This document shows, in pieces, positions 1 through 64,000 of a DNA stretch of 64,000 nt (within the stretch, counting starts at the first letter, position 1; each line of letters begins with the position of its first letter). A model generated the notes under the pieces. It saw only the letters and a program-made list of their open reading frames with translations, was not told where the DNA came from and did not search any database. The translations under genes and the position numbers were made by a program. Source of the stretch: Thainema sp. (GTDB lineage Bacteria > Cyanobacteriota > Cyanobacteriia > Phormidesmidales > Phormidesmidaceae); the NCBI GenBank assembly GCA_052168235.1, contig JBQLZK010000007.1, forward strand, positions 32,001-96,000, given 5' to 3'.

Positions 1-417
1 GCAAATTCCATCAAGACATTTATTAGTGAGATTGGCATTTTTGGCAAAGAACCTGCGATCGCAACTGTCCAATCAGCATTGATGAATCGTCGCTACCAGA
101 CAAACCGGGATCTGATCCCAGTTGAAATCTGGGACGTGCTGCAAACGGCAAAAGGAACCGAGTCGTGGAAATCGCTAGCAACTCGTGCAGGACTTCAAGG
201 CACCAGCAATATTCACGTTGGTCAGCGGGCGCTCAGTCGCGATCGCTTATTTGCACTGGCAACCGTGCTGGAACATCGGGAACTACAGGATATTGCTACT
301 AGCGATGTGTACTGGGATGAAATTGTCGCCATTGAACCCCAGGGAGAAAAGCAGGTTTATGACCTGACTATTCCAGAAACCCACAACTTCGTCGCCAACG
401 ACATCTGTGTTCACAAC
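1..417 (+). mobile_element. C-terminal part of intein 1 in the DnaB Walker A (GK|T) site; probably endonuclease-containing
   Basis: Ends [21 protein letters not shown] followed by T (+1 nucleophile) and SFVLNIAR. The preceding FISEIGIFG...TNRDLIP segment is typical of the end of a LAGLIDADG region. The N-terminus lies outside the window. Confidence 0.9.
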
Positions 418-1623
418 ACCAGCTTTGTACTCAACATTGCTCGTAATATTGCCGCATTCCATAAGTTACCCGTGGCGGTCTATAGCTTAGAGATGTCAAA
501 AGAGCAGCTCGTTTACCGGATGCTGTCAAGCGAGGTGCAAATCGAGAGCGGTCGCCTACGCGCCGGACGGATTAGCCAAAACGAGTGGGAACCTCTCGGA
601 CACGGTATTAGTGGCCTGTCGCAGTTACCGATTTTTATTGACGATACACCCAATATTTCTGTGACCGAAATGCGCTCAAAAGCGCGTCGCCTTCAGGCAG
701 AGTCGGGTGGCGCATTGGGTTTAATCTTGATTGACTATCTACAGCTCATGGAAGGCTCCGGTGATAACCGGGTACAGGAACTGTCGAAAATAACGCGATC
801 GCTAAAAGGGATGGCACGAGAATTAAATGTGCCTGTAATTGCCCTATCTCAGCTCAGCCGAGGTGTTGAATCACGTACCAATAAACGCCCAATGATGAGC
901 GACCTACGAGAATGCGTCACGGGTGACACGCTTGTGGTGCTGGCTGATGGTCGTCGAATGCCGATTCAAGAGTTGGTTGGCACAACCCCTGAAGTGATCA
1001 GCATGGACGCTAAGGGTAAATTGGTTAAAGCCGAGTCTGATTTAGTCTGGGCTGTTGGTCGTAAACCAATCTATGAGTTAAAGACTCGCAGCGGTAAAGT
1101 TCTCCGAGCAACCGCACAACATCGGCTCTATACCCTAGATGGTTGGCAGAGACTACAAGATCTGAAGCTTGGTCATCGGATTGCGGTTGCAAGGCAATTG
1201 CCAGAACCTTGTGCTAGCGGTAGCGCTCATTTCAAATTTGCGCCTTCTCGTACTGTCGTTGCGAATTATGCAGAACTGCTCAACAGCACTGCTTTGGCAG
1301 ACTTAGCTACAACTGATCTGTTCTGGGATGAAATTGTCTCCATTGAACCCGCTGATGAAGAGATGGTTTATGACCTGACGGTTCCAGAAACCTCATCTTG
1401 GCTAGCGGATGGACTTGTCTCTCACAACTCAGGTGCGATTGAGCAAGATGCAGACCTGATCATGATGCTGTATCGAGAAGAATATTACGATCCAGATACC
1501 CCCGATCGCGGTATTGCCGAGGTAATCATTACCAAGCACCGGAATGGCCCAGTCGGCACCGTGCGCTTGCTATTTGAGCCGCAGTTTACGCTGTTCCGTA
1601 ATCTGGCTGCGAGTCGGAGTTAA
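1..1623 (+). CDS. dnaB: Replicative DNA helicase DnaB, 5'-partial, interrupted by two inteins
   Basis: Frame is open from base 1. Extein motifs [50 protein letters not shown] and KHRNGPVG. Confidence 0.97.
913..1428 (+). mobile_element. Intein 2, a 172-aa mini-intein in the DnaB SDLRE|SG site
   Basis: Starts CVTGDTLV, has block B ATAQHRL, ends [21 protein letters not shown] followed by S. Too short to hold a homing endonuclease. Confidence 0.95.
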
Positions 1624-1662
1624 TCGCAGTTGCAATGAAGCCAACATAAGCGAGGCTTAGCG

Positions 1663-2118
1663 ATGGTGAAAGGTACAGAGGTTAATCAGTTCAACCTATA
1701 CCATGCCGACTATCTCAAGTGGATTGAGGCAACAGTTGAGCAGTTGCAGCGTCGCGACTACGCCAGCGTTGACTGGGAGAATGTGATTGAGGAATTTAAG
1801 GAGATGGCGCGACGGGATCGCCAAGCTTTGGAGAGCAATCTCGTCGTGGTTTTGACGCATTTGCTGAAGTGGCAGTATCAGCCTCAACATCGCAGCGGTA
1901 GCTGGCATGGCAGCACCGTTGAACATCGCAGACGAATTCGCAAACTCCTGCGCGATTCTCCCAGCCTTAAGCCTTACCTAACAGAGGTATTTGCCGAATG
2001 CTATGCCGATGCGGTGGAGCAGACCAGCGCGGAAACGGAATTGTTCGCCGATACGTTTCCAGAATCCTGTCCATATTCGGTTGTAGACGTTTTAGACTCC
2101 AGATTTTTACCAAGCTGA
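1663..2118 (+). CDS. DUF29 family protein
   Basis: LYHADYLKW...VDWENVIEE...HLLKWQYQP...SW...EHR...SPSLK...FPESCPY pattern. Confidence 0.9.
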   Translation: MVKGTEVNQFNLYHADYLKWIEATVEQLQRRDYASVDWENVIEEFKEMARRDRQALESNLVVVLTHLLKWQYQPQHRSGSWHGSTVEHRRRIRKLLRDSPSLKPYLTEVFAECYADAVEQTSAETELFADTFPESCPYSVVDVLDSRFLPS

Positions 2119-2139
2119 TTACTTCGATGTAATGAGGTT

Positions 2140-2183
2140 TATTTTTGTGAGAGGCTGCGTTCTGCGCGGCTTCTCACGAAATA
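2140..2183. repeat. Imperfect palindrome between convergent genes (terminator/REP-like)
   Basis: tatttttgtgagaggctgcg...cgcggcttctcacgaaata. Confidence 0.6.
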
Positions 2184-2200
2184 GCCTTTCGAACTGAGAA

Positions 2201-3727
2201 CTACTGCATACGGTCAATCGTGCGGTATTGAATTGCTTCCGCGACGTGGTGTGCTTGGAGATCTGCTACGCCTTCCAAATCAGCAATTGTGCGGGAAACC
2301 TTGAGAATGCGATCGGTGGCACGGGCAGAGAGACCAAGTTTGCGAATCGCATTTTCCAGTAGTGTGCGAGACGTATCATCAAGGGCACACCACTTGCGGA
2401 TGTGACGGCTCTGCATTTCGGCGTTGCACTGGATCGGTTCATCCTGAAATCGCTGACGGGTGAGATCGCGGGCGGCCTGAACGCGATCGCGTATGGGTCG
2501 TGAGGGTTCACCTTGGGGTTGCTGGGTCATTTCCTCCGGTTTTAAACGATTGACCATCACCTGCAAGTCAATCCGATCCATCAGCGGCCCGGACAGCTTG
2601 GCCCAGTATTGCTCTCGACCGCGTGGTGTACAGGTACAAGCCTGCACCGTATCACCAAAGTAGCCGCAGGGACAGGGGTTGGTGCTGGCAATCAGGGTAA
2701 ACTGGGCCGGAAACTGGACAGTTTGGCGAGTGCGGGAAATTGTCACCATGCCGTCTTCTAGTGGCTGGCGCAGGAATTCCAATACGTCTCGCTTAAACTC
2801 GGTCAGCTCATCCAGAAACAGCACCCCACGATGGGCCAGAGAAATCTCACCCGGTTTAGGAAAGCTGCCGCCACCAACGAGGGAAGGGCCAGAGGCCGAG
2901 TGGTGCGGACTGCGAAAGGGTCGCTGACTGACCAAGCTGCCGCGATCGCGCAATAAACCCGCTACGGAATGCACCTGGGTCACCTCCAGCGCTTCAGCAA
3001 AGTTGAGCGGTGGCAAGATCCCCGGTAAGCGCCGCGCCAGCATGGTTTTACCGCTCCCAGGAGGACCGACAAATATTAAATTATGACCTCCGGCAGCGGC
3101 AATTTCGAGCGCTCGTCTCGCTTGAGCTTGACCTTTGACATCTTTCAAGTCGAGAACATTGAGTTGCGATCGCACCAGCTCTTTTTCGCCATCCAGTTGA
3201 ATCGGCTGATGCTGATGGGGATTATTCAGTAAATCGGCCACGTCTGAGAGGTGTTTGCAGCCGTATACGTCTAAGCCTTTAACCACAGCAGCTTCCAGGG
3301 CATTATCTTTGGGTACCACTAACCCTTTGATACCGAGTTGTTTCGCGGTAGCTGCGATCGCAAGTACGCCTGCCACAGGTCGCAAGCTGCCGTCAAGGGA
3401 GAGTTCACCCAGAAACAGGTAATCACCGAGTAGGAGCGGACTGACCTGTTCAGAAGCGGCAAGAACGGCGACGCTGATCGGCAAATCAAAGCTGGGGCCT
3501 TCTTTACGCAAGTCGGCAGGGGTAAGGTTAATTACAATCTTCCGCATCGGGAAGACGTAACCGGAATTCTTGAGTGCGGCTTTGACTCGTTCGCGGGCTT
3601 CTTGAACGGCGGTATCGGGTAGGCCAACGACGACGATGCCAGGGAGTCCACCGGATACGTCCACTTCTACGCCAACTTTAACGGCCTCAATCCCAATCAG
3701 CGATGCGCTCCACGTTCTAGCCAGCAT
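2201..3727 (-). CDS. comM: YifB/ComM family Mg-chelatase-like AAA+ ATPase
   Basis: GLPDTAVQEARERV, NLTPADLRKEG, GPPGSGKTMLA, PHHSAS, GVLFLDE, NPCPCGY. Confidence 0.93.
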   Translation of the reverse strand: MLARTWSASLIGIEAVKVGVEVDVSGGLPGIVVVGLPDTAVQEARERVKAALKNSGYVFPMRKIVINLTPADLRKEGPSFDLPISVAVLAASEQVSPLLLGDYLFLGELSLDGSLRPVAGVLAIAATAKQLGIKGLVVPKDNALEAAVVKGLDVYGCKHLSDVADLLNNPHQHQPIQLDGEKELVRSQLNVLDLKDVKGQAQARRALEIAAAGGHNLIFVGPPGSGKTMLARRLPGILPPLNFAEALEVTQVHSVAGLLRDRGSLVSQRPFRSPHHSASGPSLVGGGSFPKPGEISLAHRGVLFLDELTEFKRDVLEFLRQPLEDGMVTISRTRQTVQFPAQFTLIASTNPCPCGYFGDTVQACTCTPRGREQYWAKLSGPLMDRIDLQVMVNRLKPEEMTQQPQGEPSRPIRDRVQAARDLTRQRFQDEPIQCNAEMQSRHIRKWCALDDTSRTLLENAIRKLGLSARATDRILKVSRTIADLEGVADLQAHHVAEAIQYRTIDRMQ

Positions 3728-3894
3728 AGATTTTTAGACACCCTGTTAATGACGCGAGAGTGGTCAACCGCTCGCAATTTGCTCTTTTAGTAGAGTGCCC
3801 TACTGGTGTGGGGAAGCAACAGCCAAATCTGTTTCTATAGTTGATTCGAGTGCAACATATTTTATAGCCATCTTGCAAGAAACCTTAGAAGATC

Positions 3895-4272
3895 TCACGA
3901 TTTATTTTCTTGACGAAGAATATCTTTAATTGCTTTAGCATCTTTCAAAGCTTGCTTGCTTTTGCTGATGTAATTATTTAGACAGTTATCTTCATAATCT
4001 GCATCGTTTCGACTTCCTCTAAGACGACCAAGCCACTCTCCTGCACGTTGAAGTTCCCTATTACTACTGCTCTGCAAACTGGTAATCACATCACGATGGA
4101 CATTAGCATCTTTGTTTTGCATACCTAAGTGGCTTCTAGCCACACAAAAAGCAGAATAATAAGCTCTACTTATTGATGAGCGAGCTTTTGCTTCTCGTCT
4201 TTCTTCCTTTTTTTGGCTATCTAGAAATAATTCATTGGCCACTTCAAGATAGTCGTCCCAATCAAATTTCAT
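3895..4272 (-). CDS. HEPN domain protein (RxxADY type)
   Basis: FDWDDYLEVA...RSSISRAYYSAF...H...LRGSRNDADY. Start overlaps the upstream ORF by 11 nt. Confidence 0.85.
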   Translation of the reverse strand: MKFDWDDYLEVANELFLDSQKKEERREAKARSSISRAYYSAFCVARSHLGMQNKDANVHRDVITSLQSSSNRELQRAGEWLGRLRGSRNDADYEDNCLNNYISKSKQALKDAKAIKDILRQENKS

Positions 4273-4906
4273 GGAATTCTAAATCTATTGAAACCACTTG
4301 TCTAATCTCAAAAGGAACATCTAACCACCACTGTTCATCTAGCTCATCTAGCTTACATAAATACTTATCAAACTTTTCGCAATCTGGATCAGTAGTTACT
4401 TGAACAGGAATTTTAATCCATAATTTTTCCCATGCCTGAACTTCAGGATCTACTACATGTTCTAACTGCAAACGGATATTTGGGAAAAAAGATCTTATTT
4501 TTGTTTTGGCATCAATCAAAAAACCAACAAGTTTAGCCTCTCTTGAGACAAAATCAAAGATCTCAGTGGCATTTATCAAATTAAAATTTTGGCTTATAAT
4601 CTCATGAATTCTCGTCGATTTATTATAGACAGGTTCTTCTAATAGAATATTTAGCTTATTTGAGAAAACCTCTAAATCTTCTGATTTATAGCTCAGAGAG
4701 AACAAAGATAGTCTCTCTATACTTCGCGCAGTGTAAAAAGCTTCCAAAATTCGTGATACTGTATCGTGAGAGGATGCCGTTACTGACCTTGACATCAAGC
4801 CTGACTTACTTCTATACTTGGTCACTTTGGAAATATTTGTCACTTTTTTGCTGTCATCTTGCTTCCCAAAATCGGGTTTACTACCAATTGTATATTTCCT
4901 ATTCAT
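4262..4906 (-). CDS. Uncharacterised protein coupled to the HEPN gene (possible antitoxin/partner)
   Basis: 214-aa ORF in AT-rich DNA. C-terminal FFP..LQLE...DPE...LWI.I...LDELDEQWW pattern is one I recall upstream of this HEPN type. Stop overlaps the HEPN start. Confidence 0.7.
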   Translation of the reverse strand: MNRKYTIGSKPDFGKQDDSKKVTNISKVTKYRSKSGLMSRSVTASSHDTVSRILEAFYTARSIERLSLFSLSYKSEDLEVFSNKLNILLEEPVYNKSTRIHEIISQNFNLINATEIFDFVSREAKLVGFLIDAKTKIRSFFPNIRLQLEHVVDPEVQAWEKLWIKIPVQVTTDPDCEKFDKYLCKLDELDEQWWLDVPFEIRQVVSIDLEFHEI

Positions 4907-4919
4907 AGATCATGCCTCA

Positions 4920-5618
4920 CTAATCTTCTGCCTTAGAATCAGATCTGTCTGAAACGAGTAGAATATGCGAATCTTTCAAATAATTTTCCAGTGCAAACTC
5001 TTTAGCTTCTGCCTGATCAATAGCTTCTCTAAGAATCTGTAAATCATTGAAGTCAAGTGCTAAGAATATCTCTTTGGCAGATTCAAAGTCCCTATATTCA
5101 ATTTTTAGCGAATGTACAATGATAGCTTTATCGAAATGGTATGATTTCCCACCAGAGAAAATAGGTCTTATATCAGTTGTTATATTTACATCTGTCATCA
5201 ACCGCTCATTTTCCAAGGCGGCTTTAATGGATTTCACCGATATGTCAATACTTTCTCCATGCTTTAATATCAGTGATAATCTTTCTTTGAAAATTTGCAC
5301 ATATTCACCTGCATTCTCATAATTAAGAAAGACAGATTTAGCAGCAGTATCAACCCAGAAATTATCATCTGTTTCACCTTGGCTACTAGAAAAAATATTA
5401 TCTTTCGCTGCAAAAAATGCGATCACAGAATCTAAGATTATTTGAGCTTCTCCTATATCCAATTCAGAATCATCGAGATCTTCAACGGTGATTTGGGGAG
5501 AGCGAAATCCTGGACTTAATTTTTTTATAGAAGAAAGTAAATCGTTAAATTCTGATTCAGTTATTGAAGCTAGTTTTTCGAAACCTGCCTTATGTTGATC
5601 CGGAATCCTAAAAGTCAT
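4920..5618 (-). CDS. Uncharacterised protein with a helical N-domain and COMM-domain-like C-terminus
   Basis: Likely start ATG 5618 (MTFRIPDQ; ORF track starts at 5705). C-terminus reads as beta-beta-beta-alpha: LMTDVNITTDIRPIF / KAIIVHSLKIEY / EIFLALD / FNDLQILREAIDQAEAKEFAL. Confidence 0.65.
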   Translation of the reverse strand: MTFRIPDQHKAGFEKLASITESEFNDLLSSIKKLSPGFRSPQITVEDLDDSELDIGEAQIILDSVIAFFAAKDNIFSSSQGETDDNFWVDTAAKSVFLNYENAGEYVQIFKERLSLILKHGESIDISVKSIKAALENERLMTDVNITTDIRPIFSGGKSYHFDKAIIVHSLKIEYRDFESAKEIFLALDFNDLQILREAIDQAEAKEFALENYLKDSHILLVSDRSDSKAED

Positions 5619-5815
5619 AGCTAAAGTAAGCTTAATAATTGGTTTGTATACTATATATAGAGGTTTGGTGGGACTAAAAACGCTACTCGTAGTATGAGAC
5701 TTCAATTTTTGCTAATGCTTATGAAGCTAACATCTAGCCTAACCTACCAGTCAATTTTTTGAGAATAAATAAATGTCGTTTATCCTGCAAAGGAGATTCA
5801 GTAGAGACGTAAACC

Positions 5816-6383
5816 ATGTCCATCTCATCACGGATGCAAGCCGTTCAGTCGCCAATTATTCCCATTGTGGGAGAACTTATTCGGCAGCATCCCGGCACCA
5901 TTTCATTGGGCCAAGGTGTTGTCTCCTATCCGCCGCCGCCCGAAAGCATCGCCATGCTGACTAGCTTTGCTGCCGATCCGGCGAACCATCTCTACAAAGC
6001 CGTTAAGGGGATTCCGCCGCTGCTGGAGGTGATTCGCGCCAAGCTGGAAACCGATAACGGCATCGAGCTGACTGACGATCAGCGCATTGTCGCCACCGCA
6101 GGCAGCAACATGGCCTTTATGAATGTGGTACTAGCCATCACCTCACCTGGCAATGAAATTATTCTGCAAACGCCTTACTATTTCAATCATGAAATGGCGA
6201 TCGCAGTTTCTGGATGTGAAGCGATCTGTGTACTCACCGATGATCAGTATCACTTGAGATTGGATGCGATCGCATAAGCCATCACGCCCCAAACCAAAGC
6301 GGATGAAGCCTATGAGTACTTCACCTACGATGAAGTGCCCCGCATTTCTCCCGGTCGGACGGCCAACAGTCAAGAACACATAT
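5816..6383 (+). pseudogene. Class I/II PLP-dependent aminotransferase pseudogene
   Basis: TISLGQG, TAGSNMAF and PYYFNHEM, then in-frame TAA at 6275-6277. It continues AITPQTKA|DEAYEYFTY with the SPNNPTG region missing, and ends before the PLP lysine motif. Confidence 0.85.
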
Positions 6384-7928
6384 CTAATGTCCCGCCATTT
6401 TTTGACCAATCTCGTTTAGATCGGCATCGTGAATCGTACTTTCGTAGACGAATTCGCCTTCGCTGATTACCACTAGCCGATCCGCCAGGGTTAGCAATTC
6501 ATCCAAATCTTCACTGACCAGCAGCACAGCCACACCGCGATTTCGCGCTTCCACAATCGAGTGGTGAATAAAATCAACCGCTGAAAAATCTAGACCAAAG
6601 CAGGGATTCGCCGCAATCAGCAACTGGATGTCCTCTGACGATAACTCCCGCGCCAGTACCGTCCGCTGCACGTTGCCACCAGACAGATTACCCACGGGAG
6701 TATCCGGCGATGGCGTCTTTACTGAAAAAGTTTGAATTAAGCCCGTCGCCATTTCCCGAATCACCCGCCAAATCAGCCAGCCCGCTTTCGACTGGGGCGG
6801 ACGGTCAAACGTTCGCAGCGCCATGTTCTCAGCCACACTCATGTGCGGCACACAGGCATTGCGTAGTGGTTCCTCCGGCAGGGCAAACACTCGATGGCGG
6901 AACATCTCTTCACGAGTTGCACCATAGGATTCACCGTTGACCAGCACTTCGCCTTTCGTTTGCGATCGCTGTCCCGACAGTACCTCCACTAACTCCTTTT
7001 GACCATTACCGGATACGCCCGCAATGCCGACAATTTCGCCAGCATGTACCGTTAAATTAATATCTGCGATCGCAGGTAAACCATTTTCTTTATTGGCGCA
7101 AAGATGGCGAATCTCCAGCACAGGCTTTTGCTCAGCTTGATCTGCTTTGGGAACGCTCTTAGTTTCACGCTCCTCGCCTAGCATCATCTGCGCCATATCT
7201 TCAATACTGAGATTCTTGACAATGCCCTGACCCGCTAGCGTACCGCGTCGCAGCACCGTCACCTCATCCGTGAAGGCCATCACTTCCCGAAACTTGTGAG
7301 TAATCAGCAACACGCTCAGCTTGCCAGCGGTGACTTCTTCTCGGATTAGCCCCAGCACCTCATCGGCTTCACCGGGAGTCAGTACCGAAGTAGGTTCATC
7401 CAAAATTAGAATTCGACTTTTCAGGTAAAGCTGCTTGAGAATTTCCAGCTTTTGCTTTTGGCCGGCAGCAAGTTGGCCGACGGGCGTTTTCAGATCAACC
7501 TGAAACGGTGACGACGCCATGAACGCTTCCAGCGCTTCGTACTCCTGCTTCCAGTTAATAATCGTGCTGGTGTCGTAGCGCGAGAGGACTAAATTTTCCG
7601 CCACGGTCATAGCCGGGACAGAGGTAAAGTGCTGATACACCATGCCGATGCCGTGCTCATGGGCATCTTTGGGACTGCGGATCGTTTTGGCCTGCTGGTT
7701 GACTTTGATCTCGCCAGACGTCGGACTGTAAAAGCCCATGACGCATTTCACCAGCGTACTTTTGCCGGCTCCGTTTTCGCCTAGCAGAGCATGAAACGTA
7801 CCGGGCTTTAACGTCATCGACACCTGATCGAGTGCGACCAAACTGCCAAACCGCTTGGTCATATTGACAATTTCTAATTCCGGTGGAGCGTCAATTTGAA
7901 TAGCCTGTTGAAGGGTTACGGTATCCAT
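6384..7928 (-). CDS. Tandem-domain ABC transporter ATP-binding protein (nucleoside/sugar CUT2 type)
   Basis: GENGAGKST, LILDEPT, second domain GVSGNGQ, LSGGNVQ, VSEDLDEL. Confidence 0.92.
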   Translation of the reverse strand: MDTVTLQQAIQIDAPPELEIVNMTKRFGSLVALDQVSMTLKPGTFHALLGENGAGKSTLVKCVMGFYSPTSGEIKVNQQAKTIRSPKDAHEHGIGMVYQHFTSVPAMTVAENLVLSRYDTSTIINWKQEYEALEAFMASSPFQVDLKTPVGQLAAGQKQKLEILKQLYLKSRILILDEPTSVLTPGEADEVLGLIREEVTAGKLSVLLITHKFREVMAFTDEVTVLRRGTLAGQGIVKNLSIEDMAQMMLGEERETKSVPKADQAEQKPVLEIRHLCANKENGLPAIADINLTVHAGEIVGIAGVSGNGQKELVEVLSGQRSQTKGEVLVNGESYGATREEMFRHRVFALPEEPLRNACVPHMSVAENMALRTFDRPPQSKAGWLIWRVIREMATGLIQTFSVKTPSPDTPVGNLSGGNVQRTVLARELSSEDIQLLIAANPCFGLDFSAVDFIHHSIVEARNRGVAVLLVSEDLDELLTLADRLVVISEGEFVYESTIHDADLNEIGQKMAGH

Positions 7929-7936
7929 ATCTTTCC

Positions 7937-8617
7937 CTAGATGATCGCCTCAATCAGATCGGTGGACTCTGCCACAGCACCAAAAACGCCACCCTGCATC
8001 TTAACCATTTTTAGCGCCGCTAAATGATTACCATAATCAGTTGCGCCCGTGCAGTCTGATAACAGCAAACATTCGTAGCCCCGGTCGTTGGCATCACGCA
8101 TGGTGGTGTGGACGCAAACATCGGTTGTAATGCCCGTCAGAATCAGGTTTTGAATGCCCCGACGATGCAGGACTAAATCCAGATCGGTCGCATAAAACGA
8201 CCCTTTACCCGGTTTATCAATTACGACTTCTCCCTCTAGCGGAGCCAGTTCGGGAATAATCTCCCAGCCCGGTTCGCCCCGCACCAAAATGCGACCGCAG
8301 GGGCCCGGATCGCCAATGCCCGCTCCAATTTTTTGGCTGCGCCAGCGCTTATTCGCAGGCAAATCGGCCAAGTCCGGACGATGACCTTCGCGGGTATGAA
8401 TAATAAAATAGCCCTGCTGCCGCATCAGGCTGAGCACCGTTTTAATCGGGCCAATCGGCGCACGGGTGAGAGACAGGTCATAGCCCATTTGATCGACATA
8501 GCCACCCAGACCACAAAAATCGGTCTGCATATCAATAATAATTAGGGCCGTATTCTCAGGGCGCAAATTACCGTTATAGGGATAAGGATACGGATCAGCG
8601 TTAACGTAGCGTTCCAT
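7937..8617 (-). CDS. biuH: Cysteine hydrolase (isochorismatase family), biuret amidohydrolase
   Basis: [54 protein letters not shown] and KMQGGVFG closely match BiuH as I recall it. Confidence 0.85.
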
Positions 8618-8768
8618 GCGTTACTTTTGGAATTGCGTTTGATTGTATAGCGACCCATAGCATTTCTCCCCAAATCAAAAGAGTTATCCACAAACTATTT
8701 TTAGATTTACTGCCTCATTTTTAGTCAGAAGTGCTATAGTTTTCGGGTTGTCTCGTAGACAGTGCATA

Positions 8769-9188
8769 ATGGCACCAACGGCGGAGGAACTGTTTAATTC
8801 CGGTTTAGAGCGGTATCAGGCGGGCGAAGATGCCCAGGAATTGATTCCCGTGTTCAAAGAGGTGTGCGATCGCGCCCCTAAAAACAGTCCGGCATGGACC
8901 TGTTTATCCTGGCTGTATTTGCTAACGGATAAGCCAAACGCGGCCTATAAAGCAGCTCAGCGAGCCGTCAAGCTCAACCCTCAAGATCCCCAAGCGCGAA
9001 TCAATCTGGCGATGGCGATGCTGGAAGCAGGGCAGAAGGGTGTGCGCCAGCATGTGGATACAGCAGGTCAAATTCTGAGCATGGTGCCAGAGCTGCAGGA
9101 GGAAATTGCCCACAATTTTGAAGATGGATTAAGACGTAAACCCGATTGGCCGAGCCTACAGCGTGTTCAAAGCTGGTTAGTTGGCTAG
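8769..9188 (+). CDS. TPR-repeat protein
   Basis: AWTCLSWLYLL...AYKAAQRAVKLNPQDPQARINLA. Likely start ATG 8769. Confidence 0.8.
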   Translation: MAPTAEELFNSGLERYQAGEDAQELIPVFKEVCDRAPKNSPAWTCLSWLYLLTDKPNAAYKAAQRAVKLNPQDPQARINLAMAMLEAGQKGVRQHVDTAGQILSMVPELQEEIAHNFEDGLRRKPDWPSLQRVQSWLVG

Positions 9189-9383
9189 CCCTTGCAATCC
9201 CACAAAGCGTGTCAGGTCAGTCGTTTCCGGTAATAAATCTGGCCTGAACTTTACGATACGCAAAATTTACTTAAATAACTTCATGAGATATCCGAAAATC
9301 TAATGATAAGATTTGGTGAACAAAGAGATGAGGTTTCCTTTTAACTCGTCTTAAACTTGTTAATCTTATGGGGTTAGGTCATT

Positions 9384-9581
9384 ATGGTCATTAAAAATAT
9401 CGACGGCGTCGAAATCAAACCCGACACCAGAAATCACAAAGGCTTCTTTATTCAAGAAGGCTCATACAAATTAGTTAGCATCGACGAATCCGGATGGGCA
9501 CTAATTTGTGTGGATGACGCGACTTGCCACTATGTGGATCCAGATAATTTGCAGCTCCCACCCGATTCGGAGATTGTCTAA
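9384..9581 (+). CDS. Small hypothetical protein (65 aa)
   Basis: Isolated ORF after an AT-rich promoter-like region, with a globular beta-rich composition. Confidence 0.6.
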   Translation: MVIKNIDGVEIKPDTRNHKGFFIQEGSYKLVSIDESGWALICVDDATCHYVDPDNLQLPPDSEIV

Positions 9582-9717
9582 GGTTCGTTTGCGACGACAG
9601 CTTACCTAGACTTTATTTATTTCCACAGTGTGGCTATCTCGTTCAGCAGATAGCCATATTTTTTGTTTAAAAGCGCCAATGGTCACCGTAATACGGTGGC
9701 CATTGGCGCTTTGTCCA

Positions 9718-10617
9718 CTAAGACCACAGGCTGAGCTGTGTAGGCGTTTCAGCTTCGACTTGATTCCACGGCAGGGGCGGCACGGGTACGGCATGGCGTT
9801 CGAGTTCTGCCTGGAGATAACGTGCGATCGCAGGTGATTGCACCTCCACCGGACAGTGAGCAAAGAAATAGATGCGGGTTCCCTGCTGAAGCTGAGCGGC
9901 AATCCAATCCACCCAAGCGGCCAGATAATCGCGATTGCGGTCAAACTCCGGATGACTGATATACCGCACCAGGCTGAAGGGAGCCGTCACGACAGGCTGG
10001 TGCGGCACGGCAGGTTTGCGCCGTTGCGAAAACTGCTGTGGATTGTCGTCACACTCATAAACGGGCCGAGTATCCAGCAGCACGCGACCCATCCCCAAAT
10101 CAGCTAACATCCGGTTTAACTGCTCCCGATACGGAGGTTTAAACCAGTCCGAATGCCGCACTTCCAGCGCCAGTTCTGCCTGGTCATGGGGCCATGCTTT
10201 CAGAAACGCCGCCAGATCAGCCAGCAGCGCCGGATTGTAGCTAGGCGGAAGCTGAGCAAAAAATGGCCCAGTGCGATCGCGCAGGGGTGCCATATGCTCC
10301 AAAAACGTAGTAATAGCCGGAATCATTGGCTCCAACAGGCCCGCATGGGTAATGCTCTTCGGCAATTTGGGACAAATGTGAAAACCCGCTGGAGTTTGCT
10401 CCACCCAGCGCTCCTGCGTTGCCTGATCGGGCAGCGCGTAAAAAATGGTATTTCCTTCAACCGCCGTTAATCGCCGACTGTAGAGAGACAAAAAATCTCG
10501 GCTCTGGCTACCCGACGGAAACAGCTCCCCAACCCACTCTTTGTAGCCCCATAGGGCACAGCCAAGCAAGAATTGGGATGTGGGCTGAATGAATGATCGA
10601 GACGAATGACGGCCCAT
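9718..10617 (-). CDS. DUF72 domain protein
   Basis: GCALWGYKEW, AVEGNTIFY, KLPKSITH, QLPPSY, ALEVRH. Confidence 0.9.
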   Translation of the reverse strand: MGRHSSRSFIQPTSQFLLGCALWGYKEWVGELFPSGSQSRDFLSLYSRRLTAVEGNTIFYALPDQATQERWVEQTPAGFHICPKLPKSITHAGLLEPMIPAITTFLEHMAPLRDRTGPFFAQLPPSYNPALLADLAAFLKAWPHDQAELALEVRHSDWFKPPYREQLNRMLADLGMGRVLLDTRPVYECDDNPQQFSQRRKPAVPHQPVVTAPFSLVRYISHPEFDRNRDYLAAWVDWIAAQLQQGTRIYFFAHCPVEVQSPAIARYLQAELERHAVPVPPLPWNQVEAETPTQLSLWS

Positions 10618-11030
10618 TATTTCTGGCTGGCAATGCTGTAGAGTTCGGCATGCATGAACGCAATATCAGGATCGCGCTGGATGGCATGGTAGTAGCGCTG
10701 TTCATTCGCCGTACCATTTTCGTCTGCATGCAGGAGCGATCGCGCTTCGTTAATCAGCTCATTGGCCTGATCAAGGGTCGCTGGATCGCCTTTATTGCTG
10801 AGTAACTCGTCAATTTGGACAATAAACTGCGAAAATGGTCGCAGCCAGCTAAACCACTCGTCTCCGACAACGAGTTGGAAAAATTCGCCTCTATTTCTAA
10901 TTTGGCCGTGCTCCTGTTCATAAGCAACACGCTCGGACTCTAGTAAGGCTTTGTGCAAACGCAGCAAACCATTTCGCAGTTCACGTAAACGATGAAACGG
11001 ACGATCAAGAGAAGAATCAGCGGCAGACAT
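10617..11030 (-). CDS. Hypothetical helical protein coupled to DUF72
   Basis: 137-aa ORF whose stop overlaps the DUF72 start (TAATG). Confidence 0.75.
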   Translation of the reverse strand: MSAADSSLDRPFHRLRELRNGLLRLHKALLESERVAYEQEHGQIRNRGEFFQLVVGDEWFSWLRPFSQFIVQIDELLSNKGDPATLDQANELINEARSLLHADENGTANEQRYYHAIQRDPDIAFMHAELYSIASQK

Positions 11031-11118
11031 CAGTTACTCAACAGTTAATGAACATCATCAAATTACTGTCTCCTATCTTGTCACATCCTTTCATATATAG
11101 CGGTTTGCAACCGCATCA

Positions 11119-11475
11119 TTAAACGCCCAGTTGGCTGCGAATCTCGTCTTCTTTGGCACGAAATCCCACCAGCACAGCGCTACCATCTTTGACAAACAGC
11201 GGACGCTTCAGCAGCATGGCATCTTGGGCAAATGCATCCACCCACTGAGCATCGCTCCAGGTTTTCTTTTCCTCACCCAGTGCTCGGTAAGAACCACCGG
11301 ATGTATTTCGCATGGGCTTCGATCCGAATGCCGTTACCCAATCTGCAATTTGCTCACGGCTGGGTGGCTGCTCTTTGGTGTTAATGAATTCATACTCAAC
11401 TTGATTGTCATCTAACCATTTGAGCGCCTTTTTGCAGGTGCCGCAGTTGGGAATCCCATAAACCTCTAATGTCAT
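11119..11475 (-). CDS. ArsC/Spx/MgsR family protein
   Basis: YGIPNCGTCKKA, NTSGGSYR, LLKRPL. Confidence 0.9.
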   Translation of the reverse strand: MTLEVYGIPNCGTCKKALKWLDDNQVEYEFINTKEQPPSREQIADWVTAFGSKPMRNTSGGSYRALGEEKKTWSDAQWVDAFAQDAMLLKRPLFVKDGSAVLVGFRAKEDEIRSQLGV

Positions 11476-11511
11476 GACTGTTCTATTGCCTTTTGAGACG
11501 ACCCAGGTTTG

Positions 11512-14500
11512 TTATCGCTGGGTTTCGTATGATAGCAGAGTGAAGACCGCTTCAGCCGTCAATGGTTTGGCAAACAGGTAGCCCTGACCCAGTTCACAGT
11601 CGAGTTCCTGTAGCCAATCAAGCTGTTGGGAGGTTTCGATTCCTTCTGCGATCGCATCTATTTCTAGCTGGTTGCTCAGTCCAATAATGGCCTCGACAAT
11701 TTTATAATTCTTGTCTCCCTGTTGCATGGTGCGGACAAAAGACTGATCGATTTTCAAATAATCGGTCGGCAAGTTATAGAGATAGCTGAGCGATGAGTAA
11801 CCTGTACCAAAATCATCGATACTGATTTGGATACCCAGTTCTCTCAGTTGTTCCAGCAGGCCGATTGTGCTCTCAATATCTTTAATCAGCATGCTTTCAG
11901 TAATCTCTAGTGTCAGATATTGAGCCTCCAGCCCGCTGCGTTCCAGACTCTGCACAATAGTTTGCAGTAAATCAGGTTGACGTAAATCCTGAAACGATAA
12001 GTTAATGCTGATCTTGAGATCAGACCGATCCGGAAACTGCGATCGCCATCCGACAAGCTGTTGGCAGGCGGCCTGGAGTAGCCACTGATCGATGGCGACA
12101 ATCAGCCCCGTTTCTTCAGCAATGGGAATAAAATCAGCCGGTGACACCAATCCCTGCGTGGGGTGCTGCCAGCGAATCAGTGCTTCGAATCCAATCAGGG
12201 TTTGAGAACTGAGCGTTACAATCGGCTGATAGTGAATAATGAGTTCTTGCTGATCAATCGCTCGGCGCAGATCATGCTCCAGATTCATCCGCTTCAGCGC
12301 TTGAGTGTGCATATCTGCATCAAAAATTTCATACTTGGCTCGTCCCTGAGCCTTGGCTCGATAGAGGGCAATATCGGCATCTCGAAGCAGATCCGAGGCA
12401 TCGCTATAGGCGGCTGAGCCTAAAACAATGCCGATGCTAGTCGTGGTAAAAATATTGCGCCCATCAATCAGGTGTGCTGTCTCAAACTCTGCAAAGATGC
12501 GCTCCGCGACCTGCACAGCGGTTTGAATTCCTTCAATTTCTTCTAACAGAATGACAAATTCGTCGCCACCGAGACGGGCTGCCAAATCGGTAGTACGCAG
12601 GATGTGCTGTAGTTTACTCGCCACCGTGATCAGTAACTGATCGCCAGCTAGATGCCCCAAGCTATCGTTGATGACTTTGAATTGATCCAAATCGAGGAAT
12701 AGGACGGCAAATTGATAGTCAGGCAATCGCTGGGTGCGGTGAATCGCCAGTTCTAGTCGATTGATCAACAAGCTGCGGTTAGGCAAATCGGTCAGCGCGT
12801 CATGCAGCGCATTGTGAATCAGTTGGGCTTCAACCTGCTTGCGTTCTGTAATATCCAAATTGGCCCCTACCATCCGCCAAGGATGGCCGTTGGCATCTCT
12901 CTGCACCAGCGCATAGGAGGCTATGTGACGGACATTGCCGTCGGGCCAGATGATCCGAAACTCAATTTCATAGTCCTGTTCACCCGCCAGCGCCTTTTGC
13001 TCCATCGCTTGAACTGCCAGTAAATCATCCGCATAAACTCTGGCTTGCCATGCGTCGTAAACACTGCCAAGTTCATCAGGACGGATGCCGTAAATTTCGT
13101 ACATGCGGTCATCCCAGATCAAGCGATCGCTGACCAAATCCAATTCCCAGATGCCCATGTTGGCAGATTTTGCCGCTAGCCCCAGGCGATCGGTCAAATC
13201 CTGAAGCTGATCTTCGGTCTGCTTGCGTTCTGTAATATCCCGTGCCAGGCCGGCTCGTCGCGTCACCTTCCCATCTGCATCAAATACGGGAAAACCGCGA
13301 TCGCGAATCCAGCGAATGCTGCCATCCGGGTGAACCACTCGGTATTCGATTTCAAACGGAACACCGGGCTGGCCAAGAGCCTGATCCACTCGCTGACGAT
13401 CATCAGGATGAATCGTATCAAGAAACCCGCTCGGATCACGCGTCAAACTCTCGCAACTGCGTCCCCAGATTTGTTCGTAGGCTTGGCTGACATAAAGAAG
13501 CTGGTTAATCTCGGCATCGGTTAGCCAAAAGACTTCTTGAATATTTTCGGCCAGTTGGCGAAACTTTTCTTCGCTATCTCGTAAGGCTTGCTCAGCTCGG
13601 CTGCGTTCAGTCGTTTCCACCACAATAATGCCGATGCCGATCGTCTGCTCAGACTCCGACTTCAAGGGAAAATAGGAGGCCAGCCAGGTGCGCGTGACGC
13701 CTGGCAATTTAGGCGTTTCACCAACGACTTCAAATCCAGGCATTGCTTCTCCTTTACTCAAAACCTGCTGGAATACTTCTCTTTGTTTGGGGGCTAGATC
13801 CGGCACGATATCCCACGGCGTTTTACCAATGTGGTCAGCCACTGGAACGCCATTGATTTCGGCTAATGCATCATTAATCAAGGTAAAACGCAACTGATCA
13901 TCCATGACGCAGATCCCAACGGGGGAGCTGCTGACAAACGTATCCAGCAACCGCTGCTGTTCTAGTAAATCTTGCTCTAGCGTTTTGCGATCGCTAATGT
14001 CTAAATTGGCTCCAATCATGCGCAGCGGTTGTCCTGCCGCATCTCGCTGAACTAATGCATACGCTTCAATGTGGCGAATTTCTCCATTGGGCCGAACAAT
14101 TCGAAATTCAATTTCGTAGTCTTTCTCCCCAGTTAACGCTTGTTGCAGGGCCAATTGGCAGGCCGGAAAATCATCGGGGTGGACGCCAGCTTTCCAGGCG
14201 TCGTAGGTTCCGCTGAAATCTTCGGGCCGAATGCCATACAGTTCATACATGCGATCGTCCCAGACCACAAAGTCATGAACAACATCCCAATCCCAACTGC
14301 CCATGCGGGCGGATCTAAAGGCCAGCCGCAGTCGCTCTTCGTTGTTAACTAGCTCAGCATTCAAGGTTTGCAATTGGCCAAACGAAGCCTGCAGTTGGTC
14401 AGCCATTTGACTAAATGATCGGGCCAGCTCGCCCACTGCGCCGTTCCGAGCCGTCATGCCGGTGACTCGCTTTTTGCCTCGCTGAAAATCTCCTTGAGCC

Positions 14501-14940
14501 ACCTCCTTTGCCGCCTGACTAAGTTGCAGTAGCGGTTGAGCCATCCAGCGAACCGTGAGCATACTGGAACCCGCCGCTAATACCAACGCTCCTAAACCAA
14601 ACCAGATGATACTGCGCGTATTGGCATCAACTCCTCCGGCTGGCAAACTGTCATCCGTTTCCCATTGAGTACCGGGATAGTTGCCTTGAACATTGGTGAA
14701 TAAGGTAAAGCGAACTACTTCAATTCCGTGATGCGATCGCACCCAATGCGGGCTAAAGCTACAGAAATCTCTTGGGACATTGGAATACCCAAGTTCAATA
14801 TCACAAACCGCCGTCTGGCCAGTACGAATCGATAACCATCCCGGCAGTCCCGCAGTCGGCGATATGTGAACAACAAAGGGAAAGATGAGAATATGCCGCA
14901 GGGAAACATTCGCTAGCCAACGACTTGCTCGATTTGCCAT
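11512..14940 (-). CDS. HAMP-PAS(x4)-GGDEF-EAL c-di-GMP enzyme with a reduced sensory domain
   Basis: HAMP (QPLLQLSQAA...GELARSFSQM), PAS/PAC repeats, ARLGGDEF, GFEALIRW, IDDFGTGYSSL. Confidence 0.93.
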   Translation of the reverse strand: MANRASRWLANVSLRHILIFPFVVHISPTAGLPGWLSIRTGQTAVCDIELGYSNVPRDFCSFSPHWVRSHHGIEVVRFTLFTNVQGNYPGTQWETDDSLPAGGVDANTRSIIWFGLGALVLAAGSSMLTVRWMAQPLLQLSQAAKEVAQGDFQRGKKRVTGMTARNGAVGELARSFSQMADQLQASFGQLQTLNAELVNNEERLRLAFRSARMGSWDWDVVHDFVVWDDRMYELYGIRPEDFSGTYDAWKAGVHPDDFPACQLALQQALTGEKDYEIEFRIVRPNGEIRHIEAYALVQRDAAGQPLRMIGANLDISDRKTLEQDLLEQQRLLDTFVSSSPVGICVMDDQLRFTLINDALAEINGVPVADHIGKTPWDIVPDLAPKQREVFQQVLSKGEAMPGFEVVGETPKLPGVTRTWLASYFPLKSESEQTIGIGIIVVETTERSRAEQALRDSEEKFRQLAENIQEVFWLTDAEINQLLYVSQAYEQIWGRSCESLTRDPSGFLDTIHPDDRQRVDQALGQPGVPFEIEYRVVHPDGSIRWIRDRGFPVFDADGKVTRRAGLARDITERKQTEDQLQDLTDRLGLAAKSANMGIWELDLVSDRLIWDDRMYEIYGIRPDELGSVYDAWQARVYADDLLAVQAMEQKALAGEQDYEIEFRIIWPDGNVRHIASYALVQRDANGHPWRMVGANLDITERKQVEAQLIHNALHDALTDLPNRSLLINRLELAIHRTQRLPDYQFAVLFLDLDQFKVINDSLGHLAGDQLLITVASKLQHILRTTDLAARLGGDEFVILLEEIEGIQTAVQVAERIFAEFETAHLIDGRNIFTTTSIGIVLGSAAYSDASDLLRDADIALYRAKAQGRAKYEIFDADMHTQALKRMNLEHDLRRAIDQQELIIHYQPIVTLSSQTLIGFEALIRWQHPTQGLVSPADFIPIAEETGLIVAIDQWLLQAACQQLVGWRSQFPDRSDLKISINLSFQDLRQPDLLQTIVQSLERSGLEAQYLTLEITESMLIKDIESTIGLLEQLRELGIQISIDDFGTGYSSLSYLYNLPTDYLKIDQSFVRTMQQGDKNYKIVEAIIGLSNQLEIDAIAEGIETSQQLDWLQELDCELGQGYLFAKPLTAEAVFTLLSYETQR

Positions 14941-15057
14941 GTGAATAGGCTACTGCTCAGAAAATCGCAGAATAACGTCTACACTTAACCTACCCAACCT
15001 AACGGCTGGCAATCGGCGGTATAACTGACCGTTACACGAAGTCCGGTTAAAAACCAA

Positions 15058-15111
15058 TGGTTTAATTTTGTAAAAGCTTTGGCCTAGCCGAACTTTCACA
15101 AAATTAAATCA
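15058..15111. repeat. Imperfect palindrome, ~26-bp arms and 3-nt loop
   Basis: tggtttaattttgtaaaagctttggc-cta-gccgaactttcacaaaattaaatca. Confidence 0.7.
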
Positions 15112-15289
15112 GGTTCTGATACAAGGACTTGATATTACATTGCCCGCTGATTGCACAGAAGAGTCATCAATCAAGCTATTGAGGAACACCAAAAATCTCG
15201 AAATCTCTATCTAGACTAGTCAACCGCTGCGCGAGAAGCAAACCACCACTTTTTTATTTCAACACAAATTAAGGATGTAGAACCACCTC

Positions 15290-15352
15290 TACACCCTTAT
15301 CTACACCTTACCCAATCCCTAACACCCAGCACCCAATACCTATCCCAGCACT
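15290..15352. repeat. Degenerate short tandem repeats (STRR-like)
   Basis: acacccttatctacaccttacccaatccctaacacccagcacccaatacc. Confidence 0.5.
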
Positions 15353-15359
15353 GCCTCAT

Positions 15360-17309
15360 CTACGGACGAGCAAACTCAGAAGGCGGCTTAAAGTACTGCA
15401 CAGGTTGTCCCGCAAGTGCTCGACCCATAAAGTCCTGCCAAATGGGAGCCACATATGTTCCACCGGTCGCACCTGAACCGAGTGGACTGTAATCGTCGTT
15501 ACCGACCCAAACAGCGGTTGCCAGCTGAGGGACATAACCAACAAACCAAACATCCCGTTGTGAGTCAGTGGTTCCCGTTTTACCCGCAGCCGGACGACCA
15601 ATTTGAGCACGAGTACCTGTACCGCTGCTGACCACATCCTGTAGAACGCTGGTCAATGCTGCAGTTGACCAGGGATCAAGAACTAACTGAGGTTTCGGCG
15701 TGTTATCTAGCAATATATCGCCTTGACTGTCGGTCACCTGCACGATAAATGTAGGCGTCGAATGCCAGCCATTGCTGGCGAAGGTAGCATAGGCTCCAGC
15801 CATTTCCATCGGCGTCAGGTCAACGGCACCCAGCGGCAGGGAGATCACTGGATCCATTGGACTCTTGATGCCTAATGTTCGACAAATTTCAATGATCCGG
15901 CTAACGCCGACTTCTTGACCCAGCTTAATCGCTGGAACGTTACGAGACAGCTTCAGCGCCGTCCGAATGCTGATTGGTCCCGAAAATGAACCGTCATAGT
16001 TCCGTGGCGAGTACATTTCATAGCCATCGGGATAGCTGACGGGTGAATCATTAATGGTGGATTCTGGTGTATAGCGACCGGAGGCAAAGGCTGCGTAGTA
16101 AACGAATGGCTTGAAGGCCGAACCCGGCTGACGACGCGCTTGAATCGCTCGGTTGAACTGGCTTTCGTTGTAGTCTAGCCCACCCACCATTGCTTTCACA
16201 TAGTGAGTCCGGGGATCGACTGCTACCAGGGAAATTTGATCAGCACTGCCGTAGAGTGAGGCATGACCTCGGCGCACAGTCTCTTCAGCAATTCGCTGTA
16301 AGCCTAAATCAATCGTTGTCTGAATTCGCATACCACCCTTGAGCAGGGCATCACGGCTAAACTGATCGGAAATTTCCTGAACGACTGCATCTGTAATGTA
16401 GGGTGCAGTGCTGCTGCGGAACGATTGAATTTCACCGATATACAGCGGCTCAACCTTGGCAGCCTCTGCCTGCTCAGGTGTAATCCAGTTCAGCTCTGCC
16501 ATCCGGCTGAGCACGATAGCTTGCCGCTGCTTAGCGATTTGGTAATCCAAAAATGGACTAAACTCTTCCGGAGCCTGAATCAGTCCCGCCATCATGGCCG
16601 ATTCAGCCAAGCTCAGCTCAGATGCGGATTTATTGAAATAGCTTTGAGCTGCCGTTTCTGCTCCGTAGTTGTTGTGTCCCCAATAAACCTGGTTGAGGTA
16701 CATTTCCAGGATCTGGTTCTTCTCAAAAATCTGTTCCAGTCGCAGCGACAAAACCGCTTCAGCGACTTTCCGACTTATAGAGCGCTCAGGGCTGAGAAAG
16801 AGGTTTTTCACCAACTGCATCGTCAGCGTGGATGCACCTTCAACGGTGGAGCCTTCTTCTAAGTTGGCTACGAATGCACGAGCCACACTGCTGGGGTTAA
16901 TGCCCTTGTGGGAGTAGAAGTAGCTGTCTTCAATCGCCAGGACAGCCCGCTTTAGATAAGGTGAAATTTCATCCAGTTCGACGACTTCTCGGTTGGCTTC
17001 ATCGTGGATGCTGGTGAGTAAGGTGCCGTTAACGTCGTAAATATAGGATGTTTCGGTGGGAACGTAGTTGCGCAGCACCCGCACATCGGGCAGATTGCGG
17101 AAGCTGACGGCTAGGCCAACTAATCCACCTGCAGCCAGGGAACTTACCAACATTGTGACGCCCAACAAAGTTCCAGCGGTCACTTGTCCAACGTCTTGTA
17201 CAAAGCTAAGGACACGGGGAAAGGATGGTTGCGGTGCGATCGCAGATCCAGATCCAGAACCTGGTTTTGGGGGATGAGATTGATCTTGTCGGAGGGTATT
17301 GGACGACAC
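15360..17309 (-). CDS. Class A penicillin-binding protein (PBP1A family)
   Basis: Transglycosylase AIEDSYFY, GASTLTMQL, RKVAE; transpeptidase SAFK, SRN, KTGT. Confidence 0.93.
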   Translation of the reverse strand: MSSNTLRQDQSHPPKPGSGSGSAIAPQPSFPRVLSFVQDVGQVTAGTLLGVTMLVSSLAAGGLVGLAVSFRNLPDVRVLRNYVPTETSYIYDVNGTLLTSIHDEANREVVELDEISPYLKRAVLAIEDSYFYSHKGINPSSVARAFVANLEEGSTVEGASTLTMQLVKNLFLSPERSISRKVAEAVLSLRLEQIFEKNQILEMYLNQVYWGHNNYGAETAAQSYFNKSASELSLAESAMMAGLIQAPEEFSPFLDYQIAKQRQAIVLSRMAELNWITPEQAEAAKVEPLYIGEIQSFRSSTAPYITDAVVQEISDQFSRDALLKGGMRIQTTIDLGLQRIAEETVRRGHASLYGSADQISLVAVDPRTHYVKAMVGGLDYNESQFNRAIQARRQPGSAFKPFVYYAAFASGRYTPESTINDSPVSYPDGYEMYSPRNYDGSFSGPISIRTALKLSRNVPAIKLGQEVGVSRIIEICRTLGIKSPMDPVISLPLGAVDLTPMEMAGAYATFASNGWHSTPTFIVQVTDSQGDILLDNTPKPQLVLDPWSTAALTSVLQDVVSSGTGTRAQIGRPAAGKTGTTDSQRDVWFVGYVPQLATAVWVGNDDYSPLGSGATGGTYVAPIWQDFMGRALAGQPVQYFKPPSEFARP

Positions 17310-17676
17310 AGCAGGACTCCTCTCGCCTGAACAATGTGGGTTAATCCTAACGGATGACCATGATCAACGCTTATCGATTGCTCAACAATTGTTGATTATT
17401 AATACGACAGCAAACGAACCCAACAGGGACACTGTAAGGATCGCTAACGTTTATTTGCGTTTAGCCACGTTCTGGCACTCTCGGCTAACCTCGCAATTTA
17501 GAGATGATGCTGACAGTGATAGCAGATGCAGATATCGATAATCAGCCAATCAGCAAATCCCCAACTCAGGCTGCAGAACGAGATTTTTGGCTATAGGTTA
17601 ACGCAAAAATCGTGCGTTCTGTCCATGAGTTATGAAATTATAGTTGGGTCGGGCAATAAGCGTTAAAGATTAATCC

Positions 17677-19086
17677 GTGAACGTAAAGAACCTTGATCAG
17701 ACTGCAGCTTCATTGGTGTCGTCTTCATCGAAAACTTCCTCTAATACTGCGCCTACTGCGCCAAATCCTACATATACGTCGTCAATGGCATCATCGGCTG
17801 TAGGAGAGACATCGGTATCGTCTACTACATCGCTTATGTCATCATCTGTATCATCTACATCGGCCAGTGCAGCCATTCCGGCTGAACTGGCATGGATTTA
17901 TCGGGGCGTTAGCGAAGTATTCCCCGATCAGACCAACTCCGAGAATCCACAGGAGAACTTGCTGGCTTGCCTCACCCAAATCGATCGGCCCCTGCGCGTC
18001 AAACTGGGCATTGATCCGACAGGGTCGGAAATTCACCTGGGACACAGCATTCCCGTCCGTAAGCTCCGGGATTTCCAGGATGCAGGCCATACGGCGATTT
18101 TGCTAATTGGTGACTTTACGGCTCGCATTGGCGATCCCTCCGGCAAATCAGAGGTGCGTAAACAGCTTACAGAAGCCGATGTTGCCCACAATGTCAAAAC
18201 CTACCTCGATCAGGTGCGCCCAATTTTGGACTTCGACACGCCCGGACGGCTCGAAATCCGCTATAACGCCGAGTGGCTGGCGGGACTTGATCTGTCCAAA
18301 ATTTTGGAACTGCTCACAACGATGACCGTCGGCCAGATGCTAGCCAAAGAAGGTTTCGCTGAGCGGATGGCGCAGGAAAAGCCGATCTATTTACATGAGT
18401 TTCTCTATCCGCTCATGCAGGGTTACGATTCGGTGGCGCTGGAAGCCGATGTTGAACTGGGCGGCACCGACCAGAAATTTAACATCGCCGTCGGTCGCGA
18501 TTTACAGCGTCACTTCGGGCAGCGTCCCCAGTTCGGTATGCTAATGCCGCTGCTGCTGGGGACAGATGGCACTCAAAAGATGTCGAAGTCCCTCGGTAAC
18601 TACATTGGTTTGCAGGAAGATCCGCTGACCATGTATTCCAAACTGGAAAAGGTGCCGGATACTCTGATCGAAAGCTACTTTGAGTTACTAACCAAGCAGG
18701 ATTTGTCCCAGCTGCCAGAAAATCCCCGCGATCGCCAAAAGCTACTGGCGCTCGATGTTGTCACCCAGTTCCACGGTGAAGCTGCGGCGAAACAAGCGCA
18801 AAAGGATGCAGAAGCCATTGTCCAAGGTGGTGGAGCGGATGCAGCCGCCAATGTGCCTGAATTTTCCCTCAGCCAAGTCGAGTTTCCGGCCAAGCTGTTT
18901 TACATTCTGAACGCTAGCGGTCTTTGTGCCAGCAGCAGCGAAGCCCGTCGCCAGATCAAAGGGGGGGCGGTGAAGCTAGAGGGCGATCGCATTTCGGATG
19001 ACAACTATGCAGCCGATATGCCTGATGATCTGGCTGGCAAAGTGCTCCAGGTGGGCAAAAAGAAATTTGTCCGCCTCGTGAAATAG
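17677..19086 (+). CDS. tyrS: Tyrosyl-tRNA synthetase (start uncertain)
   Basis: [35 protein letters not shown]-terminal S4-like domain. Confidence 0.96.
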
Positions 19087-19096
19087 TGAAAAACGT

Positions 19097-19807
19097 ATGA
19101 CACCAACAGAAAAAATTATTGTGGCGCTGGATGTGCCGACGGAAGCCGCTGCGATCGCACTTGTCGATCAGCTGCCACACGCTTCTTTCTTTAAGGTCGG
19201 GCTGGAGCTATTCATTAGCGCTGGGCCAAGCATTCTCGCCCAGCTGAAGGATCGGCAGAAGCAGATCTTTCTTGACCTCAAGCTGCACGACATTCCCAAC
19301 ACGATGGCGGGTGCCTGTCGCGTAGCGGCCCGGTACGGCGTAGACTTGCTGACGGTGCATGCGACCGCAGGCAAGGTGGCCCTGGAAGCTGCTGTAGAAG
19401 CGGCTCAGGCTGGAGCCGATCAGGCGGGGATACAGCCGCCCAATATGATTGCGGTCACCTTACTCACCAGTATCAGTTCCCGCCAACTAGCGTTTGACCT
19501 CAAAGTGCCGCTGGAGTTGCCCGATTACGTGCTGCAAATGGCGCTGTTGGCCCAGGACAGCGGTCTAGCAGGTGTGGTCTGCTCACCGCAGGAAGTGGCA
19601 GATCTAAAACGGAGCCTAAATTCTGGCTTTCTGTTTGTCTGTCCCGGTGTGCGACCCTCTTGGGCGGCCAAGGGAGATCAAGCGCGATCGCAAACTCCGG
19701 CAGAGACCGTAAAGGCAGGTGCAACGCATTTGGTAATTGGCCGACCGATTACGGCAGCAGATGATCCGGCAGCGGCATTTGAGCGTATTTGTGAGGAATT
19801 GGCGTAG
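19097..19807 (+). CDS. pyrF: Orotidine-5'-phosphate decarboxylase
   Basis: [29 protein letters not shown]. Confidence 0.97.
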
Positions 19808-19832
19808 TTCGATTTTGGATTTTGGCGTTGAT

Positions 19833-20834
19833 TTAAGGCTGCTTGGGACACCAGGCTTCTAGTTCGGCGAGAAAGCGGCTGCGTGTGGCGTCGTCAAGGA
19901 TGGCTTGCTGAAAGGCGTTTTGTGTCCAGCGTTTAAGGTCTTGGGGGGTTGCCTGTCGCTCGGTCATAAGTCGGGACAGTTCATCTGTTAAATTGCAGCC
20001 AAAGAAGGTTGGGTCATCGGAGTTGACGGTTACGGCGACGCCTGCTGCATCTAGATCAAAGATGGGATGATCTTGATAGGACGCGACGTTTTGCAGTCGC
20101 TCGTTGGATGTTGGACAGGTTTCAACGGTGACGTTGCGATCTCGCAAGAGCATAACCACATCTGGATTCTGAATGGCTGATGTGCCGTGGCCAATTTGGG
20201 TAATGCCCAATTGCTCAACGGCGACTTGAATACTCTCTGGGCCAGTCATTTCTCCGGCATGAACTTTGACCCGCTTGCCTGCTGTTCGAGCGAGATCAAA
20301 CGCGGATTTAAACTGATCCACTGGCCAACCGACTTCATCGCCCTGAAGGTCATATCCGGCGACAATATCAATCGGTTGCGTCTGCTTAACCCAAGTCATG
20401 GCTTCTTCTACACCATGCGATCGCATCAAACCAACGAATAGGCGGATGGTACAGTCGTGAGTCCGTGCCCGTGCCAGTTCCACAGCCAAACCATCCCAAA
20501 TTTGATGGAGGGACGCGCCATGCCGCTCAGCCATCGAAGGCGAAAAATTAACCTCGGCATAGCGAATATTCTGCGCAATCAGGCTATCTACTACCTCCTG
20601 AATCAGCTCAGCATAACCATTTGGCGTTTGTAGCCACGGATGAATATACTGCTGAAACAGGGCTTGAAACTCACCAAAATGAGCAAACCGGAAGTCCGGC
20701 GAGTACCACGGTGGAACTTTTGGCAATTCGGTACCGTAATGGTGTTGATGAGCGTCGCGAAGAATTGACCAGCGCGGTGCACCCTCTAAATGAAGGTGTA
20801 GCTCTGCTTTGGGCATTGTGGCAAGGTCAAACAT
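19833..20834 (-). CDS. add: Adenosine/adenine deaminase
   Basis: PKAELHLHLEG, VHAGE, IGHG, CPTSN, NSDDP. Confidence 0.9.
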   Translation of the reverse strand: MFDLATMPKAELHLHLEGAPRWSILRDAHQHHYGTELPKVPPWYSPDFRFAHFGEFQALFQQYIHPWLQTPNGYAELIQEVVDSLIAQNIRYAEVNFSPSMAERHGASLHQIWDGLAVELARARTHDCTIRLFVGLMRSHGVEEAMTWVKQTQPIDIVAGYDLQGDEVGWPVDQFKSAFDLARTAGKRVKVHAGEMTGPESIQVAVEQLGITQIGHGTSAIQNPDVVMLLRDRNVTVETCPTSNERLQNVASYQDHPIFDLDAAGVAVTVNSDDPTFFGCNLTDELSRLMTERQATPQDLKRWTQNAFQQAILDDATRSRFLAELEAWCPKQP

Positions 20835-21113
20835 TGTTACTAAGCACCATCATATCAATGGTGTTTATGGTGGCATTTATAGTGACTGAAGATTAGCTTT
20901 TTCTATTTACTCTCAACAAAGCCAACCAAATATATTGCTCTAATGGTCAATGATTAACTGACTTCCTCAGTCAGATAACCGATTGGGAAAATCCTGCCGC
21001 TGATGGTGTTTGTATATCCACATGTCGGAACCTTTGGCATCAAGGTCTGATCCAGCAGATTTGCAATTGCATTGCAACAGAATTGTGGGAGAAGTGCGAT
21101 CGCACTTTCCTCC

Positions 21114-22106
21114 CTACACAATAGGCTCTTCCAGTGGCGGAACAGGCAACTTCGAAGCAGCAGGTGAATAAACAACGCCTGCCGCTTCCCGTACCGTGTA
21201 GAGTGGTCGCCCTTTCACCTCTTCATAAATGCGGCCAATGTATTCGCCTAGGATGCCAATGCAGACCAGCTGCACACCACCGATAAAGAAGATTGCCATC
21301 GTAATCAGCGCTGCCCCAATCAGAGGCGAATCCGGTTCAAACAGTCGCCAGTACAGCACCAGCAGCATCATAATCAGCGCTAAGGAAGCCGCAAACAGTC
21401 CAACATACGTAGACAGCTTCAGCGGCACTCGCGATAGAGAGATAATGCCGTCAATCGCCAGTAACCAGGACTTGAAAAACGTGTATTTGGGCTTACCGGC
21501 AAAACGGGGATCGCGCTGGAACTGAACAGCCGTTTGCCGAAAGCCGACCCAGGAACGTAGTCCCCGTAAGTAACGATTCCGCTCGGGCATAGCGTTCAGG
21601 ATAGTCACAACTCGCTGATCCATTAGGCAAAAATCGCCTGTATCAGTCGGAATCTGAACATCAACTAGCTGACGCAGAATTCGGTAAAACGCAAAGGCCA
21701 TAAACCGCTTCAGCCAGCTCTCTCGTCGCCGTGAGGTGCGCTGGGCGTAGACGACATCATAGCCTTCCTGCCAACGCTCAATCATCTCCGGAATCAACTC
21801 TGGCGGGTCTTGCAAATCCGCATCGAGAATCAGCACGCAATCGCCTTTGGCAAACTGGAGACCCGCAGTCACGGCAATTTGATGACCAAAGTTGCGCGCC
21901 AAGCTAATGTACCTGACCCGCTCGTCCTGCTCTCGCAGCTTGCGCATTTGGATCAAAGAGCGATCGCGGCTGCCATCATCGACCAAAATCAGCTCAAACA
22001 TGCCCGGTAGCGGCTCCATCACCTGACAAAGCCGCCGATACATCTCCGGCAAGTTATCTTCTTCGTTATAAACCGGAATCACGAGCGAGTAGTGAACCGT
22101 GGTCAT
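21114..22106 (-). CDS. GT2 polyprenol-phosphate glycosyltransferase (GtrB/ArnC-like)
   Basis: [30 protein letters not shown], two C-terminal TM helices. Confidence 0.9.
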
Positions 22107-22230
22107 ACTGTATTCATCTACCAGGAGCGCAAGGGAAAGGGATGAGAGATGTTGTCAATGATTGATGGTTATTGGTTGGCCGATAGGCTGGCGTATTTTG
22201 CAGCGCTTAGCACACCCGAGAGTAACCGTC

Positions 22231-22695
22231 CTAAGCATCCTTTTGGTGGTGGACTTCCACGACGGTGTGAACGTTCCCACGTGGGGTGAAATCGCCTTTG
22301 ACGGTCACTTCTAGAGGATCGCAGGCAGCCACAAAGTCATCCAGAATTTGATTGACCGCTTCCTCATGGGGAATATAGCGATCGCGGTAGCTGTTGATAT
22401 AAAGCTTGATCGCTTTTAGCTCAACCACTCGCTCGTTTGGCACGTACTGAATATAGATCGTGGCAAAGTCAGGATAACCGGAAAAGGGACATTTACAGGT
22501 AAATTCGGGCAGCGTAATGTCAATCGTGTAGCGGCGGCCCACGCGAGGATTCGGAAAGGTAATCAGTTCCCCTTCTGCGATCGCACGTTCGCCATATTTC
22601 AGTTCAGTATTTGCAGCGGCTGCCGCTTCGTCATTTACGGCTGAATTCAGGCTTGGAGACAGATTGGAACTCGGCGAAGATTGGCTCATGGTCAC
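22231..22695 (-). CDS. queF: preQ0 reductase (preQ1 synthase)
   Basis: PEFTCKCPFSGYPDFA, VELKAIKLY, PRGNV. Confidence 0.95.
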   Translation of the reverse strand: MTMSQSSPSSNLSPSLNSAVNDEAAAAANTELKYGERAIAEGELITFPNPRVGRRYTIDITLPEFTCKCPFSGYPDFATIYIQYVPNERVVELKAIKLYINSYRDRYIPHEEAVNQILDDFVAACDPLEVTVKGDFTPRGNVHTVVEVHHQKDA

Positions 22696-22913
22696 AACTA
22701 GGATAGATCAATTAGCAAGAAGGGTTTAGTGACGGACAAACGGCTCGGTAGCCACCTGGCTCAATCACCTTAACCAGTATAGATAAGACCTGTTACCAAA
22801 TTTAATGCAGACAGCTTGACGAATCCGAATCCGATTGCTCTAATTGCAACTATTCCACAACAGATTCACAGTCGATTGATGCAAAACGGCACAGTGCTGT
22901 GATTGTGTCTCAA

Positions 22914-23015
22914 TATCCAAGTCTGATTGAAAAACCATAATTTATTTTTTGCGAAACGTTTGCTAAGCAAACGTTTCGCAAAAAATAAATTGGGTTCTTA
23001 CACACAGACTTGATA
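22914..23015. repeat. Palindromic MITE/REP-like element
   Basis: Perfect 26-bp arms 22939-22964 / 22966-22991, inside an outer inverted repeat caagtctg...cagacttg. Confidence 0.85.
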
Positions 23016-23202
23016 CCACAACAGCCAACGATAGTGGTGTCTCCTCTGCGTTATCCAGGGCGGAGTTCGGGTCTAAAATCTCAGTTCGGTTTTGGTGAAA
23101 TGCATACTTAAGATTCTATTTCTCAAAGCTCGATAGGGTTCTAGCCGGATTCTGTATACCCCAACGTCTGGTGATATTTTTCAAACGTTTTGAGCTTAAC
23201 CC

Positions 23203-23880
23203 ATGAAATCTCCAGTCAATTTTGATATTCAGATGCCCAATTTAAATGCTCCGTCGCCCGCTGCGCCGTCGTCCACCGCTGCGTCTGATGCTTCGGGATC
23301 TGCAGCTTCGAAGTATGCGCCATCGGTGCCAATTTCCGTCTATCGAGAACTAGCCGCAGAGCTACAAAATACGAAAGGAAAGCTCGATACCCTCAACGGC
23401 CAAAACCAGCAGCTTGTGCAGCAAAACCAGCGCTTGCGTCAGGAAATCCAAAAGCTGGCTCAATCGGCTGTCCAAACTCAACAGGTCGTGGAGGCACTGC
23501 CTGCCATTCGATTCGATCCGGCACGGATGTCAGCTCAAACTGCGCTAGATTTTGATCTGCCGCTGGACGCTGAACCGACAGCAACTTCTGTAGCCGAAGC
23601 GCGTCCGGCTGCTGCGTCACCTGCTCGTAAAAAGGTGGCGAAAGGCAATTCTCCCAGTGGGAAGCGCCCTGCCAATGGCAAAGCGCCCAAATCGGGTAAG
23701 GCTCCTGAGGTGTATGTAATTGAGCAAGAGGACAAGCGTCCAGTGCAGTCTTCGCCGAAAAAGGCATCGGATATGGGCGGTCTTTGGCTTGCGATCGCAA
23801 TTATTTTGATCATCGTCAGCGCCTTCGGAGCCGGATTCCTGATCGTTCGCCCCTTCCTGAGCGATTCAGCCCCCGAGTAA
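23203..23880 (+). CDS. Hypothetical coiled-coil protein with C-terminal membrane anchor
   Basis: SVPISVYRELAAEL followed by a coiled coil, a low-complexity linker and a TM helix (LWLAIAIILIIVSAFGAGFLIV). Confidence 0.8.
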   Translation: MKSPVNFDIQMPNLNAPSPAAPSSTAASDASGSAASKYAPSVPISVYRELAAELQNTKGKLDTLNGQNQQLVQQNQRLRQEIQKLAQSAVQTQQVVEALPAIRFDPARMSAQTALDFDLPLDAEPTATSVAEARPAAASPARKKVAKGNSPSGKRPANGKAPKSGKAPEVYVIEQEDKRPVQSSPKKASDMGGLWLAIAIILIIVSAFGAGFLIVRPFLSDSAPE

Positions 23881-23902
23881 CATAGCGGTAGCTATGTTGG
23901 TT

Positions 23903-23946
23903 AGGACATTTTGGTAGCGCGTCTGAGCCGCGCCACCAAAATGTCC
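23903..23946. repeat. Palindromic element
   Basis: ggacattttggtagcgcg-tctga-gccgcgccaccaaaatgtcc; core resembles the 59258 element. Confidence 0.75.
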
Positions 23947-23967
23947 GTGTTCTATATCATAGAGATA

Positions 23968-24006
23968 TAGAGGCCCGTAACCGGTTGAACAGGTTACGGG
24001 CCTCTA
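23968..24006. repeat. Inverted repeat between convergent genes
   Basis: tagaggcccgtaacc...ggttacgggcctcta, perfect 15-bp arms. Confidence 0.8.
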
Positions 24007-24016
24007 GCGTTTCAGA

Positions 24017-25021
24017 TTAACCAAACCACCATAACCACAGGGGCAGCATTCCCAGTAAGCCAATGGTGCCCGTTACGATCGTAGTGACGGTTAGCTCTTG
24101 GTCTAATTCAAACGCTTCTGAAATGACGAGGGTGGCAAAGGCTGGCGGCATAGCTGATTCGAGGATGATCACCAGTTCAGCCGCTGGATCGAGTGCAAAT
24201 GATTGCAGTGCCAGCCCCAAACCCAAGGGCACAATCAGCATCTTAATACTGAGGCTGATAGAGGCTTTCGAGAGGTGTTGCCAAGACGACATTTGCCGCA
24301 GCCGAATACCGATCAGGATCAGCGAAAATGCGATCGCACTCCAGGCTAGGCTATTCAATACCCGATCAACCAGGATGGGAAAGACAGCCTCGTGTAGCAG
24401 TAATCCTAACCCAAAGCTCCAGAGCGTCGGATTGTAAAACAAGGCTTTGGTTGTTTGACCGATGCCTTCCGCTGAACCAAACTGCGCGGCCAGGACGACT
24501 CCCAAACCATAGGCGGCCAACATAGTGCCCAGCAAATCATAAAAAATCGCCCAGCCAAAATATTGAGAGCCCACCAGGGAAAGCACAACCGGATAACCCA
24601 GATATCCAGTATTGCCCACCATAGTCGTGAGTAGAAAACTTCCCTGGGTGGCACTGCTCCAATGGTTGTGTTTGGGATGGTCAGAATCCGGCAAAAAACA
24701 GGCTGAATTAGCAGGCTGTGAAGACTGTGATGAGATCCGTGATACCTGATTCCGAATCCACAACCAGGCCAGTATGAGGCTAATCAGGATAGCGATCCAG
24801 GCAGCGAGAGGAGCAATCCAGATACTGCCCGACAAATCCGCCTGACGCAGAAAGGCAAAGACGCTGATGGGTACACCCACCCAGTACAAGCTTTGGCCCA
24901 GCCAATGGATAAAGCGAGGTGATGTAACGCCTGCGAGTAGCCAACCACAGCCCGTTCCTGCAATTAGCGGCAGATAAAGGGAAAGGAGCTTGTATCCGAA
25001 GGTCATAGAGTTGCCTAACAA
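24017..25021 (-). CDS. AEC (auxin efflux carrier) family transporter
   Basis: About 10 TM helices, GNTGYLGYP, ESAMPPA. Confidence 0.88.
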   Translation of the reverse strand: MLGNSMTFGYKLLSLYLPLIAGTGCGWLLAGVTSPRFIHWLGQSLYWVGVPISVFAFLRQADLSGSIWIAPLAAWIAILISLILAWLWIRNQVSRISSQSSQPANSACFLPDSDHPKHNHWSSATQGSFLLTTMVGNTGYLGYPVVLSLVGSQYFGWAIFYDLLGTMLAAYGLGVVLAAQFGSAEGIGQTTKALFYNPTLWSFGLGLLLHEAVFPILVDRVLNSLAWSAIAFSLILIGIRLRQMSSWQHLSKASISLSIKMLIVPLGLGLALQSFALDPAAELVIILESAMPPAFATLVISEAFELDQELTVTTIVTGTIGLLGMLPLWLWWFG

Positions 25022-25336
25022 AGTTTGTTACTGCTGGCAAGAAACGTTAGTCTACCTTAGAGAAGGCATTGCTTAATCTGGGTGGAATTGGGATGTGGGG
25101 GCAGTGTTTCCACATCCTGATTCGTACCTGAGGCAGCAATTCCTAAAGAAGGTACTAACAAAGGTTAGCGTTTCGATCTGTAGCATCTAACAAGTTCAGC
25201 CTTAAATGATGTCAGGCAAAGTTCAATCATAAAACCCTATTGTTTTTCATAAGTTGCTTGCAACATCAGCCTTTCGTCAAAATCTAAACTTGGGTTTTAA
25301 GGAGAGATTGCTGCAGAATTTACCGATACACCCAAT

Positions 25337-25440
25337 TAAGTAGCCGCACATAAATAAATGCATATCTAAAAAACCCGGGGAATTCCCCGGAGGGAAACTC
25401 CCCGGGTTTTTAAGTGCGTTTATTTATGCCAACCTACTTA
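25337..25440. mobile_element. TAAGTAG...CTACTTA palindromic miniature element (~104 bp)
   Basis: Terminal IR taagtag/ctactta, inner IR cataaataaa/tttatttatg, core aaaaacccggggaattcccc-gga-gggaaactccccgggttttt. Confidence 0.75.
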
Positions 25441-28400
25441 TGTCCCAACTTGAGTTCACGACTAATGCCACAACAGGTGCCACACTCATGACGAATTCGA
25501 CTGCCAATACTGAAAATACTGCTCAGCCCATGACAAACAGCACAACGAAAGGGGAAGCGAACGGTGCGATCGCAGATGCCGCACTGAATGGTCAATATGG
25601 ATCGGCTGCTGCGGGTGATTTTCAACTGACTGCAGACGAATTAGCTCCAGGGGATAATTTTGCTCAGCGCCACATTGGGCCACGCTCGGTGGATATTCAA
25701 GAAATGCTAGCAACGTTGGGCTATGACAGCCTTGACGCGCTGATGAATGCGGCCATTCCCCCAGGGATTCGCCTGGGCCGCTCCCTCGATATCGGTGAGG
25801 GCTATACCGAATATCAGCTCTTAGAGCATCTCAAGGAAATTGCTGGCCACAACCTGGTGTATCGCTCCTACATTGGTCTGGGCTACTACAACTGCATTAC
25901 CCCTGCTGTGATTCAGCGGAATATCCTGGAAAATCCTGGCTGGTATACCCAGTACACCCCCTATCAGCCGGAAATTGCCCAGGGCCGACTGGAGGCGCTG
26001 CTTAACTTCCAGACGATGGTGACGGACTTGACCGGCCTGGAAATTGCCAATGCGTCTCTGCTGGACGAGGGCACTGCCGCCGCTGAAGCCATGACCCTCA
26101 GCCATGCCGTTAGCAAGAATAAGAAAGCCAAGGCATTTTGGGTGTCTAAAGACTGCCATCCCCAGACGATTGAGGTGGTGCAAACCCGCGCCAATCCGCT
26201 GAGAATTGAGGTGATTGTGGGCGATCATCGGGAATTTAACTTCGATACGCCAGTATTCGGCGTACTGCTGCAGTATCCGGCCAGCGATGGGGCAATTTAT
26301 GACTATGCCAAGTTTATTGAGCAGGCTCATGCCGCAGGTGCGATCGCAACTGTCGCTACCGATCTACTCAGCCTGACGTTACTGAAACCCCCCGGTGAAT
26401 TCGGAGCCGATATCGCGGTCGGCAACAGCCAGCGGTTTGGCGTACCGATGGGCTATGGTGGCCCCCACGCGGCCTTTTTTGCCACCAAGGAAGCCTACGC
26501 GCGCAAGCTGCCCGGTCGTCTCGTCGGTGTCTCCAAAGATAAGCACGGGAAGCCCGCGCTCAGACTGGCACTGCAAACTCGCGAACAGCATATCCGCCGC
26601 GACTCGGCCACCAGCAATATCTGTACGGCTCAAGTTCTGCTAGCCATCATGGCCAGTATGTACGCGGTCTACCACGGCCCCCAAGGACTGAAGCACATTG
26701 CCGAGCGGGTGCATGAAGTTACGCAAGTGCTGGCGCGGGGACTGGAAAAGCTGGGCTACGACATTGTCCACAAACCCTTCTTCGATACGCTGCGGGTAAA
26801 CGTGGGCGAGGGGCAAGCCAAACGAATTAAATCACGTGCGATCGCACATCATATTAATCTCAACTACATTGACAACAGCACCGTTGGCGTTTCGCTGGAT
26901 GAGACAGTGTCGTCGGATGACCTAGTAGCGCTGTTTAAGGTATTTGCCTCCGGTGAAACGACGCCTCACTTCATGCCGGAAGACCTGATTAAAAAAGTGA
27001 AACCAGGCTATACCGATGCGCTGGCTCGTACCAGTGACTATCTCACTCATCCGGTGTTTAACCGCTACCATTCTGAAACCGAGATGTTGCGGTACATGTA
27101 TCGGCTGCAGGCGCGAGACTTATCGCTAGCCAACGCCATGATTCCACTCGGCTCCTGCACAATGAAGCTGAACGCAACCTCGGAAATGCTGCCCGTTACC
27201 TGGCCAGAGTTCAGCAGCCTGCATCCCTTTGTCCCCTTAGGACAGGCACAGGGCTACCGGATTTTAATCGAGCAACTAGAAAGCTGGCTAAAAGAAATTA
27301 CTGGATTTGCCGCAATTTCGTTCCAGCCCAATGCTGGGTCGCAAGGAGAATATGCTGGCCTACTGGTGATTCGGGAGTATCACCAGCAGCGGGGCGAAAG
27401 TCATCGCCATATATGCCTAATTCCTACCTCGGCTCACGGAACCAACCCAGCGAGTGCGGTGATGGCTGGCATGAAGGTTGTCGCCGTCGAGTGCGACGAC
27501 GATGGCAATATCGACATTGCCGACCTGAAAGCCAAGGCCGAAAAGCATCAGGATGACCTGGCCGCACTGATGGTGACCTATCCCTCCACTCACGGCGTGT
27601 TTGAAACTGGCATTCGCGACATCTGCGGCATTGTGCATGAGTATGGTGGCCAGGTCTATATGGACGGAGCGAATATGAATGCTCAAGTGGGGCTGTGCCG
27701 TCCGGCGGACTTTGGCGCGGATGTTTGCCACCTCAATCTGCATAAGACCTTCTGCATTCCCCACGGCGGCGGCGGCCCCGGCGTTGGCCCGATTGGGGTG
27801 AAGCAGCACCTCAAGCCCTACCTACCCAGCCACAGTCTCGTCCCTGTGAATGGGCAAGAGGGCATTGGTGCGGTGTCCGCTGCGCCCTGGGGCAGTCCCA
27901 GCATCTTGCCGATTTCCTGGATGTATATTGCGCTGATGGGCAATCAGGGCCTAACCCAGGCAACTCAGGTGGCGATTCTGAACGCTAACTACATTGCCAT
28001 GCGGTTATCGTCTCACTACCCCATTCTCTATAAAGGCAAAAACGGCCTCGTTGCTCACGAGTGCATCATCGACCTGCGCCGTTTCCGGAAGACGGCGGGG
28101 ATTACGGTTGAAGACGTTGCCAAACGACTGATTGACTATGGCTTCCATCCGCCGACGATGTCGTGGCCCGTCGCCGGGACGGTCATGGTAGAACCCACAG
28201 AAAGCGAATCAAAGGAGGAGTTAGACCGCTTCTGTGATGCCATGATTGCCATTCGGGAAGAAATCCGAGCCATTGAAGAGGGCAAGGTGGATCAGGAAAA
28301 CAACTTGCTCACCAATGCGCCCCATACCGTGGCGGATCTGGTCGCTGACGAGTGGGATCGCCCCTATTCTCGTTCCGAAGCCATCTATCCCACAGCCTGG

Positions 28401-28511
28401 ACGCGGGAGCATAAGTTTTGGCCGTCAGTGGGACGGATTGACCAAGCCTATGGCGATCGCAACTTGATGTGCTCCTGTTTACCGATGGATGCCTATCAAG
28501 ACGACGACTAG
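25440..28511 (+). CDS. gcvP: Glycine dehydrogenase (decarboxylating), P protein
   Basis: [58 protein letters not shown]. Confidence 0.98.
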
Positions 28512-28684
28512 AGGACGGAAGCTACCTGCGATCGCACATTTCCCTCTGCTCCATAAACCTCCAAAAACCGAGCAGTGTGCCAAGCACCTTTGGATTAATT
28601 CACAAAGTCAGTTGACACAAAATTCCTGCAAAATGCTATCTATACAAAACAGTACCAACAGATTTGTTTTGGGCAGGTAGTGAC

Positions 28685-30406
28685 ATGCGGCGGTTTTTGA
28701 ATCGTTTATTTCAGCAACTAGGGCAGGTGCGATCGCAGATGAGCCCACGGTTTAGCGCTCGTCTCAGGCGGCGATCGTTTCTTCAGTTTGCCACCTTGTT
28801 TGGGCTGTGCCTGGTCTTGACCGTCAGCTGCGGTAGCCAGTCCGCCTCGGATACTGATTCAACCTCCGGTGATACAGGCAGCGCTGCCAGTCCCGGCAAC
28901 CGGATTACGATGGGCACCACTCAGAAAGTACGCACCATCGATCCGGCAGACTCCTATGAGCTATTTCCCGGTATTTTGCTGTTTAACTTGGGCGATCGGC
29001 TGTATACCTACGAACCGGGTACGACCAATCTCGTGCCGCAGTTGGCTACCGAGCTGCCGCAGTTGAGTGACGACAGCTTGACCTACACGATTCCCCTGCG
29101 CGAAGGCGTCGTGTTCCACGATGGCGAACCGTTTAACGCCGAAGCAATGGCCTTTTCGCTCAACCGCTTTATCGAAAATGGCGGTCGTCCCGCTTTCCTG
29201 CTGGGCGATAAAGTGGAATCCATCGAAGCGACGGGTGAATATGAGCTAACGATTCGGCTGCGGGAACCGTTCGCGGCGTTTCCTTCTCTGCTCTCCTTCT
29301 GGGGCATGACCGCCATTTCGCCCCAGGCATACACCATTGGTGCAGGCCAGTTTGAACCGACCTCCTTTGTCGGCACCGGCCCGTACAAGCTGACCGAACT
29401 TAGCTCTGACACCGTCCGGCTGGACGCCAACCCCGACTACTGGGGCGAGGCTCCGGCCAATGAAGGTGTAGACATTCAACTCATTAGCAGTTCCCCAAAC
29501 CTCTACAACGCGTTCCAAACGGGTGGCCTGGATGTGGCCTATCAGACGCTTGATCCAGATCAGATTCGCGACCTACAGGCTAAAGCCGATCAAGGCGGCT
29601 GGCAGGTGATTGAAGCAGGCGGAACTGCGATCGCATATATGACGCTGAACCAAAAGCAAGAGCCGCTGGATCAGCTACCTGTCCGAAAAGCGATCGCATC
29701 CATGATTGACCGTGAGCTACTGGATGAGCGGGTGTTTCAGGGACAGTCAGAAGCACTCTACAGCCTCTTGCCCACCAGCTTTGATATTTACGAGCCTGTC
29801 TTCAAAGAGGAGTATGGCGACGGCAACTACGAACAGGCGCGCCAGTACCTAGAGGAAGCGGGTTTCTCAGAGTCCAATCCCTTCCAGATGGAGATTTGGT
29901 ATCCCTCTGCCTCTACAATTCGCAACCTAGTTGCCACCACGATTAAAGCTGCTATTGACCAGAACCTACCCGGCATCGTCAACGTAACGGTAAGAAACGA
30001 AGAAGGTACGACCGCTTTTGAAAATATTGACAAGGGCATCTACCAAACGTTTTTACTCAACTGGTACCCCGATTTCTACGATCCGGATACCTACTTCCAG
30101 CCGTTTATGGATTGCCAGCAGGGATCGGCTGAAACGGGTTGCGAAGTAGGCGGTAGCCAAACCAACGGCTCGTTCTACTACAGCGATCGCGCTCAAGAAC
30201 TGATTGCCCAACAGCGGGCCGAGCAAGATCCAGACGCTCGCAAAGCCATTTTCAAAGAGCTGCAAGAGCTGTTAGTCGAAGACGTACCCTATATTCCCCT
30301 GTGGCAAGAGAAAGATTTCGTCTTTGCTCAGGGCTATATGGAAAACGTGGCGATTCAGCCTACCCAGCAGTTCCTGTTCTGGCAGATGGAAAAAGCAAAC
30401 AGCTGA
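28685..30406 (+). CDS. Peptide/nickel ABC transporter substrate-binding lipoprotein (family 5)
   Basis: RR-containing signal with lipobox TVSC, IDPADSYE, LREGVVFHDG, VGTGPYKL. Start could be 28664, 28685 or 28739. Confidence 0.9.
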   Translation: MRRFLNRLFQQLGQVRSQMSPRFSARLRRRSFLQFATLFGLCLVLTVSCGSQSASDTDSTSGDTGSAASPGNRITMGTTQKVRTIDPADSYELFPGILLFNLGDRLYTYEPGTTNLVPQLATELPQLSDDSLTYTIPLREGVVFHDGEPFNAEAMAFSLNRFIENGGRPAFLLGDKVESIEATGEYELTIRLREPFAAFPSLLSFWGMTAISPQAYTIGAGQFEPTSFVGTGPYKLTELSSDTVRLDANPDYWGEAPANEGVDIQLISSSPNLYNAFQTGGLDVAYQTLDPDQIRDLQAKADQGGWQVIEAGGTAIAYMTLNQKQEPLDQLPVRKAIASMIDRELLDERVFQGQSEALYSLLPTSFDIYEPVFKEEYGDGNYEQARQYLEEAGFSESNPFQMEIWYPSASTIRNLVATTIKAAIDQNLPGIVNVTVRNEEGTTAFENIDKGIYQTFLLNWYPDFYDPDTYFQPFMDCQQGSAETGCEVGGSQTNGSFYYSDRAQELIAQQRAEQDPDARKAIFKELQELLVEDVPYIPLWQEKDFVFAQGYMENVAIQPTQQFLFWQMEKANS

Positions 30407-30457
30407 TCCCATTCTTGGTTCAGACTGTATCGAATAAGGGCTTAAACCCTGGTACTC

Positions 30458-30613
30458 GTTTAGCGCAACACTCTGCATAGATCCCCCTGAAATCCCCCTT
30501 ATAATCCTTCGGGCATGGCTTCGCCTAGAAAAAGGGGAACTTTGAGCCAGAGTTGGAATAGCCCCCTTTTCAAGGGGACGGCGACAGCGGGGGATCGTAT
30601 AGCTGCGCTAAAC
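30458..30613. mobile_element. Miniature inverted-repeat element of the CCCCCTT..AAGGGG type
   Basis: Terminal IR gtttagcgca/tgcgctaaac enclosing gatccccc...gggggatc and two ccccctt/aagggg hairpins. Confidence 0.7.
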
Positions 30614-30670
30614 ACACACTTCGCCCCTTAAGCTAGAACCGACACTGCTCATCTTCAGTTGAAATAAATA

Positions 30671-31696
30671 ATGTCTCGCTCTAAATCACTCCGCTATTAC
30701 GTTCTGGTGCGGCTGATGCTTGCGCCGCTGATGCTGTGGTTGATTACGACCATTGTGTTTCTGCTGCTGCGAGCTACTCCTGGCGATCCAGTGGAAGCCG
30801 TTGTTGGTCCCCGTGCCCCCCAAGCAGTGAAAGATCAGATTCGGGAAACGCTTGGTCTGGGCGACCCGCTGTTTGTGCAGTACATTCGCTATCTGGGTAA
30901 CTTGTTGCGGTTTGATTTAGGCAGTTCGCTGACCAGTCAAGGCCAAACCGTCTGGCAGATCATTCAAGACCACTTTCCAGCCACGGTAGAACTGGCCGTT
31001 TGCGCCATGATTGTGTCAGTTGTAGTCGGCGTAGCGGTCGGTTCCTTCGCCGCCTCGCGACCCAATACCGCTGCCGATGTCGGCGGCAGACTGTTTGGCA
31101 TCATTACCTACTCGGTGCCCATGTACTGGTTCGGTATGATTCTGCAAATTATTTTTGCGGTCAAGCTGGGCTGGTTTCCCTTGGGCACCCGCTTTCCTCT
31201 AGCGGCCATGCCGCCCGCTGGGCCAACGGGACTTTATACCATCGACAGCCTGCTCAGCGGCAATCTGAATCAGTTTTTCACAACGCTCTATTATCTAACG
31301 CTACCGAGTCTGACCTTGGGCTTGCTGATCAGCGGTATTTTCGAGCGCATGGTGCGGGTCAATCTCAAGCAAACCCTACGGGCTGACTACGTGGAAGCGG
31401 CACGAGCACGGGGCGTTCCTGAGTTCCGCGTGGTGATGATTCATGCTCTACGCAACGCGCTGATTCCGGTGATCACTGTTCTGGGCCTCACCTTTGCCTC
31501 CCTACTCGGCGGCGCAGTCCTGACCGAAGTGACATTCTCCTGGCCGGGATTGGCGAATCGTCTCTATGAAGCGATCGCACTTCGCGATTATCCGGTCGTG
31601 CAGGGCATCATGGTATTTTTCGCCTCAATTGTGGCGCTAGCGAGTATCGCGATTGATATCTTGAATGCGTATGTTGATCCGAGGATTCGGTATTAA
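30671..31696 (+). CDS. Peptide ABC transporter permease (DppB/OppB family)
   Basis: PGDP, FDLGSS, FPATVELA, DYVEAARARG, TEVTFSWPGL. Confidence 0.92.
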   Translation: MSRSKSLRYYVLVRLMLAPLMLWLITTIVFLLLRATPGDPVEAVVGPRAPQAVKDQIRETLGLGDPLFVQYIRYLGNLLRFDLGSSLTSQGQTVWQIIQDHFPATVELAVCAMIVSVVVGVAVGSFAASRPNTAADVGGRLFGIITYSVPMYWFGMILQIIFAVKLGWFPLGTRFPLAAMPPAGPTGLYTIDSLLSGNLNQFFTTLYYLTLPSLTLGLLISGIFERMVRVNLKQTLRADYVEAARARGVPEFRVVMIHALRNALIPVITVLGLTFASLLGGAVLTEVTFSWPGLANRLYEAIALRDYPVVQGIMVFFASIVALASIAIDILNAYVDPRIRY

Positions 31697-31698
31697 TA

Positions 31699-32487
31699 AT
31701 GTCAATTTCTGCTCCTGCACTCTTAGCGCTTGATTTTGATGGTGTGATTTGTGATGGTCTGATTGAGTACTTTCAGACCGCGTGGCAAGCCTATTGCCAG
31801 ATTTGGTCGGTAAATGATGAACCGTCAGACGAATTGGCGCAGCGGTTTTATAAGTTGCGTCCGGTGATTGAAACGGGTTGGGAGATGCCAGTCTTGGTGC
31901 GATCGCTAATTTTGGGCGAGACGGATGAGCAGATTTTGCAAAACTGGCCAGAAATTTCTCAACAGCGGGTGGAGGCCGATCAGCTTGATCCGAAGCAGGT
32001 TTCAGCGGCTGTAGACGGCAATCGCGATCGCTGGATTGAGGCAGATTTAGACAACTGGTTAGCTCAGCATCGGTTCTACCCTGGCGTGATTGAACGGCTG
32101 GAGACCATGCTCAACGCTGACCTAGAGGTTTATATTGTCACGACCAAGGAAGAACGCTTTGCGCGGCAGCTCTTGGCACAGGCCGGAATTGAGCTGTCGC
32201 CAGATCAGGTGTTTGGCAAAGCGGTCAAGCAGCCCAAGTACAAGACGCTACTCGATTTAATGCACAAGCATGGGCTAACTCGTGCTGAGCAAGCATGGTT
32301 TGTAGAAGATCGGCTGAAAACGCTGCAACTGGTCAAACAGCAAGCCGATCTGGACGGTATTGGCCTATTCCTAGCCGACTGGGGCTACAACATAGAGCGC
32401 GATCGCAACTTAGCCCAACAAGACGACATCATTCACCTCATTTCCCTAGACCAGTTCAGCCAACCGTTCTCTGCCTGGTTAACCTAA
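31699..32487 (+). CDS. HAD family hydrolase
   Basis: LALDFDGVICD, VTTK, FVEDRLKTL, LADWGYN. Confidence 0.88.
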   Translation: MSISAPALLALDFDGVICDGLIEYFQTAWQAYCQIWSVNDEPSDELAQRFYKLRPVIETGWEMPVLVRSLILGETDEQILQNWPEISQQRVEADQLDPKQVSAAVDGNRDRWIEADLDNWLAQHRFYPGVIERLETMLNADLEVYIVTTKEERFARQLLAQAGIELSPDQVFGKAVKQPKYKTLLDLMHKHGLTRAEQAWFVEDRLKTLQLVKQQADLDGIGLFLADWGYNIERDRNLAQQDDIIHLISLDQFSQPFSAWLT

Positions 32488-32502
32488 CGGATCTGGCTCG
32501 GT

Positions 32503-32538
32503 TCCCCTCTCCCGGCGGGAGAGGGGCTAGGGGTGAGA
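32503..32538. repeat. CCCCTCTCCC-GGGAGAGGGG palindromic repeat
   Basis: cccctctccc-ggc-gggagagggg-ctaggggtgag between convergent genes. Confidence 0.75.
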
Positions 32539-32540
32539 GC

Positions 32541-33185
32541 TTACCCGTTATTCAATGCCGTCAACGATAGCGTTTCGCCGGAATACAGCCACCGTTCAAA
32601 ATTGACCTTGCAGCGGGGCCATTCTTTATCAGTCATGGCAAACCAGTCGGTATCTCGGTTTCGTCCACGCACCATCATGTGCTGCCGAAAGCGGCCTTCA
32701 TACAGAAAGCCCATGCGGGCGGCAGTGGTGCGGCTGGCATGATTGAGCGAGTCGCATTTCCACTCCACGCGCCGATACTGATGATGATCAAACAGATGGC
32801 AGAGCAGCAAAAACTGAGATTCCGTGTTGACCTTGCTCTTGTGTACTGCAGGCATAAACCAAACATGGCCAATTTCCGCCCGACCATGAGCAGCTGCGAT
32901 CGCAAGTAGCGCCACAATTCCCACGGGTGAATCAGTCGCCGCATCAAACACCGTCCACGTCAGCGGATCAGCCTTACCGACCATCATTTGCATCATCCAG
33001 TCCTGCATGGCACTGGAATTCTCAAATGGCCCGTAGAACAGATAGTTCCAAACTGCTTCTTTTTCCGGACTACCGTGTGACCCCACATACAGCGCCTCAA
33101 CGTCCCGCTCCGGCACCAGCGGCTTCAGCGTGACAAATTGCCCCTCAAGTTGAACATGATTTGGAGATTGCCAAGTTTTCTGCAT
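32541..33185 (-). CDS. RimJ/RimL-type GNAT acetyltransferase
   Basis: AEIGHVWF, YRRVEWKCDSLN, RMGFLYEG.FRQ, RNRDTDWF. Likely start ATG 33185. Confidence 0.9.
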   Translation of the reverse strand: MQKTWQSPNHVQLEGQFVTLKPLVPERDVEALYVGSHGSPEKEAVWNYLFYGPFENSSAMQDWMMQMMVGKADPLTWTVFDAATDSPVGIVALLAIAAAHGRAEIGHVWFMPAVHKSKVNTESQFLLLCHLFDHHQYRRVEWKCDSLNHASRTTAARMGFLYEGRFRQHMMVRGRNRDTDWFAMTDKEWPRCKVNFERWLYSGETLSLTALNNG

Positions 33186-33371
33186 CGAATTACTTCCGTT
33201 TTGAAATAGATTGGGGGATTGAGGCTGTAGAGGGCTGTCAAGGCTGTAGAGGGAGTGAGGAAGAAAGGGAGCAGAAGGCAAGGCGATTTTTTAGTACGAG
33301 TTTTGTTGCACTCAGCACTCAGTATTTGAGTAGCAACTTCATCAGTACGACTGTATTCTAAGATTAACGGT

Positions 33372-33410
33372 AATCGCGAATCCAAAATCCAAAATCTAAA
33401 ATCCCAAATC
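33372..33410. repeat. Heptamer tandem repeat (AATCCAA type, STRR)
   Basis: aatcgcg aatccaa aatccaa aatctaa aatccca aatc. Two copies in the opposite orientation at 19811-19824. Confidence 0.85.
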
Positions 33411-33447
33411 GCTTCACAATCGCCCCTCCGCAACATGCAACGCTCCT

Positions 33448-34698
33448 ATGCTTGACCTCACTAAACTGGCGCAGCAAATGCAGGGCATCAGCCAGCACCT
33501 CACCCAAGAAGCCGAAGCCTCCAAGCGGCGTTTGGACATTGCCGAAGCCCTGATGCAGGAAGCACTCCAGCAGCAAGAGGTACTGGTGCAGCAGCGACAG
33601 CAGTGGCGCGATCGCATGGGCTTCACAGCAGCGGAACCAATTGAACCTCTGGATACGCGCATCAATGTCCCCGTAGTACCGACAGCGCATACCGTAGTCG
33701 CCACAGACGGTTCCCAAATTGCGCCCAACCATCACGAAATTGCCTACTGCTACTTGTTAAATGTGGGGCGTGTCGTGCTGCACTACGGTCAAGGTCGCCA
33801 GCCCATGCTGGATAGCCTGCCAGAAGTTTTCTACCGCCCCGAAGATCTCTACGTTTCCCGCCAGTGGGGCATCCGCACCGAAGAATGGATGGGCTACTGC
33901 CGCACCGTCTCCGAATCCGTCGCCCTCGCCGAACTAGTTGAATGGAGCTTAAGTGCGACCACACCTCATACGCCTCACGCCTCACCCCTCACCCCTCACT
34001 CCTCTTCCCACCAAATCCCCCTCTTCCCCACTCCCCCAACCCTAGCAATGGTAGATGGTTCACTGATCTACTGGTTTTTAGAATCCCTACCCCAGGATGC
34101 CTGCGATCGCATTTTGCCGCCGATTTTAGCGGCGTGGTCAAAATTACAGGCATTACGAGTGCCGCTGGTGGGGTATCTCAGCGCCTCGCGCAGTGGCGAA
34201 ATGCTCAACTTTTTGCGGCTGAAGCGCTGTCCTTATGCCAATCCGGACTGCATGACCCACTGTCCCGGTCAAACTGATCAGGCACCCTGCCAGGTGTTTG
34301 ACCCGCTGCGGGATGTGGCGCTGTGGGCGCGGTTGCTGTCACCGGGACAACGCAGTCCGCTCTGGAAAAGCTCGGCGCGCATTCTAGAGCAGTATGGGGC
34401 ACATGCCATTTACTTTTGCTATGTGCATGTTGGCCCGGAGGTGGCGCGGATTGAGATGCCGGAGTGGGTAGCGCTGGATGCAGAACTGCTGGATACGGCG
34501 CTGAGCCTGAGCTTAGCACAGGTGCATAAGGGATTTGGCTATCCGGTGGCGCTGGCGGAGGCGCATAATCAGGCGGTGGTGCGCGGTGGCGATCGCACTC
34601 GCTTTTTTGCCTTATTGGAACGAGAAATGCTGCGGGCCGGACTACAAAATATTGGCACGTCCTATAAAGAAGCCCGCAAGCGGGGCAGCATTGCCTAG
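33448..34698 (+). CDS. nurA: NurA domain nuclease
   Basis: ATDGSQI, MVDGSLIYW, ARIEMPEW, GYPVALAEAHNQAVV. Confidence 0.88.
   Translation: MLDLTKLAQQMQGISQHLTQEAEASKRRLDIAEALMQEALQQQEVLVQQRQQWRDRMGFTAAEPIEPLDTRINVPVVPTAHTVVATDGSQIAPNHHEIAYCYLLNVGRVVLHYGQGRQPMLDSLPEVFYRPEDLYVSRQWGIRTEEWMGYCRTVSESVALAELVEWSLSATTPHTPHASPLTPHSSSHQIPLFPTPPTLAMVDGSLIYWFLESLPQDACDRILPPILAAWSKLQALRVPLVGYLSASRSGEMLNFLRLKRCPYANPDCMTHCPGQTDQAPCQVFDPLRDVALWARLLSPGQRSPLWKSSARILEQYGAHAIYFCYVHVGPEVARIEMPEWVALDAELLDTALSLSLAQVHKGFGYPVALAEAHNQAVVRGGDRTRFFALLEREMLRAGLQNIGTSYKEARKRGSIA
33962..34005. repeat. Heptamer tandem repeat (CSCCTCA) inside nurA
   Basis: cacctca ta cgcctca cgcctca cccctca cccctca ctcctct. Confidence 0.8.
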
Positions 34699-34716
34699 AA
34701 GCTCAACTGGGTTTTG

Positions 34717-35544
34717 CTACAGGATTTTTTCGAGTCCATAGACCAGCGATCGCAACCCAACCACTTTGCGAACGCAGAGCAGGACGCCGGGCATAAAGCT
34801 ACTGCGATCGCTGGTGTCGTGGCGCAGGGTATATAGCTGGCCCGGTGCGCCAAACATCATCTCTTGGTGAGCAATCAGACCAGGGAGACGGACGCTGTGA
34901 ATACGGATATTTTCGGGAGCGAGAGCACCCCGCGCGCCAGGAATATCCTCAGATTCTTCAACTTCAGCCGGATTAAAAGTTTTACCCAGTTCGGCCAGCA
35001 TTTGAGCCGTTTTAATGGCTGTTCCACTCGGAGCATCAGCCTTTTGATTATGGTGCAGTTCAATGATTTCAACATGGTCAAAATACTGCGAGGCTTGAAT
35101 CGCGGCCTGTTGCAGCAGTACCATGCCGATAGAAAAATTGGGAATAATCAAACAGCCCACGCTGGCTTTATCGGCAAAATCAGCCAGTTCACCAATTCGC
35201 TCCTCAGTTAAGCCCGTGGTGCCAACTACCGGACGAACACCATATGCGATCGCAGCACGAGTTGTCTCATAAACCGTACTAGGGTGCGTAAAGTCCACCA
35301 TGACAGCATTCTTGCTGGTTTGACTAGCATAGGCCAGCATCCCTTCTAAATCATGGGTAACAGGAATTTCAACTGCTCCAATTCCCGTGATTTCGCCAAT
35401 GTCTTGCCCTTGTAGACTAGGATGCTTATCAATTGCTCCAATCAAGGTCATGTCGTCCGCCTGCGAAACGGCTTTGACGACCTCGCGCCCCATCTTGCCT
35501 GCGGCACCGTTGACGACAACAACGATCTCTTCCTGGTTTGCCAT
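34717..35544 (-). CDS. dapB: 4-hydroxy-tetrahydrodipicolinate reductase
   Basis: [37 protein letters not shown]. Confidence 0.97.
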
Positions 35545-35709
35545 TTGACCTAAACTCGCTCTCTAGAATCCTTTGAAGCTTGTTTATCTTACTGGATTTC
35601 CTAAGGGAGCGGTAGCGCCATTGTGAACAGCACCACATTTTTGGTGAAATCAACTATAATAGAAGTCAAGCCAATTCGTTCTATAGACGCTTACACCCTT
35701 TATTTGCCT

Positions 35710-36681
35710 GTGTTTACCACTCTTTCTCCCCACAATTCTGTTGAATCCACTGCTTTACCACGCGATCTATTTGGTGCAATTCAAGATTTAAAGCAGGAGA
35801 TGAATGCGGTTATCCTGGCCCACTATTACCAAGAATCGGATATTCAAGATGTCGCTGACTACTTGGGTGATTCACTAGGGCTTTCCCAGCAGGCAGCCGA
35901 AACCGATGCGGATGTGATTGTCTTCGCTGGGGTTCACTTCATGGCGGAAACGGCCAAGATTCTCAATCCCGATAAGCTAGTGCTGCTGCCCGATTTAGCG
36001 GCAGGCTGCTCGCTGGCCGATAGCTGTCCAGCGGATCAGTTTGCGGCATTCAAGGCGGCTCATCCCGACCATATTGTGGTGTCTTACATCAACTGTACGG
36101 CTGAGATTAAAGCGCTCAGCGACATCATCTGCACCAGCTCCAACGCAGTTAAGATCATTAACCAGATTCCAGTCGATCAGCCGATTATTTTTGCCCCCGA
36201 TCGCAACTTGGGTCGCTACGTAATGGCGGAAACGGGTCGAGATATGGTGCTGTGGGACGGGAGCTGCATGGTGCATGAAACCTTCTCAGAGAAGAAGATT
36301 GTGCAGCTCAAAATGGAGCATCCAGAGGCCGAGGTGCTGGCTCATCCGGAATGCGAGGAGCCTGTCTTGCGCCATGCGGACTATGTGGGATCTACAACTG
36401 CGCTGCTGAAGTACTCGCAGCAGAGCGCAAGCCCATCGTTCATTGTGGCGACGGAAGCGGGCATTTTGCATCAAATGGAGCGGCAGGCCGCAGGTAAGCA
36501 GTTTATCCCGGCACCGCCAATGGGCAACTGTGCTTGTAACGAATGTCCCCACATGCGGCTGAACACAATGGAAAAACTGTACCTGGCAATGAAAAACCGC
36601 AGCCCAGAGATTACGATGCCGGAAGATGTTCGAGTGGCGGCACTGAAGCCAATTCAGCGAATGCTAGAAATGAGCAAGTAA
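35710..36681 (+). CDS. nadA: Quinolinate synthase
   Basis: ILAHYYQ, GDSL, GVHFMAE, AGCSLA, CTSSNA, AHPEC, CPHM. Likely GTG start at 35710. Confidence 0.96.
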
Positions 36682-36702
36682 TAATTTCAGGCGTTAAAAA
36701 CA

Positions 36703-36740
36703 ACTAAAGAAGGCGTGCCACGTGGCACGCCTTCTTTAGT
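36703..36740. repeat. Perfect 38-bp palindrome between convergent nadA and recA
   Basis: actaaagaaggcgtgccac|gtggcacgccttctttagt. Confidence 0.9.
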
Positions 36741-36754
36741 ACCAAGACAATAAA

Positions 36755-37834
36755 TTATTCCTCTTCGCTATATCCGTCGCCGTTATCATCAGCAGAGCTA
36801 CTTCTACCAGATGCGATCGCAGATGCTCCGGCAATTTCTAGCTTTTCGCGTACCTGTCGCTCAATATCGGTGGCAAATTCAGGATTCTCTTCCATGTACC
36901 GAATCGAGTTATCGCGGCCTTGAGCGATGTTGTCACCGTTGTAGCTGTACCAAGCACCTTTGCGAGCAATGACGCCATGCTCTTCCGCTAGGTCAAGAAT
37001 ACAGCCCAGGGTCGAAATGCCCTGACCAAAAATGACATCAAACTCAGCGATTCGGAACGGGGGAGCGACTTTGTTTTTCGCCACTTTCACCTTGGCCCGA
37101 ATGCCGAACTCCTCAGAGCCTTTCTTGAGCGTTTGAATTCGACGAATGTCGAGGCGCACGGAGGAGTAGAACTTCAGCGCATTACCGCCCGTAGTCACTT
37201 CAGGGTTGCCGTAGGAGATGCCGATTTTCTGGCGTAGCTGGTTGAGGAAAACCACAGTACAACCAGATTTACCAATGTTACCCGTGATTTTCCGCAGGGC
37301 TTGGCTCATGAGACGAGCCTGCAAACCGACGTGGACATCGCCCATTTCCCCTTCAATTTCAGCCCGAGGAACTAGCGCTGCGACCGAGTCAATCACCACG
37401 ATATCAATGGCGGCAGAACGTACCAGTTGATCGACAATTTCGAGCGCCGCTTCACCCGTATCCGGCTGGGAAACTAGCAGTTCCTCAATTTGGACACCCA
37501 GAGCTTGGGAATAGATCGGATCGAGAGCGTGTTCAGCGTCAACAAAAGCAGCAACGCCACCTTGCTTTTGCACTTCTGCGATCGCATGGAGCGCCAGAGT
37601 GGTTTTACCGGAACTTTCCGGGCCATAGATTTCAATGACTCGACCCTTGGGCAATCCACCGCCGAGAGCCAAGTCCAGTGTGAGTGCTCCAGTGGGGATC
37701 GTTTCGACCTTCATCCGGGTCGCATCCCCTAACCGCATGATGGTGCCTTTACCAAAGCTGCGCTCAATTTGGTTGAGCACCATGTTTAATGCTTTATCTT
37801 TTTCAGTATTGCCTGTGGTGGTGGATTTAGGCAT
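36755..37834 (-). CDS. recA: Recombinase RecA
   Basis: [48 protein letters not shown]. Confidence 0.99.
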
Positions 37835-38046
37835 GAGTGCTCCAAAGCTGGAAATTTTACAAGATCACGTGCAAGAAACGAATCGCCAAGCCGTGCCAAT
37901 CTGCCGTCAGGTTGCCGGGATCTGCCACAGCTTGACATAAGCATAGCGACAGATTCGACATTGGCCTAAAGATCCTAACAATAGATTTCAAGTTTGATCG
38001 TTTACATCATTTACACTGACGGTCAGGCTTAAACGAGATGAATTTC

Positions 38047-38069
38047 TATACAAACGTACTATAATTCTA
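38047..38069 (-). promoter_or_regulatory. Putative recA -10 box with adjacent LexA-like site
   Basis: Minus strand reads TAGAAT-tat-AGTACGTTTGTATA, close to the cyanobacterial RGTAC-N3-DGTWCB box with two mismatches. Confidence 0.55.
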
Positions 38070-38198
38070 CTCAAAAATCGACTAAATTGGTTTTGCTGTA
38101 CTAGTCTTTCCTAACATTCATCTGACGGGGTTGAGATCTAGTATCATGCAACTTCACAGCTAGCCCCAAATCTAGAGCCAAAGTTTAGAACCTGCCCC

Positions 38199-39458
38199 AT
38201 GACTTCAACATTTCGCCATCTGGCCGTTTTAGACCGCGCCGTCAGCGTGGGAGGACTCACCGAGTATATTCGTGAGCTACTGGAAGAGGATCACCAACTG
38301 CATCAGGTTTGGGTGACGGGCGAAGTCTCCAGCGCCAAACCGCACCGCAGCGGGTTGTTTTTCACGCTGCAAGATCCCGATACGGGAGCATCAATTGATG
38401 CGGTGATTTGGCAAAGTCAGCTCAATCAGGTGGCCGTTCTGCCCAAAGCGGGTGAAGAAGTAATTGTGCTGGGCAGTCTGCGGCTCTATGCCAAGCGGGG
38501 TCAGTACAGCCTACATGTGTGGCAGTCGCTGCCAGCGGGTGAGGGACTGCAAGCGCTGCGGCTGCGCCAGCTCCGGTTGCGCTTGGCAGCAGAAGGGTTG
38601 TTTGATGATGAATTAAAGAAGCCATTGCCGTCATATCCGACAACAGTTGCAGTTGTCACCTCGCCCCATGCTGCCGCTTGGGGTGACATTCAGCGGACGC
38701 TGCGGCAGCGCCATCCGGGACTGCGGGTGCTGTTAGCGCCAGCGACGGTACAGGGGGATCAAGCCCCGCGCTCGATTACAACTGCGATCGCACGTGTAAC
38801 CGCCCATAGCCAAGCCGAGCTATTAATCCTGGCACGGGGCGGTGGTGCAACTGAGAATTTAGCCTGCTTCAACGATGAGCGTGTGATTAGAGCGGTGGCG
38901 GAATGCTCAATTCCCGTGATTACCGGGATCGGGCACCAGCGGGATGAAACGCTGACGGACTTGGTGGCCGATGTCTGTGCTCATACGCCGACCGCCGCTG
39001 CTGAGTATGCCGTGCCCTGTCTGGCCGATCTCTATGCTGAGCATCGCTACCGGAATGCTGCATTAGTCGCTGCCGTACAGGATGCATTGCAGTTTGAATG
39101 GGATCGGCTAGCTCAACTTAAGCGAACGCTGCGACACCTCAATCCTGATCGCCAACTGCGTCAAGAACAACGTGCGATCGCATGGCAATATGAGCGACTG
39201 GTACAGGTGACTCAAAATCGACTGGTGCGATCGCAGCAGAAATGTCAGCTTCTGCGCCAAAAGTTAAACGATATTGATCCCAATACGGTTCTACGACGCG
39301 GCTACGCACTGGTGCGCGATCAAAAAAAGGTTGTCCGCTCAACGACAGGATTATATCCAGGTCAGCAATTAACTGTGCAACTGGCTCAAGGGGAAATTGG
39401 CGTTACAGTTGACACAATTTCAGCAGATGTCTCCACCGATCCCAGCGCATCGCTCTAA
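38199..39458 (+). CDS. xseA: Exodeoxyribonuclease VII large subunit
   Basis: VWVTGEVS, AEGLFD, VVTSP, VQG, ARGGG, GIGHQRD, TPTAAAE, LRRGYA. Confidence 0.96.
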   Translation: MTSTFRHLAVLDRAVSVGGLTEYIRELLEEDHQLHQVWVTGEVSSAKPHRSGLFFTLQDPDTGASIDAVIWQSQLNQVAVLPKAGEEVIVLGSLRLYAKRGQYSLHVWQSLPAGEGLQALRLRQLRLRLAAEGLFDDELKKPLPSYPTTVAVVTSPHAAAWGDIQRTLRQRHPGLRVLLAPATVQGDQAPRSITTAIARVTAHSQAELLILARGGGATENLACFNDERVIRAVAECSIPVITGIGHQRDETLTDLVADVCAHTPTAAAEYAVPCLADLYAEHRYRNAALVAAVQDALQFEWDRLAQLKRTLRHLNPDRQLRQEQRAIAWQYERLVQVTQNRLVRSQQKCQLLRQKLNDIDPNTVLRRGYALVRDQKKVVRSTTGLYPGQQLTVQLAQGEIGVTVDTISADVSTDPSASL

Positions 39459-39585
39459 GCCCTGTCAGGTTGCTCGCTCCTTCTTGACTTATAACTAAGC
39501 CCCTAAATTGTGGCTACGAAAATAGCTCCCTAGCTCCCTAGCTCCTCTGCCCACCAGAAAAAATAGTTTTAGGAGATTTAAACCG

Positions 39586-39873
39586 ATGGCTAAACGTGCT
39601 CGCTCCACCCAATCCACCCCGACAGCTAACGTGGCTCAACTGGATGACAACTGGCGCTACGAGGCTGCCGTTGATCAAGTTGAGTCCATCGTGAGCCAAA
39701 TTGAGTCCGGTGAACTAGAACTGGCCGAAGTCTTTGAGCAGTTTGGGATTGCAGTCGAGCAGTTACAGCGGTGTGAAACGTACCTATCGCAACACCAGCA
39801 GCAGCTTGATCTTGTGGTCGAAACGCTGTCGGATACCGTCGATGATCGGGCAGAAGCGATAGACGATTTCTAA
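39586..39873 (+). CDS. xseB: Exodeoxyribonuclease VII small subunit
   Basis: YEAAVDQVESIVSQIESGELEL...CETYL; follows xseA. Confidence 0.9.
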   Translation: MAKRARSTQSTPTANVAQLDDNWRYEAAVDQVESIVSQIESGELELAEVFEQFGIAVEQLQRCETYLSQHQQQLDLVVETLSDTVDDRAEAIDDF

Positions 39874-40168
39874 CTGACTTTCTCTAGTGGCTTTTTGCCA
39901 ATCAACTGCCACCCAGCCATCGGGATCAGAGTGGTCAGCGCGATCTCTACCTTGCCAAAGATGCCCAAACCAGGTTTGTGTGGTATGGCTTACATTGCAA
40001 GGAAAGAGCGCCAGTACATTTTGTTCAGCAGCAACATAATTAGTGCCGAAAAAGCGGGGGAATCTACCCGTTTCACAGCGTTGGTAGTCGGATTTACAGC
40101 TACAGGGATCAGGCGGTGTTAACGTTCAGATGTAACGCTAATACCTGTGTAGCAATCCTTTAATAATC

Positions 40169-40594
40169 ATGGCTCAGATTATAGATCCAATTCCGTCAAA
40201 TAACTCGGATAAAATACTGTGCTGCTACGTTAATGCCACGAGCAAGATCCAGATTGCTCGGATTACAAACATCCCAAATTGGTACTTTGAGCGGGTGGTT
40301 TTTCCGGGACAGCGGTTGATGTTTGAAGCTCTGCCGGAAGCACTCCTGGAAATTCATACGGGCATGATGGCAAGTGCAATTCTGTCTGATACGCTCCCGT
40401 GTCATCGCTTAGCACTGGAAGACGAGCCGCAGCCCTTAGTAGAGGATACTGACTTAGAGGGCATCCACTCTGCGTCAAGTGTATCTGCTGCGACTGAGCC
40501 TCAAGCAATGGCTTCGGCTTCAGTCGCAGCGTTATCGGTTGGGGCATCGGTTGGTACGGTGTCCACGGGTATTGAAATTGGGCGCATTGCCTAG
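40169..40594 (+). CDS. DUF1830 domain protein
   Basis: CCYVNATSKIQIARITNIPNWYFERVVFPGQRLMFEA. Confidence 0.85.
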   Translation: MAQIIDPIPSNNSDKILCCYVNATSKIQIARITNIPNWYFERVVFPGQRLMFEALPEALLEIHTGMMASAILSDTLPCHRLALEDEPQPLVEDTDLEGIHSASSVSAATEPQAMASASVAALSVGASVGTVSTGIEIGRIA

Positions 40595-40795
40595 CTGAAG
40601 ACAGTTGGCGAAAGTCGATTTGCGATCGCGTTGCCGTTCCCTACGTTAGTATCCAAATCGGCTAATCTCACGCTGAACGATTCAACCCAAGTTAGCCTGT
40701 CATCACAGTATCCAAGCTCCTTCACACACTAGTTTGGTACGTTTGCACAGGTATTTCCAGAAAGGATTCGGTGTTCAATGTGTACCCGTTGCATC

Positions 40796-40824
40796 GGCTG
40801 CATCTTCGTAGATGCAGCCTTTTT
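40796..40824 (+). terminator. Intrinsic terminator
   Basis: ggctgcatct-tcgt-agatgcagcc followed by a T-tract. Confidence 0.7.
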
Positions 40825-40916
40825 ACTGGCTGATGAAGAATCCAGCTTTACGTTCAGATTCAGGTCGTTTTTGTAGTGCGCTCCACACGGCTTCTACAAA
40901 AAACACCGGCCTGGTT

Positions 40917-41021
40917 CTAAGGAACGCGGATCTACCAAGTTGAAATCTTTGGGGTAGGGACACGGCAATGCCGTATCCCATGAATGAAACGGTTTACAGG
41001 CAATTTGATCCGCAATTCTAA
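40917..41021. repeat. GTAG-type REP within a miniature element
   Basis: GTAGGGACACGGC-AAT-GCCGTATCCC (40954-40979) inside IR gcggatc/gatccgc. A degenerate core recurs at 62466-62479. Confidence 0.65.
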
Positions 41022-41121
41022 GCGTCTAGCGCTATGACAAGTCGATTTGGGAGGATGTGCTGGAGGGCAAGACGGTTTTAAAGTAAAGTACTTAAGCAGC
41101 AGTAGCGTTTACGAATTTCTT

Positions 41122-41559
41122 TTGGATTTACCGTCTTTCTTATGGCTTTGGAAAATAGCAGCGTGGTCGATGGGATTGTCCATTACGGCCTACTGTATCT
41201 TGGCCGCTAGCGGCGGCTGGATTCTCTACGCTCGGAAAAACAAGCAGTCGCGTCCCAACTGGCTGCGGCCTTTTCACTACACCATCGGCGGCATTTTAGT
41301 AGCTCTGGTGCTGTTGTTGCTCTCAGTTGGCATCATCGGCACACTGGGTTACTACGGCAACTTAGGGCATTCGGTACATTTGCCCGCAGGACTGACCGTT
41401 GTTGCGTTGGTGCTGGCATCCGCTTGGAGCGCCACCCGCATTAGCCCCAAACGACCCTGGGCACGACAGCTACACCTTGGCATCAATGGCGTTTTGCTGC
41501 TGGGTTTTATCGCCGTATTGCTCAGCGGCTGGTCGGTGGTGCAAAAATATTTGCCTTAG
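41122..41559 (+). CDS. DUF4079-like membrane protein
   Basis: LPSFLWLWKIAAWSMG, four TM segments with conserved His (RPFHY, GHSVH, QLH). Likely TTG start at 41122. Confidence 0.75.
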   Translation: MDLPSFLWLWKIAAWSMGLSITAYCILAASGGWILYARKNKQSRPNWLRPFHYTIGGILVALVLLLLSVGIIGTLGYYGNLGHSVHLPAGLTVVALVLASAWSATRISPKRPWARQLHLGINGVLLLGFIAVLLSGWSVVQKYLP

Positions 41560-41592
41560 AAAATTTGCTTTAGGATAAAGAGAATTGTTGTT

Positions 41593-42210
41593 GTGAATCG
41601 TTCTGTGTCTGTGTCTAAGATAGCGGCTGAATCCACACATTCCTCTGTGCCAACCACTTCAGAAACCTTTCGGCTTTCGCCGATTGTCCGCATTACGCTG
41701 CTGAGTTTGTACGTAGCGCTGACGGCTCCCTTACCAATTCTGGCCCACGTCACTCACGCCCCGGTGCCACCAACATTATTAGTGCTGGGATTACTGCTGG
41801 GTGCGATCGCACTTTTTGCGGCTCTATCAGAACGAGTCATTGTAGATAAAAACGGCATTCGCGTTACCTATCCGGTCTGGGTACCTGGCTTTTTCCGGCG
41901 CGGCTGGCAGCTCAACTGGTCAGAAATTCAAGCTCTCAAACCCCGCTCGACGGGGCAGGGGGGACTGGTCTACTACTTTGTCAGTCAAGATCAGAAGGCG
42001 TACTTGCTGCCCATGCGCGTCGCGGGGTTTGCCCGTCTCGTCCGCCGAGTTGAACAGGAAACGGGGATCGACACGACCGATGTGCGTCCGCTGGCTCAGC
42101 CCTGGATGTATCTAATTCTGTTTGGCTTGACCAGTTTGCTGTTACTGGTAGATGCCTGGGTCTTTTGGACGGCATCGACAGGTGCGATCTCAACTAACGG
42201 GGCATTCTAA
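41593..42210 (+). CDS. Hypothetical membrane protein
   Basis: FRLSPIVRITLLSLY, TGQGGLVYYF, LLPMRVAGF, three TM segments. Confidence 0.8.
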   Translation: MNRSVSVSKIAAESTHSSVPTTSETFRLSPIVRITLLSLYVALTAPLPILAHVTHAPVPPTLLVLGLLLGAIALFAALSERVIVDKNGIRVTYPVWVPGFFRRGWQLNWSEIQALKPRSTGQGGLVYYFVSQDQKAYLLPMRVAGFARLVRRVEQETGIDTTDVRPLAQPWMYLILFGLTSLLLLVDAWVFWTASTGAISTNGAF

Positions 42211-42213
42211 ATC

Positions 42214-43005
42214 GTGTCAACTGGGTTAACTTCCACCACTGCTGCCACCTCACTTCGGCTGAACCAAGTTCATGTCTCAGCACCCAACGGCCCGACGGAA
42301 ATCCTGCACAACCTGACGTTTGATGTTCCTGCCGGAGCGTTTGCCCTGATTGTTGGCCCTTCAGGATCAGGCAAAACGTCTCTGTTGCGATTACTCAATC
42401 GGCTCAGCGATCCCGATCAGGGCAGCATCTTTCTGGGCGGACAAAACATCCGTCAACTGCCCGTCTTGGAACTGCGGCGGCAGGTGGTTCTCGTACCGCA
42501 AGAACCCAAGCTGCTGGGGATGACCGTGGAAGAAACGCTGCTCTATCCCCTCAAGCTGCGCGGCGTTGCCCCACGAGCCGCTCAAGCTCAGATGCAGCCT
42601 TGGCTAGAGCGCTTGCAGATTCCATCTGAATGGCTAGAGCGCAATGAACTACAGCTTTCCCTCGGTCAGCGTCAGCGAATTGCGATCGCACGTGCCCTCA
42701 TCCTTTCTCCTCCAGTCCTGCTCCTCGACGAACCCACGGCTTCTCTCGATCTAGGCCAAGCGACTAGTTTACTAACGCTGATTGCTGAGCTGACGCAGTT
42801 CGGCAATATGACCGTGCTGATGGCCAACCACCAGGTTGAACTAGCGCGATCGCGCTGTACCTATGTGGTTCAGCTCCAGCAGGGCAAACTGGTTCGCTCC
42901 GCACCCGCCGATCAAATTAACTGGGATGAAGTGAAATCCGACATTATCCAAGCTGAGCAGCGTGCCCAGGATGAATGGGATGATGCCGATGAAGAGGGAT
43001 TTTAG
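42214..43005 (+). CDS. ABC transporter ATP-binding protein
   Basis: GPSGSGKTS, LSLGQRQR, LLLDEPT. Confidence 0.92.
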   Translation: MSTGLTSTTAATSLRLNQVHVSAPNGPTEILHNLTFDVPAGAFALIVGPSGSGKTSLLRLLNRLSDPDQGSIFLGGQNIRQLPVLELRRQVVLVPQEPKLLGMTVEETLLYPLKLRGVAPRAAQAQMQPWLERLQIPSEWLERNELQLSLGQRQRIAIARALILSPPVLLLDEPTASLDLGQATSLLTLIAELTQFGNMTVLMANHQVELARSRCTYVVQLQQGKLVRSAPADQINWDEVKSDIIQAEQRAQDEWDDADEEGF

Positions 43006-43517
43006 GATTGGCTCAACAGCAGTCGAGGTGGCGTCAGCCAAAATAGCTCACTGTTGCCCAGCGCGGTTGCAAGATCATCCGGTAAACTGAGGCCGATAAT
43101 GCCTGCTTTTTTGAGCTGGATGTTTCCGCGTACTGTACTGCCAATTAGCTGTTCTGCCCACATACTCAGGTCAGGTTCGTGACCCACAAAAGTGATTCGA
43201 GTGGGTTGATCCAGTGATTTTAGAATAGTTGCGAGATCGGCTAAGGCGCGATCGCACTCTCCTCCGGGTGCAAGCTGATTAAACACCTGCACCGATGAAC
43301 CGAGTCCAACCGCTTGCAAAATATCAGCCGTTTGCCGAGCGCGCACCAGCGGACTGGTCAAAATCAGATCAAACGTGATCCCCAATTCCTTTAGTCGCTG
43401 CGCTACCTGCTGCGTTTTCCGTTCGCCTTTGGGAATCAGCGGACGTTCATCATCGTTTGCATAGGTGCCTCGCTCAGCAGCGATGCCGTGTCGAATCAAG
43501 TAAAGCTCAATTGCCAT
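43002..43517 (-). CDS. sixA: Phosphohistidine phosphatase
   Basis: LYLIRHG, SPLVRARQTA, VGHEP. Likely start ATG 43517. Confidence 0.92.
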   Translation of the reverse strand: MAIELYLIRHGIAAERGTYANDDERPLIPKGERKTQQVAQRLKELGITFDLILTSPLVRARQTADILQAVGLGSSVQVFNQLAPGGECDRALADLATILKSLDQPTRITFVGHEPDLSMWAEQLIGSTVRGNIQLKKAGIIGLSLPDDLATALGNSELFWLTPPRLLLSQS

Positions 43518-43528
43518 CGGTTTAATAA

Positions 43529-43792
43529 TCAGGTCTTTCGGCGTTGCCAAAGGGCAATTTGCTGATGTTCACCAGCACTTAAAATGTATTGTCCATCTGG
43601 ACTGAAAGCAACTGTATAAATGGGACGCTGACCCCAAATTTTTTCTTCTGCCTGCTGGCGCTGCGCTGGATCATTCGGAAAACTATCGGGATGCCACTGC
43701 TTTGCTAGCTGCCGATACGCCTGTTTGATTTCTGTAACGGAAGCCCCAGGCTGTAGACCCAAAAGCGCATAATATTCGCTAAAACTCTGCAT
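43529..43792 (-). pseudogene. J-domain fused to a single terminal WD40 repeat (internally deleted gene)
   Basis: YYALLGL...IKQAYRQLAKQWHPD...AEEK runs directly into IYTVAFSPDGQYILSAG...IALW. Confidence 0.7.
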
Positions 43793-43968
43793 GAACGCTG
43801 CTTTTACCAAACGCCTTGAGATCAGAATTCCCCAATTGTCCTCTTGCATAGCTCGGACAAAAAAATGCACCCAAAGCGCACAAAACCTCTGGGTGCATTT
43901 TTTGAAAGACTCAGCTCAGTTTGAACCTAAATTGGTTACGGAATATGCGATCGCATTAATCGCGAAGA

Positions 43969-45165
43969 CTAATCGTGAGAGATCAAATCTTTATCCGGAT
44001 TTACTAGACTCATCAGCTTTTGCTTAATTTGCATATCAAAAGCTTCCCACTTGAGTTTGGTGTAGTTGCTGTCTTCATTGTTCCCAGAAAGGAAACCAAC
44101 TGGGATTTCAAAGCCACCCGCCATTGCTCGTCCGCCACCGAAGAAACCGCCCTGCTGGTTTTTGCCAAACGCTTCCTTGATGAACTCATCAGGATCGAGG
44201 GTGATATTGGATGTGCGCAGCGAACCAATTACCAGCTCTAGTTCTTCGTCTTCATCGTGAACGATGCCGTACACAATTGCAGTGTGGATATTTTCCTCAG
44301 TGACCAAGAAGTCTGCCGCTTGAGGAATAGCATCACGGTCGTCATACCGGAGATAGCCAACGCCTGCAATTGAGTAACTATTTTGAATGATGCGATTGCG
44401 CAGAGACCGCTCTATAACATCCATCACCCGCCGAGATCGCGATGCTTGCAGCACAGCACTCAGTAACTGGGTATCACAGTACTGACTGAGATAGGCAGCA
44501 GCCAAGAAATCCTCTTGGCGAGCCTGCATTAACCGATTCGTGTCCGTGCGTAAACCATGCATCAAGGCAGTAGCACATTTAATATGCTCGCGATTGTTGG
44601 GGTCTAGTGTCAGTAGACCAACTTCCAAATACTGCGTCAGGATTGTAGCTGTAGCGCGAACATCTGGACGCAGATCAATAAATTCGGGTTCTAAATTACC
44701 CTGGGGAGCATGGTGGTCAATAATTGCGACGACAGGCAAACCGCGATCGCGAATCGGAGCCGTCAACTGGCTGGTCGTGCCCTGATTGTCAATAAACACA
44801 CAGCCACGGTACATGGAAAAATCGCGCTCAGCCAGCGATGGAACCGACCATCGCTGGACAGGCAGCGCCGTCAGTTTAACCAGCGCAATATTTTCCTGAT
44901 GGCTTAGGGTTCCGGCATAGACAATATCACACTGAATATCGTACTGCTGAGCAATCAGGCGATAGGCCCAAGCGCTAGATAACGCATCTGGGTCAGGAAA
45001 ATCCTGCAGAATAACAATCTGGCGCTCCCCAGCATGATTTTCCATCATGTTTTCTAGGGCTTTCGCCTTTTGTATAGTTGGTGGAATACCATTACCACCA
45101 TTTTGCTCATTCGATTGAGAGCGAAATTGCTCAATAAGAGGATTGTCAGTTGGCATTAGATCCAA
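43969..45165 (-). CDS. DHH family phosphoesterase (NrnA-like)
   Basis: QDFPDPDA, IDNQ, IIDHH, LRTDT, GSLR, FGGG...AGG. Confidence 0.9.
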   Translation of the reverse strand: MDLMPTDNPLIEQFRSQSNEQNGGNGIPPTIQKAKALENMMENHAGERQIVILQDFPDPDALSSAWAYRLIAQQYDIQCDIVYAGTLSHQENIALVKLTALPVQRWSVPSLAERDFSMYRGCVFIDNQGTTSQLTAPIRDRGLPVVAIIDHHAPQGNLEPEFIDLRPDVRATATILTQYLEVGLLTLDPNNREHIKCATALMHGLRTDTNRLMQARQEDFLAAAYLSQYCDTQLLSAVLQASRSRRVMDVIERSLRNRIIQNSYSIAGVGYLRYDDRDAIPQAADFLVTEENIHTAIVYGIVHDEDEELELVIGSLRTSNITLDPDEFIKEAFGKNQQGGFFGGGRAMAGGFEIPVGFLSGNNEDSNYTKLKWEAFDMQIKQKLMSLVNPDKDLISHD

Positions 45166-45564
45166 AAATAGTGATCAGCGAAGGATCGTGTTGAATTAAC
45201 AATATAGAGGCAATCAGGGGTTAGATGGAAGTACGGGTACCTGGAGTAAAATTTGGGCCGCGTTGGTTACGTTCACTTCAGCTTGCTTAGCCCAGTTACC
45301 GATGCCTCTCATATCAAATTTTGACTCAGTGGAACTGGATTGCACTCCACACTTTAAATTGTCGCAAAAATTTTCGAAATGTACCTGCCCTTGCGAGGGA
45401 GTTTACCCACCCAACTATTTACGGATCATGACATCTTCAAGTTAAATACAGCCAGAAGTTAGATCCAGCTAGTTAAACGCAGCCACAATGAAGCGAGAAC
45501 TGGACAAGGGGCTCTGTGTTGCAGAACCCCTCGTTTAATTCGTCTGAAACGATTTCGATTGAAA

Positions 45565-46329
45565 TTACTTCGATGCCATACCACGAGTTGTGCGGAAGGT
45601 GACGTTTACCCCTTCATTGGACTGTTCTAATACCAAAAGCGGTGTCGGCTTGGCCTTTTGGTCCCAGTGCATGGAGGCAATGCGCCCTTGAATCGTTGGT
45701 TGCCAGGTGTCGTGATCGGCATTGGGGCTGAGGTACGTTTCAATGCAGTCTACAATCTGGCTGATTGTAGTGGAAGTCGCCTGAGTCGGTAGCTTCATCA
45801 GCCGAATTTGAATCCGGAATAGAATACGCTTGGTGCCCTTTGGCATATCGCCCGGTTCGTATTCCACATCAAAAGTTTCGTCAATTTGTCGCCCTGTGCT
45901 GGCAATTCCAACAATTCCGCCAGAGGAAGGACTGGCACGCAGCGCCACGCTGATCCGCTGTTTTACCTTCATCTTGAGCTGATTCAGGATATAGAAGTGG
46001 AAAACTTCTTCATCCATTCGCATTCGCAAGTAATCGAGGTTGAACTCCCGTGAGTGGATCAGGTCGGGGTTCGTTTCCATCTTGGTGATGGTTCTCAATG
46101 CCAGCTTCAGCTTCTTTTTCAGCTCACGGTTTTTGAACTCTTCGAAGCGTGCCTGCTTTTTCACCTTCTTCATTTGAATATTGGAGAAGATCGCCAAGCC
46201 AACCAGCACCAGAAACAGTAGACCAGTACTGGCCATCCAAATCTGTGCGGATGAACCACCGGGTTCAGCGGCTGTTGCTTCAGGGGTTTGCGCAAGCTGT
46301 GGAGAAATCGAAACGATTGAGTTGGACAT
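45565..46329 (-). CDS. Hypothetical single-TM protein
   Basis: N-terminal TM helix, short coiled coil, then NPDLIHSREFNLDYLRMRM and WDQKAKPTPLLVLEQ. Confidence 0.8.
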   Translation of the reverse strand: MSNSIVSISPQLAQTPEATAAEPGGSSAQIWMASTGLLFLVLVGLAIFSNIQMKKVKKQARFEEFKNRELKKKLKLALRTITKMETNPDLIHSREFNLDYLRMRMDEEVFHFYILNQLKMKVKQRISVALRASPSSGGIVGIASTGRQIDETFDVEYEPGDMPKGTKRILFRIQIRLMKLPTQATSTTISQIVDCIETYLSPNADHDTWQPTIQGRIASMHWDQKAKPTPLLVLEQSNEGVNVTFRTTRGMASK

Positions 46330-47017
46330 GGTTCTTTTGATAGCTCAATCTAATTAAGAAGGGATTGACAGCAGAAGGTTGATTAAACGCGATCGCAGTT
46401 TATATTGCCAACGTATCATTTTGGCCATTCAAATCAGGTTTAAATCAGAACAAAACGCAGAATAAGTTATAAAATCTGCATCACTTTAGGGAGTATCTGG
46501 CAATTACAAGAACTGTCAGCTTTGTCTGTCCTGTTTCTGTTGTTCTATTTATAGAGTTCCCACTTCCTGGAACAAATTCATCATTTACTCTGAGAGTCGT
46601 AATGTACGCTCAGAGATAAAGACCCAAAGCCAACGTACTTCCAGAGCCATAATGCGATCGCACCTGAAGTGAGATAGTTTATTATCTTGAAGCCGATAGT
46701 GGTCAATCCAGTTGATTCTGATTCAAACTTTACATAGTCCGCACAAAGAGCGTCTAGTCTTCTAGCTTTATTACTTTGGGAAGAAGCTTGAAGATTTACG
46801 TTGGTAACAACCACCCGATGGGTTAGGGCATCACCATTGAAGTGAGCTGACATGAAATTGATGTGGAGTAGCTCTGCCTCATCCCCAACGTCCCAACCCT
46901 CAACGGCTAGCACCGTAACTGGCACGATTAACTGGCACTATAAGTCCACTGGCAGGCTAAAAAAGATGCCAGACTCAAAATGGTTGTGGTTAACCCCCAT
47001 AATGCGAGGATCTACCT

Positions 47018-49018
47018 GTGACGCTGCACAATCCAGAGGGGCAATCTAAATTGAACCCAATACAGGACAATAATGCACGTCACACCTATCAGGTGCTCGA
47101 ACAACTGACCGTTGGTGTTTACCATACCGATGCATCGGGTCACCTGATCTATGCTAATCCAGCCTTTTGCCGCTTTGTTGGCCTGGATTGGCCGCATCTA
47201 TCTGGGCAGCTCGTTCAATCGTTTATTGATGCCAACTATCGAACCCAGTATGTGCAGCAGGTCAAATCACTCATTGCAGGGCTTATCTCAGATCCCCCTA
47301 CCGGCCTACCCGCAGAACAGGCAGCAGAAATTCACTTAGAGCAACAATATGTGCGACAGGATAGTCAGCGCTGCTGGGCCAATGTTGTATTGTCTGCAGC
47401 TTGGCTGGAAACCTCATCAACCACCACTGATCGGCAGCATTGGGACAAAAGCCAATCAAGTCATCAAACCAGGCATGGCCAAACCGCCAGTATTTTAGTA
47501 GTGGTTCTGCCAAAGCACCAAAGCATCGAAACAAGCCACAACTCAGAACTACGTCGTTCTGAAGAAAAATTTGCTAAAACATTTCGCTCAAATCCCGATG
47601 CCATTTCGATTTCCAAACTGTCTGACGGACGTTACATCGATATCAACGATAGCTTTCTCCACATGTTCGGCTATCAGCGCCATCAGGTAATTGGTCGTAG
47701 CTGTTTTGAACTGAACATTTGGTCTCATCCCGCCGATGCAGAAACCGTCCGTCAACTCTTAATTTCAAATCAAGTCATTCGCAGTCAAGAGTATCAATGT
47801 TGCACCCGTTCGGGTCACCAAATTCTAGTTCTTTATTCAGCCGAGCTGATTACTCTAGACGATCAGCCTTGTATTCTGGCGTTTCGCAAAGATATTACAG
47901 AATATCGGCGGACTGAGCGACTGATGGTGCAGCAGGCTGAACGCGATCGACTGTTAACTCAGATGACGCAGCGGATCCGTCAATCCCTTGATCTCGATGA
48001 GATTTTGAACACCGCCGTGTTAGAAATTCGGCAAATTCTGAAAACGGATCGGGTAATTGTATATTGCATACCGGATCAGGGAGATGGAGAGGTAATTGTC
48101 GAGTCAGTAGACCCGCAGTGGCCGTCTATGATGGGACAAATGATTGCTGACCCAGCGGGGATGGCAGATCAGAGCGCCTTAGCCATTGACCAAGAGGAAC
48201 TGTACGGGAATGAGCTAGAAAGTTTAGGCAGTGAGCTGCCGGAACTGGAATATACCCATTTACTAGAGCAGTTTGATGTCCAGTCCAATCTAGTGATTCC
48301 CATCTTTGCTGGTGATGTTTCCTGGGGCTTTCTAGAAGTTCATCACTGTTCGGCGCGGCGACAGTGGCAGCCTTGGGAAGTCAACTTACTCACTCAGCTT
48401 TCCGATCAGCTTTCGATCGCCATTCAGCAGTCTCAGCTTTACATGAAGCTGAGGGAGGCAAACCATGAACTCCAGCGGATTGCACTGCTGGATGGCTTAA
48501 CCCGCATTGCCAATCGCCGCTGTTTAAACACTCAACTAGAACAGGAATGGCGACGGTCAGCCCGTGAGCAGCAGCCGCTCTCACTTTTGTTGTGCGATAT
48601 TGATTATTTCAAGCCTTATAACGACCACTATGGACATCCTGCTGGAGATCAGTGTTTGATTGATGTAGCACAGGCACTGGTTCGGGCTTCGCGGCGGCCA
48701 GCGGATTTGGTCGCTCGGTATGGAGGAGAGGAGTTTGCGGTCATCTTACCAAATACCAATCAATCTGGAGCGATTCGGGTGGCGCAGGCCATGAAAGCAC
48801 AGATCAAACGGCTCAATATTCCCCATAAGTTTTCTCAGGTTTCGTCGCAAATCACGATGAGCATGGGCATTGCTACGATCATCCCACAACCGAACAGTTC
48901 TTACGAACCGCTGATTAAAGCAGCCGATGAGGCGCTCTACACGGCCAAACTACAGGGTCGCGATCGCATTTCTTGCTATCGCTGGCATAAAACAAAAAAT
49001 GCGCTTACATCTGAATAG
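47018..49018 (+). CDS. PAS-PAS-GAF diguanylate cyclase
   Basis: Two PAS domains, GAF (IRQSLDLDEIL...DRVIVY), RPADLVARYGGEEF. Confidence 0.92.
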   Translation: MTLHNPEGQSKLNPIQDNNARHTYQVLEQLTVGVYHTDASGHLIYANPAFCRFVGLDWPHLSGQLVQSFIDANYRTQYVQQVKSLIAGLISDPPTGLPAEQAAEIHLEQQYVRQDSQRCWANVVLSAAWLETSSTTTDRQHWDKSQSSHQTRHGQTASILVVVLPKHQSIETSHNSELRRSEEKFAKTFRSNPDAISISKLSDGRYIDINDSFLHMFGYQRHQVIGRSCFELNIWSHPADAETVRQLLISNQVIRSQEYQCCTRSGHQILVLYSAELITLDDQPCILAFRKDITEYRRTERLMVQQAERDRLLTQMTQRIRQSLDLDEILNTAVLEIRQILKTDRVIVYCIPDQGDGEVIVESVDPQWPSMMGQMIADPAGMADQSALAIDQEELYGNELESLGSELPELEYTHLLEQFDVQSNLVIPIFAGDVSWGFLEVHHCSARRQWQPWEVNLLTQLSDQLSIAIQQSQLYMKLREANHELQRIALLDGLTRIANRRCLNTQLEQEWRRSAREQQPLSLLLCDIDYFKPYNDHYGHPAGDQCLIDVAQALVRASRRPADLVARYGGEEFAVILPNTNQSGAIRVAQAMKAQIKRLNIPHKFSQVSSQITMSMGIATIIPQPNSSYEPLIKAADEALYTAKLQGRDRISCYRWHKTKNALTSE

Positions 49019-49280
49019 TTCGCCATAGTCCACCAGAATTTGCCATAATTCGCCCCAATTCCCATCAAAATTCGCCAAATCACGTGCAGCAGCCCGAATC
49101 ATCCTGAACTTTGTCATGTCGTTGCGTAGTGTGATGCGTATCGGGCAATATATTTCCGGCGTACAGTCCCCATGACTTTAATCACCCAACTGAGAAGGGG
49201 GATTGCCATATCATGTGTACTGTACGCAACCTGCGCAACCTGCTTTCGCAATCGGGTATTCAACCTCTATCAAGACGCAC

Positions 49281-50294
49281 ATGGAATTGATTAAATCGGC
49301 TCTCATCCTCCTTATCAAAACTGGAATCGGGATGAGTGGAATTGCCCTCCTCGGGTATTTAGGTATTTGTGGCTATTTGTACATTAGACAGGCACATTTC
49401 ATCTTTTTCCCAACAGTTGGTCTTGCTGAAACTCCAGCCGATCGCAATTTGGCCTATCAAGATGTTTGGCTAACACCAGTTGAAGAACCAACTTCAGCAA
49501 CTGGCTCCCACTTAGGCTCTAAATTTAACTTGCCGGGTTGGGCAACTGCTCAAACTGCCAAACGAGATCGCATTCACGGCTGGTGGATACCAACCTCAAC
49601 ATCTGCCGATTCCCCATCACGCATTACCCAAACAGCTCCCGATGTTTTGCTCTATCTGCACGGCAATAGCGGCGGTGTCGATGTCAATTTGAACCATGCT
49701 GCCCGATTTCAGCGTTGGGGACTCTCAGTGCTGCTGATTGACTATCGTGGCTATGGACTCAGCACAGGCGCATTTCCGTCCGAACAGCAGGTTTACCAGG
49801 ATGCCGAAACGGCTTGGCATTATTTAGTACATACGCAAAATATTGCGCCCCACCGTATCATTATCTACGGGCATTCTTTAGGTGGTGCGATCGCAACTGA
49901 ACTGGCTAGTCGTCATCCAGATGCCGCCGGGTTGATTGTTGAAAGCTCATTCACCTCAATCGAAGCGATGGCAACTGTGCGAGGACGGTACAGCCTAATT
50001 CCGGTTAATCTGATTCTGCACCAGCGGTTTGACTCGATCCAAAAAGCGCCAGCATTAGAAATGCCGAGCTTATTCATTCATGGCCTACAAGATAGCGAAA
50101 TTCCTTATCAAATGAGTGAACAGCTCTATCAATCAGCTCCAGAACCGAAACAGCTTTGGTTAGTGCCAGGGGCAGGGCATGCTGACACAGCATCGCTCTA
50201 CGAAACGGCCTATCGCGATCGCATTCGCCAGTTCATTCACCTGATCCAGCAGCACCAAGCTCAACCGTTTGAATCCACCCCACTAGCTCAATAG
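49281..50294 (+). CDS. Alpha/beta hydrolase with N-terminal TM
   Basis: YLHGN, IDYRGYG, GHSLGG, IHG.QD, GAGH. Start uncertain. Confidence 0.9.
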   Translation: MELIKSALILLIKTGIGMSGIALLGYLGICGYLYIRQAHFIFFPTVGLAETPADRNLAYQDVWLTPVEEPTSATGSHLGSKFNLPGWATAQTAKRDRIHGWWIPTSTSADSPSRITQTAPDVLLYLHGNSGGVDVNLNHAARFQRWGLSVLLIDYRGYGLSTGAFPSEQQVYQDAETAWHYLVHTQNIAPHRIIIYGHSLGGAIATELASRHPDAAGLIVESSFTSIEAMATVRGRYSLIPVNLILHQRFDSIQKAPALEMPSLFIHGLQDSEIPYQMSEQLYQSAPEPKQLWLVPGAGHADTASLYETAYRDRIRQFIHLIQQHQAQPFESTPLAQ

Positions 50295-50298
50295 CAAT

Positions 50299-50934
50299 TC
50301 AATAGCAATAACGTCCGCCCTTATCTGGACTTCCTTGGTTCTTGGCATCTCGCAGTGCTCCGAGCAAGGTTGACACAAAGACGCATCGTTTCAAACGTCC
50401 ACCGTTATGCCCCGTAAACGTTAGCCGTCCTAGTTGCCCGTTCACATGTCCCTGATAATTGAAGCGCATACGGTAAACTCCACTTGCTTTTGGAAACGTT
50501 GTTTCCGCCGTATCGATCTTCACAACAGACGTTAACGGTTGCCAAGTTGCCTTTGCTGGAGGCAATGTCACAGCATGGCTGGCCCACTCCACCTGATCAC
50601 CGACCTGCCGAAAACTTGCTTGCCAGGGTGTGCGGCGATGGATAGCTTCAAGTTGAGCTTGACGAATAATCTGATGGGCATCACTTTGCGCCACATTGAG
50701 CTGCTGACGCGTCAATAAGCCATTCCAGCTTGGAGCCACAATCAGCATCAAAATCCCCACAATGAACAAGACAATCAGGATCTCAAGCAGTGTAAAACCC
50801 GATGCCTGCGGCGCAGGATCAGGTGTACCATCAGCAACCCGATCAGACCAGAACCTACGAGACGAACGATTTCCGCACCAGCCCAACAGACGACGGCCTC
50901 CTTGAAGCCGCATCCTCCACTGCCGTTTCAACAT
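50299..50934 (-). CDS. Minor pilin (FimT/GspH-like)
   Basis: Prepilin site G|FTLLEILIVLFIVGIL; C-terminal Cys pair. Confidence 0.85.
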   Translation of the reverse strand: MLKRQWRMRLQGGRRLLGWCGNRSSRRFWSDRVADGTPDPAPQASGFTLLEILIVLFIVGILMLIVAPSWNGLLTRQQLNVAQSDAHQIIRQAQLEAIHRRTPWQASFRQVGDQVEWASHAVTLPPAKATWQPLTSVVKIDTAETTFPKASGVYRMRFNYQGHVNGQLGRLTFTGHNGGRLKRCVFVSTLLGALRDAKNQGSPDKGGRYCY

Positions 50935-51588
50935 AAAGTACTACACCCTTGATTCTGAAAAATTCACTGTGTATTCAACTGTTGTTCAACAGTTGAGCTC
51001 AACACATTGCGCTTAACAGGCACGCTGCGGACACCTTGCTTCGCGCAGCTGCGATATACCTGTTCTGAATGGGGACAAAAATTTGGACAAAACCAAACCT
51101 AGAACTGTTGATGTGGTGTTGCGATCTCAATTCAGCTAAACGATGGTCAGCCTGTTGAGATCTCGTTCAACGCACTCAGTCTATTTTTAAAATGCCCGTC
51201 TCTGAATTGCAGTTAACGTCTGACCATCGTCATAAGACAATTTTTTTGGCAGAGCATCTGAGTCTACGGAGTCTCAAACCGATAAACCCAGTAGCATTCA
51301 CTACTCAGTCTTTCAATTAGCTGCATGATATTGCGCAAAAAACTCTTGCAGTTTTTCCCAGAATAGCGGTAGCTGATCCGCGATCGCGCAATTTTCGAAA
51401 AAATTTTCCGTCTTTTCCTGAATTCTTGAAAGCCTTACTAGTCAAAGGATTTAGAGGTATCGCAGCTTGACCTCTACTCGATTTTCTGGAAAAAATTGGT
51501 TGGGGGTGATCGATCTGGCTGAAAAGGTGGGCAAGTTATTCTCAGGAGTTAGAAATCAGCTATCCCACCTCTCAAGGAGATTAATTAA

Positions 51589-52053
51589 ATGAACAGCGTA
51601 TTTGCAGCAAAGTACATCGGCCAACTACTCAACAAGAAGCGTAACAACGAGGGTTTCACCCTAATCGAACTGTTGGTTGTTATCATCATCATCGGTATTC
51701 TGGCCGCGATCGCACTACCTTCTTTCCTCAACCAAGCTAACAAAGCTCGTCAATCCGAAGCTCAAACCTACGTTGGTTCCATGAACCGCGCTCAGCAAGC
51801 TTACTACCTTGAGCAGCGTGAGTTTTCCGGCACGTTAGAGGGCCTAGAGCTCGGTATTAGCGATACTGAAAACTATGCTTACACCATTGAGGGTGGTGGT
51901 GCAGACAGCACTGAAGTCACCAACGTTGCAACAGCAAGCGGTGAAGACCTCAAGTCCTATGCTGGTGCAGTTTGGCTGGGTGAAGGTGATGACGGTAACG
52001 CAACCACCTTTGCTAAGGTTTGCCAAGATGCAACCACCTGTGAGCCTGACTAA
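51589..52053 (+). CDS. pilA: Major type IV pilin
   Basis: EG|FTLIELLVVIIIIGILAAIALPSFLNQANKARQSEA, NRAQQAYYLE; RBS aaggag; strongly biased codon use. Confidence 0.93.
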   Translation: MNSVFAAKYIGQLLNKKRNNEGFTLIELLVVIIIIGILAAIALPSFLNQANKARQSEAQTYVGSMNRAQQAYYLEQREFSGTLEGLELGISDTENYAYTIEGGGADSTEVTNVATASGEDLKSYAGAVWLGEGDDGNATTFAKVCQDATTCEPD

Positions 52054-52101
52054 TAATCAAGGAACTACAGGCATCTAGTCTAGAAATTATATAATTTGCT
52101 T

Positions 52102-52135
52102 ACAGCCGCTAAAAAACTATACTTTTAGCGGCTGT
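52102..52135 (+). terminator. Stem-loop after pilA
   Basis: acagccgctaaaa...ttttagcggctgt. Confidence 0.65.
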
Positions 52136-52185
52136 GGCATATTTATGTAAGATGAAATGCACCCAATTTCTCTGTATACAGAGCA

Positions 52186-52983
52186 ATGAAACAAAGACTA
52201 AAGCAGTTTTTGATCCTCAGTTGTGTTACAGCTAGCAGTATCGCTGGTTTAGCCGTGCTGCAGATTCCACGGCTACGCGAAATTTCATTTCAGAATCAAA
52301 ATTTAACGGAAGTAGAGTATCAGCAACAGGTTCAGCAAGAAAATATCAGGCTTTCGGTGTTAGAAAAAACGCCTACGTTTGGGTTCAATAGCTTGTTAGC
52401 CGACTGGGTATTCCTACAATTTCTGCAATACTTTGGCGATGAACCTGCCCGCCGTACCACTGGTTACGGTTTAAGTCCTGAATACTTTGATATTGTCCTA
52501 GCACGAGATCCACGCTTCCTAGAGGCATATTTTTTCTTGTCGGGTAGCACATCTTTTTATGCCGGAATGCCAGAACGTTCGGTCGAATTAATGAATCAGC
52601 ATTTACCGGAGTTATCACCAACTGTTCCGAATAAGGCTTACTACATTTGGCGGTACAAAGGAATTGATGAGCTACTGTTACTTGGAGATGCGGATGCCGC
52701 AGAGAATTCATTTCGAATGACGGCTGAATGGGCCAGTGTTTATAACGATCAGGAAGGGCAGGCGATCGCTGAATCCGCTCAACAAACGGCTGAATTTCTA
52801 GCCCAAAATCCAAATAGTCGCTCAGCCCAAATTTCAACATGGGTCATGGTGTACAACAACGCGTTCGATCAAACCACTCGACAGCTAGCTGTTCAACAAA
52901 TTGAAGCGCTAGGTGCAACCATCTCAACTGATGAAAATGGCAACCTTACAATTCGGCTCGCAAACGAAACTTCTGACAATTAG
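52186..52983 (+). CDS. Conserved protein downstream of pilA (membrane-anchored, helical)
   Basis: PTFGFNSLLADWVFLQFLQYFGD, DPRF, YYIWRYKG.DELL. Confidence 0.8.
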   Translation: MKQRLKQFLILSCVTASSIAGLAVLQIPRLREISFQNQNLTEVEYQQQVQQENIRLSVLEKTPTFGFNSLLADWVFLQFLQYFGDEPARRTTGYGLSPEYFDIVLARDPRFLEAYFFLSGSTSFYAGMPERSVELMNQHLPELSPTVPNKAYYIWRYKGIDELLLLGDADAAENSFRMTAEWASVYNDQEGQAIAESAQQTAEFLAQNPNSRSAQISTWVMVYNNAFDQTTRQLAVQQIEALGATISTDENGNLTIRLANETSDN

Positions 52984-53234
52984 TGACTATAGCCGTTGCG
53001 CATAGGTTTAGGTATTTATAAAATCAAACGTTAAAGTGTTTGAACAATCAAGCATTTGATTAAGTAATGCCTTGTTCGCATGACTGTCGCCCAATATTCA
53101 GCAAAAAGATGTGTATTGGTCGATAATTGTGAATATTCTTGCAATTTACCTAGCACGATTGGCTGCGTTAGGGAGAATTGCCCTAATAGTTACTTTAGAA
53201 CGGTTCTAAGGAAAAAATTTGGGTAATGGTATTC

Positions 53235-53289
53235 AGGTAATGATTTTTGGATGTGTGGGCACCGCCCACACATCCAAAAATCATTACCT
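53235..53289. repeat. Perfect palindrome, 26-bp arms, ACC loop
   Basis: aggtaatgatttttggatgtgtgggc-acc-gcccacacatccaaaaatcattacct. Confidence 0.9.
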
Positions 53290-53364
53290 TTTGAGGACTA
53301 CCGGAATTTGTAGTTTTCAGACTGCACTGTGAGACCTTGAGTTGGCGATCGCAGATCTAACGGC

Positions 53365-56300
53365 ATGATCTTTCCTGAACGATATCGTATGATTGAGCTG
53401 CTTTACGAAGGCAGCAAGGTGATTGTCTATCGTGCGCATGACACTGAAACTCAGGAAACAGTGGTGCTGAAAACGCTGAGATCGCACCATCCTAGCCTGC
53501 ACGATGTAGCCAAGTTAAAGCATCAGTATGAGATTCTGGTTCGTCTGAATGCTCCCGGCGTGATCCGGGTTTATCGCTTGGACGAATATCAGCGGCGACA
53601 CTGGCTGGTGCTGGAGGATTTTTGCGGTCAGCCACTGGATCAGTTGATTGCTCAGTGCCAAGAAAATATCGCATTTTTCCTAAATCTGGCCTATCCGCTG
53701 GCGCAATCGGTTGGGGAAATCCATCGCGCTGGCATTATCCATCGTGATCTAAAGCCGCAGAATATTTTGTTTGATCCTAGCAGCGGTCAGGTCAAGCTCA
53801 TTGACTTTGAACTGTCGCTCCCGTTCGATCAGGAAATACCAGCCGCGCAGGCAATCGATCAGTTAGAAGGAACGCCGCTCTACATGGCTCCTGAGCAAAC
53901 AGGGCGCATGAATCGGGCAATTGACTATCGCTGTGATTTTTATACGCTGGGTGCGACCTTTTACCATCTGCTGACGGGTCAGCCTCCCTTTAAGGCTCAA
54001 GATCCAATGGAGCTGGTTCACTGCCATATTGCCAAGCTACCGCTGCCGCCTATGGTGCTAAATGCCAAAGTGCCAGCGGTCTTGTCGGATATCGTGCTCA
54101 AGCTGCTGGCTAAAATGGCGGAGGATCGCTATCAAAGCGCAACCGGTTTAGCGGCTGATTTAGAACACTGCCGGCAAATGATGGTTGAGCAAAGTGCGAT
54201 CGCATCTTTTCCCCTCGCTCAACATGACCAGTGCGATCGCTTTGAGATCCCGCAAAAGCTTTATGGCCGAGAAACCGAAGTTCAAACCCTACTGCACGCC
54301 TTTGAACGGGTGAGTGCTGGAGCGATTGAGCTGATGCTGGTATCGGGCTTTTCGGGGATTGGCAAAACAGCGCTGATTCATGAGATTCATAAGCCGATCG
54401 TGCGGCAGCGGGGCTACTTTATTTCTGGCAAATTCGATCAGCTTCAACGCAGTGTTCCGTATGCTTCGCTAATTCAGGCATTTCGGGGACTGATTCGCCA
54501 ACTGTTAGCCGAATCAGATAGCCAAATTGCCCACTGGCAGACTAAGCTACAGGATGCCCTAGGTGCCAATCGTAAAGTGATGGCCGATGTTATCCCCGAA
54601 GTGGAATGCATCATTGGTGCATCCCCCGACGTACCGACACTTGGCCCAACGGAAGCCCGAAATCGTTTTAACCAGGTGTTTCAGCAGTTCGTCGAAGTGT
54701 TTGCTCAGCCAGAGCATCCGCTGGTGATATTTTTGGACGATTTGCAGTGGGCAGATTCGGCTTCGCTGCAACTGATGCAAAACCTACTCACCTCTAGGCA
54801 AGGCAGTCACTTGCTGCTGATCGGAGCCTATCGAGACAGCGAGGTATCAGCCGCGCATCCGCTGATGACCACCCTAGAGGAACTAGAGCAAGCTTGGGTC
54901 AGGATAACTGAATTGCGGCTCAGTCCGCTGTCCCTAGAGGACATTCAGCGTTTAGTGGCAGAGACGGTACAGCATTCAGAATCAGCCGTATATAATCTGG
55001 CCCACTTGCTACAGACCAAAACCCACGGCAATCCATTTTTTATCAAGCAGCTGCTGACGTATCTGCATGACGAACGGCATATCACCTTTTACTGGCCGAC
55101 GGGTCAATGGCAGTGGTCACTACCGGAAATTGAGCAAGTACCTATCACAGATAATGTGGTGGATTTGATGATTACTCGGTTGGAACGGTTGGCGAAATCA
55201 ACCCAGCAGTTACTTCAGTTGGCCGCCTGCATCGGCAACCAGTTTGATTTGTTGACCCTGGCTGTGGTCGCAGAACAGCCTCCACTTGCGATCGCACAAG
55301 TTCTCATCCACGCCATTCAGCAAAAGTTTATTGTCACTCAGGGTAACGCGCATCAGCTATTGGTAGCGCTGGATACCCACGAAGCCGTTCAATTTCTACA
55401 ACGCGGGGACTTTGAGCTTGCCTATCGGTTTGTGCATGACCGGGTTCATCAAGCCGCTTACGAATTGATTCCAGAGGGAGATCAGCAGGCCGTTCACTTG
55501 AAGATTGGCCGTCTACTGCAGCGCAACCTAGCCCAAACGGCATTTGCTCAAGCGACTGATGATCGGATTTTTGAGCGGGTTAATCAGTTTAACCAGGCAT
55601 TGCCGCTCCTAGTCAGCCCTGCAGAACGGCTGCAAGTAGCAGAATTAAATTTGATCGCTGGTCAAAAAGCTAAAGCAGCGGTGGCCTATGAAGTAGCCGT
55701 CCGCTATTTGCGACTAGGGCGGCAGCTCTTACCCACCGACAGCTGGGCAACACAGTACAAACTGACCTTTGACCTCTATCGAGCAGGACTAGAATGCGAA
55801 TATTTAGGCGGCAACTTTGAGCAGTCAGAGGAACTGTTTCACGTGCTGATGCTGCGATCGCAATCGGTGATCGAAAAAGCGGAAATCTACAGTTTGCAGC
55901 TGGTGCTTTACACCAGTTTGGGAAAATTTGCCGAAGTGATTGCACTGGGTAAGGATGGCTTAGCGTTACTGGGTTGGCAAGTGCCCCCAACACCAGCCGC
56001 CGTCAAGCGAGCGGTCAAGCTTACGGCAGCAGACATCCGGCTCAGACTGCTGCTGACTCGAATTCCCGATTTAGTTGATTTGCCCGTTTTAACTGATCCG
56101 CTTAAGCTGGCGCAGCTTAACCTGATGGCTCAGGTGATTCCGGCCCTGTACTATACGGATATCAATCTATCCAACCTGTTCTACTTGCAGATGTCGCTGC
56201 TGTCGCTAAAACACGGGAATGCACCCGCTTCGGCAGTTGCCTATCTAGGATTGGGCCGCTTTTTAGGCGAATACCATCGGGATTCAATCGCCCGCTATGA

Positions 56301-59244
56301 CTTGGGCAAGCTAGCGCTGGCACTTGTGGAAAAGTTTAATTACCAGCCGCTGTTGTGTAAAACACACTTCCTCTTTGGCGGATTCATCAATCACTGGACC
56401 CGCCACTCCCGCACCGATATTCATCATCTCCGAATGGCCTATCAGGCTGGCGTTGAACACGGCGACTTGAACTGGGCCTGCTATGCCAACAACGTTATGG
56501 GAATGCGCAGCTTTAGCTTGGGATTGCCGTTGCCCCAGCTAGAGCAGATGGCACAGCAGCATTTAAATTATGCCCAACAGGTAAAAGAGCAGTATACGCC
56601 CTGCTTTTTTGTCACAACTCGCCAGCTGGCACACTGCTTGATGGGGAACACTCTCTCACCCTGTAGCTTAAGTGATGCTGAGTTTGATGCGGAGCAGCAC
56701 TATCAAACTCTAGCGGCTCATCCGGGACTGGTAGGGCCACTAAACTGGTACACTGTCACGCAAACATTCATTCACTATCTACATGGCGAGTGCGATCGCG
56801 CATTAGAGTTTGCTCGCCAGTCGGATGCAACCATTTATGCTGCCATTGGTTTAGTGCGAGTGGTTGAGCATACCTTTTACTACGCACTCTGTTTAGCAGC
56901 GGTCTATCCCAGCCTGGAGGAAACTGAGCAAAAAAAGTGCTGGTCGCAGTTGCAGGATCACGTTCAGCAACTACAGCGGTGGGCCAAGGACTGTCCCGAT
57001 AACTACGACCATAAATGGCGACTGGTGCAGGCCGAAATCGCCCAACTGTGCGGGCGATCGGCGCAGGCCCAGCAGCGGTACGAACAGGCAATTGAATCGG
57101 CGCATCAGCACGGTTTTATTCACTATGAAGCTCTGGCCAATGAGCGCCTGGCTCACCATTACACCCAACGGGGAAATCAGGTCATCGCTCGGGCTTATTT
57201 AGCTGAGGCCCGTTATGCCTACCTCCAGTGGGGTGCGATCGCAAAAGTGAAAGCGCTAGAAACAGAGTATCCCTACTTGGTAACTGGGGGATCTACCTAT
57301 CAAGCCATCAGTGAGCGCTCGACGGCCCAACAGGGATTAGGTAGTTCAACCATTGAACGCAAGGCAAATCGGCTCGACCTCTACAGCGTGATCAAAGCCT
57401 CTCATGCTATCACTCGTGAGATTCAGCTGGAGCAGTTGGTTAAGACACTGATGCAGGTGATCATTGAAAATGCAGGGGCACAACGGGGCTGCTTGCTGCT
57501 GCCAGAGGGCGAACAGTGGATAATCAAAGCCTGTGGCAGCACTGGTGAGGCCACCATTCCGGCAGCGCAAATTGGCACCATTCCCCTGCGGGAACAGGTG
57601 CCGCAAAGCGTTGTGAACTATGTGGCTCGGACAGCGGAAAGCCTGCTGCTCAATCAGCCTCATTTGGAAGACGGGTACGCCAATGACCCCTATATTCAGC
57701 AGCATCAGCCGCAGTCGCTCCTATGCTGTCCACTGATTCACCAAGGGATGGCGGCAGGCATTATCTACCTGGAACATGACACAGCAGCACATGTATTTAC
57801 ACCAGAGCGATTGGAGCTAATCCAACTCCTGTCGGCCCAAGCTGCGATCGCACTCACCAACGCTCGCCTCTACGCGCAGCTCCAGGCCAGTGAAAATCAG
57901 CTCACCCAGTTTTTAGAAGCGATGCCCATTGCAGTAGGTATCCTCGATCAATCGGGTAATCCTTACTATGCCAACCGTCGCGCCGTGGAGCTGCTTGGCA
58001 AAGGCGCTCTCCCAAGCGTGCCATCGGCTGATATTGCTCAGGCATATCAGATTTATCACACCCAGCAGCAGCGAATCTGCGAACCCCATGAGATGCCGAT
58101 AATTCAAGCGCTGTCAGGGCAGACGAGTACAACCGATGCACTAGAGATTCGCCATCAGCAAAAACGGATTCCGATTGAAACCTGGGCTGCACCCATTTTT
58201 GACGAGCAGGGCAATGTTATCTATGCGCTGACGGCATTTCAGGACATCACCGAGCGTAAACGAGCGGAGCAGATTTTGGCGGATTATAATCGCGTGTTAG
58301 AAACGCAAATTGCTGAGCGAACCGCCGCCCTACGAGAAAGTGAAGCGCTGCAGCGGGCGATGTTGAATGCAATTCCCGATTTGCTGATTGTGGTACGAGC
58401 AGATGGTACCTATTTGGACTGTCTGAGCCGTGGTCACTCAGAACTCTTAAGCCATGACTGTTCGGTGGTCGGTCGCCACGTGACTGATGTCCTGCCTGCG
58501 GCTTTAGCCCAACAGCGGATGTACCACGTTCAAGCCGCCCTGAGTTCCGGCCAGCTTCAGGTATACGAGCATCAAATTTTAATTGACGATCAGCTCCACT
58601 ATGAAGAAACTCGAATCGTTAAGCTAGCGGACAACCAGGCGTTGGTAATTGTGCGAGACATTAGCGATCGCAAATCGGCAGAGCTGTCTCTCCAGCAGGC
58701 CAACAAAGAGCTAGAACGACTGGCCAGCGTTGATGGGCTGACTCAAATTGCGAATCGTCGCCGCTTTGATGCCTATCTGGCGCAAGAGTGGAAACGGCTT
58801 CAGCGCGAACATCGACCGCTGTGCCTGATTCTGTGCGACATTGACTATTTCAAGCTCTATAACGACTACTATGGTCATCCGGCAGGCGATGCTTGCTTGG
58901 TACAGGTTGCTCAAGTGCTGCGGCAGTCACTGAAGCGTCCAGCAGATTTGGCAACCCGTTACGGTGGGGAAGAGTTCGCGCTGATTTTGCCCAATACCAG
59001 TGCGGCAGGGGGAATCACGATCGCGCAAACCATTCAGCAAGCGCTCCACGAGCTGCATCTGCCCCACGTTTACTCAACCGCGAGTCACCAAGTTACCCTC
59101 AGCCTCGGTATTGCCAGTTGGATTCCCCAACCGGATCAGTCCCCTGCCAATCTGATTGCAGCAGCAGATGCAGCGCTTTATCAGGCAAAACAGCAGGGCC
59201 GTAATCAATATGCGATCGCAGATGCCACCGAGTCCACCAACTAA
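53365..59244 (+). CDS. Ser/Thr kinase - AAA(STAND) ATPase - GAF - PAS - PAS - GGDEF hybrid
   Basis: HRDLKPQN, IDF, YMAPE; GFSGIGKT, FLDDLQWAD; GAF (ENAGAQRG...IIYLEH); two PAS; RPADLATRYGGEEF. Confidence 0.93.
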   Translation: MIFPERYRMIELLYEGSKVIVYRAHDTETQETVVLKTLRSHHPSLHDVAKLKHQYEILVRLNAPGVIRVYRLDEYQRRHWLVLEDFCGQPLDQLIAQCQENIAFFLNLAYPLAQSVGEIHRAGIIHRDLKPQNILFDPSSGQVKLIDFELSLPFDQEIPAAQAIDQLEGTPLYMAPEQTGRMNRAIDYRCDFYTLGATFYHLLTGQPPFKAQDPMELVHCHIAKLPLPPMVLNAKVPAVLSDIVLKLLAKMAEDRYQSATGLAADLEHCRQMMVEQSAIASFPLAQHDQCDRFEIPQKLYGRETEVQTLLHAFERVSAGAIELMLVSGFSGIGKTALIHEIHKPIVRQRGYFISGKFDQLQRSVPYASLIQAFRGLIRQLLAESDSQIAHWQTKLQDALGANRKVMADVIPEVECIIGASPDVPTLGPTEARNRFNQVFQQFVEVFAQPEHPLVIFLDDLQWADSASLQLMQNLLTSRQGSHLLLIGAYRDSEVSAAHPLMTTLEELEQAWVRITELRLSPLSLEDIQRLVAETVQHSESAVYNLAHLLQTKTHGNPFFIKQLLTYLHDERHITFYWPTGQWQWSLPEIEQVPITDNVVDLMITRLERLAKSTQQLLQLAACIGNQFDLLTLAVVAEQPPLAIAQVLIHAIQQKFIVTQGNAHQLLVALDTHEAVQFLQRGDFELAYRFVHDRVHQAAYELIPEGDQQAVHLKIGRLLQRNLAQTAFAQATDDRIFERVNQFNQALPLLVSPAERLQVAELNLIAGQKAKAAVAYEVAVRYLRLGRQLLPTDSWATQYKLTFDLYRAGLECEYLGGNFEQSEELFHVLMLRSQSVIEKAEIYSLQLVLYTSLGKFAEVIALGKDGLALLGWQVPPTPAAVKRAVKLTAADIRLRLLLTRIPDLVDLPVLTDPLKLAQLNLMAQVIPALYYTDINLSNLFYLQMSLLSLKHGNAPASAVAYLGLGRFLGEYHRDSIARYDLGKLALALVEKFNYQPLLCKTHFLFGGFINHWTRHSRTDIHHLRMAYQAGVEHGDLNWACYANNVMGMRSFSLGLPLPQLEQMAQQHLNYAQQVKEQYTPCFFVTTRQLAHCLMGNTLSPCSLSDAEFDAEQHYQTLAAHPGLVGPLNWYTVTQTFIHYLHGECDRALEFARQSDATIYAAIGLVRVVEHTFYYALCLAAVYPSLEETEQKKCWSQLQDHVQQLQRWAKDCPDNYDHKWRLVQAEIAQLCGRSAQAQQRYEQAIESAHQHGFIHYEALANERLAHHYTQRGNQVIARAYLAEARYAYLQWGAIAKVKALETEYPYLVTGGSTYQAISERSTAQQGLGSSTIERKANRLDLYSVIKASHAITREIQLEQLVKTLMQVIIENAGAQRGCLLLPEGEQWIIKACGSTGEATIPAAQIGTIPLREQVPQSVVNYVARTAESLLLNQPHLEDGYANDPYIQQHQPQSLLCCPLIHQGMAAGIIYLEHDTAAHVFTPERLELIQLLSAQAAIALTNARLYAQLQASENQLTQFLEAMPIAVGILDQSGNPYYANRRAVELLGKGALPSVPSADIAQAYQIYHTQQQRICEPHEMPIIQALSGQTSTTDALEIRHQQKRIPIETWAAPIFDEQGNVIYALTAFQDITERKRAEQILADYNRVLETQIAERTAALRESEALQRAMLNAIPDLLIVVRADGTYLDCLSRGHSELLSHDCSVVGRHVTDVLPAALAQQRMYHVQAALSSGQLQVYEHQILIDDQLHYEETRIVKLADNQALVIVRDISDRKSAELSLQQANKELERLASVDGLTQIANRRRFDAYLAQEWKRLQREHRPLCLILCDIDYFKLYNDYYGHPAGDACLVQVAQVLRQSLKRPADLATRYGGEEFALILPNTSAAGGITIAQTIQQALHELHLPHVYSTASHQVTLSLGIASWIPQPDQSPANLIAAADAALYQAKQQGRNQYAIADATESTN

Positions 59245-59246
59245 AA

Positions 59247-59336
59247 TAGACTTTATCGGAAATTGTTTTGTAGCGCGGCGGAGCCGCGCTACAAAACAAT
59301 TTCCAACCCCAAAAACTTTATTTCCAATAAAGTCTA
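59247..59336. repeat. Palindromic miniature element
   Basis: Outer IR tagactttat/ataaagtcta; perfect 22-bp arms 59258-59279 / 59283-59304 with a GGA loop. Confidence 0.88.
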
Positions 59337-59426
59337 ATCAACAAAATGGTTTAATTGTACTTTTACCTCAGCATATACTGCTAAAATCTCGCCAGGGTTA
59401 CGCCGATTTTAGGGTTGGGATAAGTC

Positions 59427-60062
59427 ATGGATTTTCTAACACGTTGCGATCGCAGTTCCCTCGGCAAGGTGGTCAAATCAAACTCCCACTGTGACTACGT
59501 CGTGCAGCTGCATGATGTCTATGACGTTGAGAATCCGCCAGCTCCTGAGGATTATGGCTTTGGTCAGTTTGTCAAGCTGGAAAAAGACGGTCGACACTGG
59601 GCCGTAGGCTTGATCTACAACTCACAGTTGTTTAATCCGCTATTTCTCAACAGCGGCCCTCGCCTATCTAGCGAACCCGATCCCGTCTTTACGCCCGATT
59701 TGATTAGCGAAGTGCGCACCATGCTCGGCACCGTCCTGGTCGGCAGCTTGGAAACCGATCGTGAATCGGCTCAATCTTATGGTCTGCACGGAATTCCGCG
59801 CGTTGTTGTACCTGTCGATACGCCCGTCTACGCCATGACCCACGAAGAAATTTACCATTTTCACCTCAACCGGGCGGGGCGTCCCCAGTTTTGCTATTAC
59901 AGCCATATACTGCGCAGCGGCGGCGTCTTTGCTGCACAGCTAACGCAGCAGGTTTTGGATGAGCTGATCGACAGTAAGCTCTTTGATGGAGCAGACCAGC
60001 GGGCCTTAGAAATTCTCTGTAAAGAGCTGTCCTGGAAAAATACGATGGGCGCAATCCGATAG
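59427..60062 (+). CDS. Hypothetical protein, possibly HAS-barrel (HerA/NurA-associated)
   Basis: LGKVVKSNSHCDYVVQ...YGFGQFVK...AVGLIYN beta-barrel-like N-terminus. Confidence 0.6.
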   Translation: MDFLTRCDRSSLGKVVKSNSHCDYVVQLHDVYDVENPPAPEDYGFGQFVKLEKDGRHWAVGLIYNSQLFNPLFLNSGPRLSSEPDPVFTPDLISEVRTMLGTVLVGSLETDRESAQSYGLHGIPRVVVPVDTPVYAMTHEEIYHFHLNRAGRPQFCYYSHILRSGGVFAAQLTQQVLDELIDSKLFDGADQRALEILCKELSWKNTMGAIR

Positions 60063-60066
60063 TTCA

Positions 60067-60108
60067 AACCTAGTTGCGCAAGGATTGGGCTCCTTGTGCA
60101 ACTAGGTT
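60067..60108. repeat. Inverted repeat, 18-bp arms
   Basis: aacctagttgcgcaagga-ttgggc-tccttgtgcaactaggtt. Confidence 0.8.
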
Positions 60109-60126
60109 GTATAGGGGTTCTAGATA

Positions 60127-60177
60127 AGAACGAGAGAGGAGAGTGCCTCATCCTGAGGCACTCTCCTCTCTCGTTCT
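60127..60177. repeat. Perfect palindrome, 24-bp arms, TCC loop
   Basis: agaacgagagaggagagtgcctca-tcc-tgaggcactctcctctctcgttct. Confidence 0.9.
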
Positions 60178-60238
60178 CTCACTCTTAACTGGAATCACTA
60201 TATGACCAGACTAGAGAAAAATCACGACTGGAGAGGAA

Positions 60239-60931
60239 TTACCAAATTCGTACTTGCGTGACGGCGATGTTGCCCGAAAAGCACACATCAACGTCTGCCC
60301 CCGGATCGCGATCGCGGTTGCCATATTCCCCGACATAGCGAAAGTTGCCGTCTTCAAATGAAAACTCTACAGGCAGAGGCTGGGTACAGGGTGAACAGAA
60401 AATCATCTCTGGATCCGGCTGATCGGGAGCTATATGGGGCAGATTGACGTTCCAAAATGACCCAGTAGGCAAAGACTTATCCAGCAGTACCGTCAAAACC
60501 TGAGCCGTTAAACGAGCTGCTACCGACCAGTCAATGGTTCGCCCCCGCTGAATATAATGGGATACCGCAATACCGGCTTTGCGTAGAATAGCCGCTTCCC
60601 GTACGGCTGCCACTGTACCCGAAACATGAATATCGGAACCGAGGTTACCTCCCGCATTAATTCCAGACAAGACAATTTTGGCGTCTGGACAAATCGGCCC
60701 AAGCCCCACCCGCGTACAGTCTGCTGGCATGCCACTAACCGCATAGGCATTGTGCGATCGCGCTTCAACTGCGATCGGTGATTTGGTCATAAACTGATGG
60801 CTACAGCCCGAACGATGACTATCCGGGGCAACAATAATGCCGGATTCACCTGTTACCTGTTGCAAGGCCTCCCGCATCGCCCAGATTCCAGGCGCATCAA
60901 TGCCATCATCATTCGTCAAAATAAAAGACAT
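60239..60931 (-). CDS. surE: 5'/3'-nucleotidase SurE
   Basis: LTNDDGIDAPG, SGMPADC, SGINAGGN, SGTVAA, NVNLP. Confidence 0.93.
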   Translation of the reverse strand: MSFILTNDDGIDAPGIWAMREALQQVTGESGIIVAPDSHRSGCSHQFMTKSPIAVEARSHNAYAVSGMPADCTRVGLGPICPDAKIVLSGINAGGNLGSDIHVSGTVAAVREAAILRKAGIAVSHYIQRGRTIDWSVAARLTAQVLTVLLDKSLPTGSFWNVNLPHIAPDQPDPEMIFCSPCTQPLPVEFSFEDGNFRYVGEYGNRDRDPGADVDVCFSGNIAVTQVRIW

Positions 60932-60980
60932 GCCAGATATGAAATCAATTAAGGTTTACAAGCCTAAGGTTTAGAGTGCA

Positions 60981-61025
60981 AAAAAGGTTAGAGAAACGAA
61001 CACCGTTCGTTTCTCTAACCTTTTT
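60981..61025. repeat. Perfect palindrome, 21-bp arms, ACC loop (may also terminate hrcA)
   Basis: aaaaaggttagagaaacgaac-acc-gttcgtttctctaaccttttt. Confidence 0.88.
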
Positions 61026-61033
61026 CAGTCGGT

Positions 61034-62110
61034 TTATTGATGACTGGATAATGCGTGCGAGAGATACTCAGCAGTTGCTTCTACAACCGGAATCGCGCTG
61101 TCGTAAATCATCCGCGTCGGCCCCAGCACCCCCACACTCCCCACAGGCAGCGTTCCTCGGTAATAAGGCGACGACACAATAGCACAGGACTGCATCGGCT
61201 CTAGCGGATTTTCGGCCCCAATACGCACCGTCACCCGCCGCGTCAGCTGATTAATCTGCATTTCATCAAAAATCAGAGGCCAAAGCTGATCAGGCTCCTC
61301 TTCTAGAAGCTGAAGAATCGCTTGAAACTGCTGGGTTTCTGAAAATTCTGGCTGCCGCAGTACTTCTGATAGACCACTGATGAAAATTTGGGTCGTACTC
61401 GGAGTTTGCGTGCGGCGATTGAGCGCCTGTACGGCAACTTTGATCAAATCGGCGTAGCGCTGAAACTCCTGATCTAACTCCTGCCAGTCCAAATTAGCTA
61501 CGTCCGATAGAGAGCGCCCCCGTAGTTGATGATTGAGGAAATTGGACAGCAACTGAAGTTCGCTATCAACCAATTCAGCAGACTCCAATTCTTCCCCATC
61601 CAGTTTGGGTAACTGCACCAGATTGGAATAGGACTCATAGGAATCCAAAACGACGATTAACAGCACCTGACCTGGGTTCACCTGCACGAGCTGAATATGC
61701 CGCACCTGAGACATTTTGAGCTGAGGCATCGTGATCAACGTGACATAACCACTCAGAGCTGCCAGCAGCTGAGCAGCACCTCGCAGGATGGCTTCCAAGC
61801 TCCAGTCAATCCAGTTCAATCGCCCTTCCAATAGTGGATCTACCTGACGCGCCAGAATATCAGATGGCTGCATCAGGCGATCCACATAAATCCGATATCC
61901 CGAATCAGATGGTACACGCCCAGCGGAAGTATGGGGCTGAAACAACAGGCCAGCCCGCTCTAAATAGCTCATAGCATTGCGAACGGTCGCTGGGCTTACG
62001 TCTAATCCGTACTCATCAGCTAAGGACTTAGAGCCAACGGGTTCAGCCGTGGCAATATAGTGGCGGATAGTCGCCCAGAGAATATGCTGTTGGCGATGAC
62101 TAAGTTTCAT
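61034..62110 (-). CDS. hrcA: Heat-inducible transcriptional repressor
   Basis: YIATAEPVGSK, SPATVRN, QPHTSAGRVPS..GYR.YVD, GVLGPTRM.Y. Confidence 0.97.
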   Translation of the reverse strand: MKLSHRQQHILWATIRHYIATAEPVGSKSLADEYGLDVSPATVRNAMSYLERAGLLFQPHTSAGRVPSDSGYRIYVDRLMQPSDILARQVDPLLEGRLNWIDWSLEAILRGAAQLLAALSGYVTLITMPQLKMSQVRHIQLVQVNPGQVLLIVVLDSYESYSNLVQLPKLDGEELESAELVDSELQLLSNFLNHQLRGRSLSDVANLDWQELDQEFQRYADLIKVAVQALNRRTQTPSTTQIFISGLSEVLRQPEFSETQQFQAILQLLEEEPDQLWPLIFDEMQINQLTRRVTVRIGAENPLEPMQSCAIVSSPYYRGTLPVGSVGVLGPTRMIYDSAIPVVEATAEYLSHALSSHQ

Positions 62111-62561
62111 AGCGATGAACGTTGACGCAGAATCATGCTGTATTCTCAGTTTGGTTGGCTAATTGCAACTAAGATAGCAGATCCAGATGGAGTATGAGGT
62201 CACTCCCAATAGCGTCAACCAATGTTGAGTCAGTGGGTTTCGGTAGTTAAGTATCACCCATCTGTTATATGCAGAGCTATTCTAGCCTACCAGTTCAGCC
62301 ACATTTAGTTCGGCTTGCAGTACCTGAGCATTAAGCTGATCACTAATGCTGATCACTAATCAGGACTAACCGTGTCTGACGCGGTTCATCCGCTTGCTAA
62401 GCCCGTTCATAGAAATAATCAAAGCGATCGTCTATACCTTGAATCACCAGCCGCATCGCTCTATCGGGCACGGCAATGCGTCGTCCTTGATTATTTTGTA
62501 GCAGTGTAGCAGTTTACGCTCGTCTTACAGCGTGCAGAAAGCGTGGGCAAAAGGGCAGGCT

Positions 62562-63047
62562 CTATTGCTGTAACTGAATTAAGTTTTGCTGAACTTGGTT
62601 AGCCAGGGCTGGATTGTTTTGCACTTCTTGCGTCATCAGATTGAAGGTCGTAATCGACAGGCCATAGCGCTCAACAATCTCGACGGACTGGTTGCAATAG
62701 CGAACTGCGATCGCACGGGCTTGGCGATTCAGTCGAGACAAGCTGTTCGGTTGATGGCAGGCAATCGAGGGCACCTCATTTGAACCCAGCGCTACCTTGA
62801 TTTCTTGATACGCTGATTGGCGCAGCGGCTCAATTTCTAGCACGGCTCGGGAATAGTTCATCAGTTGCTGAGCACTGAAATTTTGGGCAAATGCCGCAGT
62901 CTCAAAACTTGGCTGCCAAGAACTAGTCTGAAAGCTGGGTGCTAGCCCAGACACCACACCGGCCAGAGATAAGGCTCCGATCATCAGCGAGCGAGTAAAA
63001 GCAGACTTGATCATAGAACGGTGAGAATGAAAACGAATGCGGCTCAT
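62562..63047 (-). CDS. DUF4168 domain secreted protein
   Basis: Signal peptide to AFA-Q, NYSRAVLEIEPLRQ, YCNQS...GLS...FN. Start 63047 or 63014. Confidence 0.8.
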   Translation of the reverse strand: MSRIRFHSHRSMIKSAFTRSLMIGALSLAGVVSGLAPSFQTSSWQPSFETAAFAQNFSAQQLMNYSRAVLEIEPLRQSAYQEIKVALGSNEVPSIACHQPNSLSRLNRQARAIAVRYCNQSVEIVERYGLSITTFNLMTQEVQNNPALANQVQQNLIQLQQ

Positions 63048-63678
63048 AATCAGTGTGTTCAATTGAACCCAGTAGGATAATGTTAAACAGACTCCAAATG
63101 AAGCTTGCCGTTTCTCATAGATAGAGCTGACTGGATGAAGTAGCTCATAAGGTAGCTCATGAAATGACCAGTTTGGGTCATCCAGCACTCAGTTGCCACT
63201 GTCAGAAATGAGATCTGGAAGTTTCAATGGACACATGGAAGAGGTAGAATTCTGGTCAACCGGCCCTGGGCAGATTGACACGCTACCCGATATACTGTCT
63301 GAACCCAATCAGGGATGAAAAGTTCCAGACTTTGCTGAAGATATCGCAAATCACAGGTGGTCTATTGTCACATTGCCACTTGTCTTCCACCTCCATACTT
63401 CTATAGATCTTGTATAGATTTCGATTAGATTCTGATAAACCCCACCTGGTCAGCCTTGATTGTATAAAATCCGGGCGCGAAATTTAGTTATGTGGGAGTA
63501 ATACGGGAATTTGCGCAAAAGGCATGTAGCCAGTACTACAGCTATTTAGTTTGGCTTAAAAAATGAGCACTGTAAACAAAAATCAAGATTTGGTGTAGAG
63601 CAGCGTAGCCACCACGGAATGTCTTTCCCGCCTGACGAGTCAATCAATCCACCGCCACAACCAAGCGTCGAGACTCAG

Positions 63679-64000
63679 TTATCGCCTGCGCGTCGATATC
63701 TGCTGGGGCTGGCAAACCTGGCACAGCTCAATCACTTTGGTTTGTAAAGTGGCTTCTGGTTCACCGCCAAACTTAAGGCTAAATTCAAGTTCTAGCAAAA
63801 TCGGTAATGTAGCCTGTAGCTGCTGCGATGTGAGAGACTGCACCTCTTTCCGCAGAAAATAGACCCGCTTGGGATTAGGAATTTCCGCCGCCTGTGCGAT
63901 CGCACGTTCATCCCGCTCACCACTTTCCACCATCAGCTTTATCCAAAGCCAGGTGCGGAACTGGCGTACTAGAGTCGCAACAATCCGCAACGGCTGCTCA
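63679..64000 (-). CDS. holA: DNA polymerase III delta subunit, C-terminal part (5'-partial)
   Basis: EQPLRIVATLVRQFRTWLW.K...IAQAAEIPNPKRVYFL...LLELEFSLK. Confidence 0.85.
   Translation of the reverse strand, partial: EQPLRIVATLVRQFRTWLWIKLMVESGERDERAIAQAAEIPNPKRVYFLRKEVQSLTSQQLQATLPILLELEFSLKFGGEPEATLQTKVIELCQVCQPQQISTRRR

What the first reader, a model, noticed from the sequence alone, without database searches (positions are those of the whole stretch)
4920..5618. Possible bacterial COMMD-like protein
Seen: about 150 aa of predicted helical sequence, then three alternating-pattern strands (LMTDVNITTDIRPIF, KAIIVHSLKIEY, EIFLALD) and a long amphipathic helix (FNDLQILREAIDQAEAKEFALENYL). 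Known: eukaryotic COMMD proteins are about 200 aa, with a helical N-domain plus a three-strand/one-helix COMM domain that forms swapped dimers and rings. Inference: this is a prokaryotic structural relative, although the COMMD 'W-R-V-D' Trp is absent. Its link to a HEPN gene would suggest a role in conflict or immunity.
Basis: inference. Interest (0 to 1): 0.7.

Follow-up and report, generated by a model that had tools for sequence, protein, structure and literature searches.

The report
COMMD-like ring gene heading toxin–antitoxin cassette
This gene encodes a bacterial relative of the eukaryotic COMMD trafficking proteins, and here, as in many other bacteria, it sits at the head of a small three-gene cassette whose other two genes look like a swappable toxin and its neutraliser, which hints at what these proteins do in bacteria.

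Summary
The observation and the fold call both hold. Window 4920-5618 (-) encodes a 232-aa protein. It matches the solved bacterial COMMD-like protein MBK5214510 (PDB 9q6a) by sequence (E 3e-9; family profile 2.4e-40) and by fold (Foldseek E 4e-12, TM 0.74-0.81), and then human COMMD chains. Prokaryotic COMMD-like proteins were published in 2025-26, so the protein itself is a new member of a known family whose function is stated to be unknown.

The context appears to be new. In 78 unique loci from at least 14 phyla, the COMMD-like gene is the first gene of a tight three-gene cassette. Gene 3 is a swappable toxin or effector domain: DUF7689, HEPN, RES, PIN, Fic, an MBL fold or HNH. Gene 2 is its cognate partner and carries an extra N-terminal extension. 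The same gene-2/gene-3 pairs also occur alone without that extension. In congeneric genomes, a 951-nt indel removes exactly the COMMD-like gene plus the extension.

The best reading is an accessory ring scaffold, chaperone or sensor of tripartite toxin-antitoxin-like modules, analogous to SecB in TAC systems. Binding and toxicity are inferred, not shown.

The parts
4920..5618 (-). Gene 1: COMMD-like protein, 232 aa. It has a helical HN-type N-domain (residues ~1-135) and a COMM-type C-domain (three strands at 140-188, helix at 190-216).
   Evidence: ORF and translation. AF2 model pLDDT 91.7. PDB 9q6a phmmer E 3e-9; family profile E 2.4e-40. Foldseek E 3.9e-12, TM 0.74-0.81.
4613..4906 (-). Gene 2, N-terminal extension (residues ~1-98 of the 214-aa protein). 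It is predicted disordered or low-confidence. An extension of this kind is found only in the COMMD-linked forms of this gene family.
   Evidence: AF2 pLDDT <50 for residues 1-47 and 56-73. COMMD-linked relatives match the family model from position 1, stand-alone relatives only from about position 57. The indel in congeneric genomes removes this part together with gene 1. The boundary at residue ~98 is my estimate from alignment A4 and the stand-alone protein of L144.
4262..4612 (-). Gene 2, C-terminal domain (residues ~99-214). It is the cognate partner of the HEPN-like gene and the presumed neutraliser.
   Evidence: Confident alpha/beta domain, pLDDT ~90. It co-occurs with the HEPN-like gene in 5 of 6 COMMD-linked and 23 of 24 stand-alone loci. 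It has no Pfam, PDB-sequence or Foldseek match. It shows only weak nucleotidyltransferase-fold resemblance, Z 3.9-4.8.
3895..4272 (-). Gene 3: HEPN-like protein, 125 aa, overlapping gene 2 by 11 nt. It is the presumed toxin or effector.
   Evidence: PADLOC HEPN_IX 1.3e-6; phrog_5176 1.6e-11. Family profile vs PDB 9xbd 7e-10, 9xbc 3.6e-9, Retron-Kva2 HEPN 1.5e-5. Six relatives pass Pfam HEPN PF05168. Invariant residues in 8 sequences include R31, S35, R36, H59, R85, R88, D92 and Y93; there is no His 4-6 residues after R85 or R88.
3895..5815 (.). Low-GC island that holds the three genes and their upstream intergenic region.
   Evidence: GC is 0.35-0.41 in the 1-kb windows that cover 3501-6000, against about 0.50-0.55 in the flanks. 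No DNA match to this stretch was found in 20 relatives, including a same-genus genome whose flank is 87% identical up to window position ~3822.

Best explanation
Gene 1 (4920-5618, minus strand) is a genuine member of the prokaryotic COMMD-like family. By homology to the solved MBK5214510 it should form COMM-domain dimers that assemble into 8- or 10-subunit rings. It is the first gene of a three-gene operon. Gene 3 is a HEPN-like effector or toxin. Gene 2 is its cognate partner (presumed neutraliser), and it carries an extra, largely disordered N-terminal extension. Across bacteria the COMMD-like gene is a conserved accessory component placed in front of many different toxin/neutraliser pairs.

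The most likely mechanism is that the COMMD-like ring holds the N-terminal extension of the gene-2 protein through its peripheral HN domains. This would control the neutraliser's stability or availability, and hence release of the toxin, for example on phage infection. The arrangement would be analogous to the SecB-like chaperone and the antitoxin's ChAD tail in toxin-antitoxin-chaperone (TAC) systems.

Shown here: fold and family membership; operon architecture; cassette swapping; joint gain or loss of gene 1 with the extension. Inferred: ring formation by this particular protein; physical binding of the extension; toxicity of gene 3 and its neutralisation by gene 2; any role in defence.
For: Identity: as given under the observation check.

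Operon: in 78 unique loci with a full-length COMMD-like gene, the gap from gene 1 to gene 2 has a median of -0.5 nt (68 of 78 are <=20 nt). The gap from gene 2 to gene 3 has a median of -4 nt (65 of 76 are <=20 nt). The gap from gene 3 to gene 4 has a median of 87 nt (9 of 47 are <=20 nt).

Directional linkage: ORFs in the 1.5 kb downstream have a homologue in the same region of another locus in 67 of 75 loci; the eight largest clusters listed are same-strand except one of 5 loci. Upstream this holds for 15 of 71 loci, and the listed clusters join close kin.

Gene 3 carries toxin or effector domains. Pfam on 81 gene-3 proteins gave DUF7689 25, HEPN 6, RES 5, PIN 2, DUF5615 1, Fic/DOC 1 and weak metallo-beta-lactamase 6. 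NCBIfam and PADLOC add resemblance of the MBL fold to LmuA, Avs1a and 6A-MBL, a PtuB-type HNH, and a retron-effector-like NDT.

Where gene 2 has a Pfam hit, it is an antitoxin-type domain in the C-terminal half: SocA_Panacea, DUF433, DUF4325. The clusters of gene-2 C-termini co-vary with the gene-3 clusters (26, 8, 8, 5 ... concordant pairs).

The same pairs exist alone. DUF7689 pairs without a COMMD-like gene have a shorter N-extension on the partner: median 31 aa, with 10 of 21 at <=20 aa. The 27 COMMD-linked ones have a median of 70 aa and all are >=34 aa. For this window's own pair type, 24 of 30 fetched loci are stand-alone. They match the gene-2 model only from about position 57, and 23 of the 24 have the HEPN gene. 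All 6 COMMD-linked loci match from position 1-2.

Congeneric genomes share 85%-identical flanks. They differ by a 951-nt stretch, replaced by 71 nt, that comprises exactly gene-2 codons 1-61, the COMMD-like gene and 66 nt upstream.

Cassette swap: L002 (DUF7689 pair) and L003/L018 (DUF4325 plus another gene 3) have COMMD-like proteins 58-67% identical and share a homologous upstream ORF. Their gene-2 N-terminal parts are homologous (E 4.6e-11 and 6.4e-8), but the C-terminal domains are unrelated.

Fusions: in L011-L014 and, in another phylum, L136, an HN domain alone is fused to the DUF7689-partner domain and is followed by DUF7689.

On the tree, COMMD-like proteins group largely by phylum while the gene-3 type changes 31 times over 25 types.

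[quoted passage not shown] The TAC logic is taken from the abstract of bioRxiv 10.1101/2024.02.24.581848.
Against: No experiment or confident prediction shows that the COMMD-like protein touches the gene-2 protein.

The gene-2 extensions share no motif that I could demonstrate. W[LIVMF] occurred 40 times against 34.2 +/- 5.1 in shuffles. The window's own extension has no Trp at all.

The window's HEPN-like protein lacks the canonical Rx4-6H motif (Tyr stands where His is expected), so nuclease activity and toxicity are uncertain.

The gene-2 C-domain has no recognisable antitoxin family.

Liu et al. report that AlphaFold found no complex between COMMD-like proteins and neighbouring gene products in Myxococcota, Chlamydia and Haloarcula. 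For Myxococcota they favour a link to type VI-like secretion genes.

Some stand-alone partners also carry long N-terminal parts: the 221-226 aa forms and the ~49-aa extensions. An extension by itself is therefore not diagnostic.

Gene calls and start codons are from my own simple ORF rules. Related genomes are not independent. 75 of the loci were picked through one conserved motif of the COMMD-like protein.
Confidence: 0.55

Rival explanations
1. The COMMD-like protein is the transcriptional regulator of the cassette. It would be a first-gene repressor in the manner of omega in the omega-epsilon-zeta system or PaaR2 in the paaR2-paaA2-parE2 system (both recalled, not checked here), and would bind the operon's promoter.
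For: It is always the first gene of the operon. Liu et al. note that Whirly and Pur-alpha nucleic-acid-binding proteins have superficially similar beta-sheet-plus-helix dimers. The family profile weakly touches CarD-family regulators (E 1.2e-3 and 2.1e-3).
Against: The family is acidic: median pI is 5.29, only 7 of 147 members are above 7, and this protein is 4.6. Liu et al. state that COMMD-like proteins appear to lack the surface residues needed to bind DNA or RNA. No DNA-binding Pfam domain was found. This reading does not explain why the gene-2 extension is gained and lost together with gene 1, nor the HN-partner fusions.
Confidence: 0.1
2. The COMMD-like ring is mainly the trigger sensor or an activating platform. 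It would recognise a phage or stress signal and assemble or activate the effector, rather than stabilise the neutraliser.
For: The architecture of one conserved component plus swappable effector cassettes is typical of defence systems, with effector types shared with Lamassu, Avs, retron and Septu effectors. In TAC systems the chaperone itself is the phage sensor (abstract). The low-GC, strain-specific island and the patchy distribution (17 of 401, 7 of 301 and 3 of 301 genomes) both fit a defence gene.
Against: There is no phage data. The family is not in PADLOC v2.0. NCBIfam release 20 gives only an insignificant match for this protein (E 0.033, 13 bits against a cut-off of 150). No homologue was found in phage or plasmid collections with one query. 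The reading overlaps the best explanation and is not exclusive of it.
Confidence: 0.2
3. The adjacency has no functional meaning. Toxin-antitoxin pairs would simply tend to insert next to COMMD-like genes, or the COMMD-like gene would work in secretion or trafficking, as proposed for Myxococcota.
For: Liu et al. find type VI-like genes near Myxococcota COMMD-like genes and no predicted complexes with neighbours. The toxin-antitoxin pairs are mobile and also occur alone.
Against: The coupling is translational in scale, with overlaps or gaps of a few nucleotides in 68 of 78 and 65 of 76 loci. It is strictly downstream and on the same strand. It holds across at least 14 phyla. It includes a linked extension in gene 2 and HN-partner fusion proteins. 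No PAAR, VgrG or Rhs-type trafficking domain appeared in the Pfam hits of the 81 gene-3 proteins scanned.
Confidence: 0.08

Closest known systems
Prokaryotic COMMD-like proteins (Liu et al., Nat Commun 2026, PMC13392464; e.g. MBK5214510, PDB 9q6a/9q6c/9q6d)
   Same: Same length class, and the same HN helical domain plus three-strand/one-helix COMM domain. Direct sequence homology (E 3e-9; family profile 2.4e-40) and fold match (TM 0.74-0.81). The paper lists Cyanobacteria among the phyla that carry them.
   Different: 20-21% identity over the Foldseek alignment with 9q6a/9q6c. The paper counts 250 bacterial proteins; the profile search here finds 4319 cluster representatives. The paper calls the function unclear and discusses type VI-like neighbours in Myxococcota. 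[quoted passage not shown]
Eukaryotic COMMD1-10 of the Commander complex (Pfam COMM_domain PF07258)
   Same: Same two-domain fold. Foldseek E 1.7e-5 to 1.3e-4 to human COMMD chains, and COMM-domain-only TMt 0.78 to 6bp6. HN domains bind N-terminal regions of partner proteins (CCDC22/93), which parallels the proposed binding of the gene-2 extension.
   Different: No Pfam PF07258 match. Global TM is only ~0.3 because the domain orientation differs. It would be a homo-oligomer rather than a hetero-decamer. No CCDC22/93, VPS35L or VPS26C homologues exist in prokaryotes according to Liu et al.. The context here is a toxin-antitoxin-like operon, not membrane trafficking.
Toxin-antitoxin-chaperone (TAC) systems with a SecB-like chaperone (Mets et al., bioRxiv 10.1101/2024.02.24.581848; abstract and outline seen)
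   Same: Tripartite logic. A conserved oligomeric accessory protein combines with different toxin-antitoxin 'warheads', and the antitoxin carries an extra unstructured segment that is absent from two-gene relatives.
   Different: The accessory protein is COMMD-like, not SecB-like. It is encoded first, not last. The extra segment is N-terminal, not a C-terminal ChAD. Binding, addiction and phage sensing are untested here.
HEPN-MNT toxin-antitoxin pairs (e.g. HI0073/HI0074, PDB 1no5)
   Same: A small HEPN-family protein is encoded immediately after, and overlapping, a partner gene. The partner's C-domain gives weak nucleotidyltransferase-fold matches, including 1no5 (Z 3.9) and 1ylq (Z 4.4).
   Different: The partner has no Pfam nucleotidyltransferase match, and I saw no G-S ... 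D-x-D signature in alignment A4 (the signature itself is recalled). The HEPN lacks Rx4-6H. Z scores below 5.5 are in the range the tool calls common.

Membership tests
Prokaryotic COMMD-like family (Liu et al. 2026) | N-terminal all-helical HN domain followed by a COMM domain made of a three-stranded antiparallel sheet and an extended helix | tested here: met
   AF2 model with pLDDT 91.7: helices 7-135, strands 140-153, 164-176 and 181-188, helix 190-216.
Prokaryotic COMMD-like family (Liu et al. 2026) | Homology to an experimentally solved member | tested here: met
   9q6a: phmmer E 3e-9 over residues 1-210; family profile E 2.4e-40; Foldseek E 3.9e-12, TMq 0.74, TMt 0.79.
Prokaryotic COMMD-like family (Liu et al. 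2026) | Obligate COMM-domain dimer that assembles into closed rings of 8 or 10 subunits | not tested
Ring formation is inferred from homology to MBK5214510 only.
Eukaryotic COMMD (Pfam COMM_domain PF07258) | Match to the Pfam COMM_domain model | tested here: not met
   No Pfam family at E<=1 for this protein. PF07258 was not among the families matched by the 33 relatives scanned at E<=0.01. One distant Atlas cluster (score 0.77, Myxococcota) has PF07258 on 23% of its members.
Eukaryotic COMMD (Pfam COMM_domain PF07258) | Fold shared with solved COMMD subunits | tested here: met
   8f2r and 8p0w chains at E 1.7e-5 to 4.4e-5, prob 1.0; 6bp6 COMM domain at TMt 0.78.
HEPN superfamily (gene 3) | Sequence match to HEPN models or structures | tested here: met
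   PADLOC HEPN_IX 1.3e-6. Family profile vs 9xbd 7e-10. Six close relatives pass Pfam PF05168. The window's own protein has no Pfam hit at E<=1.
HEPN superfamily (gene 3) | Rx4-6H catalytic motif (motif recalled from the literature on HEPN domains) | tested here: not met
   The conserved stretch is L-R-x-x-R-x-x-x-D-Y. No His lies 4-6 residues after R85 or R88 in the window's protein or as a conserved column. An invariant His is at position 59 instead.
Toxin-antitoxin-chaperone (TAC) systems | SecB-like chaperone as the third component | tested here: not met
   Gene 1 is COMMD-like, not SecB-like. The resemblance is one of logic only.
Type II toxin-antitoxin module (genes 2 and 3) | Adjacent, co-oriented, tightly coupled small genes that recur as a pair | tested here: met
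   11-nt overlap in the window. The pair recurs in 5 of 6 COMMD-linked and 23 of 24 stand-alone loci.
Type II toxin-antitoxin module (genes 2 and 3) | Toxicity of one partner and its neutralisation by the other | not testable with these tools
   This needs expression assays.
HEPN-MNT pair | The partner is a minimal nucleotidyltransferase | tested here: inconclusive
   No Pfam hit. VIA-align gives nucleotidyltransferase-fold chains only at Z 3.9-4.8, among other folds at similar Z.

The most novel reading that the evidence does not exclude
Prokaryotic COMMD-like rings are the common hub of a widespread and so far unrecognised class of tripartite toxin-antitoxin or abortive-infection systems. 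In these systems the HN domains clamp a disordered N-terminal tail of the neutraliser. The way the eukaryotic Commander COMMD ring grips the N-terminal regions of CCDC22 and CCDC93 would then descend from this bacterial conflict-system interaction.
Probability: 0.35. Interest if true: 0.85.

Novelty: new variant of a known kind. Interest (0 to 1): 0.72.

Why it matters
[quoted passage not shown] A conserved, directional linkage to swappable toxin/neutraliser pairs gives the first concrete and testable functional context. It predicts a specific binding partner, the gene-2 N-terminal extension. It also adds a possible new accessory component to toxin-antitoxin and anti-phage biology. If the link holds, the core ring of the eukaryotic Commander trafficking complex would join the list of eukaryotic machines whose ancestors worked in prokaryotic conflict systems.

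Tried and rejected
- Complex prediction of two copies of gene 1 with gene 2 gave 'no answer' (score 0.00 against a mark of 0.32). It counts neither for nor against binding.
- A shared motif in the gene-2 extensions was not found. W[LIVMF] was not enriched (40 observed against 34.2 +/- 5.1 in shuffles).
- The word-index homology searches found almost nothing: 1 relative for gene 1 and none for gene 2. The exhaustive profile search was needed.
A 33-row sub-alignment worked.
- Gene-2 fold: Foldseek found nothing at E<=1e-3. VIA-align's best Z was 5.4. The Atlas gave only unnamed clusters at 0.89.
- Mobility: no tblastn hit for family member P0005 in the plasmid or phage collections (one query only). 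No flanking repeats of note, and no terminator-like site.
- Earlier notes of this scan held nothing.
- Literature searches found nothing relevant. 'DUF7689' gave 0 papers. 'COMM domain' with 'toxin-antitoxin' gave 1 irrelevant paper. 'COMMD' with 'prokaryotic' and 'HEPN' gave 1 irrelevant paper. 'COMMD' with 'anti-phage' gave 0. 'NetFlax' with 'tripartite' gave 2, neither on COMMD.
- These searches cover only the held library of open PMC papers and bioRxiv. Supplements of bioRxiv preprints could not be seen.
Full report
**What is there**

On the minus strand of the window lie three tightly packed genes:
- 4920-5618, 232 aa from the ATG.
- 4262-4906, 214 aa, starting 13 nt after the first gene's stop.
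- 3895-4272, 125 aa, overlapping the second gene by 11 nt.

They occupy a low-GC stretch, 0.35-0.41 against about 0.50-0.55 in the flanks. On one side is a ComM/Mg-chelatase-like gene (2201-3727). On the other is a short aminotransferase-like ORF (5816-6277). These two names come from my reading of the translations and were not scanned.

**Checking the observation**

An AlphaFold2 model on a 147-row alignment (pLDDT 91.7, pTM 0.81) has helices up to residue 135, then strands 140-153, 164-176 and 181-188, then a helix at 190-216.

**Identity of gene 1**

- Pfam, PADLOC and PHROGs give nothing significant, and NCBIfam only an insignificant match (E 0.033).
- A sequence search of the PDB hits one entry, the 'COMMD-like protein MBK5214510' (9q6a), at E 3e-9 over residues 1-210.
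- The family profile hits the same entry at 2.4e-40.
- Foldseek ranks the 9q6a/9q6c chains first (E 3.9e-12 to 1.2e-9, TM 0.69-0.81). Human COMMD subunits of 8f2r and 8p0w follow (E about 2e-5, prob 1.0). The isolated Commd9 COMM domain aligns at TMt 0.78.

The low global TM to the human chains (~0.3) reflects a different relative position of the two domains.

These bacterial proteins were described by Liu et al. (PMC13392464; I read the outline and sections 6-8 and 10-12). [quoted passage not shown] For Myxococcota they note type VI-like neighbours. AlphaFold gave them no complex between COMMD-like proteins and neighbouring gene products.

**Size and spread of the family**

- A profile of this protein plus its one word-index hit found 4319 representatives at E<=1e-3 among 1.84 billion, and the 150 listed are mostly 212-240 aa.
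- In the 147-row alignment R151 is invariant. P6, K129, D149, P152, F154, H169, L171, D189, D192, R202, A203 and K206 are at least 90% conserved. This protein has Q at position 202.
- The distribution is patchy: 17 of 401 genomes sampled in the window's own phylum, 7 of 301 in a second phylum and 3 of 301 in a third.
- The window's genome has one copy.
- The island has no DNA match in 20 relatives, including a same-genus genome.

**The context**

I collected 93 loci: 18 from the phylum search and 75 from species-representative genomes across many phyla. I then called downstream ORFs with simple rules of my own. 79 loci have a full-length COMMD-like gene, and 78 of these are unique.

| Junction | Median gap | Gaps <=20 nt |
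|---|---|---|
| Gene 1 to gene 2 | -0.5 nt | 68 of 78 |
| Gene 2 to gene 3 | -4 nt | 65 of 76 |
| Gene 3 to gene 4 | 87 nt | 9 of 47 |

As a control, I compared ORFs in the 1.5 kb on each side. Upstream ORFs have a homologue at another locus in only 15 of 71 loci, and the listed clusters join close relatives. Downstream ORFs do so in 67 of 75 loci, and the eight largest clusters listed are same-strand except one of 5 loci.

Pfam on 81 gene-3 proteins gave:

| Hit | Count |
|---|---|
| DUF7689 | 25 |
| HEPN | 6 |
| RES | 5 |
| PIN | 2 |
| DUF5615 | 1 |
| Fic/DOC | 1 |
| Weak metallo-beta-lactamase | 6 |
| SocA_Panacea (after fusion loci) | 2 |
| Spurious | 2 |
| No hit | 31 |

NCBIfam and PADLOC relate the MBL-fold group to LmuA, Avs1a and 6A-MBL effectors. 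They relate one gene 3 to PtuB-type HNH nucleases and one to retron-type NDT effectors.

Of 89 gene-2 proteins, 77 have no Pfam hit. The informative hits are antitoxin-type domains placed in the C-terminal half: SocA_Panacea, DUF433 and DUF4325. Clusters of gene-2 C-termini pair one-to-one with clusters of gene 3 (26, 8, 8, 5 ... concordant loci). Genes 2 and 3 therefore behave as cognate toxin/neutraliser-like pairs, and the COMMD-like gene is a constant placed in front of them.

**Evidence that gene 1 is functionally tied to gene 2**

1. *The pairs also occur alone, with a shorter gene 2.*
   - For the DUF7689 type, the partner's N-extension has a median of 31 aa in 21 stand-alone loci (10 of them at <=20 aa). 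In 27 COMMD-linked loci the median is 70 aa and all are >=34 aa. The Mann-Whitney p of 6e-5 overstates the case, because related genomes are not independent and my ORF starts are the most upstream ones.
   - For the window's own type, the family occurs in 33 of 401 genomes. Of the 30 loci fetched, 6 are COMMD-linked and match the gene-2 model from position 1-2. The other 24 are stand-alone and match only from about position 57. 23 of those 24 are followed by the HEPN-like gene, and 12 are just 110-130 aa long.
2. *An indel in congeneric genomes.* Two such genomes share 85%-identical flanks. They differ by a 951-nt stretch, replaced by 71 nt in the other genome. That stretch holds exactly gene-2 codons 1-61, the COMMD-like gene and 66 nt upstream.
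3. *A cassette swap.* Loci L002, L003 and L018 have COMMD-like proteins 58-67% identical and share a homologous upstream ORF. Their gene-2 N-terminal parts are homologous (E 4.6e-11 and 6.4e-8). Their gene-2 C-domains and their gene 3 are unrelated. The recombination point therefore lies between the extension and the neutraliser domain.
4. *Fusion proteins.* In L011-L014, and in L136 from another phylum, a single protein joins an HN domain alone to the DUF7689-partner domain and is followed by DUF7689.
5. *The tree.* On a tree of the 78 proteins, COMMD-like sequences group largely by phylum. One example is a cyanobacterial clade of 19 with support 97, which contains the window's protein on a long branch. 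Meanwhile the 25 gene-3 types change at least 31 times.

**The window's genes 2 and 3**

The gene-2 model is disordered over residues 1-73 and confident from about residue 100 onward. It has no clear structural relative. Foldseek finds nothing. VIA-align gives Z<=5.4, with a recurrent but weak nucleotidyltransferase theme that includes the MNT protein HI0073.

Gene 3 is HEPN-like. However, it has L-R-x-x-R-x-x-x-D-Y rather than Rx4-6H, with an invariant His at position 59. Its activity is therefore open.

**Mechanism**

The best-supported reading is an accessory oligomeric scaffold, chaperone or sensor for tripartite toxin-antitoxin-like modules.
- The ring would hold the N-terminal extension of the neutraliser, probably through the HN domains.
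- This parallels SecB-like chaperones and ChAD tails in TAC systems (abstract).
- It also parallels the statement that Commander's HN domains bind N-terminal regions of CCDC proteins (passages).
- The family's acidity (median pI 5.29) and Liu et al.'s remark on surface residues argue against a DNA-binding repressor.

Binding, toxicity, neutralisation and defence are all inferred. The one complex prediction gave no answer and is not evidence either way.

**Novelty**

The protein is a new member of a published family. I did not find the tripartite cassette with a COMMD-like first gene in any of the following:
- the two COMMD-like papers, including the 4 supplementary files held for Liu et al.;
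- PADLOC v2.0;
- NCBIfam release 20, for this protein only;
- five literature searches.

These sources are limited, so 'not in print' holds only for them.

**Caveats**

- Gene calls and start codons come from my own ORF rules.
- 75 of the loci were selected by one motif of the COMMD-like protein.
- The motif-independent phylum samples are small: 10, 6 and 3 full-length loci. All 19 have gene 2 and 18 have a coupled gene 3.
- Clades distant from this one (archaea, most Myxococcota) were not examined.

Noticed in passing
L011-L014 (own phylum, one genus) and L136 (another phylum): Proteins of 237-249 aa join a COMMD-type HN domain alone (no COMM domain) to the DUF7689-partner domain, and a DUF7689 gene follows directly. 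L015-L017 carry a further shortened form with an in-frame TAG upstream.
   Followed up: partly
L144 vs L140 (congeneric genomes): The two loci sit at the same chromosomal site with 85%-identical flanks. One has the bare partner+HEPN pair. The other has a 951-nt insert that carries the COMMD-like gene plus the first 61 codons of gene 2.
   Followed up: yes
L153, L155-L158, L161-L164, L169: Stand-alone relatives of gene 2 of 221-226 aa carry a different ~100-aa N-terminal part. It does not match the COMMD-linked extension or the COMMD model. Its nature is unknown.
   Followed up: no
L010 and L131: In L010 a COMMD-like gene is truncated at model position 182 and fused to ~210 extra residues; the small gene after it has a weak retropepsin-like hit. 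In L131, gene 3 has a weak aspartyl-protease hit. These may be a further effector type.
   Followed up: no
window 5816-6277 (+): An aminotransferase-like ORF of only 153 aa looks truncated. An 81%-identical copy of this stretch lies on another contig of the same genome (G000:C16:86142-86621). This suggests rearrangement beside the island.
   Followed up: no
window 1-1623 (+): A DnaB-like helicase ORF is interrupted by intein-like segments (Cys ... His-Asn junctions). This is my reading of the translation.
   Followed up: no
window 1663-2118 (+): A DUF29 protein (Pfam PF01724, E 2.4e-51) lies between the helicase gene and the ComM-like gene.
   Followed up: no
window 11512-14940 (-): A 1142-aa ORF looks by eye like a multi-PAS GGDEF-EAL signalling protein. 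It was not scanned.
   Followed up: no
Pfam DUF7689 (PF24738) genes, e.g. L002:2741-3211: This is the commonest gene 3 of the cassettes. It has a conserved Y-N-C ... H-x-A-R pattern that suggests a Cys/His enzyme. No paper in the held library mentions the family. It occurs in 29 of 401 genomes of the phylum, always next to the same partner domain in the loci examined.
   Followed up: partly
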